From: Gemmatimonadota bacterium
GTDB lineage: Bacteria > Gemmatimonadota > Gemmatimonadetes > Palauibacterales > Palauibacteraceae
Direction of reading: 5' to 3'
Assembly: GCA_022820995.1 (NCBI GenBank)
Contig: JAJEEM010000039.1
Coordinates: forward strand, 20,203 to 84,202
Length of the DNA stretch: 64,000 nucleotides
Made by a program: the position numbers and the translations under genes. Positions 1-64,000 of the stretch are shown one piece after another (the stretch's first letter is position 1; the number at the start of each line of letters is the position of its first letter). The notes beneath the pieces were generated by a model. That model ran no database searches, was not told where the DNA came from, and saw only the letters and a program-made list of their open reading frames with translations.

Positions 1-2
1 CG

Positions 3-521
3 GATCTCTACCAGGGAACGGCGCACGCCGGCGGCGAGACGCACGCGGCTCCCGCGTGGTCGAAGGGCAAGTCGTTCGCGGTCCTCGTCGGTGCCGCCGC
101 GCTCGTGGGCTGGATGAGCGAGATCCTCGTCGGCGGAGCCGAGGAGGCGGCCCATTCCCTGGGGATGACCGAGGTCTTCGTGGGCGTGATCGTCGTCGCC
201 CTCGTCGGCAACGCGGCGGAACACTCGACCGCCGTGCTCGTCGCCCTGCGGAACAAGATGGACCTGTCGATTCAGATCGCGGTGGGATCGTCCCTCCAGA
301 TCGCCCTCCTCATCGCCCCGCTCCTCGTCTTCCTCTCCTACGCGATCGGGCCGGCGCCGATCGACCTCGTCTTCTCCCCGCTGGAAGTCGTGGCCGTCGC
401 CGTCTCCGTCCTCGTCGTGGGGCAGATCGCCGATGACGGCCAGACGCACTGGATGGAGGGCGTGCTCCTCCTCGCCGTGTACGTCGTGCTCGGGCTCGCC
501 TTCTTCAACCTCCCCGGCTAG
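3..521 (+). CDS. cax: Ca2+/H+ antiporter (CaCA family), 5'-truncated by window edge
   Basis: Frame open from base 3; GNAAEH signature, hydrophobic helices, C-terminal [12 protein letters not shown] motif. Confidence 0.9.
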
Positions 522-536
522 CAGTCCGGCCGGGAG

Positions 537-565
537 CCGGCGGCGGGTCTGGGTGCCGCCGCCGG
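537..565. terminator. GC hairpin after cax, between convergent units
   Basis: Perfect 10-bp IR CCGGCGGCGG (537-546) / CCGCCGCCGG (556-565); no clear U-tract. Confidence 0.5.
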
Positions 566-724
566 ACCCGACGCAAAGCAACGCTTCTCTAACCCGGCGC
601 GTCTCAGTGTCCCGGGCCCGCGGAACTTCTGACCGCTCCGCGGGGTCGGGACTGACGGGAGAATTGAAGCCGGGGCGGCGGATCACCCTCCTGTGGCAGG
701 GACGACGTTGGGATGAAGTCGGTT
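566..724. ncRNA. Candidate structured ncRNA with 6S RNA-like rod architecture
   Basis: Nested pairings 568-572/718-722, 579-583/706-710, 593-598/669-674, 609-613/648-652, 617-624/637-644; asymmetric central bubble with a small hairpin CCCT..AGGG. Confidence 0.4.
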
Positions 725-753
725 GTACCGAAGTGGTCGTGCGCGCCCCGGCC

Positions 754-1071
754 TCACCCCGCTCGCCCATCTGCGTCGCGGTCGGGGTTCTCCAGGCGGC
801 GCTCGAGGAGTTGTTCGGTGAACGCCTGTCGCTCGGCGATCTGTCCCACCTGATCCTGCAGGTCGGAAAGCGTCTGTAGCAGGCGGTCGTTCGCCGCTGG
901 ACCCGGCAAGGCCTCCTGCACCCCGCCGGCGAGCCGGTCCGCCCGATCTCGCGCCGCCTGCTCGAGGAAATAGGCCAGCTTGCGAGAAATCGGAAAGAGG
1001 ACGATGCCTCCGGTGATGATCAGCACGATCGTGGAGACGAACGCGAAGACGACGACCAGGTCCATGTCCAT
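754..1071 (-). CDS. Small single-TM protein with C-terminal coiled coil (hypothetical, 105 aa)
   Basis: AGGAGG RBS before ATG; N-terminal hydrophobic helix; heptad-like LQDQVGQIAERQAFTEQLLERR. Confidence 0.75.
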   Translation of the reverse strand: MDMDLVVVFAFVSTIVLIITGGIVLFPISRKLAYFLEQAARDRADRLAGGVQEALPGPAANDRLLQTLSDLQDQVGQIAERQAFTEQLLERRLENPDRDADGRAG

Positions 1072-1253
1072 GCCGAGCCTCCTGGATCACAGGTGAGGGT
1101 TGGGGCCGACATCCGACCGCGGCGCGATACGTGACGTGGACCGATACGGTGCGGACGCAGGAACGACGGTCGGAGTTTCGCGGACGGCTTGTCGGCCGGT
1201 GAATCACTCCGCAGTGTGACCCACTGACGTTACCCCGGCCGGAGGAGGCGAGC

Positions 1254-2918
1254 GTGTCAGAAGACCTCGACAGAAGAGGCGCGGAGTCGGCGGAGGGCGG
1301 GATGCGGCGGCGGGGCTTCCTGAAGGTGACCGCGGCGGCGACTGCGGCGGGGGCGCTCGATCCCCGGACGCTCGTGGCCGCTCCCGCGCGGACCCCCTCC
1401 AACCCCGGGACCGAGGGGCCGCTCGAGGCGCGCCCGGTCGCTCAGGAGGAGGTCATTCCGCTCGGGAACGGGGAGCCGCCGGCGCTTCAGTTCCAGGCCT
1501 GGCCGGGCGGGACGGGGGCGCTGCTGGAGAAGTACTGGCGCGCGGGGCTGAACCCGTTCGAGAAGACCCCGATCGATGTCGAACCCTGGGAGGGGCCCGT
1601 GCCGTCCACGGAGGAGGAGATCGCGTTCCTCCCGGTGCACCGGCTGTCGGCGCTCGTGAGGGAACGCCGGGTTTCGCCGACGGAACTCTTCGACATCTAC
1701 ATGGAGCGCATGAAGCGCTACGATCCCGTGCTGCTGTGCGCGGTCACCATCCTCGAGGACCGGGGCAGGGAAGAGGCGGAGCAGGCGGAGGCCGAGATCC
1801 GCGCGGGCGAATGGCGCGGCCCCCTGCACGGAATCCCCTACGGCGTGAAGGACCTCTTCTCGACCGTCGGGGCGCGGACGACGTGGGGCTCGGCGGCATT
1901 CCAGACGCAGATGATCGAGGAGGATGCGGAGGTCGTGCGCCGGCTGAACGCGGCGGGCGCCGTCCTCATCGCGAAGCTCGCGACGGGAGAGTTCGCGCGG
2001 GGCGACCGCTGGTACCGCGGCCGGACGCTGAACCCGTGGAACCTCGCCTGGGGATCGAGCGGGTCTTCCGCCGGGCCGGGATCGGCGACGGCGGCGGGCT
2101 GCGTCGCGTTCTCGATCGGGACCGAGACGCGCGGGTCCATCGTCTCCCCGAGCCGCCGGAACGGGCTGAGCGCCCTCCGCCCCACCTTCGGTCGCGTGAG
2201 CCGCTACGGGGGCATGGTGCTCTCCTGGAGCATGGACAAGACGGGCCCCATGTGCCGCACGATCGAGGACTGCGCGCTCGTGTTCAACGAGATCCACGGC
2301 TCGGATGAGAAGGACCCGGCCTCCGTCACGACGCCGTTCCGGTTCGAGCGGAACCCGGACTTGGCCGCGCTCTCCATCGGATACACGGAGGACGCGCCGC
2401 ACTCCTTCGTCGAGAAGCTCGAGGAGCTGGGGGCGCGGCCGCGGCTCATGCGCGAGCTGCCCGCCCAGTCGGCGAGTTCGCTGGGCGCGGAGTCGTCGTC
2501 GGCCTTCGACTTCCACGTGGCCCCCGGCGGGGAACTGCCCCCGGTACCCGAAGGGCTCAGCGAAGTGGAGGAGCGCGACTTCACGCGGTTCCGCCGGGGA
2601 CGCGAGGGTCTGGCGATGGACTACGTGCACGCGCAGCGGCGGCGCCACATCGTGATGAAGCGCATGGCCGAGGCGATGGAGGGCTTCGACATGTTCGCCA
2701 CCGGCTCGGGAGAGGTCGGGCTCACGAACGAGACGGGCCACCCCGCCGCGGTCGTCCAGTACGGCTTCGGCCCGCTCGGGCCCGAGGGCGAGGAGGCGGA
2801 GCAGCCCCTGACGACGACGCTGATCGGCGACCTGTTCGCCGACGACAGGATTCTGAGCGTGGCGCACGCCTTCCAGGCGGCGACGGACTGGCACACGCGG
2901 CACCCCGCGCTCGATTGA
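1254..2918 (+). CDS. Amidase-signature family enzyme with Tat signal
   Basis: RRRGFLK twin-arginine motif; YGVKDL Lys, GSSGSSAG and GTETRGS Ser motifs; GGAGGAGG RBS. Confidence 0.9.
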
Positions 2919-2949
2919 GCGGGGAACCTCGACAGACGGAGGACGAAGG

Positions 2950-4224
2950 ATGAACAGAATGCCCAGGCGCCTCCTGTGGGGCGTGCTCCCGGTGCTCGTG
3001 GTCGGTGTCGCGCTCGCGGTGGCGGGCGTCCCGGGGTCGTCGGCGGCCGAATCGGATGCGGGCCGCCTCGAACGGCTCAGCGGCGTCCTGGAGTCCTACG
3101 TGGAGGAAGGCGAACTGGCCGGCGCCGTCGCGCTCGTCGCGCACGAAGGCGAGATCTCCTACCTGGAGGCGGTCGGCCACCGCGACGTCGCGGCCGGCGA
3201 CCCCATGGAGACGGACGACATCTTCCGCATCGCCTCGCAGACGAAAGCGATCGTGAGCGTCGGTGTCATGATCCTGCAGGAAGAGGGGGGTCTCCTCATC
3301 TCCGATGCGCTCGGCCGCCATCTGCCCGAGTACATGGAGACGACGGTCGCCGTCGCCGATGGAGCCGGAGGGTACGACATCGTCCCGGCGAACCGGCCGA
3401 TCACGATCCGGGATCTGCTCACGCACACGGCCGGCATCGGCTACGGGGGCGGCCCCGCGGCGGAGTTGTGGGAGGAGGCGGGCATCCAGGGCTGGTACTT
3501 CGCGCACCGCGACGAGCCGATCCGGGAGACGGTACGGCGCATGGCCGCCCTCCCCATGGACGCGCAGCCGGGCGAACGCTTTGTGTACGGCTATGCCACG
3601 GACATCCTCGGCGCCCTCGTCGAAGATGTGTCGGGCGAGCCGCTGGACGACTTCCTCCGCACGCGGATCTTCGAGCCGCTGGGCATGGTGGACACGCACT
3701 TCTACCTGCCGGAGGAGAAGCGCGACCGGCTCAGCGTCGTGTATTCGGCCGCGGAGGGCGAACTCTCGCCGGCGCCCGATCCGGGCGGCATGGTCGGCCA
3801 GGGCGCGTACGTCGACGGCCCGCGGACGAGCTTCTCCGGCGGCGCGGGGCTCCTCTCCACCGCCCACGACTACGCCCGCTTCCTGCAGATGATGCTGAAC
3901 GGCGGCGAACTCGACGGCGCCCGCATCCTGTCGAGCAAGAGTGTCGACCTCATGACGGTCAACCACGTGGGGGACCGGTTCAACTGGAACGGCGGGGTCG
4001 GGTTCGGTCTCGGCTTCAGCGTGCTGGCCGATCTCGGGGCGCGAGGAACCCCCGGCTCGGTCGGCGAGTACGGATGGGGCGGCGCGTACCACTCGACGTA
4101 CTGGGTGGATCCCGCCGAGGATCTCGTCGTCGTCTACTTCACGCAGCTCATCCCGACGGGCGGCGTGGACGACCACGCGAAGCTCCGCACGCTGGTGTAC
4201 CAGGCGCTCGACGAGTTGCAATAG
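2950..4224 (+). CDS. Secreted serine hydrolase, beta-lactamase/class C-like family
   Basis: Signal peptide; SxxK in FRIASQTK; LLTHTAG; GWGGAY; GGAGG RBS. Confidence 0.9.
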
Positions 4225-4268
4225 CCGCGCGCGGCCCGCTGTTGTAGATCTGAGGGCCGCGCTCGCGA

Positions 4269-4352
4269 GCCGGAGTGGCGGAACTGGCAGACGCGCCGGA
4301 CTCAAAATCCGGTGGGAGCAATCCCTTGAGGGTTCGAGTCCCTCCTCCGGCA
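4269..4352 (+). tRNA. tRNA-Leu(CAA), CCA not encoded
   Basis: GCCGGAG/CTCCGGC acceptor stem, D-arm GGCGGAACTGGCAGACGC, anticodon arm CCGGA-CT-CAA-AA-TCCGG, long variable arm, GGTTCGAGTCC T-arm. Confidence 0.97.
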
Positions 4353-4395
4353 TGACCCTTCGCTCTCGTTTCCCCGACGACTCCGCGCCAGGCCC

Positions 4396-5376
4396 GTGAC
4401 CCAGCCCGTGATTCGAACCGTCGCCGTCGTCGGATCCGGAGTCATCGGCCGGAGCTGGATCCGCGTATTCGCGAGGGCCGGCTGCGAGACGCGCGTCTTC
4501 GACCCCGACCCCGAGCAATCGGCGCGCGCGCTCGACTGGGCGCGGCACTCCGCGCGGGAGGACGAGGCCCGCGGGTTCATCGACGCCGGGGCCGCCGACG
4601 ACGAAGGGCGGTTGATCCGCCGCTGCGAGGCGCTGGACGATGCGCTGCCGGGCGCCGGATGGGTGCAGGAGAGCGGGCCGGAAACGCTCGCGGTCAAGCA
4701 GCGGATCTTCGCCGGACTGGATGCCGCCGCGGGTCCCGGCACGATCCTGGCGAGTTCCACGTCCGCCCACGACATGGCGCGGATCGCGGAGGGTCTCGCG
4801 GGCGCCGACCGTTGCGTCGTCGCGCACCCCGTGAATCCGCCGCACGTCATTCCCGCCGTGGAGGTCCTTCCCGGCGAGCGCACGCGCCCCGAGGTCCTGA
4901 CCGCGGCCCTCGCCTTCCTTGAGAGCGTGGGGCAGTCTCCCGTGCGGATGAACCGCTACCTGAACGGCTTCCTCCTCAACCGGCTCCAGGCCGCGCTGAT
5001 CCGGGAGGCCGCCTTCCTGTATGGGACGGGCGCGGCCTCCGCGGAGGCGATCGACACGGTGGTGCGGGAGGGTCTGGGGCTGCGCTGGGCGCTGCTCGGA
5101 CCCTTCGGGACCGGCCACACGAACGCGGACGGCGGCGCGGGCGAGTACTACCGGCGCTACGGCGACGCGTACCGTCAGATGTGGCGGGAGCTCGAAACCG
5201 ACCCGGAGTTTTCGGATCGCGTGATCGACGGGATCCACGAGGAGACGGAGGAGATGTACGGAGCCGCGGCCACCGAGGCTCTCTGCGCCTGGCGCGACCG
5301 GCTGGTACGGCGCATCCGCGCGCTGAAGGAGGACGATCCTTTCCCCGGAAGTCCGGCGCGGGAGAGCGGTCGTTGA
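4396..5376 (+). CDS. 3-hydroxyacyl-CoA dehydrogenase family, lambda-crystallin/carnitine dehydrogenase-like
   Basis: GSGVIG Rossmann motif, ESGPE..K, ILASSTS, HPVNPPH, GFLLNRLQ. Confidence 0.8.
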   Translation: MTQPVIRTVAVVGSGVIGRSWIRVFARAGCETRVFDPDPEQSARALDWARHSAREDEARGFIDAGAADDEGRLIRRCEALDDALPGAGWVQESGPETLAVKQRIFAGLDAAAGPGTILASSTSAHDMARIAEGLAGADRCVVAHPVNPPHVIPAVEVLPGERTRPEVLTAALAFLESVGQSPVRMNRYLNGFLLNRLQAALIREAAFLYGTGAASAEAIDTVVREGLGLRWALLGPFGTGHTNADGGAGEYYRRYGDAYRQMWRELETDPEFSDRVIDGIHEETEEMYGAAATEALCAWRDRLVRRIRALKEDDPFPGSPARESGR

Positions 5377-5432
5377 AGCGCGGGCGTCGACTCATTCCTC
5401 AAACGCCGGACCGCGCGCGGGTGTCTATTCCT

Positions 5433-5470
5433 TGCGCCCACGAAGCATCACTGCGCCCACGAGGCACCAC
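5433..5470. repeat. 19-bp tandem duplication (2 copies, 2 mismatches)
   Basis: TGCGCCCACGAAGCATCAC followed by TGCGCCCACGAGGCACCAC. Confidence 0.8.
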
Positions 5471-5491
5471 CACAGTCAGGAGCCGCGAATC

Positions 5492-8400
5492 ATGCTGAAG
5501 CGCGCCTTTCTCCCCGTCGTCTTCGCGACAATCGTCCTCCCGGTCTCCGCGACCGCCCAGGAGGCCGTGGCCGATGAGGATTTCATGGCCGAGATGGAAT
5601 GGCGTTCCATCGGCCCCGCGAACATGGCCGGGCGGGTGACGGACATCGAAGGGATCCCGGGCACCGGCACGTTCTTCATCGCCGGCGCGACGAGCGGGAT
5701 CTGGAAGACGACGAACAACGGGACGACCTACCGGCCCGTCTTCGACAACGAGCGGGTCATCTCGATGGGCGACCTCGCGATCGCGCCGAGCAACCCCGAC
5801 ATCGTCTGGGCGGGCACCGGCGAGGAGGACTCGCGCAACTCGATCTCGCCCGGAGGCGGCATCTACAAGTCCGTCGACGGCGGGCTCACGTGGGAGCTGA
5901 AGGGGCTCGAGGACACGCAGGCGATCGGCCGCATCGTCGTCCACCCGACGAAGGCGGACTGGGTGTACGTCGCCGCGCTCGGGCACCCCTGGGGGGCCAA
6001 CGAGGAGCGCGGGCTGTACCGCACGACGGACGGCGGCGACACCTGGGAGCGGATCAACTTCGTCTCCGAGGACGCCGGCTTCGTCGACATCGACATGCAC
6101 CCGCAGAATCCGGACATCCTGTGGGCGACGAGCTGGGAGCGCGTGCGCGGCCCGTACTTCTTCAACAGCGGCGGCCCGGGTAGCGCGATCTGGAAGTCCA
6201 CCGACGCCGGCGACACGTGGGAGAAGGTGGAGGGCAACGGCCTCCCCGAGACCATGCTGGGGCGGCTCGAGATCGCGATCGCGCCGAGCTACCCGCAGGT
6301 CATGTACGCGATGGTCGAGGCGGAGGCTCCGGAGGAGGCGGATGAAGACGGGAATCGCCACGCCTCCGGTCTGTACCGCTCCGCCGACGGCGGCGAGACG
6401 TGGGAGTTCAGGAATTCGAACAACTCCCGGCCCTTCTACTATTCCGGCGTCTGGGTGTCGCCGGACGACCCCGACTTCATCTACTGGTCGTCCCTCTTCT
6501 TTTCCCGGGACGGGGGCCGCACCGTCGGGAACCCGGCCCAGGGCGTGCACGTCGACTATCACGCACTGTGGTGGGATCCGACGAATCCGGACCACTTCAT
6601 ACTGGGCAACGACGGCGGAATCGCGATCACGTGGGACCGGGGCGGAAACTTCGAGTTCCCCAACCGCATTCCCATGGGTCAGTTCTATGCGGTCAGCTAC
6701 AACATGGACACGCCGTACCGCGTCTGCGGCGGCCTGCAGGACAACTATACGTGGTGCGGGCCGAGCGCACGCGCCGGGGGCTCGATCGACAATCACATGT
6801 GGTATTCGATCGGGGGCGGCGACGGCTTCTACGCGCCGCAGGATCCCACGAACCCGGACATCGTTTTCGGCGAATCGCAGCAGGGGCGGATCTACTGGCG
6901 GAACACGCGCACGGGCGAGCGGCACCAGCTGCAGCATCCGGACTGGCGCGAGCGGACGCAGACGCTGCGCGACTCGATCGCGATCCTGACGGGGGACGAC
7001 CCCGACAACCCGCCGGCGGGCAACGTGGCGCAGATCGAGGAGTTGCAGGCCCTCGTCGCGCAGGACTCCGCGCTGTACGACATGCGGTTCAACTGGAATA
7101 CGCCGCTCGAACTGTCGCCGCACGATCCGCAGACGCTGTACATCGGGGCGAACCGTGTCCTGAAGTGGACGTACGACACCGATGAGATGACGCCGATTTC
7201 GGACGACCTCACGTACGCGGACCCGGAGAAGATCGAGATCGCGTACAACACGACGGGCGGCATCACGCCGGACGTCACCGGGGCGGAGAACTTCGCGACG
7301 ATCGTCTCGCTCGCCGAATCGAAGCTCAACGAGGGCGAACTCTACGCGGGGACGGACGATGGCCGCGTGTGGCGGACGCCCGAGGGGGCGGAGTGGATCG
7401 AACTCACGGATCGCTTCGACGGTGTCCCGGAGGGGACGTACGTGAGCCGGATCGAGGCCTCGAGCCATGACCCGAACCGCTTCTACGTGACGTTCGACAA
7501 CCACCGGCGCGACGACTACACGCCGTACGTCTACGTGACGGACGACGCCGGCGAGAGCTTCCGCTCGATCTCGTCGAACCTCCCGACCGGGGCGCCGGAC
7601 TTCGTGCACGTGGTCCGGGAAGACCCGGTGAACCCGGATCTCCTCTTCGTGGGGACGGACGTGGGGGCCTACGTGTCGACGGACCGGGGCGGCTCGTGGA
7701 CGCGCTTCATGAACGGGCTGCCCACGGTGCCGGTCCACGATCTGAAGATCCATCCGCGCGAGAGCGAGATCATCGCCGGAACGCACGGGCGCTCCATCTT
7801 CGTGGCGGACATCTCGCTCCTGCAGCAACTCGACGGCGGACGCCTGCCCGAGGCCGTGACGGTGTTCCAGCCGAAGACGGCGATCCAGTTCGGAGATCCG
7901 CCGGTGGGCGGCGAGTTCATCGCGCAGAGCACGTTCCAGGCGGACGCGGGGAGCTACGGCGCCGAGATCTCCTACTACGTCCCGGAGGATGTCGCCGAAG
8001 CGCTCGCCGAGGCGGCCGAGGAGGAGGCGGAAGAAGAAGGGGCAGAAGAAGAAGGGGCAGAAGAAGAAGAGGCGGCCGAGGAAGAGGACGAGGAGGCCGA
8101 AGCGGAGGCTCCGGGCGCCGCGGCGCAGGCCGCCTTCGCGATGCGCGGGGGCATGGCGGCGGCACGGGGCGGAAACCGTCCGCAGGCCTCGATCGCGATC
8201 CTGAACGCGGCGGGAGACACCGTGCAGACGATGAACGGGTCGGCCTCGGCCGGCGTGCAGCGCGTGCGGTGGACGTTCAACCGGCGGGCCGCGCCGCGGG
8301 AGCCGTCGCCCGCGGATCGGCTGGACAGCCTGCGCACCGCCCGGCTCTACCAGACGGTGGGAGACTCGCTGGTCGAGCATGAGGGTGTCGCGCGGGAGAC

Positions 8401-8854
8401 GATGGACCAGGTGCTCGACATGATGCAGGGCGGCAACCAGGGCGCGATCATGCGCATGTTCACCGGCGGCGGCGGCGGTGGTGCCGGGGCCGGCGGTTGG
8501 CAGGAGAGGCCGGCGGAGCGCTACCCCCAGCCGGGGCAGGGGGGGCAGGGCGGAGGCCGGGGAGGGGGCCGCACCGCGGCCATGGCTGCCGCTGCGGCCG
8601 CCCGGAGCGGCGCCGATCCGGCGGCGATGCGCGAGGTCTTCCAGCAGGTGGGCGAAGCCATCCGCGACAGGGGCGGGATGTCCGTGATGCGTCGCTTCTT
8701 CGGCGGCGGCGGCGGCGGGGGCGGCCTGGCCGATCCCGGGACGTACACCGTGGCGATCACGATCGGCGACGAAACCCATACCATCCCGCTCGAGGTAGTG
8801 CGGAAGGACGGCTTCGGGTTCTGGGACGAGCCCGACGGAGAGAACGACCGCTAG
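5492..8854 (+). CDS. Secreted BNR/Asp-box (VPS10/sortilin-like) beta-propeller protein
   Basis: CAGGAG RBS before ATG 5492; signal peptide; repeated (S/T)xDGGxTW boxes; WRSIGPANMAGRV opening motif. Confidence 0.85.
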   Translation: MLKRAFLPVVFATIVLPVSATAQEAVADEDFMAEMEWRSIGPANMAGRVTDIEGIPGTGTFFIAGATSGIWKTTNNGTTYRPVFDNERVISMGDLAIAPSNPDIVWAGTGEEDSRNSISPGGGIYKSVDGGLTWELKGLEDTQAIGRIVVHPTKADWVYVAALGHPWGANEERGLYRTTDGGDTWERINFVSEDAGFVDIDMHPQNPDILWATSWERVRGPYFFNSGGPGSAIWKSTDAGDTWEKVEGNGLPETMLGRLEIAIAPSYPQVMYAMVEAEAPEEADEDGNRHASGLYRSADGGETWEFRNSNNSRPFYYSGVWVSPDDPDFIYWSSLFFSRDGGRTVGNPAQGVHVDYHALWWDPTNPDHFILGNDGGIAITWDRGGNFEFPNRIPMGQFYAVSYNMDTPYRVCGGLQDNYTWCGPSARAGGSIDNHMWYSIGGGDGFYAPQDPTNPDIVFGESQQGRIYWRNTRTGERHQLQHPDWRERTQTLRDSIAILTGDDPDNPPAGNVAQIEELQALVAQDSALYDMRFNWNTPLELSPHDPQTLYIGANRVLKWTYDTDEMTPISDDLTYADPEKIEIAYNTTGGITPDVTGAENFATIVSLAESKLNEGELYAGTDDGRVWRTPEGAEWIELTDRFDGVPEGTYVSRIEASSHDPNRFYVTFDNHRRDDYTPYVYVTDDAGESFRSISSNLPTGAPDFVHVVREDPVNPDLLFVGTDVGAYVSTDRGGSWTRFMNGLPTVPVHDLKIHPRESEIIAGTHGRSIFVADISLLQQLDGGRLPEAVTVFQPKTAIQFGDPPVGGEFIAQSTFQADAGSYGAEISYYVPEDVAEALAEAAEEEAEEEGAEEEGAEEEEAAEEEDEEAEAEAPGAAAQAAFAMRGGMAAARGGNRPQASIAILNAAGDTVQTMNGSASAGVQRVRWTFNRRAAPREPSPADRLDSLRTARLYQTVGDSLVEHEGVARETMDQVLDMMQGGNQGAIMRMFTGGGGGGAGAGGWQERPAERYPQPGQGGQGGGRGGGRTAAMAAAAAARSGADPAAMREVFQQVGEAIRDRGGMSVMRRFFGGGGGGGGLADPGTYTVAITIGDETHTIPLEVVRKDGFGFWDEPDGENDR
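8027..8071 (+). repeat. 15-bp in-frame tandem repeat x3 encoding AEEEG/AEEEG/AEEEE
   Basis: GCGGAAGAAGAAGGG, GCAGAAGAAGAAGGG, GCAGAAGAAGAAGAG. Confidence 0.85.
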
Positions 8855-8866
8855 CGGCTCGCGGAC

Positions 8867-8900
8867 CCGCCGGAGCGGCAACCGTTCGCCGCTCCGGCGG
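8867..8900. terminator. Hairpin after the BNR gene
   Basis: Perfect 13-bp IR CCGCCGGAGCGGC / GCCGCTCCGGCGG with 8-nt loop. Confidence 0.6.
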
Positions 8901-8963
8901 TGTCGCATGGCTCGATAGCGTGCAGCGTCGGGCCGGCGCACCTCCGAAGACCGGGATGGGCGG

Positions 8964-10274
8964 ATGATGACGAACAGAGAGGGAAGCGACGCGTCGATCC
9001 TGGAGAAGATCCGGAAGCGGCGCATGGTCCAGATCGCGCTCGTGTATGTGGGCGCGGCCTGGCTCGGCGTGGAGATCACCGACTTCATCGTCGGGACCTA
9101 CGCGTTTTCGAGAAAGGTCCTGGACACGGTCGTTTTCCTCGCCATCCTCGGCTTCCCCGCCTTTCTCATCATCGGCTGGTATCACGGCGAGCGCGGCCCC
9201 CAGCGCGTCCGCCGGGCGGAAGCCTGGCTCCTGGTCACGCTGGTCACGCTGGGCGCGATCGGCACTTACCGGATCGCGACCGCCGAACCGGAAGCCGGGG
9301 GAGGCGGGGAGATGGCGGCGCCCGCCGTGATCGCGGACGGTGTGGACCGCAGCGGAGACGCGGTGAGCTTCGCGGGTTCGGCGCCCGATCTGGGTCCGAA
9401 CTCGCTCGCGGTCCTGCCCTTCCGCAACAACGTGCCCGACCCGGAACTCGAGTGGCTCGGTTCGGGACTCGCGGACCTGCTCACGACGAACCTGGCGCAA
9501 CTCCCTGATCTGCTCGTCGTCGGTCGGCAGAGCCTTTACGACCTCATCACGGAGGGGGGACTCTCCGAGGAGGAGGAGATACCCGAGTCGCTGGCGCTGA
9601 CCGTCGCCCGCGGCGCCGGCGCCCGGCTGCTGCTATGGGGGAGCGTCACGGGGGCCGCCGGCGACATGCGCATCGACGCCCAACTGATCGAACTGGAGAA
9701 CGGGACGGTGGCCTCGGCCGACTTCGCGCGGGGCGGCGATGTGTTCGAACTCGTGGACACGCTCACGGCGCGTCTCGCTTCCCACCTGTCCGGCGCGCCG
9801 CCGCCGGCCGAGGTAGCTCGAATCAGCCACCTCGGCACGCGGGATCTGGAGGCGTGGGCCGCCTTCCATCACGGGAACGCCCGCGCCCGAGCCGGTGACC
9901 TCGAGGAGGCTGAGGCCTACTACGAGCGAGCGGCCGAGATCGACACGGCGTTCGCGCTCCCGTTCCTCACCGCCGTCGGCGAGTTCCGGGCGGGAGAGGC
10001 CGCATCGCCGGATGGCGAGCGAACCGAGGCCGGACGCCGACGCGCCGACTGGCGGGAACGGCGCACCGTCCAACTCCTCCACCGATTGCCGGAGGACCTG
10101 AGGCGGCAACTGGAAGGTCTGAGCGGGGACGAGTTGCGCGCCACCATCGACTCCCTGACGGGCCGCACGAGGTCCGCCGTCCGCCTCCTGTTCGGCGAAC
10201 CGCCGTCCGCCGCCACCCCGACCGACCGCCCCCCGAACCCGCCGCAGCGCCCCGAACCGGAGAATCGCCGATAG
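8964..10274 (+). CDS. Membrane protein with TolB-N/FlgO-like domain and a TPR-like repeat
   Basis: Three N-terminal TM segments; SLAVLPFRN, GLADLLTTNL, RIDAQLI motifs; TPR-like GDLEEAEAYYERAAEID. Confidence 0.75.
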   Translation: MMTNREGSDASILEKIRKRRMVQIALVYVGAAWLGVEITDFIVGTYAFSRKVLDTVVFLAILGFPAFLIIGWYHGERGPQRVRRAEAWLLVTLVTLGAIGTYRIATAEPEAGGGGEMAAPAVIADGVDRSGDAVSFAGSAPDLGPNSLAVLPFRNNVPDPELEWLGSGLADLLTTNLAQLPDLLVVGRQSLYDLITEGGLSEEEEIPESLALTVARGAGARLLLWGSVTGAAGDMRIDAQLIELENGTVASADFARGGDVFELVDTLTARLASHLSGAPPPAEVARISHLGTRDLEAWAAFHHGNARARAGDLEEAEAYYERAAEIDTAFALPFLTAVGEFRAGEAASPDGERTEAGRRRADWRERRTVQLLHRLPEDLRRQLEGLSGDELRATIDSLTGRTRSAVRLLFGEPPSAATPTDRPPNPPQRPEPENRR

Positions 10275-10285
10275 CGGCGATGATG

Positions 10286-10431
10286 ACGTCGAGCCGCGTC
10301 GCCGCTGGATCGAGACGTGGTTCGCTCGGCAAGAGTGAATTGCGGGGCAACGACGCGGAGGGCGACGCAGTCCCGAAGATCGGAGGGGAATTCCGCTGCG
10401 AACTTCGGCATCGCGACACGCGGCTCGACGT
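10286..10431. repeat. 146-bp element bounded by a perfect 14-bp inverted repeat, folds as a long imperfect hairpin
   Basis: ACGTCGAGCCGCGT (10286-10299) is the reverse complement of ACGCGGCTCGACGT (10418-10431); inner GTTCGC/GCGAAC and GAATT/AATTC pairs. Confidence 0.75.
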
Positions 10432-10433
10432 GA

Positions 10434-12185
10434 TTACGTGATGGCCGACCGTCGGTGCGCGGGCATCGAGGCGACGACGACCTCGCGGCGGGCGGCGTCC
10501 CAGAAATAGTAGATTCGCAGACAGCGGCGCGGATCCCGCGTGTTCCCGCCGTTCTTCAGGTGCCATTCGACGCGGTGTCTCTCGCCGCGCCAATCGAAGT
10601 CGAAGCTGTCACCGCCGCACCGTTGGTTGCGGATGCCGGCCGCGAGCCCCGGGATCATGCCATAAAGATGGCCGTCTCCACCTCCCAGGCGCGCCTCGCG
10701 ATATTCGTTGCCGAGCCAATGAAGACAGACCGACGCGAGCCCCACATCTTCGAACAGAGCCCCGTTCAGACTCCGCCGCACCGGATCCGCGAGCACGACG
10801 CGGCCCTCCAGCGTTGAGGTGCACCAGGACACGACGTCGTTCCAGTCGACCGGGAACGGTGCCTTCGGGTCTCCGCCCCGGAGCCGCACCAGTCCCTCCA
10901 GCCGTCGCGCCTCGCGCCGCGCTTCGTCGCGCTCGGTGCGCGCGGCCGCCTCCGCCTCCCGCGAGCGGTCGCGTTCTCCGGCGAGGGAGCGATTCCTCCT
11001 CCGCTCGGCCCGAAGGTCGCGCTTTGCCGCGGAGAGTTCGCGGCGGAGTGCCTCCGCATCCTGGTCCGCCGCCGTCTTTCCCGCCGCCTCCGCGGTCGTC
11101 CGTTCCGGGACCGTATCTCGGACGGTCGGTGCCGTGCCGCGGCGGCGGGGCACGACCCGCGCCAGCCGCCGCCACCCTCGCGCCGACAGGCTCGCCGGCC
11201 GCCTCGCAAGAGCCGGGAGGCGCGTCGCGATATCCGCCATCCGCCCCTTACCCGGATGGACGTCGTCGAACAGGATTTCGTCTGTCGGGGCGGTCCGCAG
11301 GTAGTGGTCGGCGACGATATGAAGGACCTCCTTCGTCGTTCGCTCCAGACCCTCGTCCGTTTCCGACCGTTCCCTCAGATACACCGGGTGGTCGGAGCGC
11401 TGGGCGTGCCGGCCGAACCCCGGCAGGTAGATTCGCCAGGCTCCGTCGTACACGGAGAACGCCTTGGTAACCGTATCGCTCAGTGTGTAGGTGAACTGCT
11501 TCGGGAGTACCGTGACGGTAGCCAGTCCGGTCAGGGCGGTGGCGACCCTTCGCGCGCGAACCAGGACGGCGTTGACGTCGTCTCCGACCGTCGGTTCGGT
11601 GATGGCGACGACCGGCAGGGGACGTCCCGGGTCCAGCAGGTCCTCGACGAATTCCTGCATGGCGGCGGGGGTCCAGACGGCGCCGGGCTCGCGGACCAGC
11701 GGTGCGCCACCCTGAAACAGGCGGACGCCCGCACCGATGTCGAACAGGACACCGGGAGGCAGGGTCTCGGCAGGCTGCAGGGACGATGCGGGCCAGGATG
11801 GGACCCGGACTCCGACCACGGGCGGTCGCTCGCCGCCGGGAGCGGCCACGACGATTTCGGTCACCGCCTCGTATTCGGCACGGGCGTCCAGCATGATGCG
11901 GGCGGCCCAGAAGTCGCCCCGTCGGCTCTTATCGCGCACCACGCGGCACTGCGACGCTCCATCGGACAATTCAAACGATCGGTGCCGGAGCGCCCGCAGG
12001 GGCAGATCTCGGCCCACGCGCCGCCCCACCCATTCCAGCGCCGCGTCCCGGCATTGGCGGAGGGCCGGGCGGCTGTCGATCCCGTTCCCGATCCGAGCCG
12101 TCACGTGCAGCCCGCGACCCCTCGCGGCGAGTTCCCGATTTCCCAGCTCCGCGAACGACCCGAAGCCGGACTTTCGAGTTCCCAT
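10434..12185 (-). CDS. Hypothetical 583-aa protein: globular middle domain, coiled coil, C-terminal possible RelE/YoeB-like domain
   Basis: Long ORF; start placed at ATG 12185 after a GGAGAAGAG RBS; C-terminal EWHLKNGGNTRDPRRCLRIYYFWD..VVVASMPAH. Confidence 0.75.
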   Translation of the reverse strand: MGTRKSGFGSFAELGNRELAARGRGLHVTARIGNGIDSRPALRQCRDAALEWVGRRVGRDLPLRALRHRSFELSDGASQCRVVRDKSRRGDFWAARIMLDARAEYEAVTEIVVAAPGGERPPVVGVRVPSWPASSLQPAETLPPGVLFDIGAGVRLFQGGAPLVREPGAVWTPAAMQEFVEDLLDPGRPLPVVAITEPTVGDDVNAVLVRARRVATALTGLATVTVLPKQFTYTLSDTVTKAFSVYDGAWRIYLPGFGRHAQRSDHPVYLRERSETDEGLERTTKEVLHIVADHYLRTAPTDEILFDDVHPGKGRMADIATRLPALARRPASLSARGWRRLARVVPRRRGTAPTVRDTVPERTTAEAAGKTAADQDAEALRRELSAAKRDLRAERRRNRSLAGERDRSREAEAAARTERDEARREARRLEGLVRLRGGDPKAPFPVDWNDVVSWCTSTLEGRVVLADPVRRSLNGALFEDVGLASVCLHWLGNEYREARLGGGDGHLYGMIPGLAAGIRNQRCGGDSFDFDWRGERHRVEWHLKNGGNTRDPRRCLRIYYFWDAARREVVVASMPAHRRSAIT

Positions 12186-12327
12186 CACTCTCTTCTCCGA
12201 AGCATCCCCGGAAGATCGGGTCGGGAGCCGTGCCGGGAAATGGCCCGATTCCGTTTCTCCAGCTTGATGCGTGCTCCCGATGACGGCACGTTGAGAAATG
12301 CCGGGAGGTTCGCGGTGGGTGTCGGCG

Positions 12328-12507
12328 ATGGCGTTTGAAATGGATACTCTGACAATTCTGATCGTCGTGCTGGCCATCTTCGTCGCGTACGCTGCGCTGG
12401 CTGCGTTGATCCTGCGTGCCATACGAAGGGTTGAGAAGAGGATCGACAGCTTCTTGGCGACGATCGATGGCATGAAGGCTGGCTGCCGTGCTGGACGAAC
12501 TCCGTGA
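12328..12507 (+). CDS. Small single-TM protein (59 aa, start uncertain)
   Basis: Hydrophobic LTILIVVLAIFVAYAALAALIL followed by basic amphipathic RAIRRVEKRIDSF; AT-richer codons. Confidence 0.5.
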   Translation: MAFEMDTLTILIVVLAIFVAYAALAALILRAIRRVEKRIDSFLATIDGMKAGCRAGRTP

Positions 12508-12620
12508 TGACGGCCATGTTTCGAGGGTCATTGTCGGAACATGTGCGTAGTCGCATCCGAAGCATGGGCGGGCGCCGCCTCCCCGCGGCGGTGGCGTCCT
12601 CGGAACCTCAGGGAGGCCAC

Positions 12621-13787
12621 ATGAAGCGAAGGGCGTTTCTCCGAACCGGACTCACGGGCGCCGGCGTTGCCGGCATCGCCGCCGCACCCCTTGCCGCACC
12701 CCTCGCGGGCGCGACGGCGGCGCGCGGCCTCGACACCATCTTCAACCCCCGCCGGCCGGGACGCGACTACAACGGCCCCGTCCGGCTGAGTTCGAACGAG
12801 AACCCGCTCGGCATCGCCCCGTCCGCCCGGCAGGCGATTGTCGATGGGCTCGACGAGGCGAACCGCTATCCCGGCGCGACCGGCGAACTCGTGCGCGAGG
12901 CGCTCGTCGCGCGGCTCGGCGTCAAGCCCGGCCAGCTCTTCTTCGGCTCCGGATCGACCGAGATCCTCCGCATCGCCTCGGCGGCCTGGGCGGCGCCCGG
13001 CGGCCGCCTCATCTACGCGGAGCCGACGTACGAGGACGTGCCCAGGTACTCGCAGCCGTTCGCCTACGACCACATCACGGTTCCGCTCACGAGCGACTAC
13101 GCGCATGACATCGATCGCATGCGCGAAGAGGCCTCGAAGTCGTCCGCGCCGAGCGTGATCTACTTCTGCAACCCGAACAACCCGACCGGCACGCTCACCG
13201 CGACCGGGCCGATCATGGACTGGATCCGGGACGAGGGCGAGCAGCACCTCTTCCTCGTCGACGAGGCGTACTTCGAACTCGCGGACGACCCCGGCTACGA
13301 GACCTTCGTCCCGCTCATCGAGCGTCATCCGAACCTGATCGTCGCCCGCACCTTCTCCAAGGTGTACGCGATGGCCGGGATTCGCCTGGGCTACGGGATC
13401 GCGCACGAGGCCACGGTCCAGCGCGTCCTCCCGTTCGCGACTCGGAACGCCCCCAACCACGTGGCGGGCGTGGCCGCCGTCGCCTCGCTCGCCGACGATG
13501 AGTTCTTCGAGAAGAGCGTGAAGACGAACGACGAGGCGAAGGCGATGATGTACGATGCCCTCGGCCAGCTCGACATCGAGGTCCTGCCGAGCCACACGAA
13601 CTTCATCATGCACCGGATCAAGGGCGAACTCGCGACCTACAACGAGCGGATGTTCGAGGCCGGGTTCAACGTGGGCCGCCCGTTCCCGCCGATGACGGAC
13701 TGGAGCCGGCTCTCGATGGGTCTCCCGTCGGACATGGAGAAGCTCGCCGAAGTCATGATGGACTTCCGCAGGAAGGACTGGATCTAG
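12621..13787 (+). CDS. HisC-like class I/II PLP aminotransferase with Tat signal
   Basis: GGGAGG RBS, MKRRAFLRT Tat motif; LSSNENP, CNPNNPTG, VDEAY, RTFSKVYAMAGIRLGY. Confidence 0.88.
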   Translation: MKRRAFLRTGLTGAGVAGIAAAPLAAPLAGATAARGLDTIFNPRRPGRDYNGPVRLSSNENPLGIAPSARQAIVDGLDEANRYPGATGELVREALVARLGVKPGQLFFGSGSTEILRIASAAWAAPGGRLIYAEPTYEDVPRYSQPFAYDHITVPLTSDYAHDIDRMREEASKSSAPSVIYFCNPNNPTGTLTATGPIMDWIRDEGEQHLFLVDEAYFELADDPGYETFVPLIERHPNLIVARTFSKVYAMAGIRLGYGIAHEATVQRVLPFATRNAPNHVAGVAAVASLADDEFFEKSVKTNDEAKAMMYDALGQLDIEVLPSHTNFIMHRIKGELATYNERMFEAGFNVGRPFPPMTDWSRLSMGLPSDMEKLAEVMMDFRRKDWI

Positions 13788-13802
13788 CAGCCCGAACCCG
13801 CG

Positions 13803-13838
13803 CCGCCGCCCGCCGACATTCGAGTCAGCGGGCGGCGG
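13803..13838. terminator. Hairpin between convergent aminotransferase and crotonase genes
   Basis: 11-bp IR CCGCCGCCCGC / GCGGGCGGCGG. Confidence 0.55.
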
Positions 13839-14580
13839 ACGAGCGGCCGAGCGTTCGCCGCAGGTAGCCTCGGATGTGTTCCAGCGTGTCGTCGGCGGTC
13901 CAGATGCGGTGGAGCTCCGGCTCCAGGTCGACGGCGCCGCCCGCGGCAGACGCGAACTGCCGCTTCGTCAGGCTGTAGGTCGCCGCCGGAATCGAGGCCA
14001 GGTCGAGCGCGATCTCCCGCGCTCGGCCGAGCAGATCGTCCGCGGGCACGATTTCGTCCACGAGGCCGCGCTCCGCTGCGCCTTCGGGGTCGTACAGGCG
14101 TCCGAGGAGCATGACCTCGCGCTGGTATCGCCGCGGGATGGCGCTCCGCACGATGTCCGAAGCGACCGCGGGGAAGGGGACCCCGACTTTCAGTTCGGGG
14201 AGCCCGATGCGTCCCTGGCCGGCGGCCATGACCCGATAGTCGCAGGCGCAGGCGATGACGCCGCCGCCAGCCACCGCGTGCCCGTTCACGGCGGCGACGA
14301 GCGGCTTCGGAAACGCGCGCAACATCGAGAACAGCTCCCCAAGGCTCTCCAGCAGCCTGTCGACGTACCGTCCACCCTCATCGACGACGCGAAAGAGTTC
14401 GACGCCTGCCGAGAAGGTGGACTCCGTGCCCGTCAGCACGACGGCCCGGACGGAGTCTTCTCCCCGGGCGCGGCTGATCTCGCCGGCCAGCGCGTCGGCG
14501 AACTCGACGGTGAGGACGTTTGCCGGTTCATGCGCCATGCGGATCTCCGCCGTGCCGCGCTCATCGCTCCTCTCGATCAT
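13825..14580 (-). CDS. Enoyl-CoA hydratase/isomerase (crotonase) family
   Basis: FSAGVEL, KPLVAAVNGHAVAGG, IGLPELKVG motifs; GAGGAGAGG RBS. Confidence 0.9.
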   Translation of the reverse strand: MIERSDERGTAEIRMAHEPANVLTVEFADALAGEISRARGEDSVRAVVLTGTESTFSAGVELFRVVDEGGRYVDRLLESLGELFSMLRAFPKPLVAAVNGHAVAGGGVIACACDYRVMAAGQGRIGLPELKVGVPFPAVASDIVRSAIPRRYQREVMLLGRLYDPEGAAERGLVDEIVPADDLLGRAREIALDLASIPAATYSLTKRQFASAAGGAVDLEPELHRIWTADDTLEHIRGYLRRTLGRSSAAR

Positions 14581-14612
14581 GTCCTCTCCTCGCCGCTCGG
14601 TATCCCGGCTCT

Positions 14613-14626
14613 ACTAGTAAATTAGT
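14613..14626. promoter_or_regulatory. AT-rich imperfect palindrome, candidate operator in the divergent crotonase/RND intergenic region
   Basis: ACTAGTAAATTAGT matches its reverse complement at 10 of 14 positions in a 70% GC background. Confidence 0.4.
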
Positions 14627-14843
14627 TGACCCGACGCCCTCCCCCGCCTACGCTCAGTCGCAGCGCAAAGGCGGCCGGTCCGCGGGGCCGTACAACGGTC
14701 GGCATACGTTACTGTGTCATAGCTTCGATTCCCGACGATCGATGGCCGTTTGATGGCCGGTTGACAGTCTTGCGATAGATTGAGCTCGCCGCGACCACTC
14801 CGGCTGGTCGACCACGCGAACCGAACACAGCGGTGCGAGGCTT

Positions 14844-16094
14844 ATGAAGGCACGTCATTGGGTCACGTTGATCGTCCTGCTCGTCGCGGGCGCGGCCGTC
14901 GTCGGCATCTTCATGCGGCTGAACGAGGACGGGGAGGAGGAGCCGCAGAGCTTCGGCGACGCCGCGGCCGACTCGGTGGCCGAGGCGGTTCGGGGGACGG
15001 CTTCTGCGGCCGCCTTCGCCACGGACATTTTCCTTCCCGTCGAAGGCGCCGTCATTCAGCGCGACACCTTCGTGCTCTGGGTCACGGCGAGCGGGCAGGC
15101 CGCATCTCTGCGGCAGGCCCCGGTCCATGCGGAGGTTGAGGGGCCCGTGACCGCGGTGCCGGTGCAGGAGGGGGGGCAGGTACGGGCGGGGCAACTCCTG
15201 GCGCGGATCGACCCGGCGCTCTACGAACTCCGCGCGCAGCGGGCGGAGGCCGGCGTGGCGCGCGCCCAGGCGGAGTACCTGGACCGGGTGCTCTTCGATG
15301 ACGAGTTGCCGGACTCGGTCCGGCTGGCCCGTGCCGAACAGGCCCGCATCCGGGTGAGCCTCCCGGACTACGAGGCGCAACTCGCAGAAGCGCGCTACGA
15401 ACTGGAGAAGACCCGGATCGTCGCCCCCTTCGCCGGCCTGGTGGCGAACCTCGGCGTCGCGCAGGGAAGCCGCGTCCGGGGGGGCGATTCGATCGCGACC
15501 GTCGTCGACCTTTCCGAGGTGGATATCGATGCCGAGGTCCTGCATTCCGAACTCCCGCTCGTGGCGGTGGGGCGACAGGCGACGGCGACCTTCCCGGCGC
15601 TGCGCGGAGAGGTCTTCGAGGGACGCGTTGTAAGCGTGAACCCGCTGATCGACCCCGAGACGCTGACGGCGCGCGTCACGGTGCGTCTGTCGAATCCCGA
15701 GGCTCGAATCGTGCCGGGCATGCCGGGGAACGTGCGGATCGCCGGTCGTCAGCTCGAAAACCGGACGTTCGTGCCCAAGGAAGCGGTCGTCGAGCGGAGC
15801 CGGCGGCAGGTGGTCTTCGTCTTCGAACCGGGGGAGCCGGGTTCGGAAACGGGGCGCGCCCAGTGGGAGTACGTGACGCTCGGGCTCGAGAACGACACGC
15901 AGGTCGAGATCATCCCCAATCCCGACGGGGACGACACGTTCGTGCCCGCGGGCGGCGAAGTCGTGCTCGTCGACGGTCACGCCACCCTCACGCACGATGC
16001 CCAGGTGCGGATCGACAACTACGGCGAACTCGAAGCTCCGGCGGAACCGCCCGCGGACGGCGCGACGAACAGCTCCACGGGCGACTCGCGATGA
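14844..16094 (+). CDS. RND efflux periplasmic adaptor (MFP) subunit
   Basis: N-terminal TM; lipoyl-like GGQVRAGQLLARID; IVAPFAGLV; PGMPGNVRI. Confidence 0.92.
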   Translation: MKARHWVTLIVLLVAGAAVVGIFMRLNEDGEEEPQSFGDAAADSVAEAVRGTASAAAFATDIFLPVEGAVIQRDTFVLWVTASGQAASLRQAPVHAEVEGPVTAVPVQEGGQVRAGQLLARIDPALYELRAQRAEAGVARAQAEYLDRVLFDDELPDSVRLARAEQARIRVSLPDYEAQLAEARYELEKTRIVAPFAGLVANLGVAQGSRVRGGDSIATVVDLSEVDIDAEVLHSELPLVAVGRQATATFPALRGEVFEGRVVSVNPLIDPETLTARVTVRLSNPEARIVPGMPGNVRIAGRQLENRTFVPKEAVVERSRRQVVFVFEPGEPGSETGRAQWEYVTLGLENDTQVEIIPNPDGDDTFVPAGGEVVLVDGHATLTHDAQVRIDNYGELEAPAEPPADGATNSSTGDSR

Positions 16095-17488
16095 GGCGCA
16101 GCGCCCGAGGGGGCCGACCGGGTTTCCGCGGTGTGATTGCCCTCGCCGCCGTGCTGGCGGCGGGCGGTCTCGCGGTCGCGTTACCGGCGGCCGCGCAGGG
16201 GCCGACGCTCCCGGACACGCTCGATATCGCAAGGGCCGTCCGAATCGCGATGAGTGAAAGCCCGGTCTTGCGGACGTCTCTCGCCGCGGCGGACAGGGCA
16301 AGCGCCGACCGGCTGGCCGCGTGGGGGACGTTTCTCCCGCAGGCAAGCGTGACGCTGGGTCTGGGACGCTCGAACTCGACGCGCTCCACGTACGAGGCCC
16401 AGGAAGGGCCGGCGGCACGGCTGCAGGAGCGTCTCACCTTTACGTCCCAATCCGCGGACCAGGGGCTGAATCTCAATCTGACGATCCTCGACGGAGGCCG
16501 ACGCTTCGCGGAACTCCGGAGGAGCGCGGCGAGCTTCCGTGGCGCGCAGCGACGTTACGATGATCAGCAACGTGCCGTCATCGCGGCGGTAAGACGTGAG
16601 TTCCTGGGGGCGCTGCGGCGTCAGGAGTTGCTGGAGTTGACCCGGTCCCAGATCGCGGACCGCGAAGCCGATCTCGAAATTGCCAGCCGACGGTATGAGA
16701 TCGCCGCGGTCGAACGAACCGACGTACTCGCCGCCGAGTTGAACCTTCTGGACGCCCGGATGCGGTTTCTCGCGGAACAGAATCAGTTGCGAGTCGGTCT
16801 CCGACAGCTGGTGGTCTCGATGGGGCTGCCGCCCGAGTCGGGCGAGACGCTTGTCCTGACCGGTGAGGAAGGCATGCCCGCCGGCATGCCGGACATCGAG
16901 TCGATCGTCCGCACGGCCGTGGCGGAGGATCCCGAACTTGCTGCGCTGGAGGCGGATCGGTCGGCGGCGTCTGCGTCGGTGTGGTCCGCCCGCACGAGAT
17001 ATCTGCCGCGGATCACCGCGTCTTTCGGTTGGGGACGCAGTGAGAACTTCGGTCCCGATGCGTCGTTCTGGCAGTTCAACCCCGGCGACACCGGCCGAAA
17101 CTTCAGAATCTCCGCGGGGTGGGATCTCTTTGACGGTTTCGCCCGTGAGGCGCAAAACGCCCAGGCATCGGCAGCCAGGCGGCAGGCCGAGGAGGATTAC
17201 CGCCGGGCGCGGCTGGAGATCGAACGCGATGTCCGGATCTTCGGCGCCCAGATCGAGGAGTTGGCACAGACGCTCGAACTGCTGAATCAGGCGTACGAGA
17301 TCTCGAGCGAACGGCTCGACATGGAGCAGCAGCGCTATCGACTCGGCACCGGGAGTTTCCTTGAGTTGCAGGGCGCGATCGACGCGGTGCAGCGCGCGGA
17401 GACCTCTCTGATCCAGCAGCAGTATGACTATCGGATCGCCTGGTCGAACCTGGCCGAGTACATGGAGGGCAGGCCGGACAGCCCATGA
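16091..17488 (+). CDS. TolC-family outer membrane efflux protein
   Basis: ATGA overlap with adaptor stop; signal peptide; FLPQ and YLPR repeat motifs; RYRLGTGSFLEL. Confidence 0.9.
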   Translation: MRRSARGGRPGFRGVIALAAVLAAGGLAVALPAAAQGPTLPDTLDIARAVRIAMSESPVLRTSLAAADRASADRLAAWGTFLPQASVTLGLGRSNSTRSTYEAQEGPAARLQERLTFTSQSADQGLNLNLTILDGGRRFAELRRSAASFRGAQRRYDDQQRAVIAAVRREFLGALRRQELLELTRSQIADREADLEIASRRYEIAAVERTDVLAAELNLLDARMRFLAEQNQLRVGLRQLVVSMGLPPESGETLVLTGEEGMPAGMPDIESIVRTAVAEDPELAALEADRSAASASVWSARTRYLPRITASFGWGRSENFGPDASFWQFNPGDTGRNFRISAGWDLFDGFAREAQNAQASAARRQAEEDYRRARLEIERDVRIFGAQIEELAQTLELLNQAYEISSERLDMEQQRYRLGTGSFLELQGAIDAVQRAETSLIQQQYDYRIAWSNLAEYMEGRPDSP

Positions 17489-17501
17489 CGGAACCCCGCT
17501 A

Positions 17502-20500
17502 GTGGCGCTTCCCGATCTGTCGCTTCGGCGGCCCGTCGCAACGGCGATGCTCTACGTGGGCATCGGCGTGCTGGGCGTGGTGTCCTTCCTCCGCCTGCCC
17601 ATCGACCTCCTGCCGGACGTCTCCTTTCCGACGCTCTCGGTGTGGACGACGTATTCGGACGCGGGACCCGCCGAGGTCGAACGCTTCATCACGGAACCCA
17701 TCGAGACGCGGCTGTACTCGATCCCGGGGGCGCGGCGAATCTCCTCGCGCTCACGGGAGGGGCAATCGCTCGTGCAACTCCAGTTCGCGTGGGGCACGGA
17801 CATGGAGTTCGCGACCCTCCACACCCGGGAGAAGCTGGACAACCTGTCCGAGAATCTCCCGGATGGCGCGGAGCGGCCCACGATTCTGAGATCGGACCCG
17901 ACGAGCGATCCGATCATGACGCTGGCCGTGAGCGGGGCCGACCTGCGGAACCTGCGCGATCTGTCGGAGGTCGTCTTCAAGCGCCGCCTGGAGCAGCTGG
18001 ACGGCGTTTCCCTGGCGGGGCTTACGGGCGGACCCGAGCGGGAGCTGCGGGTCATCGTGGACCCGGAATACCTGGATGTGCACGAGGTCTCGCTCAGCGA
18101 GATTTCGAACGCGCTCGACCAGGCGAACTACAACGCCCCCGGAGGCACGATCCAGCGGGGCCGGTTCGAGTACAGCCTGCGCACGCTGGGCCAGTTCCGG
18201 GAGGTCGAGGAACTGCTCGACGTCGTCATCGCGCGGCCGCCGGGCCTCGGGGTCCGTCCCGTCCGGCTGTCCGACGTCGCCACCGTCGTCGACACGATCG
18301 CGGACCTCGAGACGATCGCGCGCTTCAACGGGGAGCCGGCGATCGGACTGCAGGTCTTCAAGGAGGCCGGGACGAACACGGTCCGCGTGGCGGACGGCGT
18401 GCACGAGACGCTGGATCAGCTGCGGGAGGAGTTTCCGGGGATATCGATCGAGATCGCCTCCAGCCAGGCGGCCTTCATCCGGGACGCGATCTCGAATGTC
18501 GTCTCCGCCCTGCTGCTGGGCGGGGCGCTGGCCTTCCTCGTCCTCTTCCTCTTCCTGCGCGATCCGAGGTATCCGCTTGCGATCGGACTCGCCATCCCCA
18601 TCTCGGTCATGGCGGCCTTCGCGCTCTGCTACGCCTTCGACGTGAGTCTCAACATCATGTCCCTCGGCGGCCTCGCGCTCGGGGTCGGTCTGCTCGTCGA
18701 CAACTCCATCGTGGTGCTCGAGAACATCTTCCGGCACCGCGAGGAATCGGGCGGGAGCGCGCGGGAATCGGCCGGGCGGGGCGCCCGGGAAGTGGCCGCG
18801 GCGATCACGGCGTCCACGCTCACCACGATCGCCGTATTCGGTCCGGTGCTCTACGTCGAGGGCGTGGCGGGCGCGCTCTTCGGCGACCTGTCGCTCGCGG
18901 TGACGTTCTCCCTCCTCGCGTCGCTTCTCGTGGCGCTCACGCTGCTCCCGGTCCTCGCCGCCCAGGTGGCCCGCGGGAGGCGCGGAGCGGAGGCCGCGGG
19001 CTCCGGTGGGGAGACTTCCCCGACGGGGCGGCCCGAAGCGCCGGAAGGCGAGCGGCCGGGGCGCGTGCGCAGGTTCGGCAGAGCGCTGCGGGGGGGCGCC
19101 GTCGCGGGCGTGCGGGGCGTCGGAGGCGGGGTCGCCTACGTGGGGCGCTCGGTCCGGCTCACGGGCGTCGATGTCGCGAAGGTCGGCGGCGGGATCCTGG
19201 GCCGGCTCTTCGGTCCCTTCCTGCGGGCCTTCGAGCGCGGATTCCTCCGTTTCGCCGACCGGTACGAGCGGACGCTGGAATGGGCCCTCGCGCACCGCCT
19301 GGAGGTTCTCTCGATCGCCATCGTCGCCCTGGCCGGCGCCGTCATGCTCGCCGGATCCCTCCCCCGGGGACTCATGCCTCGCGTCGATGAGCGGCAGTTC
19401 TGGGTCGAACTCAACCTCCCCCAGGGGACGCCGATCCGGACGACGGACGAGACGGCCGGGGAGGTGGAGCGGCTGCTGCTCGGTATGCCGGACGTCTCGG
19501 GCGTCTTCACCAGGGTGGGCCGCAGCCGGGGCAGCGAACTCGCGGCGCGCGACCTGACCGGACTCAACAACGCGGCGCTCGACGTCCAGCTCGCCGGATC
19601 GTCCCGGCCGACGCCCGACGCGATCGCCGAACTCCGCCAGCGGCTCGCCGGGAGCGGAGTCGACCCGGCCTTCGTGACGATCGAGACCGGGCGGGCCACC
19701 TCGCTCGGTCGGGCGCTGGCGATCGGGGAGGCGGACCTCGCCGTGAAGGTCCAGAGCGGGGAACTCGATGAACTCGTGCCGGTCGGCGAGGCGATCGAGA
19801 CCCGGCTCGCGGGCGTTTCGACGCTGGCGGATGTCCGGCTGGACTTCCTGCGCACGCAGCCGGAACTCGTCATCGAGGTCAACCGGGAAGTGGCGGCACG
19901 CCATCAGATCACCGTGACTTCGGTCGCGACGGCGATCGAGGACTACCTCCGGGGGTCGGAGACGAACAACGCGTACTCGGTGTTCGCCGACAAGGTCGAC
20001 ATCCGGGTCACGATCCCGGAGACGGCCCGGCGGGAACTCGAGAGGGTGCTCGCGCTGCGGCTGCAGGGCGTGCCGATCGGGGAACTCGTGACGGTCCGGC
20101 GGGGGTTCGGTCCGGTCGAGATCCGGCGGGAGGATCAGAACCGCACGGTCCAGGTGCTCGCGGACGTGGCCGAGGGCGGGCTCCGGACGGCCGTCCGGGA
20201 GGTGGAAGCGGCGATCGCGGACATCCCGCGGCCGGCGCTCACGACCGTGCGCGTCGGCGGCGAAAACGAGGAGATGCAGAACAGCTTCCGCTCGCTCACC
20301 TTCGCCTTCGGCCTCGCGCTGGCCCTCGTCTTCCTCATCATGGCCGCCCAGTTCGAGTCGCTCGTGCAGCCGCTCGTCGTCCTCACCGCGGTCCCGCTGG
20401 CGGCGATCGGGGCGGTGACGGCTCTGTGGATCGCGGGGGACGGCCTCAACGCGATGAGCGGGATCGGCTTCGTGATTCTGATCGGCATCGTCGTCAACGA

Positions 20501-20912
20501 CGCGATCGTGAAGGTCGACTTCATCAACCAGCGAAAACGGGCGGGGATGACGAAGCGCGCGGCGATCCTCGAAGCGGGCCGGCTGCGGCTCCGTCCCATC
20601 GTGATGACGACGATCACGACCGTCGTGGGGCTCCTTCCGCTCGCCGCCGGGCTGGGGGCCGGGGCCGATCTCCGCGCCCCGCTGGCCGTCGCGGTGATCG
20701 GCGGCCTCATCTCCGCGACCTTCCTCACGCTGATCGTCGTGCCCGTCGTATATTCGGTTCTCGTCGAACCATCCGTGTCCGTGGGACCCGATCCGGGCCC
20801 GCGGCCCGAGCGTCGTGACCCGGCGGCGCTGCGGCCGAAGCCGGGGTACGGACTCGGCGGCCGCTCCGGGCCGGCGGCTCCGGGCATGGCGCGAGGGAGC
20901 GTGGAACCATGA
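17502..20912 (+). CDS. RND efflux permease (AcrB/MdtB-like), copy 1
   Basis: LRRPVAT start, LPIDLLPD, GLLVDNSIVVLENI, RLRPIVMTT; GTG start at 17502 inferred. Confidence 0.93.
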   Translation: MALPDLSLRRPVATAMLYVGIGVLGVVSFLRLPIDLLPDVSFPTLSVWTTYSDAGPAEVERFITEPIETRLYSIPGARRISSRSREGQSLVQLQFAWGTDMEFATLHTREKLDNLSENLPDGAERPTILRSDPTSDPIMTLAVSGADLRNLRDLSEVVFKRRLEQLDGVSLAGLTGGPERELRVIVDPEYLDVHEVSLSEISNALDQANYNAPGGTIQRGRFEYSLRTLGQFREVEELLDVVIARPPGLGVRPVRLSDVATVVDTIADLETIARFNGEPAIGLQVFKEAGTNTVRVADGVHETLDQLREEFPGISIEIASSQAAFIRDAISNVVSALLLGGALAFLVLFLFLRDPRYPLAIGLAIPISVMAAFALCYAFDVSLNIMSLGGLALGVGLLVDNSIVVLENIFRHREESGGSARESAGRGAREVAAAITASTLTTIAVFGPVLYVEGVAGALFGDLSLAVTFSLLASLLVALTLLPVLAAQVARGRRGAEAAGSGGETSPTGRPEAPEGERPGRVRRFGRALRGGAVAGVRGVGGGVAYVGRSVRLTGVDVAKVGGGILGRLFGPFLRAFERGFLRFADRYERTLEWALAHRLEVLSIAIVALAGAVMLAGSLPRGLMPRVDERQFWVELNLPQGTPIRTTDETAGEVERLLLGMPDVSGVFTRVGRSRGSELAARDLTGLNNAALDVQLAGSSRPTPDAIAELRQRLAGSGVDPAFVTIETGRATSLGRALAIGEADLAVKVQSGELDELVPVGEAIETRLAGVSTLADVRLDFLRTQPELVIEVNREVAARHQITVTSVATAIEDYLRGSETNNAYSVFADKVDIRVTIPETARRELERVLALRLQGVPIGELVTVRRGFGPVEIRREDQNRTVQVLADVAEGGLRTAVREVEAAIADIPRPALTTVRVGGENEEMQNSFRSLTFAFGLALALVFLIMAAQFESLVQPLVVLTAVPLAAIGAVTALWIAGDGLNAMSGIGFVILIGIVVNDAIVKVDFINQRKRAGMTKRAAILEAGRLRLRPIVMTTITTVVGLLPLAAGLGAGADLRAPLAVAVIGGLISATFLTLIVVPVVYSVLVEPSVSVGPDPGPRPERRDPAALRPKPGYGLGGRSGPAAPGMARGSVEP

Positions 20913-23900
20913 TCGATCTGGCCATCCGCCGACCCGTGGCGACCGCCGCGATCTACATCGCCCTCTTCGCGCTCGGCGTGACGAGCTTCCGGCTCATTCC
21001 GGTCGAGGATCTGCCCGAGGTCGAGTTCCCCCGTCTCACCGTCACCGCCACCTGGAACGGAGCCTCGCCCGAGGCGCTGGAAGCGTTCGTGACCGCGCCG
21101 CTCGAAACCGTCATCCAGCAGGTCGGCGGCGTGGAGAAGGTCGTCTCGGAGTCCTCCGCCGATCAGCGCGGGACGGGCTCCAGCGCCCGGATCGACGTCG
21201 ACTTCGAGCGCGACACGCGCATGGAGTTCGCCCGCCTCGCGCTCGGCGAACGGATCAGCTCGATCCGGGACGAACTGCCCGAGGGCGTGGTGCCCATCCT
21301 CTCCGAGTACGTCCCGCAGGAATTCGCCGAGGAGGAAGTGCGGCTCCTCAGCTTCTCTCTGACCGGCCCCTACACGTTCGCGCGCCTCGGAGAGATCGCC
21401 GAGGAGGAGATCGAGCCCTTCGTGCGGGGACTGCCGGGCGTGTCCGCGGTGGAGGTGTGGGGAGCGGAGCGCCGCGAGATCGCCGTCGAACTCGACCGGG
21501 GCCGGCTGGAGGCGCTCGGGCTGCGGCCGGAAGAGGTCAGCCGCCGGATCTTGGAGCTGTCCGAGCCGAGAGCTCCGGGATCGGTCGAACTCGATGGGCG
21601 GCAATTCGCCATCGCCGTTCGCACCCGGGCGCTCGAGGTGTCCGACATCGCGGACATGATCGTTCTCACGCGGCCCGATGGGCCGGTCCGCGTCGGCGAC
21701 CTGGGGCAGGTCCGCGACCAGACGGAAGACCCGATGTTCTTCTGGCGCGTCAACTCCCAGCCCACGATTTCGATCAGTGTGTACCGTCAGTCGGGCACGA
21801 ACGTGATTCAGGTCGCCGATGAGGTGAAGGCCGCGATGACCGAACTGGGCTCGACGCTCCCGGCGGGCGTGGGCCTCGAGTTGCAGAGCGATCAGAGCGA
21901 GAACATCCGCGAGCAGCTCTCGGAACTCCGGCTCCGCGCGATCGCCGCCGCCATCGTGATCTTCATCGTGCTCACCCTCTTCCTGCGGTCGCTCGGCGCC
22001 GTCCTCGTCGTGTTCGCGACGATCGGCTTCAGCGTCCTGACCGCGGTGAACTTCCTCTACCTCGGCGGTTTCTCGCTGAACCTGCTCACGCTGTGGGGGC
22101 TTGCGTGGGGGTTCGGCCTCGTCGTCGACAACGGCATCGTCGTGCTCGAGAACGTGGAGCGCCACCGCCGGGCGGGGGCGGGCCCATCCGATGCCGCGAG
22201 CCTCGGGGCGCGCCAGGTCGTCCTCCCGGTCCTCGCCGCGACGCTGACGACCGCGATCGTACTCGTCCCCTTCCTCTTCCTGCAGGGAGAGTTGCGGGTC
22301 TACTACCTGCCGCTCTCGTTCGCCGTCGGGTTTTCGATCATCGCGAGCCTCCTCGTGGCGTTCACCTTCGTCCCGGCACTCGCGTCGCGCGTCGCCCGCA
22401 TGCGGGATTCCGCCGGGGCCGTGGTTGATCCGACCCGGACGACGGGGGAAGCCCCGTCGTCGCCGACCTCGGTGTCGGAGCCGTTCTACATCGCGGGATA
22501 CCGGTCGCTCCTCGGCTTCGCGCTTCGGCACCCCGTCGTCGTCGCGTTCGTCTGCCTCGGGAGCCTCGCCGGGAGCTGGTACCTGTTCGACGAGCACGTG
22601 AGCACGGGAAGGTACTGGAGCGGCTTCGGCGGGAGCGACAGCTATATCACGATCACGATCAGCTTCCCGCGCGGTGCGGGGCTCGAACGCACGGACGAAC
22701 TCGCGCGTTCTTTCGAGGCGAAGCTTGCGACCATCGATGAGGTGGAGCGCTTCGAGGCGCGGGTCCAGCCCAACTACGCGTTCATGCGCGCGGAATTCCC
22801 GGACGAGATCGAGCACACGTCCATCCCCGTGGCCATCAAGGACCAGATGACGGCCTACAGCTACGGGTTCTCGGGCGTCGACGTCTACGTGCGCGGATTC
22901 GGCCCCAGCTTCTACGGCGGCGGGTCGAGTCCGCCCAACTACAGCCTCCAGGTGCTCGGGTACAACTACCTGACGGTGCAGGAGATCGCCGAGGAGATCG
23001 CGTCGCGCCTGACGCGATTCTCCCGGATCCGCGACGTGGATCCGAACGCCAACAGCAACTGGTACTCGCGCGACAAGGAGTTCGAGTACTACGTGGAGCC
23101 GGACCGGGAGGCGCTGGCGGCCTACGATCTCCCCGTTTCCCAGTTGCTCAGCTACGTGTCCAGCAACATCCAGGGCCGGCCGTTCGCGAGCCGGATCCGG
23201 GTGGGCGGCGAGGAGGTGCAGTACGCCGTCAAGGTGGACGGGTATCGCGAGTTCGACTTCCACGACCTGAGCGATCTGCGCGTGCCGATCTCGTCCCGCG
23301 AGGAACTCCGGCTCGCGAACGTCGCGGAGGTGGGGCGCCGGCAGGTCCTGGCCAACATCCGGCGGGAGGACCAGCAGTACGAGCGGACCGTGGCCTGGGA
23401 GTTCCGGGGGCCGGTGAGGTTCGGCGACCTCGTCCGCGACGCGGTCGTGGACGCGATGGAACTCCCGCCCGGATACAGGATCGAGAAATCGAACTACGGC
23501 GGCTGGACGACGGAGGAGACGACGCAGATGTGGGTCGTCCTCGCCTTCTCCATCCTCCTCATCTACATGGTGACCGCCGGGCTGTTCGAGTCGCTCGCGG
23601 CGCCGTTCGTCGTGCTCTTCTCGCTGCCCTTCGCCCTCATCGGCGTCTTCCTCATCTTCTTCTACACCGACGCGACGTTCACCCGCACCGCGTTCATCGG
23701 CACGATCATGATGGGCGGCATCGTCGTGAACAATGCCATCCTTGTGGTCTATCACATCGGCGAAGTGCGCAAGCGCATGCCGACGGGCGCGGCGATCGTG
23801 CAGGGGACGCTGGAGCGGGTGCGCCCCATCCTCATGACGACGCTCACGACGGTGTTCGGACTCCTGCCTCTCGTCCTCTTCGCGCCCTCGCAGGATGAGA

Positions 23901-24013
23901 ACATCTGGAACGCGCTCGCGCTGGCGACGATCGGAGGGTTGATTTCGAGTACGCTGTTCGTGCTCGTCGCAATTCCGGTCGCATATCGTTACATCGTGGC
24001 ACGCCGTATCTGA
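20909..24013 (+). CDS. RND efflux permease (AcrB/MdtC-like), copy 2
   Basis: ATGA overlap; AIRRPVAT, GLVVDNGIVVLENV, RVRPILMTT. Confidence 0.93.
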   Translation: MIDLAIRRPVATAAIYIALFALGVTSFRLIPVEDLPEVEFPRLTVTATWNGASPEALEAFVTAPLETVIQQVGGVEKVVSESSADQRGTGSSARIDVDFERDTRMEFARLALGERISSIRDELPEGVVPILSEYVPQEFAEEEVRLLSFSLTGPYTFARLGEIAEEEIEPFVRGLPGVSAVEVWGAERREIAVELDRGRLEALGLRPEEVSRRILELSEPRAPGSVELDGRQFAIAVRTRALEVSDIADMIVLTRPDGPVRVGDLGQVRDQTEDPMFFWRVNSQPTISISVYRQSGTNVIQVADEVKAAMTELGSTLPAGVGLELQSDQSENIREQLSELRLRAIAAAIVIFIVLTLFLRSLGAVLVVFATIGFSVLTAVNFLYLGGFSLNLLTLWGLAWGFGLVVDNGIVVLENVERHRRAGAGPSDAASLGARQVVLPVLAATLTTAIVLVPFLFLQGELRVYYLPLSFAVGFSIIASLLVAFTFVPALASRVARMRDSAGAVVDPTRTTGEAPSSPTSVSEPFYIAGYRSLLGFALRHPVVVAFVCLGSLAGSWYLFDEHVSTGRYWSGFGGSDSYITITISFPRGAGLERTDELARSFEAKLATIDEVERFEARVQPNYAFMRAEFPDEIEHTSIPVAIKDQMTAYSYGFSGVDVYVRGFGPSFYGGGSSPPNYSLQVLGYNYLTVQEIAEEIASRLTRFSRIRDVDPNANSNWYSRDKEFEYYVEPDREALAAYDLPVSQLLSYVSSNIQGRPFASRIRVGGEEVQYAVKVDGYREFDFHDLSDLRVPISSREELRLANVAEVGRRQVLANIRREDQQYERTVAWEFRGPVRFGDLVRDAVVDAMELPPGYRIEKSNYGGWTTEETTQMWVVLAFSILLIYMVTAGLFESLAAPFVVLFSLPFALIGVFLIFFYTDATFTRTAFIGTIMMGGIVVNNAILVVYHIGEVRKRMPTGAAIVQGTLERVRPILMTTLTTVFGLLPLVLFAPSQDENIWNALALATIGGLISSTLFVLVAIPVAYRYIVARRI

Positions 24014-24084
24014 CGGCACGCCCGCCGGCCGGCCGCGGTCTGGCCGGGGGGCGCACGCGAACATGAAAGCTGACGGGGGTCGAG

Positions 24085-24771
24085 ATGGTACGGTCGCGTC
24101 TATCCAGGTCCGGTTTCAGGCCGGTTTGGCTGCTCCTCGGGTGTCTGCCGGCGGGAGTCGCCTGTGAACCGGGCGGAGGGCCGAGCGAATTTCTTCGAGA
24201 CCCGGCTTCGGCAGAGGTTAACATGACGGCTCCGGCGACTTTTCAGGCTCGTTTCGAGACTTCGAAGGGAACGTTCGTGGTGGAGGCGCACCGACAGTGG
24301 GCCCCCAACGGTGTGGACCGGTTCTACAACCTGGTGGAGAACGGGTTCTTCGACGACGTGAGGTTCTTCCGCGTGATCGCCGGCTTCATGGCGCAGTTCG
24401 GGATCAACGGAGACCCGGAGATCCAGAGCGGGTGGCGGGACGCAAACATCCAGGACGACCCGGTGGTCGTGGGGAATACGCGAGGGCGGGTCAGCTTCGC
24501 CCAGACGTCGATGCCGAACAGCCGAAGCACGCAACTCTTCATCAACTTCGGCGACAACTCGCGTCTCGACGGCATGGGGTTCGCCGCCATCGGCGAGGTG
24601 ATCTCCGGCATGGACGTCGTGGACGCGCTCCACTCCGGGTACGGCGAGGGTGCGCCGGGCGGGAACGGGCCGAGCCAGGGGCGCATTCAGGAGGAGGGGA
24701 ATGCCTACCTCGAGGCGGAGTTCGCGGAACTCGACTACATCGAGAGGGCGACGATCATCGGTGGGAACTAG
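24085..24771 (+). CDS. Cyclophilin-type peptidyl-prolyl isomerase, probably exported
   Basis: FYNLVENGFFD, FFRVIAGFMAQFG, NTRGRVSFA, RSTQLFINFGDN. Confidence 0.92.
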   Translation: MVRSRLSRSGFRPVWLLLGCLPAGVACEPGGGPSEFLRDPASAEVNMTAPATFQARFETSKGTFVVEAHRQWAPNGVDRFYNLVENGFFDDVRFFRVIAGFMAQFGINGDPEIQSGWRDANIQDDPVVVGNTRGRVSFAQTSMPNSRSTQLFINFGDNSRLDGMGFAAIGEVISGMDVVDALHSGYGEGAPGGNGPSQGRIQEEGNAYLEAEFAELDYIERATIIGGN

Positions 24772-25924
24772 CGGCCCGGCCGGCGGGGCGGGGTCGGCGG
24801 CGGCGGTCGTCCTCGCGGCCATGGCGATGTCGCCGCCCGCGGACGCCATGGGCCAGGAGGCGGGGCGGGTCGGCGGGGAGCGGCCGCGGGCGCGGGAGGC
24901 CGGCGTTCTCATCGGGCGGCTGCCGACGGGCCCGCTGAACGCGATTACCGACGTGCCGGGGGTGCGTGTGGGCCACCGCACGGTGTGGGTGGGCGACTCG
25001 ATCCGCACGGGGGTCACGGCGATTCTGCCGCACGGGGACAACGTGTTCGAACGGCGGGTGCGGGCGGCGATCGCGGTCGGAAACGGGTTCGGGAAGCTGG
25101 TGGGACTGAGCCAGGTCAACGAACTCGGCGAACTTGAGACGCCGATCCTCCTCACCGGGACGCTGAGCGTGTTCCGTGCGGCGGACGCGCTCCTCGACAC
25201 GCTCCTGTCGCTCCCGGCGAACCGCGACGTGCGGTCGATGAATCCGGTCGTCGGCGAGACGAACGACGGGTACCTGAGCGACATCCGCGTGCGCCCGATC
25301 CGGCCCGAGCACGTCCGTGAGGCGCTGCGGACCGCGGCGGGCGGCCCGGTGGAGGAGGGGTCGGTCGGGGCCGGGACGGGGACGATCGCCTTCGGCTGGA
25401 AGGGCGGAATCGGGACCTCGTCGCGACGGTTCGATCTCGGCGGGCGGGTCGTGAACGTCGGCGTGCTCGTGCAGAGCAACTTCGGCGGCTCGCTGCGGAT
25501 CGACGGCGTGAGGGTGGGAGAGAAGCTCGCCGCGGCCGGTCTGCGCGGAGGGCGCGCCCAGGGGGATGGCGACGGTTCCGTGATGATCGTCGTCGCGACG
25601 GATCTGCCGCTGGCGCACCGCGAACTGGACCGGGTGGCCGACCGCTCGTTCATGGGACTCGCCCGGACGGGGTCGCACATGTCGCACGGCTCGGGGGACT
25701 ACGCGATCGCCTTCTCGACCGGCGAAGGGGCTGGGGTCCGGGACGGCCGCGCGTTGTCGCGCGTCTTCGAGGCGGTGGTCGAGGCGACGGACGAAGCCGT
25801 CATCAACTCCCTTTTTGCGGCGACGTCCGTGACGGGGCACGGGGGACGGACGGTCGAAGCGCTCCCGCTCGAACCCACGCTGCGGCTGCTCCGCGAGGCG
25901 GGCGTCCTCGGGACGCCGCGGTGA
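24761..25924 (+). CDS. dmpA: DmpA/peptidase S58 family L-aminopeptidase/D-amidase
   Basis: NAITDVPGVRVGH, NGFGKLVG..QVNELG, GSVGAGTG, GDGS autocleavage site, HGSGDY; start inferred. Confidence 0.88.
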   Translation: MGTSGPAGGAGSAAAVVLAAMAMSPPADAMGQEAGRVGGERPRAREAGVLIGRLPTGPLNAITDVPGVRVGHRTVWVGDSIRTGVTAILPHGDNVFERRVRAAIAVGNGFGKLVGLSQVNELGELETPILLTGTLSVFRAADALLDTLLSLPANRDVRSMNPVVGETNDGYLSDIRVRPIRPEHVREALRTAAGGPVEEGSVGAGTGTIAFGWKGGIGTSSRRFDLGGRVVNVGVLVQSNFGGSLRIDGVRVGEKLAAAGLRGGRAQGDGDGSVMIVVATDLPLAHRELDRVADRSFMGLARTGSHMSHGSGDYAIAFSTGEGAGVRDGRALSRVFEAVVEATDEAVINSLFAATSVTGHGGRTVEALPLEPTLRLLREAGVLGTPR

Positions 25925-27615
25925 AACGGTTGATTCCCGCGTCCGCGCAGCCGCCGCTGCCCCGGGCGCGCTTCATCGTCGAGGAGGATCCCGGCCCGGA
26001 AGCCGTGCCGCTGGACGTCCTCTTCGTGGGCGGAGGTCCCGCGGGGCTGGCCGGAGCGATCCGGCTCGCGCAACTCGCGGCGCGCGACCGCGAGGAAGGC
26101 GGGCCGCTCGCCGACCTCGAGATCGGCGTCCTCGAGAAGTCGGGTGAGCTCGGGGAGCACTGCCTCTCCGGGGCGGTCGTGAACCCGGAGGCCTTCCGCA
26201 CGCTCTTCCCGGACCTCGACGAGGCGGAGCTCCCCCTCCGGGGCCGCGTGGCGGGCGATCGGGTTCTGCTCCTCACGCAACGCGGAAGGATCCGGCTCCC
26301 GACCCCGCCCTCGATGCGGAACCACGGCCATCACGTGGCCTCGATCTGCGAGATCGTGCGCTGGCTGGGCGCGCGGGCGGAGGAGCTGGGGGTGAACGTA
26401 TTCACGGGGTTCCCCGCCGACGGGCTCCTGATGCGCGGCGGGCAGGTCGTCGGCGTCCGCACGACGCCCGCCGGTCTCGACCGCGAGGGGGATCCGGCGG
26501 GCGGCTACATGCCGGCCACGGACCTCTCCGCGCGGGTCACCGTCCTCGCCGAAGGGACCCGCGGGCCTCTGAGCCTGGCCTGGCTCGAGCGGGAAGGCGT
26601 CGGTTCGGCGAACCCGCAGATCTTCGCGCTCGGAGTCAAGGAACTGTGGGAGGTCGCCCGTCCGCCCGACGCGGTCACGCATACCATGGGTTGGCCGCTT
26701 CCGCGCGATGCGTTCGGCGGCAGCTTCATCTATCCCATGGGCGGGAATCTCGTGTCGCTGGGCCTCGTCGTGGGCCTCGACGCACCCTACGTCGACCTCG
26801 ACGTACACGCGCTGCTGCAGCGCTTCAAGCAGCACCCGTTCGTGCGCGGGATCCTCGACGGTGGCGAACTCGTGGAGTGGGGAGCGAAGACGATTCCGGA
26901 GGGCGGATACCACGCGATCCCCGACCGGCTGAGCGGCGACGGACTGCTCATCGCGGGCGATGCCGCGGGACTCGTCGACGTCGCCTCGCTCAAGGGCATC
27001 CACTACGCGATGCGGTCGGGCGTCCTCGCGGCGGACGCCATCGGCCGGGCCCTGGCGGACGGGCGCGGGGAGGAGGACGTCACCGAGGGGGCCGTCCCGG
27101 CGGCTCGCCTGGCGTCATACGATGCGGCGCTGCGGGAGAGCCTCGTTCAGGATCCGCTGTACCGCAACCGGAACCAGCGGCTCGCCTTCAAATCCGGCTT
27201 CTTCGCGGGAGGCCTCAAGGCGGGGCTCATGCAGGCGACGGGGGGGACGTTTCCCGGCGCCCGGATCCCGAGCGAGCCGGACGCGGCGGACCCCCGCCAC
27301 AAGCGTCTGGGGCTCGACTCCGCGTACGATTCCGAGCACGCCGTCGCCAAGGTAGACGCGGTCTTCCGCTCCGGGAACGCGACCCGGGACGACATTCCCT
27401 CGCACCTCCTGCCGGGTCCGGCAGCGGGCGCGGAGATCTCGCCGGAGATGGCGGAACTTTACGCAAGCCTGTGCCCGGCGGGCGTGTACGAGCGCGACGG
27501 CGACGGCCTCGTCGTGAACGCGCCGAACTGCATCGACTGCAAGGCGACGGATGTCCTGGGTCCCCGCTGGACGCCGCGGGAGGGCGGGAGCGGCCCGGCC
27601 TACAAGAGGATGTGA
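25921..27615 (+). CDS. Electron transfer flavoprotein-ubiquinone oxidoreductase (ETF-QO)
   Basis: VGGGPAGL FAD motif, HCLSGAV, ALGVKELW, AKTIPEGG, KGIHYAM, C-terminal CPAGVYE. Confidence 0.93.
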   Translation: MKRLIPASAQPPLPRARFIVEEDPGPEAVPLDVLFVGGGPAGLAGAIRLAQLAARDREEGGPLADLEIGVLEKSGELGEHCLSGAVVNPEAFRTLFPDLDEAELPLRGRVAGDRVLLLTQRGRIRLPTPPSMRNHGHHVASICEIVRWLGARAEELGVNVFTGFPADGLLMRGGQVVGVRTTPAGLDREGDPAGGYMPATDLSARVTVLAEGTRGPLSLAWLEREGVGSANPQIFALGVKELWEVARPPDAVTHTMGWPLPRDAFGGSFIYPMGGNLVSLGLVVGLDAPYVDLDVHALLQRFKQHPFVRGILDGGELVEWGAKTIPEGGYHAIPDRLSGDGLLIAGDAAGLVDVASLKGIHYAMRSGVLAADAIGRALADGRGEEDVTEGAVPAARLASYDAALRESLVQDPLYRNRNQRLAFKSGFFAGGLKAGLMQATGGTFPGARIPSEPDAADPRHKRLGLDSAYDSEHAVAKVDAVFRSGNATRDDIPSHLLPGPAAGAEISPEMAELYASLCPAGVYERDGDGLVVNAPNCIDCKATDVLGPRWTPREGGSGPAYKRM

Positions 27616-27636
27616 GCCGGGCGGGCCGGGCCGCCC

Positions 27637-27678
27637 GCCCCGGTCAGCGCGCCCCGGTCGGCGTGCCCCGGTCAGCGC
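27637..27678. repeat. 14-bp tandem repeat x3 at the junction of convergent genes
   Basis: GCCCCGGTCAGCGC / GCCCCGGTCGGCGT / GCCCCGGTCAGCGC. Confidence 0.85.
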
Positions 27679-28894
27679 GCGCGGCGTTCCATCCCAGCAG
27701 CGAGAACGCATCGGCGACCTGCTCGTACCCCGTCCGCATGAGGAAGGCGGAGTTCTTGCCGAAGCTCTTGGCGCCCAGAATGAAGAAACCGGGCTCGGGG
27801 TTGCGCAGGGTCTCGGGTTCGAGCGCGTCCTCCCCGATAAGGCAGTCCGCCGGCGCGCCGCCCCGCGGGCCCTGAGCGGCGAGGAGCGCGGCGGAGACCC
27901 CCATGGGGCCGAGGGAGGCGTAGCAGGCGTGCACCTGGAGCTGGCGATACAGGCGGTCTTCGGGCTCGTAGCCGACATTCGCCACGATCCGGTCGAAACG
28001 GTCGCGCCGAACGTTCCCGGCGACCTCCAGTTCAACCTCGAACCCCCGGGAATCGCGCTGTATCACGGAGAGCAGCCGGCTCCGGGAAAGCCACTCGCAA
28101 CCGGGAGGCGGCTCGGCGGCGATCGCGTTGGCGCGGCGCGTGAGCTTCACGCGCTCGGGGAGCGGATCGTCCGGAATCGCGCGCAGCGGGGCGCCGTGCG
28201 CCTCGCGGCTGGCCCAGGTAAACCGCGTCCCCGGGACGGAGCGGGCGAGCGCCGCGAGGGCGCACGCGGTGGTGGCGGCCGAATGTCCGCTTCCGAGGAG
28301 GAGCGTGCGCCGCGCGGCGTAACGCCTGCGCCGGGCGCCGAGCACATCCCGGACGCGGTATTCGATCGCGCGCCGAGCGGAGCGCTCGCCGATGGCGGGC
28401 GTGCCGCCCGGGCCCGCCCAGTTGGGCCGCCCGTAGGTCCCCGAGCAGTCGAACACCGCCCGGGCGAACACCTCGGTCTCGGCGCCACTCTCGTCGACGA
28501 GCAGCCGGAAGGGCTGCTCGGCCCGGGCGGCCTCGCCGAGCGCCTCGCCCTTCAGCCGATCCGCCCGGGCGACGTCGCGCACGCGCGCGCCCTCGCGGAG
28601 ATCCACGCGCGAGCGCAGGGCCGCCGCCAGCGGCAGCAGGAAATGCGTCCGCAACTCCGTGCCGGTGAGCAGCGCCTCCGCCGCCGGCAGGTCGACCCCC
28701 CGGCCGCGCAGCACCTCCAGCCCGGCGGGGCCCGCGTTCCACTCGAACGGGGAGAAGAGCCGCAGCCAGCCCCAGGCGCGGACGTGATCCGCCACCGCCC
28801 CGGCGTCGAACAGGACCGTCGCGAGCCCCGACCGGGCCGCCCGGGCCGCAGCCTCGAGCCCGACCGGTCCGGCTCCGATGATGGCAAGATCCAT
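27644..28894 (-). CDS. FAD/NAD(P)-dependent oxidoreductase (flavin monooxygenase-like)
   Basis: MDLAIIGAGPVG FAD motif, DCSGTY, LLGSGHSA, C-terminal FFILGAKSFG..FLMRTGYEQV. Confidence 0.85.
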   Translation of the reverse strand: MDLAIIGAGPVGLEAAARAARSGLATVLFDAGAVADHVRAWGWLRLFSPFEWNAGPAGLEVLRGRGVDLPAAEALLTGTELRTHFLLPLAAALRSRVDLREGARVRDVARADRLKGEALGEAARAEQPFRLLVDESGAETEVFARAVFDCSGTYGRPNWAGPGGTPAIGERSARRAIEYRVRDVLGARRRRYAARRTLLLGSGHSAATTACALAALARSVPGTRFTWASREAHGAPLRAIPDDPLPERVKLTRRANAIAAEPPPGCEWLSRSRLLSVIQRDSRGFEVELEVAGNVRRDRFDRIVANVGYEPEDRLYRQLQVHACYASLGPMGVSAALLAAQGPRGGAPADCLIGEDALEPETLRNPEPGFFILGAKSFGKNSAFLMRTGYEQVADAFSLLGWNAARADRGTPTGAR

Positions 28895-28989
28895 CGCTCG
28901 CACGCGCGCTGGCTCCAGATCGTCGTGGTTTACGGGCGTCTCGACCGCCCGGCCTTCCCGCTGATTCAGTGGCAACCTACTCTCAGGCG

Positions 28990-29754
28990 ATGACGGATCG
29001 CGAGAACCCGAAGCGGGCGAGCGCATCGCCTCCGGACTGGGCCCCGGGCCCCATTACGCGGCGGCTGACGCCGGTCACCCGCTGGATCATCACGAACCTC
29101 GTGGCTCCGCCCTGCGTCTTCCTTCTCTTCGGTCTCCTCAACCGGACGCGGGTCTACGGGCGGCGGCGCGTTCCCCACGCTCCGAACACGCTCGTCCTCT
29201 CGAACCACCAGTCGATGATCGACTCGTTTCCGATCGCCTACCACCTGTTCTTTCCGGAAAAGATGTTCAGGCCCGAACTCGCGCCCTGGAATGCGGCCGC
29301 GGCCGAGAACTTCTTCAAGAACCCGTTCCTTGCCTGGGTGTTCCACCAGTTCCAGTGCATTCCGGTGCGGCGCGGGCGCCGCGACCTGAGCGCGATGATC
29401 CGCTCGGCCGGCGTGCTTCGAGCGGGGATACTCACGTTCTTCCCGGAGGGCACGCGGTCGCGGGACGGACAGGTCGGACGCGGGCGGGCCGGCGCGGGCA
29501 TGGTCATCCTCCAGACCCGCCCGCAGGTGGTTCCGGTCACGCTGGAAGGGCTGGATCGCGTCCTTCCCATAGGCTCCCGCCTGCCGAGGATCGGGCAGCG
29601 GGTCTCCATCTACGTGGGCCGGCCCGTGCCGTACGACGACCTCGCCGCCGAGGCCCGCTCGCGAAAGAACGCCCAGCGGATCGTCGATCGGGTGATGGAA
29701 CGGATCGCCTTTCAGCAACGCGTTCTCCGGCGCCTGCACCGCCGTCGCGGGTAG
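28990..29754 (+). CDS. plsC: 1-acyl-sn-glycerol-3-phosphate acyltransferase family
   Basis: NHQSxxD, IPVRR, FFPEGTRS motifs. Confidence 0.85.
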   Translation: MTDRENPKRASASPPDWAPGPITRRLTPVTRWIITNLVAPPCVFLLFGLLNRTRVYGRRRVPHAPNTLVLSNHQSMIDSFPIAYHLFFPEKMFRPELAPWNAAAAENFFKNPFLAWVFHQFQCIPVRRGRRDLSAMIRSAGVLRAGILTFFPEGTRSRDGQVGRGRAGAGMVILQTRPQVVPVTLEGLDRVLPIGSRLPRIGQRVSIYVGRPVPYDDLAAEARSRKNAQRIVDRVMERIAFQQRVLRRLHRRRG

Positions 29755-29792
29755 CGGCCCGGGGCGGGGCTCCCGCCGCGTTCCGGCGGCGC

Positions 29793-29821
29793 TGGACATT
29801 CGCGGTCGAATCCGACATTCT
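29793..29821 (+). promoter_or_regulatory. Candidate sigma70-type promoter for a leaderless transcript
   Basis: TGGACA-17 bp-CATTCT, 6 bp before ATG 29828. Confidence 0.45.
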
Positions 29822-29827
29822 TCCCAC

Positions 29828-29965
29828 ATGACCATCACAGTGTACTACGTCCTCGTGACGATTCTGCTCGGACTGCTCGTGGGCCTTCTCATGGGCGGCG
29901 GTTTCGCGTTAGCATGCCGGCTCCCCGGAACCGATGCGCCTGACCGGGAGGTCCCGCCGGGCTGA
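29828..29965 (+). CDS. Small hydrophobic protein (45 aa), absent from the ORF track
   Basis: MTITVYYVLVTILLGLLVGLLMGGGFALACRLPGTDAPDREVPPG, one clear TM helix. Confidence 0.5.
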   Translation: MTITVYYVLVTILLGLLVGLLMGGGFALACRLPGTDAPDREVPPG

Positions 29966-30070
29966 CCGGATCAGACCGCATTCGCCGATCCCTCCGACCG
30001 CGAACCTTCTTCCCGATTTTGTGATCGTACGCTATCTTTCTTGGCTGCGTTCCTGCCGCCAGAGGTACAA

Positions 30071-30322
30071 ATGACAAAGACCTTCCAGGATGACGACGGG
30101 CGCCGGTGGAAAGCATGGCTCGCTTCGCGCGAGGTCTTCTGGCCGGACCCGAACGAAAAGGCGCCGCCCGACGATTTCGAGGCGGTCGTGTTCGTCTGTT
30201 TCTCCGATCCGTACCAGAGCCAGCGACGGCTTCGGCTTCCGCAAGGTTCGTTCGAACAACTCAGTCTCGATGATCTCAAAATGCACTTCAAGCAGGCGAA
30301 ACTCGATCCCGCCATCCGCTAG
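30071..30322 (+). CDS. Small soluble hypothetical protein (83 aa)
   Basis: GAGGT RBS; ordered composition KTFQDDDGRRWKAW..VVFVCF..QRRLRLP..LSLDDL. Confidence 0.75.
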   Translation: MTKTFQDDDGRRWKAWLASREVFWPDPNEKAPPDDFEAVVFVCFSDPYQSQRRLRLPQGSFEQLSLDDLKMHFKQAKLDPAIR

Positions 30323-30382
30323 AACAGACACTCGCCGTCCGCGGGGAAGCTCCCGCGCCATACCGAAAGGCCTTGTGACAGA

Positions 30383-31507
<1,125 letters not shown>

Positions 31508-31566
31508 GCCGAAGTCGCGGGAGGGGCCGGGGCCCGCCGCGTCCGGCGCCGGCCATCATGCCAACG

Positions 31567-31615
31567 GAAGCGGGCCGCAGGCCTCAAGGGGGCTGCCGAG
31601 CCCGCTTCTTTCGTT
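31567..31615 (+). terminator. Intrinsic terminator after citrate synthase
   Basis: GAAGCGGGC / GCCCGCTTC 9-bp stem with inner pairs, followed by TTTCGTT. Confidence 0.6.
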
Positions 31616-31651
31616 GAGACCAGGGTCGAGAACGGAGTCGAGACAAGGAAG

Positions 31652-33103
31652 GTGTCGGTGGAGATACGCTCGGGGATACCTGTCGAACGGGAACTGGATG
31701 CCCTCGTCATCCCGTGGTTCGATGACGCGGCGGCGACGGACGAGTGGTGGGAAAGCGCGGCGACGGCGTGGCTGGAGAGCCGTGGGGGCTCCGGGGAGGC
31801 GTCGGGCTGGGTGCGGCTTGGAGCCGTCGACGCCCCCGATGTCTTCGTCGTTCGCCTCGACGCCGGAGCGCGGCGGATGGAGGAGTCGTGCCGGCGGGCG
31901 GCGGGGGCCGGGGTCCGGGCGGCTCGCGAACGGGGCCTCGCGTCGGTCGGGTTCCGCGTGCCGGAGACGGCGGACGGGGCGGCGTGGCAGGCGTCCGCCG
32001 AAGGGCTCACCCTCGGGGACTGGCGTTACGACGGACTCCGCGACACGGAGGGCCGCGCCGCCGCCCCGGAAGAGCGGGTTCTCATCGCGGGGGGCGAGGC
32101 CGGCCGCGCGGCCGAAGCCGCGGTGCGGCGGGGCTGCGCGCTCGCCGAGGCGCAGAACGCCGCGCGCGAACTCGTGACGCTGCCGGGCAACGTGGCGACG
32201 CCGCGCTACCTCGCCGCGGAGGCGGAGCGGCTGGCGGCGGAACACGGCTTCCGCGTCCAGGTGCGCGACCGGGATCGGCTGGAGGAGGAAGGGTTCGGGG
32301 GACTCCTCACCGTGGCCCGCGGGTCCGTCGAGGAGCCGCGCTTCATCGAGATGGAGCACGAGGGGTCGGGCGGAGACCCCGTCGTCGTCGTCGGCAAGGG
32401 CGTGACCTTCGATGCCGGAGGGATTTCGCTCAAGCCCGCCTCGGGCATGGAGGACATGAAGTATGACATGGCGGGCGCGGCGGCCGTGTTCGGGGTCATG
32501 ATCGCGGCGGCGCGCCTCGACATCCCGCAGCGCGTGATCGGCCTCGTGCCCGCGACCGAGAATCTCCCGGCGGGAGATGCCGTGAAGCCGGGGGACGTGA
32601 TCCGCGGACTGTCGGGCAAGTCGATCGAGGTTATCAACACGGATGCGGAGGGCCGCCTCATCCTGTCGGACGCGCTGACCTACGCGCAGCGGCTCGCCCC
32701 GGTGGCGATCGTCGACATGGCCACGCTGACCGGAGCCTGCGTCGTCGCCCTCGGCCATCACGCGGTGGCCGTGCTCGCGAACGACCGGGGCATCGCCGAC
32801 GAGCTGTCGGAGGCCGGCGAAGCGACCGGGGAACGGACGTGGCCTCTGCCGCTGTGGAAGGCGTATCGGACCCAGCTCGACTCCGATATCGCGGACATCA
32901 AGAACATCGGCGGCCGGGGCGCCGGCACGATCACCGCCGGCTGGTTCCTGCGGGAGTTCGTGTCGGACGACGTGCCGTGGGCGCACCTCGACATCGCGGG
33001 CACGGCCTGGGCGAAGGAGGCGCGCGGCTGGCAGCCGAAGGGAGCCACCGGGGTCGGGGTCCGGCTCGTCCATGAATGGCTGCGCGTCCGCGAGCGAGGG
33101 TGA
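31652..33103 (+). CDS. pepA: Leucyl aminopeptidase (M17)
   Basis: GKGVTFDAGG, MKYDMAG, NTDAEGRL, WAHLDIAG. Confidence 0.95.
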   Translation: MSVEIRSGIPVERELDALVIPWFDDAAATDEWWESAATAWLESRGGSGEASGWVRLGAVDAPDVFVVRLDAGARRMEESCRRAAGAGVRAARERGLASVGFRVPETADGAAWQASAEGLTLGDWRYDGLRDTEGRAAAPEERVLIAGGEAGRAAEAAVRRGCALAEAQNAARELVTLPGNVATPRYLAAEAERLAAEHGFRVQVRDRDRLEEEGFGGLLTVARGSVEEPRFIEMEHEGSGGDPVVVVGKGVTFDAGGISLKPASGMEDMKYDMAGAAAVFGVMIAAARLDIPQRVIGLVPATENLPAGDAVKPGDVIRGLSGKSIEVINTDAEGRLILSDALTYAQRLAPVAIVDMATLTGACVVALGHHAVAVLANDRGIADELSEAGEATGERTWPLPLWKAYRTQLDSDIADIKNIGGRGAGTITAGWFLREFVSDDVPWAHLDIAGTAWAKEARGWQPKGATGVGVRLVHEWLRVRERG

Positions 33104-34947
33104 CGAAGATCTTCGCCGCGGGGTTTCGCCACGGGCGGCCCGGCGCGCTGCTGCTCGCGGTCGCGGGCGTCTCCGCGGCGCATGCCCAGGAGCCGCCGAT
33201 CACGGACAGCCTGGAAGTCGTGCCCGACTCGGTCCTCGCCGCCTTCGCCGACAGCGCGCCGCCACGGGCCCAGAGCTTCCCCGGGCGGCTGTCGGGGCTG
33301 CGCGGCCCGACGCACGAGATCTTCGACTGCGACCGGGAGTGCGTGCACGCGTCGCCCTCCTTCACCCTCCTCGAACTCCTCCTCGAGCACGTTCCGGGAA
33401 TCACGGGGGTGCGCGGCGAGTTCTTCCAGGGGCCCCACCACGTTTTCGACGGCGGCTTCGGGCCGGGGTTCGCGGCCCTCTACGTCGACGGCCGCGAAGT
33501 CCTCGGCCTCTCCCGAGCGCAGACGGACCTCCGGCGCGTGTCGCTGAACTACGTCGATCGGGTGCGCGTGTATCGCGGCGCGGACGGCCTCGTCATCGAC
33601 GTGGACCTCATCCGCCACGACGGGGTGCAGGCCTACTCCCGCGTGAGCGGGCTGACCGGAGACCCGCGTTCCGAGATCCTCGACGCCGTCTTCGCCAACT
33701 CGCTGGGCGGCGCGTCGAACGTCGAAGCGTCCTTCGAGCGGTACGATGTCCAGGATCGCCAGAACAACCAGGACCGGTTCGCCGTACAGGGCCGCTTCTC
33801 GTGGATGCCGCGCTCGAACGACCTCGGGGTGCAGTTCGAGTATCGCAACGAGACCATCGAGCGCACCGGGCTCGACACGCTGAATTTCTCGCGCAGGGAG
33901 TTCGTGCTCCGGACGCGCGCGAACCTCGGGGAAAGGGCCCAGCTCGAAGCCTACGGGCAGGCCACGAGCTTCACGGACGTCGTCGCCAACCTCCCGGACA
34001 GCATTTCGCCGCCGCAGCGCGGCGCCGATGGCGTCGGCGTGCGGTTCTCGGCGCGACCCGGGTCGGGCGGGGTCTCCGTGGGCCTCCGTTTCGCCGGGCG
34101 CGACCCCTACGCATCGCGCCTCGCGGACCTCTCGGCCTGGCAGCCCATCGGCCCCTTCGCGCTCGAGGGAGGGGCGGAACTCGCGAGCTGGAACGAGTTT
34201 CCGACGAAGTCCTGGCGGGCGGGGGCGGCCTTCCGGGAGACGCTCCTCTTTCCGATCGAGCTGAGGGCGTTCACCGCGAAGGGAACGCGGGGCATCGGCT
34301 TCCCCCAGCACCCCGCGCTGGACACTCTCGACACCCCGGACTTCCTCCCTGCGGACAGCGTGCGGTTCGATTCGCGCGGCGCGGCGGCGGCAGTCGCCAT
34401 CGGGCCGTTCAACCTCTCCGGCCGCTACTCGGAGCAATGGATGGACCGGCAGGTCGGCTTCGGCGCTCCGTTCGACCGCCTCGTCGTCGCGGACTCGGGG
34501 GAGGTGGACATCACCTCGCTGGAAGTACGCTTCGACGGTCCCGTCGTGCCCCTCGGCGTGCTGCTGCGGGGAGTGGAGCCGATCCGCCTGCGCGCCTCGT
34601 GGCGGAAGTTCGATTCGCGCGGCGCCGAGACGCTCTTCCTGCCCGAACGCCTGTTCCGCACGGAACTGTACCTGTCCGACACCTTCTTCGACGAGAGCCT
34701 GCGCATCTGGCTGTCGGTGTTCGTCGATCGCCGCGGGGCGCGGCTGGTCCCCGTCCCGGGTTCGCCCGATCCGGCGATGCTGGAGGCCGACAGCTGGCTG
34801 GGCGGACACCTGATGTTCAAGATTGCCGACTTTCGGTTCTTCTGGCGGTTCGGCAACCTGGGTGCGGACCGGCTCGGAGATTTTCAGGGCGCGAACTTTC
34901 CCCGGCAGCTCAACGTGTTCGGTCTGCGCTGGGAGTTCTTCAATTGA
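33100..34947 (+). CDS. Putative outer-membrane beta-barrel protein with degenerate TonB-receptor plug-like N-terminus
   Basis: GTGA overlap with pepA; signal peptide; plug-like LLEHVPGI..LYVDG..VDRVRVYRG; alternating beta patterns; ends FGLRWEFFN. Confidence 0.7.
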   Translation: MTKIFAAGFRHGRPGALLLAVAGVSAAHAQEPPITDSLEVVPDSVLAAFADSAPPRAQSFPGRLSGLRGPTHEIFDCDRECVHASPSFTLLELLLEHVPGITGVRGEFFQGPHHVFDGGFGPGFAALYVDGREVLGLSRAQTDLRRVSLNYVDRVRVYRGADGLVIDVDLIRHDGVQAYSRVSGLTGDPRSEILDAVFANSLGGASNVEASFERYDVQDRQNNQDRFAVQGRFSWMPRSNDLGVQFEYRNETIERTGLDTLNFSRREFVLRTRANLGERAQLEAYGQATSFTDVVANLPDSISPPQRGADGVGVRFSARPGSGGVSVGLRFAGRDPYASRLADLSAWQPIGPFALEGGAELASWNEFPTKSWRAGAAFRETLLFPIELRAFTAKGTRGIGFPQHPALDTLDTPDFLPADSVRFDSRGAAAAVAIGPFNLSGRYSEQWMDRQVGFGAPFDRLVVADSGEVDITSLEVRFDGPVVPLGVLLRGVEPIRLRASWRKFDSRGAETLFLPERLFRTELYLSDTFFDESLRIWLSVFVDRRGARLVPVPGSPDPAMLEADSWLGGHLMFKIADFRFFWRFGNLGADRLGDFQGANFPRQLNVFGLRWEFFN

Positions 34948-34978
34948 TCGGCCGGGCGCCGCGCCGGGAGACGTCGAA

Positions 34979-35860
34979 GTGATTCGCAGCATGACCGGCT
35001 ACGGGTCCGCGACCGTGACGCGGGAGGGCGGCACGGTCACGGTCGAGGCGCGCTCGGTGAATTCCCGGGGGCTGAAGGTCGTGGTGAAGGCGCCCCCCGG
35101 GCGCGAGGGATGGGAAAGCGGGCTTCGCGCCCTCGCGGAATCCCGGGCCCGCCGCGGCCGTCTGGATCTCTTCGTCCGCGTGGAGGGCGCGTCCGACGCG
35201 GGAGGCGCGAGCCTGGACGAGACACGCGTGCGGGAAGTGCTCGACGCGTGTGCACGGCTTCGGGATGACTTCGGGGTTTCCGGCGAGCCGGACATCGCTT
35301 CGCTGCTTCGCGTGGGCGGCATCTTCCGAAAGGCGGGGGTCGACGGCGCGGAGTTCGTCCCCGAGACGGAAGATGTGAAGCGGGCGGCGGCCGAGGCGCT
35401 CGAGCTCCTGGTGGAGATGCGGGACCGGGAGGGGGCCCGGCTCGAGGTCGACCTCCGGGGACGGCTGGCGGGGATCCGCGACGCCGTCGATGGCGCGGAG
35501 GCGCTGGCGCCGGAGCGGCTCGAACGAGAGCGGCGCCGGCTTCGCGACGCGGTCGCGGACCTCGCCGGGAAGGGCTTGGATGAGGATCGGCTGACGCGCG
35601 AGATCGCGCTCATCGCGGATCGCTGGGAGATCAGCGAGGAACTCGTGCGTGCCCGCTCGCACGTCGAAGCCTTCGCGGAGTTCCTCGAAGCCCCCGTCGA
35701 CGAACCCGTGGGGCGGCGCCTCGGCTTTCTCGTTCAGGAGCTGCAGCGCGAGGTCAACACGCTGGGCGCAAAGGCGAACGACTCCCGAATATCGAGACTC
35801 GTAGTGGAAGCGAAGAACGAGATCGAGAGGCTCCGGGAGCAGGTGGAAAACGTCGAGTGA
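34979..35860 (+). CDS. yicC: YicC/YloC family endoribonuclease
   Basis: IRSMTGYG, RSVNSRGL, GRRLGFLVQELQREVNTLGAK, IERLREQVENVE. Confidence 0.93.
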   Translation: MIRSMTGYGSATVTREGGTVTVEARSVNSRGLKVVVKAPPGREGWESGLRALAESRARRGRLDLFVRVEGASDAGGASLDETRVREVLDACARLRDDFGVSGEPDIASLLRVGGIFRKAGVDGAEFVPETEDVKRAAAEALELLVEMRDREGARLEVDLRGRLAGIRDAVDGAEALAPERLERERRRLRDAVADLAGKGLDEDRLTREIALIADRWEISEELVRARSHVEAFAEFLEAPVDEPVGRRLGFLVQELQREVNTLGAKANDSRISRLVVEAKNEIERLREQVENVE

Positions 35861-36513
35861 GCCGCGACGAGGCCGGGTCGCGTGCCCTCTTTCCCGTCAT
35901 CCTCTCCGGACCCTCCGGGGCCGGGAAGACGACGATCCGTGATCGACTGCTCGCCGAGGCCGGTTCCCCCGGATTCCATTTCTCCGTCTCGATGACGACG
36001 CGCGAGCCGCGGACGGGGGAGCGGGATGGCGTGGACTACCGGTTCGTCCCGCGAAGCCGGTTCGAGGCGCTGGTGGACTCCGGGGCGATGCTCGAATACG
36101 CGACCGTCCACGGCGAGCGCTACGGGACGCCGCGCGACAACCTCGACCGGGCGCGGGAAGCGGGCGCGCACCTCCTGCTCGATATCGACGTGCAGGGGGC
36201 GCGGCAGGTGTGGGGGGCCGTCGCGGAGGTCCTCTCGATCTTCGTCGTCCCGCCCAGCGCGGAGCGGATCGCGCGGCAGCTGAAGGGCCGGGGCAGCGAA
36301 AGCCCGGAGCAGCTTCGCCGCCGGCTCACCAACGCCCGATCGGAGCTGGAGGCCGCGGCGGAGTTCGATCGGCTCGTCGTCAACGACCGGATCGAGGACG
36401 CGGTCGCGGAGGTATCCGCGCTCGTGGCGAAGGGACTCGTGCCCGCCGGCCGCCTCGGAGCGGCGGAGCGGCAATGCGTGAAGCGCATCATCGGGGAGTT
36501 GGATGCCGTTTGA
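35857..36513 (+). CDS. gmk: Guanylate kinase
   Basis: GPSGAGKT, SMTTREPR.GE.DGVDY, YGTPR. Confidence 0.95.
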   Translation: MSRDEAGSRALFPVILSGPSGAGKTTIRDRLLAEAGSPGFHFSVSMTTREPRTGERDGVDYRFVPRSRFEALVDSGAMLEYATVHGERYGTPRDNLDRAREAGAHLLLDIDVQGARQVWGAVAEVLSIFVVPPSAERIARQLKGRGSESPEQLRRRLTNARSELEAAAEFDRLVVNDRIEDAVAEVSALVAKGLVPAGRLGAAERQCVKRIIGELDAV

Positions 36514-36528
36514 CGCATGTGGTAGATT
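36499..36528 (+). promoter_or_regulatory. Candidate internal promoter for rpoZ
   Basis: TTGGAT-18 bp-TAGATT with an extended -10 TG. Confidence 0.4.
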
Positions 36529-36585
36529 CCTCGGCGGGCGCGGTCCGGCGAGGGACCGCGGCACGGAATGAAAGGGAGAGATGGA

Positions 36586-36807
36586 ATGAAGGTGTTTACG
36601 CCGGACGCCGTGGCGAAGGCGGCGACCAACAAGTACCTGGGCGTGCTCGTCGCCGCGAAGTATGCGCGCGAACTCAACGCCCTCCCGCTCGAGCGCTCGC
36701 CGTACGGCGCGGAGAAGCTGACGACGGTCGCGGCGGACGCGCTGACCTCGGAGGAAAAGAAGCTCCAATACCGGCTGGTTCGGGCGCGCCCCACCCTCAT
36801 GCCCTAG
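36586..36807 (+). CDS. rpoZ: RNA polymerase omega subunit
   Basis: NKYLGVLVAAKYARELN motif; canonical gmk-rpoZ-coaBC synteny. Confidence 0.88.
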   Translation: MKVFTPDAVAKAATNKYLGVLVAAKYARELNALPLERSPYGAEKLTTVAADALTSEEKKLQYRLVRARPTLMP

Positions 36808-36823
36808 TCGGCCGGGCACTTCC

Positions 36824-38041
36824 GTGCGGCCCTTTGACGGTCGTCGCGTACTGCTCGTCGTATCCGGCGGGATCGCCGCGTACAAGAGCGCGATCCTCAC
36901 CCGCCGCCTGATCGAGGCCGGGGCCGGGATCGAGGTCATCCTGACCGCCGCGGCCGAGCGCTTCATCGGACGCGTCACCTTCGAGGGGATCACGTGCCGG
37001 CCCGTACACGCGTCCCTGTGGGACCGGCCCATGGCGCACCTGGACCTCGGGCTCGAAGCCGATGTCGTCGTCGTGGCGCCCGCGACGGCCAACCTGATCT
37101 CCAGGCTCGCGGCCGGCGCGGCGGACGACCTCGCGACGACCGCCGTGCTCGCCTCGCGGGCGCCCGTGATCATCTGCCCCGCGATGAACACGCGGATGTG
37201 GGAGCATCCGATCACCCGGGCGAACGTCGCGCGTCTCGTCGACGTGGGCTACGGGATCGCCGGTCCCGCCGCCGGCCCGCTCGCGGAGGGGGAGAGCGGG
37301 CCCGGACGGCTCCTGGAGCCGGAGGAGATCCTGCCGCGCATCGGGCGGGCGCTCGAGGCGGCCACCGGCCTGCGCGGCCGGAAGGTCGTCGCGACGGCGG
37401 GGCCGACGAGAGCCGCGCTGGATCCCGTCCGCTTCATCTCGAACCGCTCCTCCGGCCGCATGGGCTTCGCGCTCGCCGAGGCCGCCTGGCGGCGCGGCGC
37501 CGACGTCACGCTCATCAGCGGGCCCGGCCCGCTGCCGCGGCCCTCGGGGCCCGACGTGGTGGAGGTCGAGACCGCCGGGGAGATGCTGGCCGTTTTGGAG
37601 ACCGCGTTGACCGATGCGGACATCCTCCTGATGGCCGCGGCCGTCGGCGACTTCGAGCCGGCCCGCGCGGCGGACTCGAAGATCAAGAAGGGCGACGCGG
37701 CGGAGAAGGAGTTCGAACTCACGCTCCGGGCGGGCCCGGACCTGCTGCTCGAGACGCGGGCTTTCCGCGAACGGAAGGGAATCTTTACTCTGGGTTTCGC
37801 GCTCGAGACGGAGGACCTCCTGGCCCGCGGACGAGAGAAGCTCGAGCGGAAGGGCATGCACCTCGTTGCGGTGAACTCGGCCGTGGAGCCCGGCGCGGGA
37901 TTCGAGTCCGAGACGAACCGCATCACGTTGATCGACCGGAGCGGCAGGGTCGAGGAGTTGCCTTTGGCGAAGAAGACGGAGTTGGCGGACGCACTGCTCG
38001 ACCGGGTCGAGGCCTCGATCCCGGCGGTCGCGGAGAGTTGA
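36824..38041 (+). CDS. coaBC: Bifunctional phosphopantothenoylcysteine decarboxylase/ligase
   Basis: SGGIAAYK, APATAN, PAMNTRMW, DPVRFISNRSSGRMG, GFALET. Confidence 0.96.
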   Translation: MRPFDGRRVLLVVSGGIAAYKSAILTRRLIEAGAGIEVILTAAAERFIGRVTFEGITCRPVHASLWDRPMAHLDLGLEADVVVVAPATANLISRLAAGAADDLATTAVLASRAPVIICPAMNTRMWEHPITRANVARLVDVGYGIAGPAAGPLAEGESGPGRLLEPEEILPRIGRALEAATGLRGRKVVATAGPTRAALDPVRFISNRSSGRMGFALAEAAWRRGADVTLISGPGPLPRPSGPDVVEVETAGEMLAVLETALTDADILLMAAAVGDFEPARAADSKIKKGDAAEKEFELTLRAGPDLLLETRAFRERKGIFTLGFALETEDLLARGREKLERKGMHLVAVNSAVEPGAGFESETNRITLIDRSGRVEELPLAKKTELADALLDRVEASIPAVAES

Positions 38042-38832
38042 ACCCCCCGGATGCCGGGGCCCGGACGCTCGCTCGCGCCTTTCTTGAGCAGACGCTCTCC
38101 TCGGAAGGGAACGCACTCCTGCTCGAACACGCGACGCGCGAACAGGTCCTGCGTCGCCTGGCCTCGACCGGGCGCGTGGCGCCCGCGCGCGGCGCGACTC
38201 CCCCGGACGCGGGCGCGAGCCCGGCCCCCGCGGTGACGGCGTCGGAGATCGCGTCGGCGCGGGACCTCGAGAGCCTGGCCGCGCTCGTCGCCTCCTGCAC
38301 GCGCTGCACCCTCCATGAATCCCGGAAGAACCCGGTCTTCGGCGAGGGCGCGGCGCACGCCCGCGTCGTCTGCGTGGGCGAGGCGCCCGGGAAGCACGAG
38401 GACGACACCGGCCGCCCCTTCGTCGGCCGCGCCGGCCAGTTGCTCGACCGCCTGCTGATGTCGATCGGGCTCCCGCGGACGTCCGTCTATATCTGCAACG
38501 TGCTCAAGTCCCGGCCGCCCCGGAACCGCGACCCGCTTCCCGAAGAGGTGGCGGCCTGCGCTCCCTATCTCCTGCGGCAGCTTGCGCTCATCGAACCCGA
38601 GGTGATCATCGCCTTCGGCGCCTTCGCCGCGCGCACGCTCCTCGAGACGAAATCCGCGCTCGGCCGGCTCCGCGGCACCGTGCACCGCTATTCCGGGTAC
38701 CCTGTCGTCGCCACCTATCACCCGGCCGCGCTGCTCCGTAACCCCGGCTGGATCCGGCCGACGTGGGAGGATCTGCAGATCGTGCGCGGCATGCTCGACG
38801 GCGCCGGAGATCGCGAGGCCCGCATTGGCTGA
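38038..38832 (+). CDS. Uracil-DNA glycosylase family 4
   Basis: TTGA overlap; CTRC, VGEAPG..D..GRPFVG, NVLKSRPP, TYHPAALLR. Confidence 0.92.
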   Translation: MNPPDAGARTLARAFLEQTLSSEGNALLLEHATREQVLRRLASTGRVAPARGATPPDAGASPAPAVTASEIASARDLESLAALVASCTRCTLHESRKNPVFGEGAAHARVVCVGEAPGKHEDDTGRPFVGRAGQLLDRLLMSIGLPRTSVYICNVLKSRPPRNRDPLPEEVAACAPYLLRQLALIEPEVIIAFGAFAARTLLETKSALGRLRGTVHRYSGYPVVATYHPAALLRNPGWIRPTWEDLQIVRGMLDGAGDREARIG

Positions 38833-40210
38833 GACGGCGATCAGCCTCCCCAGCGACGAGATCGAGGCCCGGCGCACGCCCTGGTCCGAGGAAGCCGAGA
38901 TCTCGGTCCTCGGGGCGATGCTCATCGACGGCGACGCCGTAGCCGTCGCCCTCGAACGAATCGACGATTCCGCCTTCCACCGGGAAGGCAACCGCCGGAT
39001 CTTCCGCGCGATGGTGCGCCTGTACGGGCGCGGCGACGTGATCGACGCGGTCACGCTCGCGGACGAACTGCAGACCGCGGCGGAACTCGATGCCGTCGGC
39101 GGGATGGCGTACCTCGCGAAGCTCGTGGACGCCGTGCCCACCGCCGCCAACATCGCCTACCACTGCCGGATTCTGCGCGACAAGACAGTGCTTCGGCGAC
39201 TCATCTCCAGCGCCACCGAGATCATCCAGGACGCCTACGAAACGGGATCGGGCGAAGTCGACGAGACGCTCGACCGCGCGGAGCAGAGGATCTTCGAGAT
39301 CTCGCAGGCGGAGCAGCGCGGAACCTTCGTCCGCATCAAGGAAGTTCTGCGCTCGACGATGGATCGGATCGACGAACTCGTGCGGAACCCGGGCTCGATC
39401 ACCGGCGTCGCATCGGGATTCCCCGATCTCGACCGGATGACGGCGGGGTTCCAGCCGGCCGACTTGATCGTCCTTGCCGGGCGCCCCTCCATGGGCAAGA
39501 CGGCTCTCGCCCTGAACATCGCCCAGCACACGGCGATCGGCGGGGACGTCCCGGTGGCGATCTTCTCGCTCGAAATGTCGAGAGAGTCGCTCGTCCAGCG
39601 GATGCTGAGCGCGGAGTCCAAGGTGGATTCGAGCCGGATCCGGACGGGGCGGCTGTCGTCCGACGACTTCACGCGGCTGGCGAGCGGAGCCGGACACCTG
39701 AACACGGCGCCGATCTGGATCGACGACACGCCCGCGATCTCGCCGATCGAACTCCGGGCCAAGGTGCGGCGGCTGCACGCGGAAGTCGGCGTCGGGCTCG
39801 TCGTGCTCGACTACCTGCAGCTGATGTCCGGCGGCGCGCGCGTCGAGAACCGACAGCAGGAAATCAGCGCGATCTCCCGGTCGCTCAAGGCGATCGCGAA
39901 GGAGGTCGGCGTGCCGCTCCTCGCCCTCTCCCAGCTCTCGCGGGCGCCCGAACAGCGCGAGGGGAATCGGCCGCGGCTCTCGGACCTGCGCGAGTCCGGG
40001 GCGATCGAACAGGATGCGGACGTCGTCCTCTTCATCTTCCGCGAGGAGATGCACCGCAAACCGGAAGAGGTGGAGGAACGGGGATTGGCGGGGAAGGCCG
40101 AACTCATCGTGGGCAAGCAGCGCAACGGGCCGACCGGAACCGTCGAACTCTATTTCCACAAGGCCTTCACGGCGTTCGAATCCGTGAGCCGCCGTCCGGA
40201 ACCCGACTAG
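38825..40210 (+). CDS. dnaB: Replicative DNA helicase (no intein)
   Basis: AGRPSMGKT, FSLEMS, DYLQL, SQLSR, LSDLRESGAIEQDAD, KQRNGP. Confidence 0.98.
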   Translation: MAETAISLPSDEIEARRTPWSEEAEISVLGAMLIDGDAVAVALERIDDSAFHREGNRRIFRAMVRLYGRGDVIDAVTLADELQTAAELDAVGGMAYLAKLVDAVPTAANIAYHCRILRDKTVLRRLISSATEIIQDAYETGSGEVDETLDRAEQRIFEISQAEQRGTFVRIKEVLRSTMDRIDELVRNPGSITGVASGFPDLDRMTAGFQPADLIVLAGRPSMGKTALALNIAQHTAIGGDVPVAIFSLEMSRESLVQRMLSAESKVDSSRIRTGRLSSDDFTRLASGAGHLNTAPIWIDDTPAISPIELRAKVRRLHAEVGVGLVVLDYLQLMSGGARVENRQQEISAISRSLKAIAKEVGVPLLALSQLSRAPEQREGNRPRLSDLRESGAIEQDADVVLFIFREEMHRKPEEVEERGLAGKAELIVGKQRNGPTGTVELYFHKAFTAFESVSRRPEPD

Positions 40211-40935
40211 TGCCGGCGGAAGGCCCGGCGGCCGTCGGCGTCGGCGCCGTCGTCGTCGCGGCGGGGCAGGGACACCGCTTCGGCGCGCCGCAGCCCAAGC
40301 AGTTCGTCGACCTCTGCGGCATGCCCGTTCTCGCCTGGTCGCTGCGGACTCTCGTGAATCATCCCGATGTCGATCGCGTCGTGGTCGTGCTGTCGCCGTC
40401 GCGGGCGGCCTCGCCCCCGGCCTGGCTTCCGGACGGGGTTCTCGTCGTGCCGGGCGGGGTGTTTCGCGCCGATTCCGTGCGTGCCGGCGTCGAGGCCCTG
40501 GCGGGTGGCGTCGAAACCGTGCTCGTGCACGATGGGGCGCGTCCGTTCGTGTCCGCCGCGCTCGTTTCCCGCGTCGTGGACGGAGCCCGGGCGGGCCCGG
40601 TGGTGCCGGTGGTCGCCGTGGAGGACACGGTGAAGCGCGTGGACGAGGGCGGCTGGATCGAGGGGACCGTGCCGCGCGAGCGACTCCGCCGCGTACAGAC
40701 GCCGCAGGGGTTCCCGGCCCGGGTGCTGAACCGCACCCACGCGATCGACGATGCGGGCACATGGGAAGCGCAGGACGCCGGCGCCGTGACGGACGACGCG
40801 CTGCTGTGCGAACGGCTCGGCATCGACGTCGCGACGGTGGAGGGAGATCCGGCCAACCTGAAGATCACGACAGCGGAGGACCTCGCGCTCGCGCGCGCCA
40901 TGGTTGAGACCGGGTTGATCGCTGCGGGGAACTAG
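40210..40935 (+). CDS. ispD: 2-C-methyl-D-erythritol 4-phosphate cytidylyltransferase
   Basis: AAGQG.RFG..PKQF, VHDGARP, VQTPQGF, TDDA, NLKITT.EDL. Confidence 0.93.
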   Translation: MPAEGPAAVGVGAVVVAAGQGHRFGAPQPKQFVDLCGMPVLAWSLRTLVNHPDVDRVVVVLSPSRAASPPAWLPDGVLVVPGGVFRADSVRAGVEALAGGVETVLVHDGARPFVSAALVSRVVDGARAGPVVPVVAVEDTVKRVDEGGWIEGTVPRERLRRVQTPQGFPARVLNRTHAIDDAGTWEAQDAGAVTDDALLCERLGIDVATVEGDPANLKITTAEDLALARAMVETGLIAAGN

Positions 40936-41684
40936 TGGGAACCGGTGTCGGGTCGTTGTTTCATGGAGACGGGAGCGGGAGCGGTATCGACGTGGTGAAG
41001 TGGCGCGAGTGGGCGGGCGGTTCGGAGGCCGCCGGGCGGGGCCGGACTCTGGCGACGGATGATGACGCGCTCGACCGGGCGGCGGTGCTGCTCGACGCCG
41101 GGGGGGTCGTGGCGCACCCGACCTCGACGGTGTACGGGCTGGGGGGCCGGCCGCGGCCGGAGGTCGACGCGCGGGTCGCCGCGATCAAGGGTCGGCCGCC
41201 GGGGCCGCTGATCCGGCTCGCCGCGAGCCGCGATGCGCTCATCGAGGCGTTGCCGGGGGCGCGGTGGACGGCCGCCGCGCGCCGGCTCGCCGATGCATTC
41301 TGGCCCGGGCCGCTGACTCTCGTGCTGGAGGACGGCACCGACACCGGCGTGGCCGTGCGCGTCGACCCTCATCCGGTCGTGAGACGCCTCCTCGATCGGG
41401 CCGGCGGGCTGCTCACGTCTACCAGCCTGAACGTGACGGGGAGGTCTCCGGCGAGGACGGGCCGGGAGGTGCGCGCCGTCCTGTCGGAGGTCGGGTCCGG
41501 GGCGGGAACCGTGGGCTGGCTCGACGCGGGCGATCTCGCCGGCTCGGCGCCGTCGACCCTCGTGCGCGTGACGGGGGCCGCGGCCGAACTCCTCCGGGAG
41601 GGCGCCGTGTCGGCGGCGGATGTCGCCCGGACCCTCTCGGCGCACCCCCGATCCCCGCATCCTGTCGGAGGATCGTGCCGATGA
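40935..41684 (+). CDS. tsaC: L-threonylcarbamoyladenylate synthase (TsaC/YrdC)
   Basis: PTSTVYGL, KGRP..PL, WPGPLT, TSLN, PSTLV. Confidence 0.88.
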   Translation: MGTGVGSLFHGDGSGSGIDVVKWREWAGGSEAAGRGRTLATDDDALDRAAVLLDAGGVVAHPTSTVYGLGGRPRPEVDARVAAIKGRPPGPLIRLAASRDALIEALPGARWTAAARRLADAFWPGPLTLVLEDGTDTGVAVRVDPHPVVRRLLDRAGGLLTSTSLNVTGRSPARTGREVRAVLSEVGSGAGTVGWLDAGDLAGSAPSTLVRVTGAAAELLREGAVSAADVARTLSAHPRSPHPVGGSCR

Positions 41685-42169
41685 ACCTTCTCTTCGTGTG
41701 CACCGGCAACATCTGCCGCAGTCCGATGGCCGAGGCGATCGCGCGTGCGGAGGCCGCCGCCCGGGGATGGACGGAAGTCTCCTGCGCATCGGCGGGCACC
41801 TTCGCGCTTCCCGGCCGGCCGGCCTCGGGTCCCGGGATCGCGGTCGCCGCCGCGCACGGCCTCGACCTCGCTGGGCACGCCTCGCGGGAACTCTCGCTCG
41901 AACTGCTCGAATGGGCGGACCTGATCATCGGCATGGAGGCGTCCCACGCCGGAGCGGCGGCGCGCCTGGCTCCGGACGCGGCGGTCCACGTCATGACGGA
42001 CTTCCTGCCCGAGGAGCACGCGCGGAGCGCGGGCGGGGTCCCGGATCCGTACGGCGGCGACTTCGAGACGTACGAGGCGACGCGGGCGCTGCTGACGCTC
42101 GCCATGCGGGGGCTCTTCGACGCGCTCGGCGAAGATGCGGGGGGAGGACGCGAAGGTTCCGGGCCGTGA
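41681..42169 (+). CDS. Low-molecular-weight protein tyrosine/arginine phosphatase
   Basis: CTGNICRS P-loop and DPYGG. Confidence 0.93.
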   Translation: MNLLFVCTGNICRSPMAEAIARAEAAARGWTEVSCASAGTFALPGRPASGPGIAVAAAHGLDLAGHASRELSLELLEWADLIIGMEASHAGAAARLAPDAAVHVMTDFLPEEHARSAGGVPDPYGGDFETYEATRALLTLAMRGLFDALGEDAGGGREGSGP

Positions 42170-43071
42170 CCCTCCGCTTCGCGCTCCTCGGGGACCCCGT
42201 GCGGCACTCGATTTCACCCGCGATGCACCGCGCGGCCTTCGAGGTTCTCGGACTCGACGCGGAATACACCGCCCGCCGGACCGCGCCGGACGAGGTCGGA
42301 CCCATCATGCAGGGCGCGGATCTGGCGGGCGGGAACGTGACGCTCCCGCACAAGCTGCGGGCGGCCCGAGCGCTCGCTCGACCCGGCGCCGCGGTCCGGG
42401 CGACCGGGGCGTGCAACTGCTGGTGGCGACGGCCGGACGGCGAACTCGCGGGTGACAACACGGACGTCGGCGGGCTCCGCCTTGCCCTTTCCCGTTTCGG
42501 CTTCGAGCCGCGGGGCGCGCGCGTCCTCCTCCTGGGCGCCGGGGGGGCGGCCCGGGCGGCGGTCCATGCGCTGCTCGAAGGCGGGGTGTCGTCCGTCGAG
42601 ATCCTCAACCGGACGCCGGCACGGGCCCAGGCCCTGCGTGACCGGGCGCTGGCCCACGCGGCGGAAGCCGACAGCGCGGCCGACACCCACCGCGTCGCCG
42701 AGGGCGTGCGCGTCGTCGCCGCGCCCCACGCCGGTGCGACGTACGATCTCGTACTGAACTCGACGAGCCTCGGGCTCGCTTCCGGCGACCCGCTCCCCCT
42801 CGACCTCGATCGGGGCGCGGTCCGGGGGCGGTGCGGCGCCGCCTTCGACATGGTGTACGCGGCGGGAGGGACGGCGTGGATTCGCCACGCGCGCGGGCTC
42901 GGCATCCGGGCCATGGGCGGACTCGACATGCTCGTGGGCCAGGCGGCGCTCTCGCTCGAGCGATGGTTCCCCGGCCGCCCGGCCCCGTTCGAGGCGATGC
43001 GGGAGGCGGCCGTGGCTGAACTCGCGAGTCGGCCGGGGCCGGAACCCGGGGACGGATCGCGCCCCGCGTGA
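42166..43071 (+). CDS. aroE: Shikimate dehydrogenase
   Basis: GDPVRHSISP, NVTLPHK, NTD, GAGGAARA, DMVY, GLDMLVGQA. Confidence 0.93.
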   Translation: MTLRFALLGDPVRHSISPAMHRAAFEVLGLDAEYTARRTAPDEVGPIMQGADLAGGNVTLPHKLRAARALARPGAAVRATGACNCWWRRPDGELAGDNTDVGGLRLALSRFGFEPRGARVLLLGAGGAARAAVHALLEGGVSSVEILNRTPARAQALRDRALAHAAEADSAADTHRVAEGVRVVAAPHAGATYDLVLNSTSLGLASGDPLPLDLDRGAVRGRCGAAFDMVYAAGGTAWIRHARGLGIRAMGGLDMLVGQAALSLERWFPGRPAPFEAMREAAVAELASRPGPEPGDGSRPA

Positions 43072-43895
43072 GGGCCGTGGCGCGCGCCGGCCGACTCCGT
43101 CTCGTGGGCAGGGCGGCGGCCGCGGCCTTCGATGCGCTCGTGCCCGCCGCGTGCGTGGGGTGCCGACGCGGCGTCGCTCCGGATGGCCCGCCGCTGTGCG
43201 CCCTCTGCCGGTCGCGATTCCCCCGCCTCGCGAGTCCCCGCTGCCCGCGCTGCGCCCAGCCGCTCGGCAACATCGCCGCGGCGGCCGGGGCCCCGGCACA
43301 GGGGCGGCCGGTACGGTGCGGCACCTGTGAGGAGTGGCCCGATGTCCTCGTCGCGGCCGACGCGCCTTTCGTCTTCAAAGGCCTGGCTGCCCGGACGGTG
43401 CATGCCCTGAAGTACGACCGCTGGCGCGCCCTCGCTCCGTGGATGGCGGCCCGCATGGCTCCCGGCGCCGAGGCGATGGCGTCCCGCATCGGCGGAGCCG
43501 CGCCCTGGCTGGTCCCGGTGCCGCTGACGCCCGCCCGGCAGCGGGAACGGGGATTCAACCAGGCTGCGGAACTCGCCGGCGCGCTGGCCGACCGCGGCGT
43601 GGGGTCGCTGGGGTCGTTCCTCGGCCGCCGCCCGGGGGGCGGCCGCCAGGCGGGCGTCCGCGGGGCACTGCGCCGGGCGAACGTACAGGGCCGTTTCCGG
43701 TTGCGCGCCGGCCTCCCGGACGAGCGCCGAAGCGCGATTGTCGTGGATGATGTGCTCACGACCGGAGCGACCGCGATCGCCTGCGCCGAGACGCTGGCCG
43801 AGGCTGGATTCCGCAGCGTGGCCACCGTTAGTTTTGCGCGCACCTTGCGTCCCCTGGACGGGGACGAATCCACGACCGGGGTACTTCGCCCCTAG
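43068..43895 (+). CDS. comF: ComF family double zinc ribbon/phosphoribosyltransferase protein
   Basis: CxxC pairs, [22 protein letters not shown]. Confidence 0.9.
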
Positions 43896-43923
43896 CAGCC
43901 AGTTCTTCCCGAGAGGAATCCGA

Positions 43924-44952
43924 ATGAGTGTGAGGGTTGCCATCAACGGTTTCGGCCGCATCGGCCGGAATATCCTCCGCGCGGCGCTTCAGAACCCGCG
44001 CGGGGACCTTGATTTCGTCGCGATCAACGATCTCACGGATGCGGCGACGCTCGCCCATCTGTTCAAGTACGACTCCGTGCACGGGCGCTTTCCCGGCGAA
44101 GTGCGCGTGGAAGACGGAGAACTCGTGGCGGGGGAGGAACGCGTCCGCGTCTTTTCCGAGCGCGACCCGGCCGACCTCCCGTGGGCGGAGCTCGACGTGG
44201 ACATCGTGATCGAATCCACGGGCATCTTCCGCAAGCGGGAGGATGCGACCCGGCACCTGCGCGCCGGCGCGAAGAAAGTCCTCATCTCCGCCCCGGGCAT
44301 CGAGCCGGACATCACCCTCGTCCTCGGCGTGAACGCGGACGAATACGACCCGGCGAAGCACGACGTGATCTCGAACGCGAGCTGCACGACCAACTGCATC
44401 GCTCCGGTCGTGAAGGTGCTGCTGGACCGCTTCGGTTTCGAGCGCGGCCTGATGACGACGGTCCACGCGTACACGAACGGGCAGCAGCTCCTCGACCTCC
44501 CGCACAAGGACCTCAGGCGCGCCCGCGCCGCCGCGGTCTCCATCATCCCCACGACGACGGGAGCGGCGAAGGCAGTGGGTCTCGTTCTCCCGCAGGTGAA
44601 AGGGAGGCTGGACGGGATGGCGATGCGCGTCCCGACTCCGGACGTGTCGATCGTGGACCTCGTGGCCACCGTGTCGCGGGACACCTCGGCGGACGAGATC
44701 AACACCGCGTTTCGCGAGGCGGCGGAGGGACCGCTCGACGGCGTGCTCGACTACACCGAGGAACCGCTCGTCTCCATCGACTTCACGGGACACCCGGCGA
44801 GCGCGATCGTCGACGCGCAATCGACGTCGGTCATGGACGGTACGCTCGTGAAGGTCATCTCGTGGTACGACAACGAGTGGGGATATTCGAACCGCCTCGT
44901 GGACCTGGCGAGTTTCGTCGGAGAGCGTCTGCCCGCCACCGTCGGGGCCTGA
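43924..44952 (+). CDS. gap: Glyceraldehyde-3-phosphate dehydrogenase
   Basis: [27 protein letters not shown]; GAGAGG RBS. Confidence 0.98.
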
Positions 44953-44973
44953 GCGGCCCGCGCCCGTCCCTCC

Positions 44974-46170
44974 GTGATCAGGACCCTACGTGACCTCCCG
45001 GCCGGACTGGCCGGGAAGCGCGGGCTCGTGCGGGTGGACTACAACGTGCCGCTCGACGCCGGGCAGGTTGCGGACGCGACGCGCATCGAAGCCTCGCTGC
45101 CGACGCTCCGGTGGTTGCTGCGGCGTGACGTGCGGCCCGTGCTGCTCTCGCATCTGGGCCGGCCGGGCGGACGGCCGGATCCCGCGCTGTCGCTGGCGCC
45201 CGTGGCCGGTGCGCTCGCCGGCCTCCTCGATGCCGAGGTGCTCTTCTCCGCGCCGTGCGACGGTGAAGCGGCGCTCCGCGCCAGCCGCGAACTGACGACC
45301 GGGCAGATCCTCCTCGCGGAGAACACGCGTTTCCTGCCCGGGGAGACGGCGAACGACGACGCCCTCGCCGCCCGGCTCGCCCGGCTCGGCGACTTCTTCG
45401 TCAACGACGCGTTCGGCACGCTGCACCGGGCGCACGCCTCCACGACCGGCGTGCCCGCCCTCCTGAGCCCCTCCGCGGCGGGGCTGCTCGTCGAGCGCGA
45501 ACTCGAGGCGCTTGGCGCGCTCGACCGCCCGCGCCGTCCGTTCGTCGTCGCCTTCGGCGGGGCCAAGATCGGCGACAAGATCGAACTCATGCGCCGCTTC
45601 GTGGAACGCGCCGATCTGCTTCTCGTGGGCGGCGCCATGGCGAACACGTTCCTCCGCGCGCAGGGCATCGAGACCGGCGCCTCGCTCGTCGAGGAGGAGG
45701 CGCTCGATCTCGCCCGGTCGATCCTGGCCGCCGGAGGGGAACGGATCCGGCTGCCGACCGACGTGATCGTCCTGGACCGGCAGGGCGGGGAGGGGGAGCG
45801 CGTCGCGGCGGTCGGGGTCGGCGAAATCGAGCCGGAGATGGCCGCCCTGGACATCGGGCCCGAAACCCGCGCCCGCTATGCCGAAGCGCTGGGCGGGTGC
45901 GCCGCCTTCTTCTGGAACGGCCCCATGGGCCTGTTCGAGGATCCGCGCTTCTCCGCCGGCACCTTCGCCATGGCGGAAGCCGCCGGGGAGGCGACCGTGG
46001 CGGGTGGGTTCACCGTCATCGGAGGCGGCGACTCCGCGGCCGCCGTCCGCCGGGCCGGGCTCCACGACCGCGTATCGCACGTCTGCACCGGCGGCGGCGC
46101 GGCCCTCGAGTACCTGTCGAGCGGGCGTCTGCCCGGACTCGACGTTCTCACCGAAAGGAGACGTCCGTGA
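44974..46170 (+). CDS. pgk: Phosphoglycerate kinase
   Basis: RVDYNVP, SHLGRP, NDAFGTLHR, WNGPMG, TGGGAALE. Confidence 0.97.
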   Translation: MIRTLRDLPAGLAGKRGLVRVDYNVPLDAGQVADATRIEASLPTLRWLLRRDVRPVLLSHLGRPGGRPDPALSLAPVAGALAGLLDAEVLFSAPCDGEAALRASRELTTGQILLAENTRFLPGETANDDALAARLARLGDFFVNDAFGTLHRAHASTTGVPALLSPSAAGLLVERELEALGALDRPRRPFVVAFGGAKIGDKIELMRRFVERADLLLVGGAMANTFLRAQGIETGASLVEEEALDLARSILAAGGERIRLPTDVIVLDRQGGEGERVAAVGVGEIEPEMAALDIGPETRARYAEALGGCAAFFWNGPMGLFEDPRFSAGTFAMAEAAGEATVAGGFTVIGGGDSAAAVRRAGLHDRVSHVCTGGGAALEYLSSGRLPGLDVLTERRRP

Positions 46171-46943
46171 GTCAGCCGCCGAGCCGGCCGCACACCCCCG
46201 TGTTCGCCGCGAACTGGAAGATGTGCCACGGCCCCGCCGAGACCGGGGCGTTCGTGGAACGGTTCACGGCGCGCTACCGGCGCCGCAGCGACGCGACGGT
46301 GGTCGTGTTCCCCCCCGCCATCAGCCTGCCGGCCTTCGCCGCGGCGGCCTCCGACCGGCCTGACCTCGAGTTCGGCGTGCAGGACGTGCACACCGAGATC
46401 GAAGGCGCGCACACGAGCGGAATCTCGGCGGCCATGGTCCCGGCCACCGGCGCCACCTGGGCGTTGGCGGGCCACTCCGAACGCCGGCGCGAGTTCGGCG
46501 ACGCCGATGCGGATGTGGGACGCAAGCTCGTCCGCATCCTGGAGGCCGGCCTCCGTCCCGTCCTGTGCGTGGGAGAGACGCTCGATGAGCGGGAGTCCGG
46601 ACGGCTCGCGGTGGTGCTCGAGACGCAGATCCGGGAAGCGGTTCGCCCCCTCGGCCGCGAGGGCCGGGCCCACCTCGTCTACGCCTACGAGCCTGTGTGG
46701 GCGATCGGCACCGGACGCACGGCGAGCCCCGCCGACGCCGCGGAGGCCCACGCCCTCGTGCGCGAGCAGCTGGCGCGCGCCGAAGGGTGCGATGCCGAAC
46801 GGGCGGCGATCCTCTACGGCGGGAGCGTCAAGCCGGCCAACATCGAGGCGCTCCTCGCGGCCCCCGGCGTGGACGGCGTGCTCGTGGGCGGTGCGAGTCT
46901 CGATCCCGACAGCTGGGCCGCGATCTGCGCGGCGGGCCGGTAA
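46167..46943 (+). CDS. tpiA: Triosephosphate isomerase
   Basis: ANWKM, GHSERR, AYEPVWAIGTG, LYGGSV, LVGGASL; GTGA overlap. Confidence 0.97.
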   Translation: MSQPPSRPHTPVFAANWKMCHGPAETGAFVERFTARYRRRSDATVVVFPPAISLPAFAAAASDRPDLEFGVQDVHTEIEGAHTSGISAAMVPATGATWALAGHSERRREFGDADADVGRKLVRILEAGLRPVLCVGETLDERESGRLAVVLETQIREAVRPLGREGRAHLVYAYEPVWAIGTGRTASPADAAEAHALVREQLARAEGCDAERAAILYGGSVKPANIEALLAAPGVDGVLVGGASLDPDSWAAICAAGR

Positions 46944-47012
46944 AGTGTAACTGGCCCCGTCCGTCCGTCCCCTCTAGTTTTATCGGCTGATCCAACCAAT
47001 GGCAGGTAGACG

Positions 47013-47468
47013 ATGTTCCCGTTCCTGATTCTGTTGATTTCGGTGATCGCGCTCGTGCTGTGCGTGATGATCCTCCTCCAGTCCGCCAAGGGCGGTGGGC
47101 TCGCCGCGTCCTTCGGCGGCGCCTCGTCCTCGACGGACTCCTTCATGGGAGGGCGTCAGGCGGCCAACGCGCTGACGAAGATGAGCTGGTACGGCGGGGG
47201 GAGTTTCCTCTTCCTCGCGCTCGTGCTCACCGTGCTCTCCTCACGTCCGGATGCGGCGCCGGAATCGATCCTGCGTCAGGGACTTCCCGGCCAGCAGAGC
47301 CTCCCCGAAGCGCCGGCTTCCCTGCTGGAGGCGCCGCCCGACCTCGGGGAAGGCGCGGCTCCGTCCGATGAGGCCGCGGCGGGAGCGGAGGAAGGCGCCG
47401 CCGTTCCCGATGGGACGGAAGGCGAGGAAGGGGACCCCGGTTCCGGGAGCGGCAACCCCGGTTCGTAG
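47013..47468 (+). CDS. secG: Preprotein translocase subunit SecG
   Basis: ILLQSAKGGGL..FGG; two TM helices; tpiA-secG synteny. Confidence 0.93.
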   Translation: MFPFLILLISVIALVLCVMILLQSAKGGGLAASFGGASSSTDSFMGGRQAANALTKMSWYGGGSFLFLALVLTVLSSRPDAAPESILRQGLPGQQSLPEAPASLLEAPPDLGEGAAPSDEAAAGAEEGAAVPDGTEGEEGDPGSGSGNPGS

Positions 47469-47494
47469 CCCGGAACCCCGGTTCCCGGCCGAGC

Positions 47495-48145
47495 TCAGTC
47501 CCCGGCGGCCCTCTCCGGAGCGGGGGGGCGGGGGTCCTCCGTGAACGCGTCGCTCGGCAGATCCAGGAACTCGACGAACCGCTCCTTCTCCTGCGCCTCG
47601 GCGAGCCAGCTCTCGAACCCGGACGGGACCAGTCCATCGGTGCCGCATCGATCCCGCGCCGCCGTCACCGCGAGGTGATCCGCGTAGGAGTTCTTCACGT
47701 CGTCGGCGTGTCCGCGGGTCCAGCGCCACTCGACGCGATGCCGGGCCGCGACCCGCACGAGTTCCCGCCACAGATCGAGGTTCTCGATCGGTCCGCCCTT
47801 CCGGCGCCAGCCGCGCCGGGCCCAGCCGTGCACCCACTCCTTCATGCCCCGGACGAGATACTGGCTGTCGCTCGTGAACACGACGCGACACACCCGCCGC
47901 AGGGCGCCCAGGCCGACGATCCCGGACGTGATCGCCATCCGGTTGTTCGTCGTGTCCGGATCGAAGTGGGCGAAGTCCCGCCGGTACCAGCCGCCGCGCT
48001 CGTCGAACCGTTCGATGAGGCCGGCGGCCGCCCCCGGATTCCGCCGATTCTCGAACTGGTTGCCGAGGCAGGACTCGTCGGCGAAGATATGAACGAGCGG
48101 AGCATCGGTGCCGCTCTCCCGCCCGGGTCCGGAGTCGGTGGTCAA
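47495..48145 (-). CDS. rnhA: Ribonuclease HI (variant active site)
   Basis: FADESCLGN, TTNNRMA, SDSQY, GWARRGW, NLDLW, WTRGH, N.YAD; TTG start after GGGAGG. Confidence 0.9.
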   Translation of the reverse strand: MTTDSGPGRESGTDAPLVHIFADESCLGNQFENRRNPGAAAGLIERFDERGGWYRRDFAHFDPDTTNNRMAITSGIVGLGALRRVCRVVFTSDSQYLVRGMKEWVHGWARRGWRRKGGPIENLDLWRELVRVAARHRVEWRWTRGHADDVKNSYADHLAVTAARDRCGTDGLVPSGFESWLAEAQEKERFVEFLDLPSDAFTEDPRPPAPERAAGD

Positions 48146-48237
48146 CGCGCCTCCCGCGGCTTGGGTTCGCCCGGCACGCGGGCCGCGAGCCGATGCCCGG
48201 GTCCCCGCACCTTCAACCGCCACATTGGACGCGCCAC

Positions 48238-49374
48238 TTGAGCGAGACGCAAGCACGCCCGGGATACCTCCTGCTCGAGGACGGCCGCCGATTCGGCGGC
48301 GCCTACGTGGGCCCCGAGACCGAGACCGCCGGCGAGGCCGTCTTCACCACGGTGATGACGGGATACCACGAGGTGCTCACGGACCCCTCGTTCGCCGCGC
48401 AGATCGTCGTCATGACCGCGCCCATGCAGGGGGTATACGGCATCCGCGATCTCGACGTTCAGTCGCGGCGGCCCTGGGTCGCGGGCTTCGTCGTGAGGCA
48501 CCTGTCGCACGAGATCGGTTCCGGCCCCGCCGATTCCACGCTGCCCGAATACCTCGCCTCGCACGGGATACCGACGCTCATCGGCGCGGACACCCGGGCG
48601 CTGACGCGCCACATCCGCGATGCGGGAGCCATGCGGGCCGTCATCGCGCACGACGGCGTGGCGCAGGAGCGGGCCGCCGAGCGCCTCGCCGCCGAGCCGG
48701 AGATGTCCGGCCGCGACCTCGCGACCGCCGTCTCGACCCCGGAACCGTACGAACTCGACCCGCTCGACGACCCCGCCGACCGGGGTCTCGTGCTCTGCCT
48801 CGACTACGGCGTGAAGACGCGCAGCCTCGACCTCTTCCGCCGCGAGGGATACCGCGTGCGCGTCGTCCCCTGCGACACGGACGCCGAGGCGCTGCTGGCC
48901 GCCCGCCCGGACGGCGTCTTCGTCTCGAACGGACCCGGCGATCCGGAGGCCGTGCCGGGCGCGGTCGAGCGCATCCGCACCCTGAGCGACGCGGGCGTCC
49001 CCCTGTTCGGCATCTGCCTCGGACACCAACTCATCGCGCGCGCCTTCGGGGGCACGAACTACAAGCTCCCCTACGGGCACCGGGGCGGGAATCACCCCGT
49101 GCTCAACCATGCCACCGGCGCCGTGGAGATCACCTCGCAGAATCACGGCTTTTCCGTGCTCGAAAAGGATGGACGGATCGAGGGCGGCGAGGATCTCGAG
49201 ATCACTCACCGAAATCTGAACGACGGCACCGTGGAGGGGCTGGTTCACCGCGAGCGGCCGGTGTTCGCCGTGCAGTACCACCCCGAATCGGCCCCCGGAC
49301 CCCACGACAGCCGATACCTGTTCAACCGCTTCGTCGAGACGATGCGGAGTCACGGCAGCCCCGTCCCGGGTTGA
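48238..49374 (+). CDS. carA: Carbamoyl-phosphate synthase small subunit
   Basis: GEAVFTT.MTGY.E..TDPS, SNGPGDP, GICLGHQ, SQNHG, QYHPE; start approximate. Confidence 0.96.
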   Translation: MSETQARPGYLLLEDGRRFGGAYVGPETETAGEAVFTTVMTGYHEVLTDPSFAAQIVVMTAPMQGVYGIRDLDVQSRRPWVAGFVVRHLSHEIGSGPADSTLPEYLASHGIPTLIGADTRALTRHIRDAGAMRAVIAHDGVAQERAAERLAAEPEMSGRDLATAVSTPEPYELDPLDDPADRGLVLCLDYGVKTRSLDLFRREGYRVRVVPCDTDAEALLAARPDGVFVSNGPGDPEAVPGAVERIRTLSDAGVPLFGICLGHQLIARAFGGTNYKLPYGHRGGNHPVLNHATGAVEITSQNHGFSVLEKDGRIEGGEDLEITHRNLNDGTVEGLVHRERPVFAVQYHPESAPGPHDSRYLFNRFVETMRSHGSPVPG

Positions 49375-49467
49375 TCGCCGTACCATGCGTTGAATCATGG
49401 CGATGTGTTCTCTAGGTTGCGGCGGGCCTTCGCCCACGGACCCACACTTCACGGACCGTCGCGCCAC

Positions 49468-50367
49468 GTGATCTACGACAAGCGAAACACGGTGATCGCC
49501 CTCCTGGCACTGCTCGGCCTCTTCGGCGTGGGTGCGATCCTCTCCATCTGGCTGACGGTGGGGAATACGTCGTTTCTCGCCGGCGGACGGGTCGCGGTCG
49601 TCCCGTTGCGGGGCGTGATCGAGGACGAAGCGGCGTTCACCAGGGCGCTCGACGGTTTTCGCGAAGACCCCGGCGTGCGCGCCTTCGTGATCGAGATCGA
49701 GTCGCCCGGCGGCACGGTCGGCGCCTCGCAGAGCATTTTCGAAGCCATCCGCGAACTGCGGGACGAAGACGACCGGCCGGTCCTCGCCTGGATGGGCGAC
49801 GTCGGAGCTTCCGGGGGATACTACGCCGCGGTGGGGGCTGACAGCGTGTACGCACTGCCCGGCACGATGACCGGGTCCATCGGCGTCATCATGGAGTTCC
49901 CCAACGCCGAGGAGCTGTTCCGCAAGGTCGGCGTCGACTGGGAAGTCGTGGCGAGCGGCGAGCACAAGGATCTCGGCGGCCTGGGCCGCGCCCTTTCTCC
50001 GGAGGGCCGCGAGATCCTCGAAGACGTCGTGGGCGACGTACACGAGCAGTTCGTCGAGGTCGTTTCCGAGAACCGGAACCTGGATCGGGAGACCGTCCTC
50101 GGGCTCGCGGACGGCCGCGTCTTTTCGGGCCGGCAGGCGAACGAACTCGGCCTCGTCGACGGCCTGATGACCCTGTCCGAGACCATCGCGCTCGCGGGTC
50201 GGATGGCGGGCCTGGGAACGGACCCGACGATCGTGCGCCCGCGCGAACCGACCATCAGTCTGTTCGACATTCTCGGCGGGCTGAGCATCGGCGAAGCGCA
50301 GACGTGGCTCGGGTCGCTGGCGCCCCTGCGTCCCGGCGCGCCGAGACTCCTCTTTGAACTGAGATAA
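49468..50367 (+). CDS. sppA: Signal peptide peptidase SppA (36K type); start may instead be TTG 49390
   Basis: N-terminal TM, SPGG, ASGGYY, TGSIGV, DGRVFSG, GLVD. Confidence 0.92.
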   Translation: MIYDKRNTVIALLALLGLFGVGAILSIWLTVGNTSFLAGGRVAVVPLRGVIEDEAAFTRALDGFREDPGVRAFVIEIESPGGTVGASQSIFEAIRELRDEDDRPVLAWMGDVGASGGYYAAVGADSVYALPGTMTGSIGVIMEFPNAEELFRKVGVDWEVVASGEHKDLGGLGRALSPEGREILEDVVGDVHEQFVEVVSENRNLDRETVLGLADGRVFSGRQANELGLVDGLMTLSETIALAGRMAGLGTDPTIVRPREPTISLFDILGGLSIGEAQTWLGSLAPLRPGAPRLLFELR

Positions 50368-50431
50368 GCCGCTCCCGTCCCGGAGCGGAACGCCACTACC
50401 AAGGATCGCAAACGCTCGGAGGAGAGGGAGA

Positions 50432-50722
50432 ATGACGAAGGCGGATCTCATCGAACAGGTCCACGAGGCCATCGGCCCCGGCGTGACCAAGAGGGACTGT
50501 GCAGCGGTGGTCAACGCGTTCCTGAACGCGGTCAAGGGAGCCGTCGTGCAAGGCAACCACATCGAGATTCGCGGCTTCGGCACGTTCAAGGTTCGGGAGC
50601 GCCGGACCCGCATGGCGCGCAACCCGCGCACGGGAGACCCCGTCCGCGTGCCGCCGAGGAAGGTGCCCGTCTTCAAGCCCTCGCGGCTGTTGCGCGACGA
50701 GGTGGCGTCGAACCTCGAGTGA
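50432..50722 (+). CDS. HU/IHF family DNA-binding protein
   Basis: MTKADL, IEIRGFGTF, ARNPRTG, PVFKPS; strong RBS. Confidence 0.95.
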   Translation: MTKADLIEQVHEAIGPGVTKRDCAAVVNAFLNAVKGAVVQGNHIEIRGFGTFKVRERRTRMARNPRTGDPVRVPPRKVPVFKPSRLLRDEVASNLE

Positions 50723-50738
50723 GCCGGGGCGGGACGGG

Positions 50739-51908
50739 TCAGCCGAAGAAGCCGGCGATCCGCTCCAGTCCTTCTTCCAGCACTTCCGGCTCCACCGCGA
50801 AGTTGAAGCGCAGGTGTCCCGGAGAGCCGAACGGCTCGCCCGGCATGCATGCCACCTGCACGTCGGCGAGCAGCCGCTCCGCGACATCGAGCGACCTCGC
50901 GCCGCCGCCGATCCGCGCGTAGAAGTACAGAGCGCCGTCGGGCGGAAACGCCTCGATCCCGTCGATCTCCGCGAACCTCGAGAGCCCCGTTCCCCTGAGT
51001 TCGGCGAGCCTGGACAGGAGATCGTCGACGAACGTCTCCCGGGGGGCGCTCTCGCCGAGCGCGGCCGCGGCGGCGTGCTGGGAGGGGCCGACGGCCCCGG
51101 AGGTCGTCTGTCCCTGCAGATCCGCCATCTTCCGGACGACCTCCTGCGGCCCCACGGCATACCCGATGCGGAACCCCGGCATGCAGAACGCCTTCGACAC
51201 GCCGTCGAGCAGGATCGTCCTCTCCCCGCGCTCCGCGATGTCGAACACGGACGGCGCCGGCGCCGCGTAGGCGAGCCGCCGGTAGATCTCGTCGGAGAGC
51301 ACCCAGATCCCGTGCCGCTCCGCCCACGCCATGATCTCGCGCAGGAGGTCGGGCGGGATGACGGCCCCGGTCGGGTTCCCCGGACTGTTGAGCATGAGCC
51401 CCCGGGTCTGCGCCGTGCGGGCGGCCTCGAGGTCCTCGACCGTCGGCACGAACCCGCCGTCCCACGTCGTCTCCACGATGACCGGCGCCGCCCCCGCGAG
51501 CCGGACGATCGTGGTGTAGCTCGGCCAGAAGGGGGAGGGCACGAGCACCTCGTCGCCCGCGCCGAAGAGGGCGTAGCAGCAGTTGAACAGCGACTGCTTC
51601 ACGCCCGCGCTCACGATCACGGCGCCCGGGTCCACCGCCTCCTCCGCCGTCGTCTCGCACAGATAGCGCGCGATCGCCTCGCGCAGTTCCGGCAGGCCCG
51701 ACGTCGGGGGATATCCCGTCTTCCCCTCCTCCACCGCCCGAATGCCGGCGCGGGCCGCGAAGGGTGGCGCGGGGTACTGCGGCTCGCCGGCCGAAAGGTC
51801 CACGACCGGAACTCCCGCCGCCCTCAGCTTCCGGGCGCGCGCGGCCAGCACCAGCGTCGCGGATGCCTCGAGCCGGGCGACGTTCGGGGAAAACTCCGTA
51901 AGGGGCAC
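50739..51908 (-). CDS. Class I PLP aminotransferase (aspartate aminotransferase-like)
   Basis: DLSAGEP, LNSPGNPTG, LSDEIY, GVSKAFCMPGFRIGY. Confidence 0.92.
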   Translation of the reverse strand: MPLTEFSPNVARLEASATLVLAARARKLRAAGVPVVDLSAGEPQYPAPPFAARAGIRAVEEGKTGYPPTSGLPELREAIARYLCETTAEEAVDPGAVIVSAGVKQSLFNCCYALFGAGDEVLVPSPFWPSYTTIVRLAGAAPVIVETTWDGGFVPTVEDLEAARTAQTRGLMLNSPGNPTGAVIPPDLLREIMAWAERHGIWVLSDEIYRRLAYAAPAPSVFDIAERGERTILLDGVSKAFCMPGFRIGYAVGPQEVVRKMADLQGQTTSGAVGPSQHAAAAALGESAPRETFVDDLLSRLAELRGTGLSRFAEIDGIEAFPPDGALYFYARIGGGARSLDVAERLLADVQVACMPGEPFGSPGHLRFNFAVEPEVLEEGLERIAGFFG

Positions 51909-51942
51909 GGTCGCGCACTCTTGTCGAAAGGGGTGGGTCGGA

Positions 51943-51971
51943 TTGAGAGAGCGCTGCCGCGCCCCTATCTT
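51943..51971 (+). promoter_or_regulatory. Candidate sigma70-type promoter of the moaD/moaE unit
   Basis: TTGAGA-17 bp-TATCTT. Confidence 0.55.
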
Positions 51972-52000
51972 CGGCTGCTGGATGGTACGCGGGGGAAGAC

Positions 52001-52028
52001 GATGACGACAGAGAGATGACGACAGAGA
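52001..52028 (+). repeat. Perfect 14-bp tandem duplication containing a start codon
   Basis: GATGACGACAGAGA x2. Confidence 0.9.
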
Positions 52029-52291
52029 CGGCAAGCGCGCTGGCCCCGGCGGACGTGTTGGCCGCCGTGCGGGATTTCTTCCTCGGGGACGACCGGATGG
52101 TCGACGCCTGGGTCGATACCGAGAGCGACACGCACATCGCCTTCTGCACCTTCAGGGGCAACCTCTCCGTGGCGGCCTTCCCGGACCCCGGGGGGAGCGA
52201 TGCGACGCGCGTCCGGGTGACGACGCTCCGCGAAGAGGGGATCGTGCCGCGGCTCCTCGCCCACCTCCAGCTCGCGAACGCGCGCCCATGA
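52016..52291 (+). CDS. Hypothetical protein (91 aa) coupled to moaD
   Basis: Typical codon use; stop overlaps moaD ATG (ATGA). Confidence 0.75.
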   Translation: MTTETASALAPADVLAAVRDFFLGDDRMVDAWVDTESDTHIAFCTFRGNLSVAAFPDPGGSDATRVRVTTLREEGIVPRLLAHLQLANARP

Positions 52292-52542
52292 TGGACCGGA
52301 TCTCGGTTCGCACCCTCTTCTTCGGCGTGTACGGCGAACTCGCCGCGCGCAGGGAGGGGTCGGCGGAGCTCCCGGCGGACAGCACCGTGGCGGACCTCGT
52401 CGAGGCCCTGCGGGGAGCCGGCGGGCTCGACTGGCTCCCGGAGAGCGTCGTCGTCGCGGTCAACCAGAGTTACGCGGAGGCCGGCACCACCCTGTCCGAC
52501 GGAGACGAGGTCGCGCTCATCCCTCCCGTGGCGGGGGGCTGA
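52288..52542 (+). CDS. moaD: Molybdopterin synthase sulfur carrier subunit
   Basis: VRTLFFG, VAVNQSY, GDEVALIPPVAGG with C-terminal GG. Confidence 0.95.
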   Translation: MMDRISVRTLFFGVYGELAARREGSAELPADSTVADLVEALRGAGGLDWLPESVVVAVNQSYAEAGTTLSDGDEVALIPPVAGG

Positions 52543-52546
52543 GCCG

Positions 52547-53038
52547 GTGCCGCAGGGGTCGGACGACCGCGTCCGGACGTGGATTACCCGCGAGAGTCTG
52601 GACGATTTCGCGCAGTTCGAGGATATTGTACGGGAAGTCGGGTCCGTGGAGGACGGTGCGCTGCTCTTCTTTCAGGGGCGGGTTCGCCGCACGAACCGCG
52701 GCCGAGCGGTGTCGCGCCTCGCCTACGAGGCGTACGGGGAGATGGCGGAGCGAGAGCTGTCCGCCATCTGCCACGAGGCGCTGGAGACGTTCGATGTCGG
52801 CTCCGTCGCCGCGGCCCACCGCGTGGGCGACCTCGGGCTGGGAGAGGTGAGCGTGGCGATCGCGGTCACGTCGGCACACCGCGACGACGGCTACCGGGCT
52901 TCGCGGTGGATTATCGAAACGATCAAGGTCAGACTGCCGGTCTGGAAGCACGAGCACTACGAGGATGGCGAATCGCACTGGGTGGGAGCCCCGAGTCCGG
53001 AAGCGGGGGCTTCAGCCGGCGGTCCGCGGTTCGGGTAG
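52547..53038 (+). CDS. moaE: Molybdopterin synthase catalytic subunit
   Basis: GA...F.GRVR, LAYEAY..MA, HRVG, AHR, PVWKHEH. Confidence 0.95.
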   Translation: MPQGSDDRVRTWITRESLDDFAQFEDIVREVGSVEDGALLFFQGRVRRTNRGRAVSRLAYEAYGEMAERELSAICHEALETFDVGSVAAAHRVGDLGLGEVSVAIAVTSAHRDDGYRASRWIIETIKVRLPVWKHEHYEDGESHWVGAPSPEAGASAGGPRFG

Positions 53039-53117
53039 GAAGGTCTGGTCAGGGGCGGTCCGATGGATCCCGGGGCACACGGCCCCGGACGCGGGCGCCC
53101 AAATCGAGGAGGACGCC

Positions 53118-53240
53118 ATGTTGAAGATGGTCCGCAACCTGCTGGTCGTCGCGATGATCGCGACGGTTTCGTTTGCCGGAGACTGTGGCGACGACGACGA
53201 CAACATGATGATGCAGGAGGACGTCACGGCGATCGGCTAG
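53118..53240 (+). CDS. 40-aa secreted or lipoprotein-like acidic peptide
   Basis: GAGGAGG RBS; MLKMVRNLLVVAMIATVSFA signal-like half followed by GDCGDDDDNMMMQEDVTAIG; strong hairpin downstream. Confidence 0.7.
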   Translation: MLKMVRNLLVVAMIATVSFAGDCGDDDDNMMMQEDVTAIG

Positions 53241-53255
53241 CCGTCCCCGGCGAGG

Positions 53256-53287
53256 ACTCCGCGCAGCCGTCGGGTTGCGCGGAGTTT
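53256..53287 (+). terminator. Hairpin after the small peptide gene
   Basis: ACTCCGCGCAGCC-GTCG-GGTTGCGCGGAGT 13-bp stem (one G-U) with a short T run. Confidence 0.6.
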
Positions 53288-53291
53288 CCGC

Positions 53292-53352
53292 CACTCGCCG
53301 CTCCCGGCCCGGAGGGCGACGAGCTTCCCGCGCAACCCTCGCGAACGGTGCC
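53292..53352 (+). promoter_or_regulatory. Moco/Tuco riboswitch-like leader of moaA
   Basis: CACTC..AGGGC-GACGA-GCTTCCCG-CGCG hairpin-AACGGTG-CC-ATG resembles the 3' half of the Moco RNA motif as recalled. Confidence 0.4.
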
Positions 53353-54333
53353 ATGAGAGATCAGTTCGGCCGTCGCATCCGGTATCTCCGGATCTCGGTC
53401 ACAGACCGGTGCAATCTCCGTTGCACGTACTGCATGCCGGAGGAGGGGCTCGCGTGGATCCCCAAGCCGGAGATGCTCGCCTACGAGGAGATCGCCGAGA
53501 TCGTGCGCCAGATGTCCGCGCTCGGGCTGGAACGGGTCCGGATCACGGGCGGAGAACCGCTCGTCCGCAAGGACCTGCCGGACCTCGTGGGTCTGATCGC
53601 GGCGGTCCCCGGCATCGACGACATCTCGCTCTCCACCAACGCCATCCTCCTGCCCCGTTTCGCGAGCGCGCTCCGTGAAGCCGGCGTCGCGCGCGTGAAC
53701 GTGAGCCTCGATACGCTCGACCGGGACCGGTTCGAGGAGATCGTCCGGCGGCCCGCGCGGCGTTTCGATGAGACGATGGACGGCCTCCGCGCGGCAGAGG
53801 AGGCCGGTTTCGCGCCGATCAAGATCAACTGCGTCATCATGCGGGGCCTCAACGACCACGAGGTCGTCGACTTCGCCGAGATCACGCGCGAGCGGCCGTG
53901 GCACGTGCGCTTCATCGAACTCATGCCGGTGGGACAGAACCTCCACCTCACCGACCGCTTCATCTCGACCGACGAAGTGCTCGAGCGGATCCGCGCAATC
54001 GAGAATCTCCTGCCGGACCCGGGACCGAGGGGGAACGGTCCCGCCGTGTACTACCGCTTCCCGGGCGGCCGGGGGACGGTGGGCGTGATCACGCCCCTCT
54101 CCCACAACTACTGCGAGCGCTGCAACCGCATGCGGCTGACCGCCGACGGCAAGCTCCGGACCTGTCTGTTCGGCGACCACGAAGTGGACCTCAAGGGCCC
54201 GCTGCGCGAGACCGGAAGCATCGAGGCCGCGGTGGCGGAGGCGCTCGCCGGAAAGCCGAAGCGCCATTACCTGGAACTGGGCACGGCGGCCGGGAGCGGC
54301 GGGCTCGCGGCGCTGAGCCAGGTGGGGGGCTGA
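53353..54333 (+). CDS. moaA: GTP 3',8-cyclase (radical SAM)
   Basis: YLRISVTDRCNLRCTYC, TGGEP, RFIELMP, CERCNRMR..C, C-terminal GG. Confidence 0.97.
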   Translation: MRDQFGRRIRYLRISVTDRCNLRCTYCMPEEGLAWIPKPEMLAYEEIAEIVRQMSALGLERVRITGGEPLVRKDLPDLVGLIAAVPGIDDISLSTNAILLPRFASALREAGVARVNVSLDTLDRDRFEEIVRRPARRFDETMDGLRAAEEAGFAPIKINCVIMRGLNDHEVVDFAEITRERPWHVRFIELMPVGQNLHLTDRFISTDEVLERIRAIENLLPDPGPRGNGPAVYYRFPGGRGTVGVITPLSHNYCERCNRMRLTADGKLRTCLFGDHEVDLKGPLRETGSIEAAVAEALAGKPKRHYLELGTAAGSGGLAALSQVGG

Positions 54334-54575
54334 TGACCTACGAGGAACGACTCCGGCACAGAGATCTGATCGAACGCGCGGCGGAGCTGCGCAGGCGGCT
54401 GGAACTCGGAGACGGCGATGCCCCCATGCGGCGCGAGGAGGGGCGGGAACTGGCGGCGATCCTCGAGTCGACGCTCAGCGAGATCGGCCCGGAGCGCTGG
54501 GATCGGGTGATGGAGATGGTCGCGAGCGAAGCCGCGCGCAGGGCGGGTGCGGCCCCGGCCCCGCTCTTCGACTGA
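54333..54575 (+). CDS. Hypothetical helical protein (80 aa) coupled to moaA
   Basis: TGATG overlap with the moaA stop; typical codon use. Confidence 0.65.
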   Translation: MTYEERLRHRDLIERAAELRRRLELGDGDAPMRREEGRELAAILESTLSEIGPERWDRVMEMVASEAARRAGAAPAPLFD

Positions 54576-54961
54576 TCGGCGCCGCTTCGCCGCACCGCGG
54601 GCTCCTCGCGGCCGGGTTCCTGCTCGCGGGCCTCGGCGTCGCCGCCGGAGCCTTCGGCGCGCACTCGCTCGAGGGTCGCCTCGCCGCGGAGGAACTCGCG
54701 ATCTTCGACACGGCGGCCCGCCACCACATGCTGCACGCCCTCGGGCTCATCCTCCTCGGCCTCGCGGCGGCCCGCTGGCCGGACGCGGCGTGGAAGGCCC
54801 CCGGGCTTCTGATGTTGTGCGGCGTCGCCGTGTTCAGCGGCACCCTCTACGCGCTCGCACTGTCCGGCATGGGCTGGCTCGGCGCGGTCACGCCGATCGG
54901 GGGCGCCGCGCTCATCGCCGCTTGGGCATGGGCCGGCTGGATCGCCTTCACCCGAACCTGA
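54572..54961 (+). CDS. DUF423/YgdD family membrane protein, probable CTG start
   Basis: GAFGAHSL, F.TAARHHMLHA, FSGTLY, TPIGG; conserved part begins upstream of the first in-frame ATG (54728). Confidence 0.85.
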   Translation: MIGAASPHRGLLAAGFLLAGLGVAAGAFGAHSLEGRLAAEELAIFDTAARHHMLHALGLILLGLAAARWPDAAWKAPGLLMLCGVAVFSGTLYALALSGMGWLGAVTPIGGAALIAAWAWAGWIAFTRT

Positions 54962-55033
54962 CGCGGCCGGCGCCGCGCCGCCCCTTGACGCCCGCTTAGG
55001 TTGAACGGCCGTCCCCATAACCGAGAGGTCCGA

Positions 55034-55588
55034 TTGGCGATCAAGAGCGACGGCTGGATCCGGCGCATGGCGCGCGAGCAGGGAATGATCGAACCCTTCG
55101 CCGACCGCCAGGTCCGCGACGGCGTCATCTCCTACGGCGTCAGCAGCTACGGCTACGACATGCGCGTCGCCGACGAGTTCAGGATCTTCCACAATGCGCT
55201 CTTCCCGGTCGTCGACCCCAAGAAGTTCGACGAACGCTCCTTCCTCGAGTACTCGGGGGATGTCTGCATCATACCCCCGAACTCCTTCGCCCTCGCCCGC
55301 TCGATCGAGTACTTCCGCATCCCGAGGAACATCCTCACCATCTGCGTGGGGAAGAGCACCTACGCCCGCTGCGGCCTCATCGTGAACGTCACGCCCTTCG
55401 AGCCGGAGTGGGAAGGGCACGTGACGCTCGAGATCTCGAACACGACCCCGCTCCCCGCGCGGGTTTACGCGAACGAGGGGATCGCCCAGGTCCTCTTCTT
55501 CGAGTCCGACGAGGTCTGCGAGGTCAGTTACGCGGACAAGGCCGGGAAATACCAGGGCCAGACCGGCGTCACGCCGCCTAAACTCTAG
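55034..55588 (+). CDS. dcd: dCTP deaminase
   Basis: [38 protein letters not shown]; TTG start after GAGAGG. Confidence 0.96.
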
Positions 55589-56429
55589 CCGCGGTCAGTT
55601 CGCCCAGGAGGCGGGCGAGGAGTCGCGGGTGCTGTTCGGTCAGCACGTGGCCTCCGTCGGTGCACACCGTGAAGTCGCAGCCGAGGCGGGACGCGAGGCG
55701 CTCCGCGGCGTCGACCGGGATCCTCGGGTCGTGCGCTCCCGTCACGACGTGCGCGGCGACCGGGCGGTCGGGCATGCGGTCCTCCAACTCCGCCGGGCGC
55801 CAGTCGGCCAGGATGCGCAGGAGCGTCCGGGCGCGGCGCGGGCTCGCCCAGGGCCGCGCGTAGGCGGCGACCAGGTCGGCGGGGGCCCGGAAGACGGGAC
55901 CGCACGCCCTCCGCAGAACCAGGTGGCCGAGCGGCGCGTACAGCGGCGCCAACACGCCTCCGACCACTCGCCGCACCGCCGAATACCGCAGCAGCCGCAG
56001 CACGGCTGGGCTCCGGATCTCCGGCGTGACCGGATTCGATAGCAGGAGCCCGCTGATCTCCGGTTCCGCCCGCGTGAGCGCGAGCGCGAGCGCCGCGCCC
56101 TGGGAGTGCCCGGCGACGAGTTGCGGCCGCGGGCCCTCCGGCGCGAGCGCCCGCACAAGCTGGCGAAGCCGGCGCACCTCGTCGTCCAGCGCATACGAGA
56201 GCCCCGAATGCGCGTCCGAAACGCCCCGGCCCGGGAGGTCGGGAAGCCAGCACTCCCACCCCCGGTGTTCCTCGGCGAAGCGTTCGGCGACGGGGCGCCA
56301 CGCGCGCCCGTGGGCGCTGATCCCGTGCAGGAAGAGGACAGGGCGCCCCCGCCCCAGAATCGCGACGCGCACCGTGCCGCCGCCGATCGCCACATTGCGC
56401 TCCTCGGACCGCCTGTCGCTCACTCGCAT
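55578..56429 (-). CDS. Alpha/beta-fold hydrolase
   Basis: FLHG, DLPGRG, GHSQG nucleophile elbow, G.HD, GGH. Confidence 0.9.
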
Positions 56430-56456
56430 CCCCCTGCTTCCGAAGCCAAATACCGC

Positions 56457-56485
56457 TTGCCGGTCCTACCCCTCCGCGATACCTT
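56457..56485 (+). promoter_or_regulatory. Candidate sigma70-type promoter of the nuo operon
   Basis: TTGCCG-17 bp-TACCTT. Confidence 0.6.
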
Positions 56486-56497
56486 CGCGGCGCGGGA

Positions 56498-56515
56498 AAG
56501 TGAAGAAATTCACAA
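56498..56515. promoter_or_regulatory. Rex-like operator just downstream of the nuo promoter
   Basis: AAGTGAA-GAAA-TTCACAA versus Rex consensus TTGTGAA-N4-TTCACAA (12 of 14). Confidence 0.6.
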
Positions 56516-56540
56516 GCTCGCACGAGAGGAGCGAACCCCC

Positions 56541-56897
56541 TTGCTCGACCCATATCTCGGCATCCTGATCCTCGCGTTGGTCGGCGTGCTGAACGCGGCC
56601 GCGATGATGGGCGTATCGCACTTCGTCGGCTCCCGCCGGCCGACCGCGGTGAAGGCGAGTCCGTACGAGTCGGGGATCCCCCCTCTCGGGACGACGCGGG
56701 AGCGTTTCTCGGTCAACTTCTACATCGTGGCGATGCTCTTCATCGTCCTCGACATCGAGACGCTCTTCCTCATTCCGTGGGCCGCGATCTTCCGGGAACT
56801 GGGCATGGTCGGGTTCGTGGAGATCACGGCGTTTCTGACCGTGCTCGGCGTCGGACTCGTGTACGCGTGGAAGAAGGGGGCCCTCGAATGGGACTGA
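56541..56897 (+). CDS. nuoA: NADH-quinone oxidoreductase subunit A
   Basis: GAGAGGAG RBS with TTG start; [29 protein letters not shown]. Confidence 0.95.
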
Positions 56898-57595
56898 GAA
56901 CGCTCGACGTGCTGCCTCCCGGCGCGCACCCCGGCGAGGGCAGGGTCGACACCGGCATCCCGCACAACTGGATGACGACGAAGCTCGACTACGTCGTCAA
57001 CTGGGCGCGCCGCAACTCGCTGTGGCCCATGCCGTTCGGCACGGCCTGCTGCGCGATCGAGATGATGGCCTCCGCCGCGACCAAGTACGACATCGGCCGC
57101 TTCGGGATGGAGCGCATGTCCTTCAGCCCCAGGCAGGCCGACCTGATGATCGTCGCCGGCCGGGTGACCTACAAGCTGGCCCCGGTCCTGCGCCGGGTCT
57201 GGGATCAGATGCCGCAGCCCAAGTGGTGCGTGTCGATGGGGGCGTGCGCGAGTTCCGGCGGGATGTTCGACAACTACACGATCGTGCAGGGGATCGACAC
57301 GATCGTGCCCGTCGACGTCTACGTCCCGGGCTGTCCGCCCCGGCCGGAAGGCCTCATTTACGGACTCCTCATGATCCAGGAGAAGATCAAGGGCGAGTCG
57401 CTGGCCGACCCCCGGGCGCGGGACGAGGCGCCGGAGGCCGTCGGACGCCCGAATCTGCCCCCGGAGACGATCGAACTCGTCGCCCAGCCCTTCGGCAACT
57501 CGACGAACCAGAACCGCATGAGCGGGCTCGGCCCGACCTCGGCGCTGGCCCGGTCCCGCGACCGGCGCGAACGCCGTCTGGAGCACCGGGATTGA
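56888..57595 (+). CDS. nuoB: NADH-quinone oxidoreductase subunit B
   Basis: [35 protein letters not shown]. Confidence 0.97.
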
Positions 57596-57611
57596 CCGGG
57601 GCGCTCCGCCG

Positions 57612-59507
57612 TTGACGACCGCCACGACCGCGACGCCGGCCGCGCCTCCGCGCATGGTGCGGGTCGCGCCCCTCGACGGGGACGCGGCGAGGCATCCATC
57701 GGTCCGCGCCCTCCGCGAGCGCTTCGGAGAGGGCGTGCGGCGCGTGGAGAGCGATGCGCTCGGCTATCCCGTCGTGTGGATCGACCCCGGCATCAACGCC
57801 GAGGCGCTCCGCTTCCTCCGCGAAACCCCCGACCAGGCGTACGACCTGCTCGCCGACCTCATGGGGGCGCACGCGGGCATCGGGGCCCCGATCCAGGTGT
57901 GGTACCAGCTCTGGTCCATGGCGCATGGCCGGCAGCTCCGGGTCGCGTGCGAGGTGCCGATGGAGGACCTCGAGCTGGACAGCGTGACCGACCAGTGGCT
58001 CGCCGCCGACTGGCTCGAACGCGAGGTGTGGGACATGTACGGCGTGAGCTTCCGGGGCCACCCGGACCTGCGCCGCATCCTCATGCCGGAGAACTACGAG
58101 GAGGGATTCCCGCTCCGGAAGGATTTCCCGCTCCGCGGACGCTTCAGCCGCTCGAGGCAGGTGAGCCGCGCGCTCTCCCGCGATCTCGTGGACATGTATG
58201 CCGTCGAGGAGCTGGAGATGGCGGGCTACGCCGTCGCGGAGGACGGAGAGGTGCGGGCTCTGTCGGAGGGCGCGGCGGAACGCGGTGCACCGGGCGGCAT
58301 CCGCGACGTCAGTCCGGAGGAGAAGCCCGAGGACGCGCTCGAGGGCGCACCCATCCTCATCAACATGGGGCCCCAGCACCCGGCCACCCACGGCGTCCTC
58401 CGGCTCGTGCTCCAGCTCGACGGGGAGCGCGTCGTGCGCTGCTCCCCCCACATCGGGTACCTGCATACGGGTTTCGAGAAGACGTGCGAATACCGTGAAT
58501 GGAATCAATGCGTCCCCTACACGGACCGCATGGACTACCTGGCGCCGATGCTCTACAACATCGGCTACGCCGGGGCCGTCGAAGCGCTCCTCGACGTCGA
58601 GATCACCGAGCGCTGCCGCGTCGTCCGCGTCATCCTCGGCGAGTTGAACCGCATCCTCGGCCACCTCCTGTGGCTGGGGACGACGGCGATCGACATCGGC
58701 GCCTTCTCCGTCTTCCTCTACACCTTCCAGGAGCGCGAGCGGATCTACAACCTGCACGAGGCGTATACGGGGGGCCGGATCACGACCTCCGTCACGCGCG
58801 TCGGCGGGATGATGGCGGACCTGCCCGTGGGCTGGACGGCAGCGGCGCGCGACTTCGCGGCGACCTTCCCGGAGACGCTGGACGAGGTCGAGCGGCTCCT
58901 GTCGCGCAACGCGATCTGGCAGGGGCGCACGATGGACATCGGCCTGCTCTCGGCGGACAGGGCGGTGAGCTACGGCGTCACCGGACCCACGCTCCGCGCG
59001 AGCGGCGTGGCCTACGACGTGCGGAAGGCGCGCCCCTACCTCGGCTACGAGGAGTACGACTTCGACGTGCCCGTGGGGACGGCCGGCGATGTCTACGACC
59101 GTTATCTCGTGCGGGTGGAGGAGATGCGGCAGAGCATCCGCATCATCGAACAGGCGCTGGACCGGCTTCCGGGCGGCCCGATCAACATCGACGACTACCG
59201 GATCGTCCTGCCCCCGAAGGGCGAGGCGATGGGGTCGATCGACACGATGATCTCGCACTTCAAGCTCGTGATGGAGGGTGTCCGCGTGCCGGCCGGCGAG
59301 ACGTGGTATTCCATCGAGAGTTCGAAGGGCGAACTGGGGTTCGGGATCATCTCCGACGGTGGCACGAAGCCCGTCCGCTGCCGTTTCCGCGGCCCGTCCT
59401 TCATCAACATCGCGTCGCTTCCCGAACTCGTGAAGGACGAACTCGTGGCGGACGTCGTCGCGATCAACGCTTCGCTCGACGTCGTGCTCGGAGAGATCGA
59501 CCGGTGA
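57612..59507 (+). CDS. nuoCD: NADH-quinone oxidoreductase fused subunit C/D
   Basis: [26 protein letters not shown], then [33 protein letters not shown]. Confidence 0.96.
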
Positions 59508-60064
59508 GCCGGCGCATCCATCCCGCGGTCGTCGGCGCGCAGCCCTTCCAGTTGACGGCGCGGGAGAGGTTCGACGGCCCCATCTTCGAGACGGAAGAGG
59601 GGAAACACCGGCTGGAAGCGGCCCTGTCCCGCTATCCGACGAAGCAGGCGGCGCTCCTTCCGATGCTCGGCTTCGTGCAGTCGGTGAAGGGGTGGATCGA
59701 ACCCGCGGACATGGTCGAAGTCGCCGAGGCGCTGGATCTTACGCCCGCCTACGTGCACTCGATCGCGACCTTCTACACCATGTACAACAAGCACCCGGTC
59801 GGACGTCACTTCGTCCAGGTGTGCACGAACATCTCCTGCCACCTGAACCGGGCCGAGGAGGTGCTGCACCGCTTCCTCGCGGAGACGGGGACGCGGGAGG
59901 GCGAGATCTCGGACGACGGCGAGTTCACCGTGATCGAGGCGGAGTGTCTCGGCGCGTGCGGCTTCGCGACGGTCGTGCAGGTCAACGACCGCTACCTCGA
60001 GGATGTGACGCCGGACCGCGTGCCCGGGATCGTGGAGAACCTGCGCGGGGGGCGCGACCCATGA
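59504..60064 (+). CDS. nuoE: NADH-quinone oxidoreductase subunit E
   Basis: TFYTMY, VCTNISC, ECLGAC; GTGA overlap. Confidence 0.95.
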
Positions 60065-61350
60065 GCTTCCCCCACGGCAGTGATCTCGAGACGACGACGC
60101 GCCTCTCGCGGCACCAGGGCGAGGCCGAAGCGCGCACGCTCGAAGGGTGGCGTGCGCGGGGCGGCTACGAGGCGCTCCGGCGGTCGCTCGAAATGTCGCC
60201 GGCCGAGATCACCGAGGTTGTGAAGGCCTCCGGCCTCCGGGGGCGGGGCGGCGCGGGCTTCCCGACGGGCCTCAAGTGGAGCTTCATGCCGAAGGACGAC
60301 GGCAAGCCGCACTACCTGTGCTGCAACGCGGACGAATCCGAGCCGGGCGCCTTCAAGGACCGGGAAGTCATCCGCTGGACGCCCCACCTCCTCATCGAGG
60401 GCTGCCTGATCGCATCGCGGGCCATCGGGGCGGAACACGCCTACATCTACGTGCGGGGCGAATTCTTCGAGGAGACGCAGGTCCTGAACGCCGCGGTCGT
60501 GGAGGCGTACGACAACGGCCTCGCGGGGGACGGGATCCTGGGCTCGTCGTGGTCGTGCGACGTGACGATCCACGCCGGGGCCGGGGCGTACATCGCCGGC
60601 GAGGAGACCGGCCTCATGAACTCCCTCATGGGCAACCGCGCGGAACCCTGGGCGAAGCCGCCCTTCCCGGCGCAGGCGGGGGCGTTCGGCATGCCGACGA
60701 CGGTGAACAACGTCGAGACGCTCGCCGCGGTCCCCATGATCCTGGAGAACGGCGCGGACTGGTACCGGCAGTGGGGGAGCGAGGAGTCGCCCGGCACGAA
60801 GCTGTGGAGCTGCTCGGGCCACCTCGTCCGCCCCGGCAACTACGAGTTCGCGCTCGGCCTGCCGCTGAGCGACATCATCTTCGACGCCTGCGGCGGCACG
60901 CCCTCGGGCAAACCCGTGAAGGCCGTGATCCCGGGCGGGTCGTCCACGGCGTTCCTGACGGGAGACGAACTCGACTGCGCGACGACGTACGAGGGGTTGG
61001 CGGAGGCGGGAAGCGCCCTCGGCACGGCCTCGCCGATCGTGATGGACGAGGACACGGACATCGTCGCGGCGATGCGCCGGATCGCGCAGTTCTACGCGCA
61101 CGAGTCGTGCGGCCAGTGCGTGCAGTGCCGCGAGGGCACGTCGTGGGTCGTCCGCATCCTGCAGCGAATCGAGGCGGGGGACGGGCGCCCGGCCGACATC
61201 GACACGCTGTACGAGCTGTGCGAGCAGATGACGGGACGCACGATCTGCGTGCTGGCGGACAGCGTCGTGTTCCCGCTCCAGTCCTCGCTCGACAAGTTCC
61301 GCGCCGACTACGAGGCGCGGATGAAGCCGACCCTGGTCGCGGCGGGGTGA
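60061..61350 (+). CDS. nuoF: NADH-quinone oxidoreductase subunit F
   Basis: SGLRGRGGAGFPTG.KW, NADESEPG.FKD, GEET, ESCGQC..C. Confidence 0.96.
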   Translation: MSFPHGSDLETTTRLSRHQGEAEARTLEGWRARGGYEALRRSLEMSPAEITEVVKASGLRGRGGAGFPTGLKWSFMPKDDGKPHYLCCNADESEPGAFKDREVIRWTPHLLIEGCLIASRAIGAEHAYIYVRGEFFEETQVLNAAVVEAYDNGLAGDGILGSSWSCDVTIHAGAGAYIAGEETGLMNSLMGNRAEPWAKPPFPAQAGAFGMPTTVNNVETLAAVPMILENGADWYRQWGSEESPGTKLWSCSGHLVRPGNYEFALGLPLSDIIFDACGGTPSGKPVKAVIPGGSSTAFLTGDELDCATTYEGLAEAGSALGTASPIVMDEDTDIVAAMRRIAQFYAHESCGQCVQCREGTSWVVRILQRIEAGDGRPADIDTLYELCEQMTGRTICVLADSVVFPLQSSLDKFRADYEARMKPTLVAAG

Positions 61351-61375
61351 CGCATGGCGGGTGAGGACGGCCGAG

Positions 61376-63010
61376 ATGGCTGAGAACGGGGCGAAGGCGA
61401 CGGTTACGCTCACGATCGACGGGGTCGAGGTCACGGTCCCCAGCGGCACGCGGGTCATCGAGGCCGCGGAGCACGTGGGCGTCGTCGTCCCGCGCTACTG
61501 CTACCATCCGGGCATCCCCACGCGGCCGGCGCAGTGCCGCATGTGTCTCGTGGAGGTCGAGGGACGCCCCAAGCTCGAGCCCTCGTGCACGCTGCAGGCG
61601 GCGGACGACATGGTCGTGAACACGGCGAGCGACACGGCGCGCACCGCCCGCCAGTCGGTCATCGAGTTCCTCCTCGTGAACCACCCCCTCGACTGCCCGA
61701 TCTGCGACGCCGCGGGGCAGTGCATGCTCCAGGACTATGCCTACGTCACGAACCAGCTCGAGAGCCGGGTCGACGAGCCGAAGCGGATCATGGGGCGCGA
61801 CCGCATCTCCGACGACATCCTCTACTTCGCGGACCGCTGCGTGATCTGCACGCGCTGCGTGCGCTTCATGCGGGACGTCGCCGAGGACGATTCGCTCATC
61901 GTCGCCCAGCGCGGGGACAAGGCCTACATCGACACCTTCCCGGGCCGCGAACTCGACAACCCCTTCCAGGGGAACATCGTCGATGTGTGCCCCGTCGGCG
62001 CCCTCGTCCACGAGGACTTCGTGTTCAAGGCGCGGTCGTGGGACATGGACGCGACGGCGAGCGTGTGTCCGGGGTGTCCCACCGGCTGCAACGTCACGAT
62101 CGACACGAAGGAAAACCAGATCGTGCGCGTGAAGCCGCGGCACAACGCGGCCGTGAACTCCTGGTGGATGTGCGACTACGGCCGCAAGCACCTCGTGATG
62201 ACGAACCGCGGCGTGCGGGCCGAAGTCCCTCTCATCCGCGATGGGGGCGGCGATGGCGACGACGGGGGCGAGCTGAGGCCGGTGGACTGGGCGACGGCGC
62301 TCGACTGGGTGGCGGAGAAGGTCGCCGCGCTCGGCGCGCCCGGCGGGAGCGCGGTCGTCTCCCCGGACGCCTCGAACGAGAACCTGTTCTATCTCCGGAC
62401 GCTCCTCGACCGGCTCGGCGTCGCGGACGCCGCCTTCCGCGTCCCGCAGGGCGAGACCGCCGAACTCCCGACGGTGCCGACGCTCAAGCTCAGGGCGGAT
62501 CGCGCGGCGAACGCGGCCGGCGCCGGGTTCTTCGGCGGCCGCCGCGCGGACGGCCCGCCCGACGGCCCGGCGGGCGGCGCGCTCGTCGTGCTCGATGACG
62601 AACTCGAGGGAGCCGGCGAGGACTTCGGCGGCTCGGCGGACTTCTTCCTCTATCTCGGCACGCGGCTTCCCGGCCCGGCGCGCAACGCGGACGCGGTGCT
62701 GCCGATCGCGACCTTCGCGGAGATGGACGGCACCTTCACGAACTTCGAGAACCGCGTGCAGCGCTTCCACCAGGCGCTGAGGCCGCCGGGCCTGGCCCGC
62801 CCGGGCTGGATGGTGCTGAGTCGCGTGCTCGCCCGCCTGGGAGACGGCGAGGCCGTCAACGACGTGCGCGGCGCGTTCGAGCGGATGGCGGCGCAGGCTC
62901 CGGCCTTCGCGGGCCTCACGTGGGACGGGATCGGGCTCAAGGGCGCCCCGGCCGCCGGCTCGGCCGCGGAAGCCGCCGGCGTCGCCGGTCCCGCGGAGGC
63001 CGGCGCGTGA
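61376..63010 (+). CDS. nuoG: NADH-quinone oxidoreductase subunit G (short form)
   Basis: CYHP, CRMC, NHPLDCPICD, C.ICTRC.RF, CPVGAL, CPGCPTGC. Confidence 0.92.
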   Translation: MAENGAKATVTLTIDGVEVTVPSGTRVIEAAEHVGVVVPRYCYHPGIPTRPAQCRMCLVEVEGRPKLEPSCTLQAADDMVVNTASDTARTARQSVIEFLLVNHPLDCPICDAAGQCMLQDYAYVTNQLESRVDEPKRIMGRDRISDDILYFADRCVICTRCVRFMRDVAEDDSLIVAQRGDKAYIDTFPGRELDNPFQGNIVDVCPVGALVHEDFVFKARSWDMDATASVCPGCPTGCNVTIDTKENQIVRVKPRHNAAVNSWWMCDYGRKHLVMTNRGVRAEVPLIRDGGGDGDDGGELRPVDWATALDWVAEKVAALGAPGGSAVVSPDASNENLFYLRTLLDRLGVADAAFRVPQGETAELPTVPTLKLRADRAANAAGAGFFGGRRADGPPDGPAGGALVVLDDELEGAGEDFGGSADFFLYLGTRLPGPARNADAVLPIATFAEMDGTFTNFENRVQRFHQALRPPGLARPGWMVLSRVLARLGDGEAVNDVRGAFERMAAQAPAFAGLTWDGIGLKGAPAAGSAAEAAGVAGPAEAGA

Positions 63011-64000
63011 ACCCGGTCACCGGCGGCGCCTTCGTCCTCGCCACCGTGGGGAAGGTCATCATCTTCTTCTCGGTGCTGATGCTTGCGGTCATGCTCGCCA
63101 CGATCTTCGAGCGCAAGGTGTGCGGCTTCATGCAGGACCGGAGCGGCCCGAACCGCGTCGGTCCCTGGGGACTCCTCCAGGTCATCGCCGACGGGCTCAA
63201 GAATCTCCTGAAGGAGGAGACGATGCCGGCGCAGGCCGTCCGGCCCTTCTTCCTCCTCGCGCCCGTCCTCGGGATCCTGCCGGCCACGATCCTCTTCGCC
63301 GTCATCCCCTTCGCCTCCCCCCTGCCCACGCAGTGGGGGCTCGTGGAGATGATCGTGGCGGACGTGCCGATCGGGTTCCTCTACGTGCTCGCGATCGGCT
63401 CGATCGGCGTTTACGGCGTCGCGATGGGCGGCTGGGCCTCCGGGTCGAAGTACTCGCTTCTCGGCGGACTCCGAGGCTCCGCGCAGATGGTGAGCTACGA
63501 GGTCGCGCTCGCGCTCAGCCTCGTCCCGCTCATCCTCCTGACCGGGGACGTGCGCGCCCCCGAGATCGTCTCGATGCAGCAGACGTTTACGGCCGGCCCG
63601 GCGACGTACGCGACGTGGTTCATGTTTCCGCTCCTCGTCGGCCTCTTCTTCTTCTTCGTTTCGGGGCTCGCGGAGACGAACCGCCTCCCCTTCGATCTTC
63701 CGGAGGCGGAGGCCGAACTCATCACCGGATACCACACGGAGTATTCGGCGATGAAGTTCTCGATGTTCATGATCGGCGAGTTCGCGCACGTGATCACGGT
63801 CGCCGCGCTCGTCACGGTCTTCTTCCTGGGCGGTTGGGACATCCCGTTCTGGCAGGGAGACAACATCCGCGTGCTCGCCGACGGGACGGTGATCGGAGAG
63901 CCGACGTGGTGGAAGACGCTGCTCACGCTCGGCGCCTTCGGTGTGAAGACGTCGCTGCTCGTGCTCGTCTTCGTCTGGATTCGGTGGACGCTGCCGCGCT
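63007..64000 (+). CDS. nuoH: NADH-quinone oxidoreductase subunit H, runs off the window end
   Basis: GTGA overlap; ERKV..MQDR.GPNRVG, ADGLK...KEE, QMVSYE, ETNRLPFDLPEAE.EL..GY.TEYS. Confidence 0.96.
   Translation, partial: MNPVTGGAFVLATVGKVIIFFSVLMLAVMLATIFERKVCGFMQDRSGPNRVGPWGLLQVIADGLKNLLKEETMPAQAVRPFFLLAPVLGILPATILFAVIPFASPLPTQWGLVEMIVADVPIGFLYVLAIGSIGVYGVAMGGWASGSKYSLLGGLRGSAQMVSYEVALALSLVPLILLTGDVRAPEIVSMQQTFTAGPATYATWFMFPLLVGLFFFFVSGLAETNRLPFDLPEAEAELITGYHTEYSAMKFSMFMIGEFAHVITVAALVTVFFLGGWDIPFWQGDNIRVLADGTVIGEPTWWKTLLTLGAFGVKTSLLVLVFVWIRWTLPR

Follow-up and report, generated by a model that had tools for sequence, protein, structure and literature searches.

A HEC-07 family gene within a sharply bounded, highly diverged block at a housekeeping locus of Candidatus Palauibacter

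The window that we analysed, a 64-kb stretch of DNA from the Gemmatimonadota lineage Candidatus Palauibacter, carries on its minus strand a real and intact open reading frame (ORF) of 583 amino acids at positions 10434–12185, with its ATG at 12183–12185 and its TAA stop at 10434–10436. The longest possible form of the frame extends to 12473 and would encode 679 amino acids; nine close homologues share the start methionine at 12185, and we therefore adopt the 583-residue form, which has a GGAG about 10 nt upstream of its ATG. As a preliminary description of this DNA had stated, the gene is oriented opposite to its neighbours, converging with a 436-amino-acid TPR/CsgG-like gene and diverging from a small ORF and an aminotransferase gene, with a sortilin/BNR gene, an enoyl-CoA hydratase gene and an RND pump also in its neighbourhood. 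The same description had taken the ORF for a stretch of low GC content, which is incorrect: the ORF has 70.0% GC against 70.1% for the window, it falls at the 45th percentile among same-sized windows, and its 60-mers range from 55 to 85% GC with a mean of 70%, so there is no low-GC island. GC3 alone is somewhat below that of the neighbours (0.81 versus 0.86–0.93). We found neither a sigma-70-like promoter nor a convincing terminator around the ORF, and no paralogue within the window.

The ORF is a member of a described defence family, HEC-07. PADLOC-DB contains four HEC-07 models (PDLC04158–04161), and one of these, PDLC04161, matches the ORF in two stretches (E = 1.8e-103, 345 bits), the C-terminal one aligning ORF residues 354–582 with profile positions 311–552 of 553, while the remaining three models match at E = 3.5e-34, 1.2e-28 and 1.5e-18. 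The preliminary description had called the protein undescribed and had proposed a PADLOC search, which thus supplied the missing name. HEC-07, for Hma-embedded candidate 07, is a single-gene anti-phage system, one of the seven among nine candidates that lowered plaquing, and its P. aeruginosa member is anti-phage in E. coli (Payne, Hughes, Fineran & Jackson, bioRxiv 2024, doi 10.1101/2024.01.29.577857). The protein tested was WP_033943166.1 from P. aeruginosa NCTC13717 (549 amino acids); it was cloned as a one-gene system and occupies one row of their Table S2, and no HEC-07 mutant is described in the preprint (doi 10.1101/2024.01.29.577857). The family was discovered through its genetic embedding in Hma or in further defence systems of several genes, which the PADLOC system definition does not require. 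Using its first 399 amino acids, we found that the P. aeruginosa protein also matches PDLC04161 best (1e-150) and that it aligns to ORF residues 47–401 with 27.7% identity (E = 1e-13). Homology to HEC-07 spans both the N- and C-terminal halves of the ORF, and a profile search at E ≤ 1e-3 collected 2143 representative proteins with a typical length of 530–600 amino acids. Other searches contributed little: Pfam and NCBIfam returned nothing useful for the whole protein apart from one chance amanitin match (E = 0.02), Pfam gave no RelE/ParE-superfamily match to it at E ≤ 1, and no additional relatives came from a word-indexed search in which the first 312 amino acids were the query.

The architecture of the protein is also compatible with that of the family, for which the preprint describes a RelE-like C-terminus with a conserved histidine, preceded by domains that resemble AdoMetDC and thioredoxin (doi 10.1101/2024.01.29.577857). 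An AlphaFold2 (AF2) model with a mean pLDDT of 85.2 contains a globular middle domain, one long helix and three C-terminal strands, matching what had been proposed from the letters of the DNA. A first AF2 model had been confident for the C-terminal domain and poor for the N-terminal half. The N-terminal alpha/beta domain (residues ~26–128; 11802–12110, minus strand; pLDDT 82–97) has strands at 26–32, 71–74, 78–87, 90–100, 106–116 and 123–128. It is the most variable folded domain, with 50–62% identity to orthologues and a dN/dS of 0.33–0.35; across 69 family members W93 is invariant and E110 nearly so. We presume that this domain is the sensor part of the protein.

Residues ~143–300 (11286–11759, minus strand) adopt a thioredoxin-like fold according to Foldseek, whose best PDB matches are thioredoxins (2ppt, E = 2.2e-3, probability 1.00; 3vfi at rank 36), with TM-scores to the target of 0.47–0.67 and identities of 8–16%; the viral library likewise gave thioredoxin-like matches, and every match among Foldseek's top 50 fell on this domain. 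The fold resembles that of the thioredoxins 2PPT and 3VFI, but residues 136–300 contain no cysteine at all and hence lack the CxxC of redox-active thioredoxins. Together with the low identity, this indicates that the domain is not a redox enzyme, and it presumably acts as a scaffold or binding domain. The same 69 sequences all have R188, and nearly all of them have G248, R251, Y253 and H266. A variable linker follows (residues 301–371; 11073–11285, minus strand), disordered from about residue 330 with pLDDT below 50 for residues 337–370; its length differs across the family, its identity to orthologues is 33–42% and its dN/dS is 0.5–0.65. The linker leads into a single long charged helix of 64 residues (372–435; 10881–11072, minus strand; pLDDT about 90), which in the model may be a coiled coil or a dimerisation stalk. 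When the full-length alignment was searched as a profile against PDB sequences, just coiled-coil noise from this helix was returned.

The C-terminal domain (residues 445–583; 10437–10853, minus strand; pLDDT 81–97) begins with an extra helix (448–458), followed by a strand (463–465), two helices (467–475 and 481–500) and six strands, including those at 541–545 (WHLKN), 557–563 (RIYYFWD) and 568–573 (EVVVAS). R557, Y559 and H577 are invariant, and H542 and K544 nearly so; H577 is invariant in both a 69- and a 40-sequence alignment and is the seventh residue from the C-terminal end, as is H543 in the 549-residue tested protein. This is the most conserved part of the ORF, with 80–90% identity to orthologues and a dN/dS of 0.11–0.21, so that conservation declines from the C-terminal effector end towards the N-terminal end and the linker. 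As a whole, the gene has a dN/dS of 0.27–0.33 against three orthologues, indicating purifying selection, and dN/dS does not exceed 1 gene-wide or in any domain. Many short proteins of 150–250 amino acids that consist of the C-terminal domain looked like stand-alone toxins, an idea that we rejected: the two that we checked are both fragments, one of them truncated by an IS element and the second, from a nanopore assembly, lying behind small ORFs.

At 583 amino acids, with an N-terminal domain, a thioredoxin-like domain devoid of CxxC and a C-terminal domain, the ORF has the composition of a single-gene HEC-07 protein. It shares with the P. aeruginosa member the best-matching HMM, the one-gene build, the size class (583 versus 549 amino acids), the thioredoxin-like middle, the helical linker and the conserved C-terminal domain with its histidine seven from the end. 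It differs in its sequence (about 28% identity over the N-terminal 350 residues), in its Gemmatimonadota host and in its setting, since it lies outside Hma and restriction–modification (RM) systems as a hyper-divergent allele at a conserved housekeeping locus. The proposal of a single-gene defence protein with a sensor, a helix and a RelE-like effector agrees with the published family, while the RelE fold was not reproduced by our searches.

The preliminary description had inferred that effector from motifs resembling RelE and YoeB, a resemblance that has no statistical support at the sequence level. Pfam gave no RelE-type match for 40 C-terminal domains, the one member with a match to Toxin_YhaV reaching E = 0.25, and a PDB profile search with this domain returned no toxin. 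The hhalign probabilities against E. coli YafQ, RelE and YoeB were 1.4% or less, and hmmsearch scores against the same proteins were within the range of 2000 shuffles of each, the YafQ score being exceeded by 329 of the 2000. Foldseek listed no RelE-type chain in its top 50 for the PDB and viral libraries, in searches where the query was the full-length protein, so that weaker matches to a small domain could not surface. Nor is there an antitoxin-like neighbour: no small co-directional gene adjoins the ORF.

The predicted order of structural elements is compatible with the RelE type. RelE-type toxins are built as a strand, a helix, a helix and strands, and RelE, YoeB and YafQ use residues of the His, Lys, Arg and Tyr type; we know of no such conserved residue set in ParE proteins. 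Compared with HP0892 (PDB 4LTT/2OTR) and E. coli YafQ, RelE and YoeB, the C-terminal domain has the same predicted order of one strand, two helices and an antiparallel sheet, and in both a histidine ends the last strand with an Arg-x-Tyr one strand earlier. The two differ in that the domain is ~50 residues larger (~140 against ~90 amino acids, owing to three additional strands and a further helix), in that similarity is undetectable by sequence or profile, and in that a 440-residue N-terminal region precedes the domain in the same chain, where the toxins have a small antitoxin gene as partner. The negative searches and the extra elements are what one would expect if the domain folded or acted in another way (as a ParE-like poison that is not a nuclease, as a DNase or as a binding module, for instance) and the RelE label were a loose resemblance. 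We judge this unlikely, because the most conserved residues (His, Lys, Arg, Tyr and His) lie on the last strands and are of the kind that RelE, YoeB and YafQ use, because the predicted element order is of the RelE type, and because the full-length Foldseek query could have hidden matches to a small domain. The family's C-terminal domain has moreover been reported to be structurally similar to the RelE-family toxin HP0892 (PDB 4LTT), with H543 conserved (doi 10.1101/2024.01.29.577857).

Two features beside the gene had been proposed to form a three-part module with it. The first, a flanking hairpin, is present as an inverted repeat that brackets the 3′ spacer of the two convergent genes (10283–10434), with 17-nt arms at 10283–10299 and 10418–10434 that are 94% complementary and a predicted RNA fold of −69.4 kcal/mol (z = −2.9). 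The repeat is single in the window, but it is not terminator-like, Rfam gave no match over 9500–13000, and it is peculiar to this genome, being absent from the corresponding loci of two relatives (L002 and L003). The second is a small transmembrane (TM) ORF at 12298–12507. L003 carries a homologue in the corresponding position (48% identity, E = 6e-15), and as the start is conserved and the indels are in frame, the ORF is probably a real gene. Joint action of the HEC-07 gene with this divergent TM protein and the hairpin, which the coding signature and the existence of the repeat might invite, is nonetheless highly improbable. The small gene is missing beside the HEC-07 gene in L002, L008 and all other loci fetched, it has no PADLOC or Pfam match, and HEC-07 is listed and was cloned as a one-gene system. 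In addition, identity to L003 is 96% over the start of the small gene and the 52 nt that precede it; the small gene therefore lies in the conserved flank, outside the divergent block described below, and does not co-vary with the HEC-07 gene.

That block is the most unusual property of the locus. In four Palauibacter assemblies the HEC-07 gene occupies the same housekeeping position, and within an otherwise syntenic region we observe a hyper-divergent segment (10250–12245) that comprises the gene, its 3′ spacer and the proximal 5′ spacer. In a sliding comparison with L003, nucleotide identity is 90–99% outside the block and 54–84% inside it, and the edges are sharp; the 5′ edge is set by the 52 nt at 12246–12297. 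Against the nearest genome, the HEC-07 protein has 62% amino acid identity while its flanks have 90–98%, and the gene's dS is 1.13 as compared to 0.13–0.26 for five flanking genes, a 5- to 8-fold excess. In every comparison the HEC-07 gene is the least conserved in its neighbourhood. The HEC-07 alleles of the Palauibacter lineage are much older than the genome that surrounds them, and the gene resides at a fixed housekeeping locus, not in an island. Such a pattern points to recombination that replaces alleles or to a long-held polymorphism, as expected in an arms race.

The surroundings of homologues divide along phylogenetic lines. A second syntenic locus occurs in ~26 Longimicrobiales genomes, in the order S10 peptidase, EamA, GNAT, HEC07, S9 peptidase and TonB receptor. 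With genes in the relatives' loci called by an amino-acid-composition score, the PADLOC families matched number 7 for 97 neighbour proteins in Longimicrobiales and 283 for 119 neighbour proteins from other phyla. In the 14 loci outside Gemmatimonadota that supplied these 119 proteins, type I RM subunit models each match 5–7 of them, and some relatives sit within a type I RM operon, as in Thiomonas (hsdM-hsdS-DUF3800-HEC07-hsdR); another relative, P0071, has genes for an N6_N4_Mtase and a ResIII fragment as neighbours. The expectation that homologues would be enriched in defence neighbourhoods is thus borne out for proteobacterial and other relatives, whereas the Gemmatimonadota clade is found in conserved housekeeping contexts, a setting that had been named in advance as evidence against a defence role. 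In the window itself, no defence gene lies within ~10 kb of the ORF, which is not embedded in Hma or any other defence system of several genes.

Housekeeping neighbourhoods with almost no PADLOC matches are atypical for defence genes and would fit a domesticated resident: a HEC-07 scaffold kept vertically at fixed loci in Longimicrobiales and Palauibacter, which would serve the cell itself (by shutting down translation under stress or by RNA turnover, for example) more than phage defence. The shared position in Palauibacter, the second syntenic locus, the scarcity of PADLOC families and the single relative found in 2.9 million viral contigs all speak in favour of such a role. The gene is, however, consistently the least conserved of its neighbourhood; the sharp block edges and the elevated dS fit the turnover of alleles in an arms race better than they fit a housekeeping role; in L002, mobile elements and a Schlafen/AlbA-type gene have inserted at the same spot; and the validated homologue is anti-phage. 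On balance we regard a domesticated role as unlikely.

Our preferred reading, to which we assign a probability of roughly 0.7, is that the ORF is a HEC-07 single-protein anti-phage member, with a sensor controlling an autoinhibited RelE-like effector, whose alleles, older than the surrounding genome, lie at a fixed housekeeping locus. According to this reading, the N-terminal two-domain module would sense an infection cue and would otherwise keep the C-terminal domain inactive, in the manner of a fused toxin–antitoxin pair, with the long helix probably serving as a dimeric stalk. Once triggered, the RelE-like domain would cleave RNA, with ribosome-bound mRNA, the substrate of RelE, YoeB and YafQ, as the likeliest target, and the resulting arrest of translation would abort the infection. 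CapRel offers a parallel in concept: a single polypeptide joins a conserved toxic effector, directed at translation, to a variable part that controls it as sensor or inhibitor. The likeness would be mechanistic only, lying in the gradient from a variable sensor to a conserved effector; the domains are unrelated, and CapRel's effector is of the RelA/SpoT type and modifies tRNA. Several observations weigh against the anti-phage reading: the undetectable similarity to RelE, YoeB and YafQ by Pfam, PDB profile, hhalign, HMM shuffles and the Foldseek top 50, the housekeeping neighbourhoods of the ORF and its ~26 Longimicrobiales orthologues, the low identity, about 28%, to the validated homologue of P. 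aeruginosa, and the lack of any gene-wide or domain-wide dN/dS above 1.

The HEC-07 family was already known; what is unusual here is its housekeeping setting, with a divergence far above that of its surroundings, in a Gemmatimonadota lineage, and the new observation is the fixed locus with its sharply bounded, highly diverged block among relatives of Ca. Palauibacter. For annotation, the formerly undescribed ORF can be named as a HEC-07 defence-type protein, and neither the hairpin nor the small TM gene should be annotated as part of it. The family has a phenotype but no mechanism, and a shortlist of residues is consequently useful: H542, K544, R557, Y559 and H577 in the C-terminal domain, and W93, E110, R188, R251, Y253 and H266 in the N-terminal half. 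The conserved effector, set against the variable N-terminal domain and linker, indicates where specificity resides, and the divergent alleles at one locus in close relatives form a natural series suited to sensor swapping for mapping the trigger. The contrast between the type I RM-rich neighbourhoods outside Gemmatimonadota and the fixed positions in Longimicrobiales raises the question of how a mobile defence gene becomes a resident. One tentative possibility is that in Longimicrobiales, which are sponge-, coral- and marine-associated Gemmatimonadota, HEC-07 is a fixed chromosomal immune locus of an order-level clade, whose old alleles reflect trans-species polymorphism or frequent swapping through homologous flanks while the sensor tracks phages and the effector stays constant. 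If this is true, the Longimicrobiales HEC-07 gene would correspond, among bacteria, to the polymorphic immune genes that persist over long times, and not to a gene of mobile islands.

The minus-strand open reading frame that ends at 10434 reaches 679 aa in its longest listed form (up to 12473). An internal methionine, which gives a 583-aa protein (10434-12185, minus strand), is the start position in nine close homologues (59-92% identity, 509-611 aa), one of them with 'Candidatus Palauibacter sp.' as its named source, and a GGAG motif lies ~10 nt upstream of its ATG. The gene is convergent with a 436-aa gene at 8964-10274 and divergent from a 69-aa ORF (12298-12507) and an aminotransferase gene, and thus runs opposite to its neighbours, as the preliminary description had it. 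The low GC content reported there is an error: the ORF has 70.0% GC versus 70.1% for the window (45th percentile among same-length windows), and its 60-mers average 70% (range 55-85%). Its sole compositional deviation is a slightly low GC3, at 0.81 versus 0.86-0.93 in five neighbours.

Pfam and NCBIfam searches with the 583-aa protein returned nothing. A PADLOC-DB search, proposed in the preliminary description, matched it to HEC-07 model PDLC04161 (E = 1.8e-103) and to three other HEC-07 models (E from 1e-18 to 1e-34). Nine 'Hma-embedded candidates' were put forward by Payne et al. (bioRxiv 2024, 10.1101/2024.01.29.577857), and HEC-07, a one-gene system, was among the seven of them that reduced coliphage plaquing when expressed in E. 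coli. The phage-tested member was WP_033943166.1 of P. aeruginosa NCTC13717 (549 aa; same preprint), of which residues 1-399 were used in our comparisons. PDLC04161 is the best PADLOC model for these residues too (E of 1e-150), and the window protein's residues 47-401 align with them (27.7% identity, E = 1e-13), so that the homology extends over both the N-terminal and the C-terminal part. Counted from the C-terminus, H543 of the tested protein and H577 of the window protein occupy the same, seventh, position. Membership in the HEC-07 family is secure, and the window gene adds a new, divergent member to a defence family already known and supported by experiment; the proposal of a single-gene defence protein agrees with what is published for the family, whereas the claim that it was undescribed is overturned by the PDLC04161 match.

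The family is large. Among 1.84 billion representative proteins, a profile search recovered 2143 relatives at E<=1e-3, of which 1034 remained at E<=1e-10 and 270 at E<=1e-30; most are 530-600 aa long. Scanning one genome for each species with a motif located relatives in 218 stretches. Gemmatimonadota account for 54 of the 80 loci kept from these; the others come from Alpha-, Beta- and Gammaproteobacteria, Acidobacteriota, Desulfovibrio, Verrucomicrobia, Binatia and Streptomycetaceae. Only one relative was found in 2.9 million viral contigs.

We modeled the protein with AlphaFold using 69 diverse family members (mean pLDDT 85.2). The model contains an alpha/beta N-domain (residues ~26-128), a second, thioredoxin-like alpha/beta domain (~143-300, also identified by Foldseek), a linker disordered at about residues 330-370, a single 64-residue helix (372-435) and a compact C-domain (445-575). 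The family has been described as having an AdoMetDC-like N-domain followed by a thioredoxin-like domain without CxxC (Payne et al.). When the PDB was searched by Foldseek with the full-length model, thioredoxins came out on top (2ppt, E = 2.2e-3, probability 1.00), with 3vfi, the thioredoxin entry used by Payne et al., at rank 36; a viral library gave the same thioredoxin-like picture. Residues 136-300 contain no cysteine, which marks the middle domain, as modeled, as a redox-dead thioredoxin fold. In the 69-sequence alignment W93, R188, W454, R557, Y559, P575 and H577 are invariant, and the nearly invariant residues include E110, G248, R251, Y253, H266, H542 and K544; C-domain conservation was additionally examined in a C-domain-only alignment.

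RelE-type RNases use residues of the His/Lys/Arg/Tyr/His kind, and a conserved set of this kind is located on the last strands of the C-domain. The modeled C-domain consists of a helix (448-458), a strand (463-465), two helices (467-475 and 481-500) and six strands, an order compatible with that of RelE-type toxins; its last three strands are those named in the preliminary description. Sequence and profile tests of this likeness were all negative. Pfam searches with 40 C-domains at E up to 10 gave a single stray YhaV match (E = 0.25), a PDB profile search with the C-domain found no toxin, and hhalign against E. coli MG1655 YafQ, RelE and YoeB gave probabilities <=1.4%, no better than antitoxin controls. 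The C-domain HMM scored against toxins within the range of 2000 shuffles, 329 of which exceeded YafQ, and in the full-length Foldseek search all 50 matches listed fell on the thioredoxin-like domain. Because the published likeness to the RelE-family toxin HP0892 (PDB 4LTT; conserved histidine H543; Payne et al.), the compatible order and the conserved residue set remain, we consider a RelE-like RNase likely but unconfirmed.

Against the nearest Ca. Palauibacter relative (L003), flanking proteins are 90-98% identical (dN 0.007-0.06, dS 0.13-0.26), and HEC-07 is 62% identical (dN 0.30, dS 1.13); this drop in identity has sharp edges at ~10250 and ~12245. dS is high throughout the gene, the conserved C-domain (0.93) included, which argues that the HEC-07 alleles, by their synonymous distances, are much older than the flanks, and that the protein has not merely evolved faster in place. 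Along the protein, constraint forms a gradient, with dN/dS of 0.11-0.21 in the C-domain, 0.22-0.32 in the thioredoxin-like domain, 0.33-0.35 in the N-domain, 0.36-0.51 in the helix and 0.5-0.65 in the linker.

Within ~10 kb, one flank carries an amidase, a beta-lactamase-fold hydrolase, tRNA-Leu, 3-hydroxyacyl-CoA dehydrogenase, a sortilin/BNR protein and a TPR/CsgG-like protein, and the other a small ORF, the aminotransferase, enoyl-CoA hydratase and an RND efflux pump. A PADLOC scan of the four immediate neighbours gave no match, and the gene order is kept in three related assemblies (L002/L006, L003/L007, L008). The tRNA-Leu (CAA; 4269-4352, plus strand), the window's only tRNA, lies between the beta-lactamase-fold and dehydrogenase genes. 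The 1140-aa sortilin/BNR-repeat gene (5432-8854), overlapped by a 1229-aa antisense shadow ORF, encodes an acidic low-complexity Glu/Ala(/Gly) repeat tract (AEEEAEEEGAEEEGAEEEEAAEEEDEE) and then Gly-rich runs at 7900-8700, where local GC climbs to 76%. In L003, the closest complete relative, Abi_alpha and type I HsdR genes (L003:19304-21773) are found ~8-10 kb from HEC-07, on the far side of the beta-lactamase-fold gene; on the corresponding side, the window instead carries the amidase.

The small ORF (12298-12507, plus strand) encodes a 69-aa TM-anchored protein whose only homologue is a 134-aa version in L003 (L003:9369-9773, minus strand) with extra heptad-like 'KIDxVQAxLE' coiled-coil repeats. 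The start codon, 52 nt upstream and the TM segment are conserved between the two and the differences are in-frame indels, so that the coiled-coil part expands and contracts; it is probably a real gene. A flanking hairpin also exists: a 17-nt inverted repeat (10283-10299/10418-10434, 94% complementary) closes a stem round the whole 159-nt spacer separating the two convergent genes (predicted fold -69 kcal/mol, z = -2.9). It is unique in the window, is not found in L002 or L003, lacks a T run and has no Rfam match. Because the small TM gene lies outside the divergent block and is absent beside HEC-07 in L002, L008 and all other loci compared, and the inverted repeat is specific to this genome, the three-part module once suggested for these elements is not supported.

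In about 26 Longimicrobiales genomes, HEC-07 occupies a second syntenic locus (L013:6604-18688 and ~25 loci among L016-L061), in the order S10 peptidase, EamA transporter, GNAT acetyltransferase, HEC-07, S9 prolyl oligopeptidase (convergent) and TonB-dependent receptor. HEC-07 is always its least conserved gene (39-72% identity versus 67-92% for the flanks); several MAGs carry two copies on separate contigs. Among proteins within 6 kb, 97 neighbours at 12 Longimicrobiales loci matched only 7 PADLOC families (E<=1e-10), whereas 119 neighbours at 14 loci of other phyla matched 283, with individual models for the specificity, methylase and restriction subunits of type I RM each matched by 5-7 of the 119. 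The contrast between the two groups is sharp, type I RM genes being abundant near HEC-07 outside the phylum. In Thiomonas bhubaneswarensis (L069:6280-14726) the order is hsdM-hsdS-DUF3800-HEC07-hsdR, and Pseudoxanthomonas suwonensis (L080:4734-14774) has much of this island (HsdM 91%, HEC-07 85%, HsdR 92% identity), with HsdS only 34% identical and DUF3800 not matched; these identities point to recent transfer of an RM system with embedded HEC-07 between bacterial classes. One metagenomic member has an N6_N4 methylase gene and a ResIII fragment as neighbours; a second is located in a prophage-like stretch.

Conserved housekeeping contexts, which the preliminary description had counted against its own reading, are what the syntenic setting in Gemmatimonadota provides, and HEC-07 could have been domesticated there for a non-antiviral role. 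We consider this unlikely: an immune gene is a better match for the old divergent alleles with their sharp boundaries, and for the transposases and Schlafen/AlbA-type gene inserted at the same spot in L002, a 67%-identical relative. The inserted genes (L002:1690-9771, aminotransferase side of HEC-07) are two for transposases, two unknown ones and one SLFN_AlbA_2 + HATPase_c_4 gene (580 aa; PADLOC pAgo-associated models at ~1e-14), and this position behaves like a hotspot for insertions.

A fused sensor-effector protein is the most likely working model, inferred at every step. The variable N-terminal two-domain module would sense infection and restrain the effector, the long helix would probably dimerise, and the conserved RelE-like RNase domain would halt translation, so that infection is aborted. 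What is usefully added for the HEC-07 family is the shortlist of conserved residues, together with the evolutionary pattern at the level of the locus.
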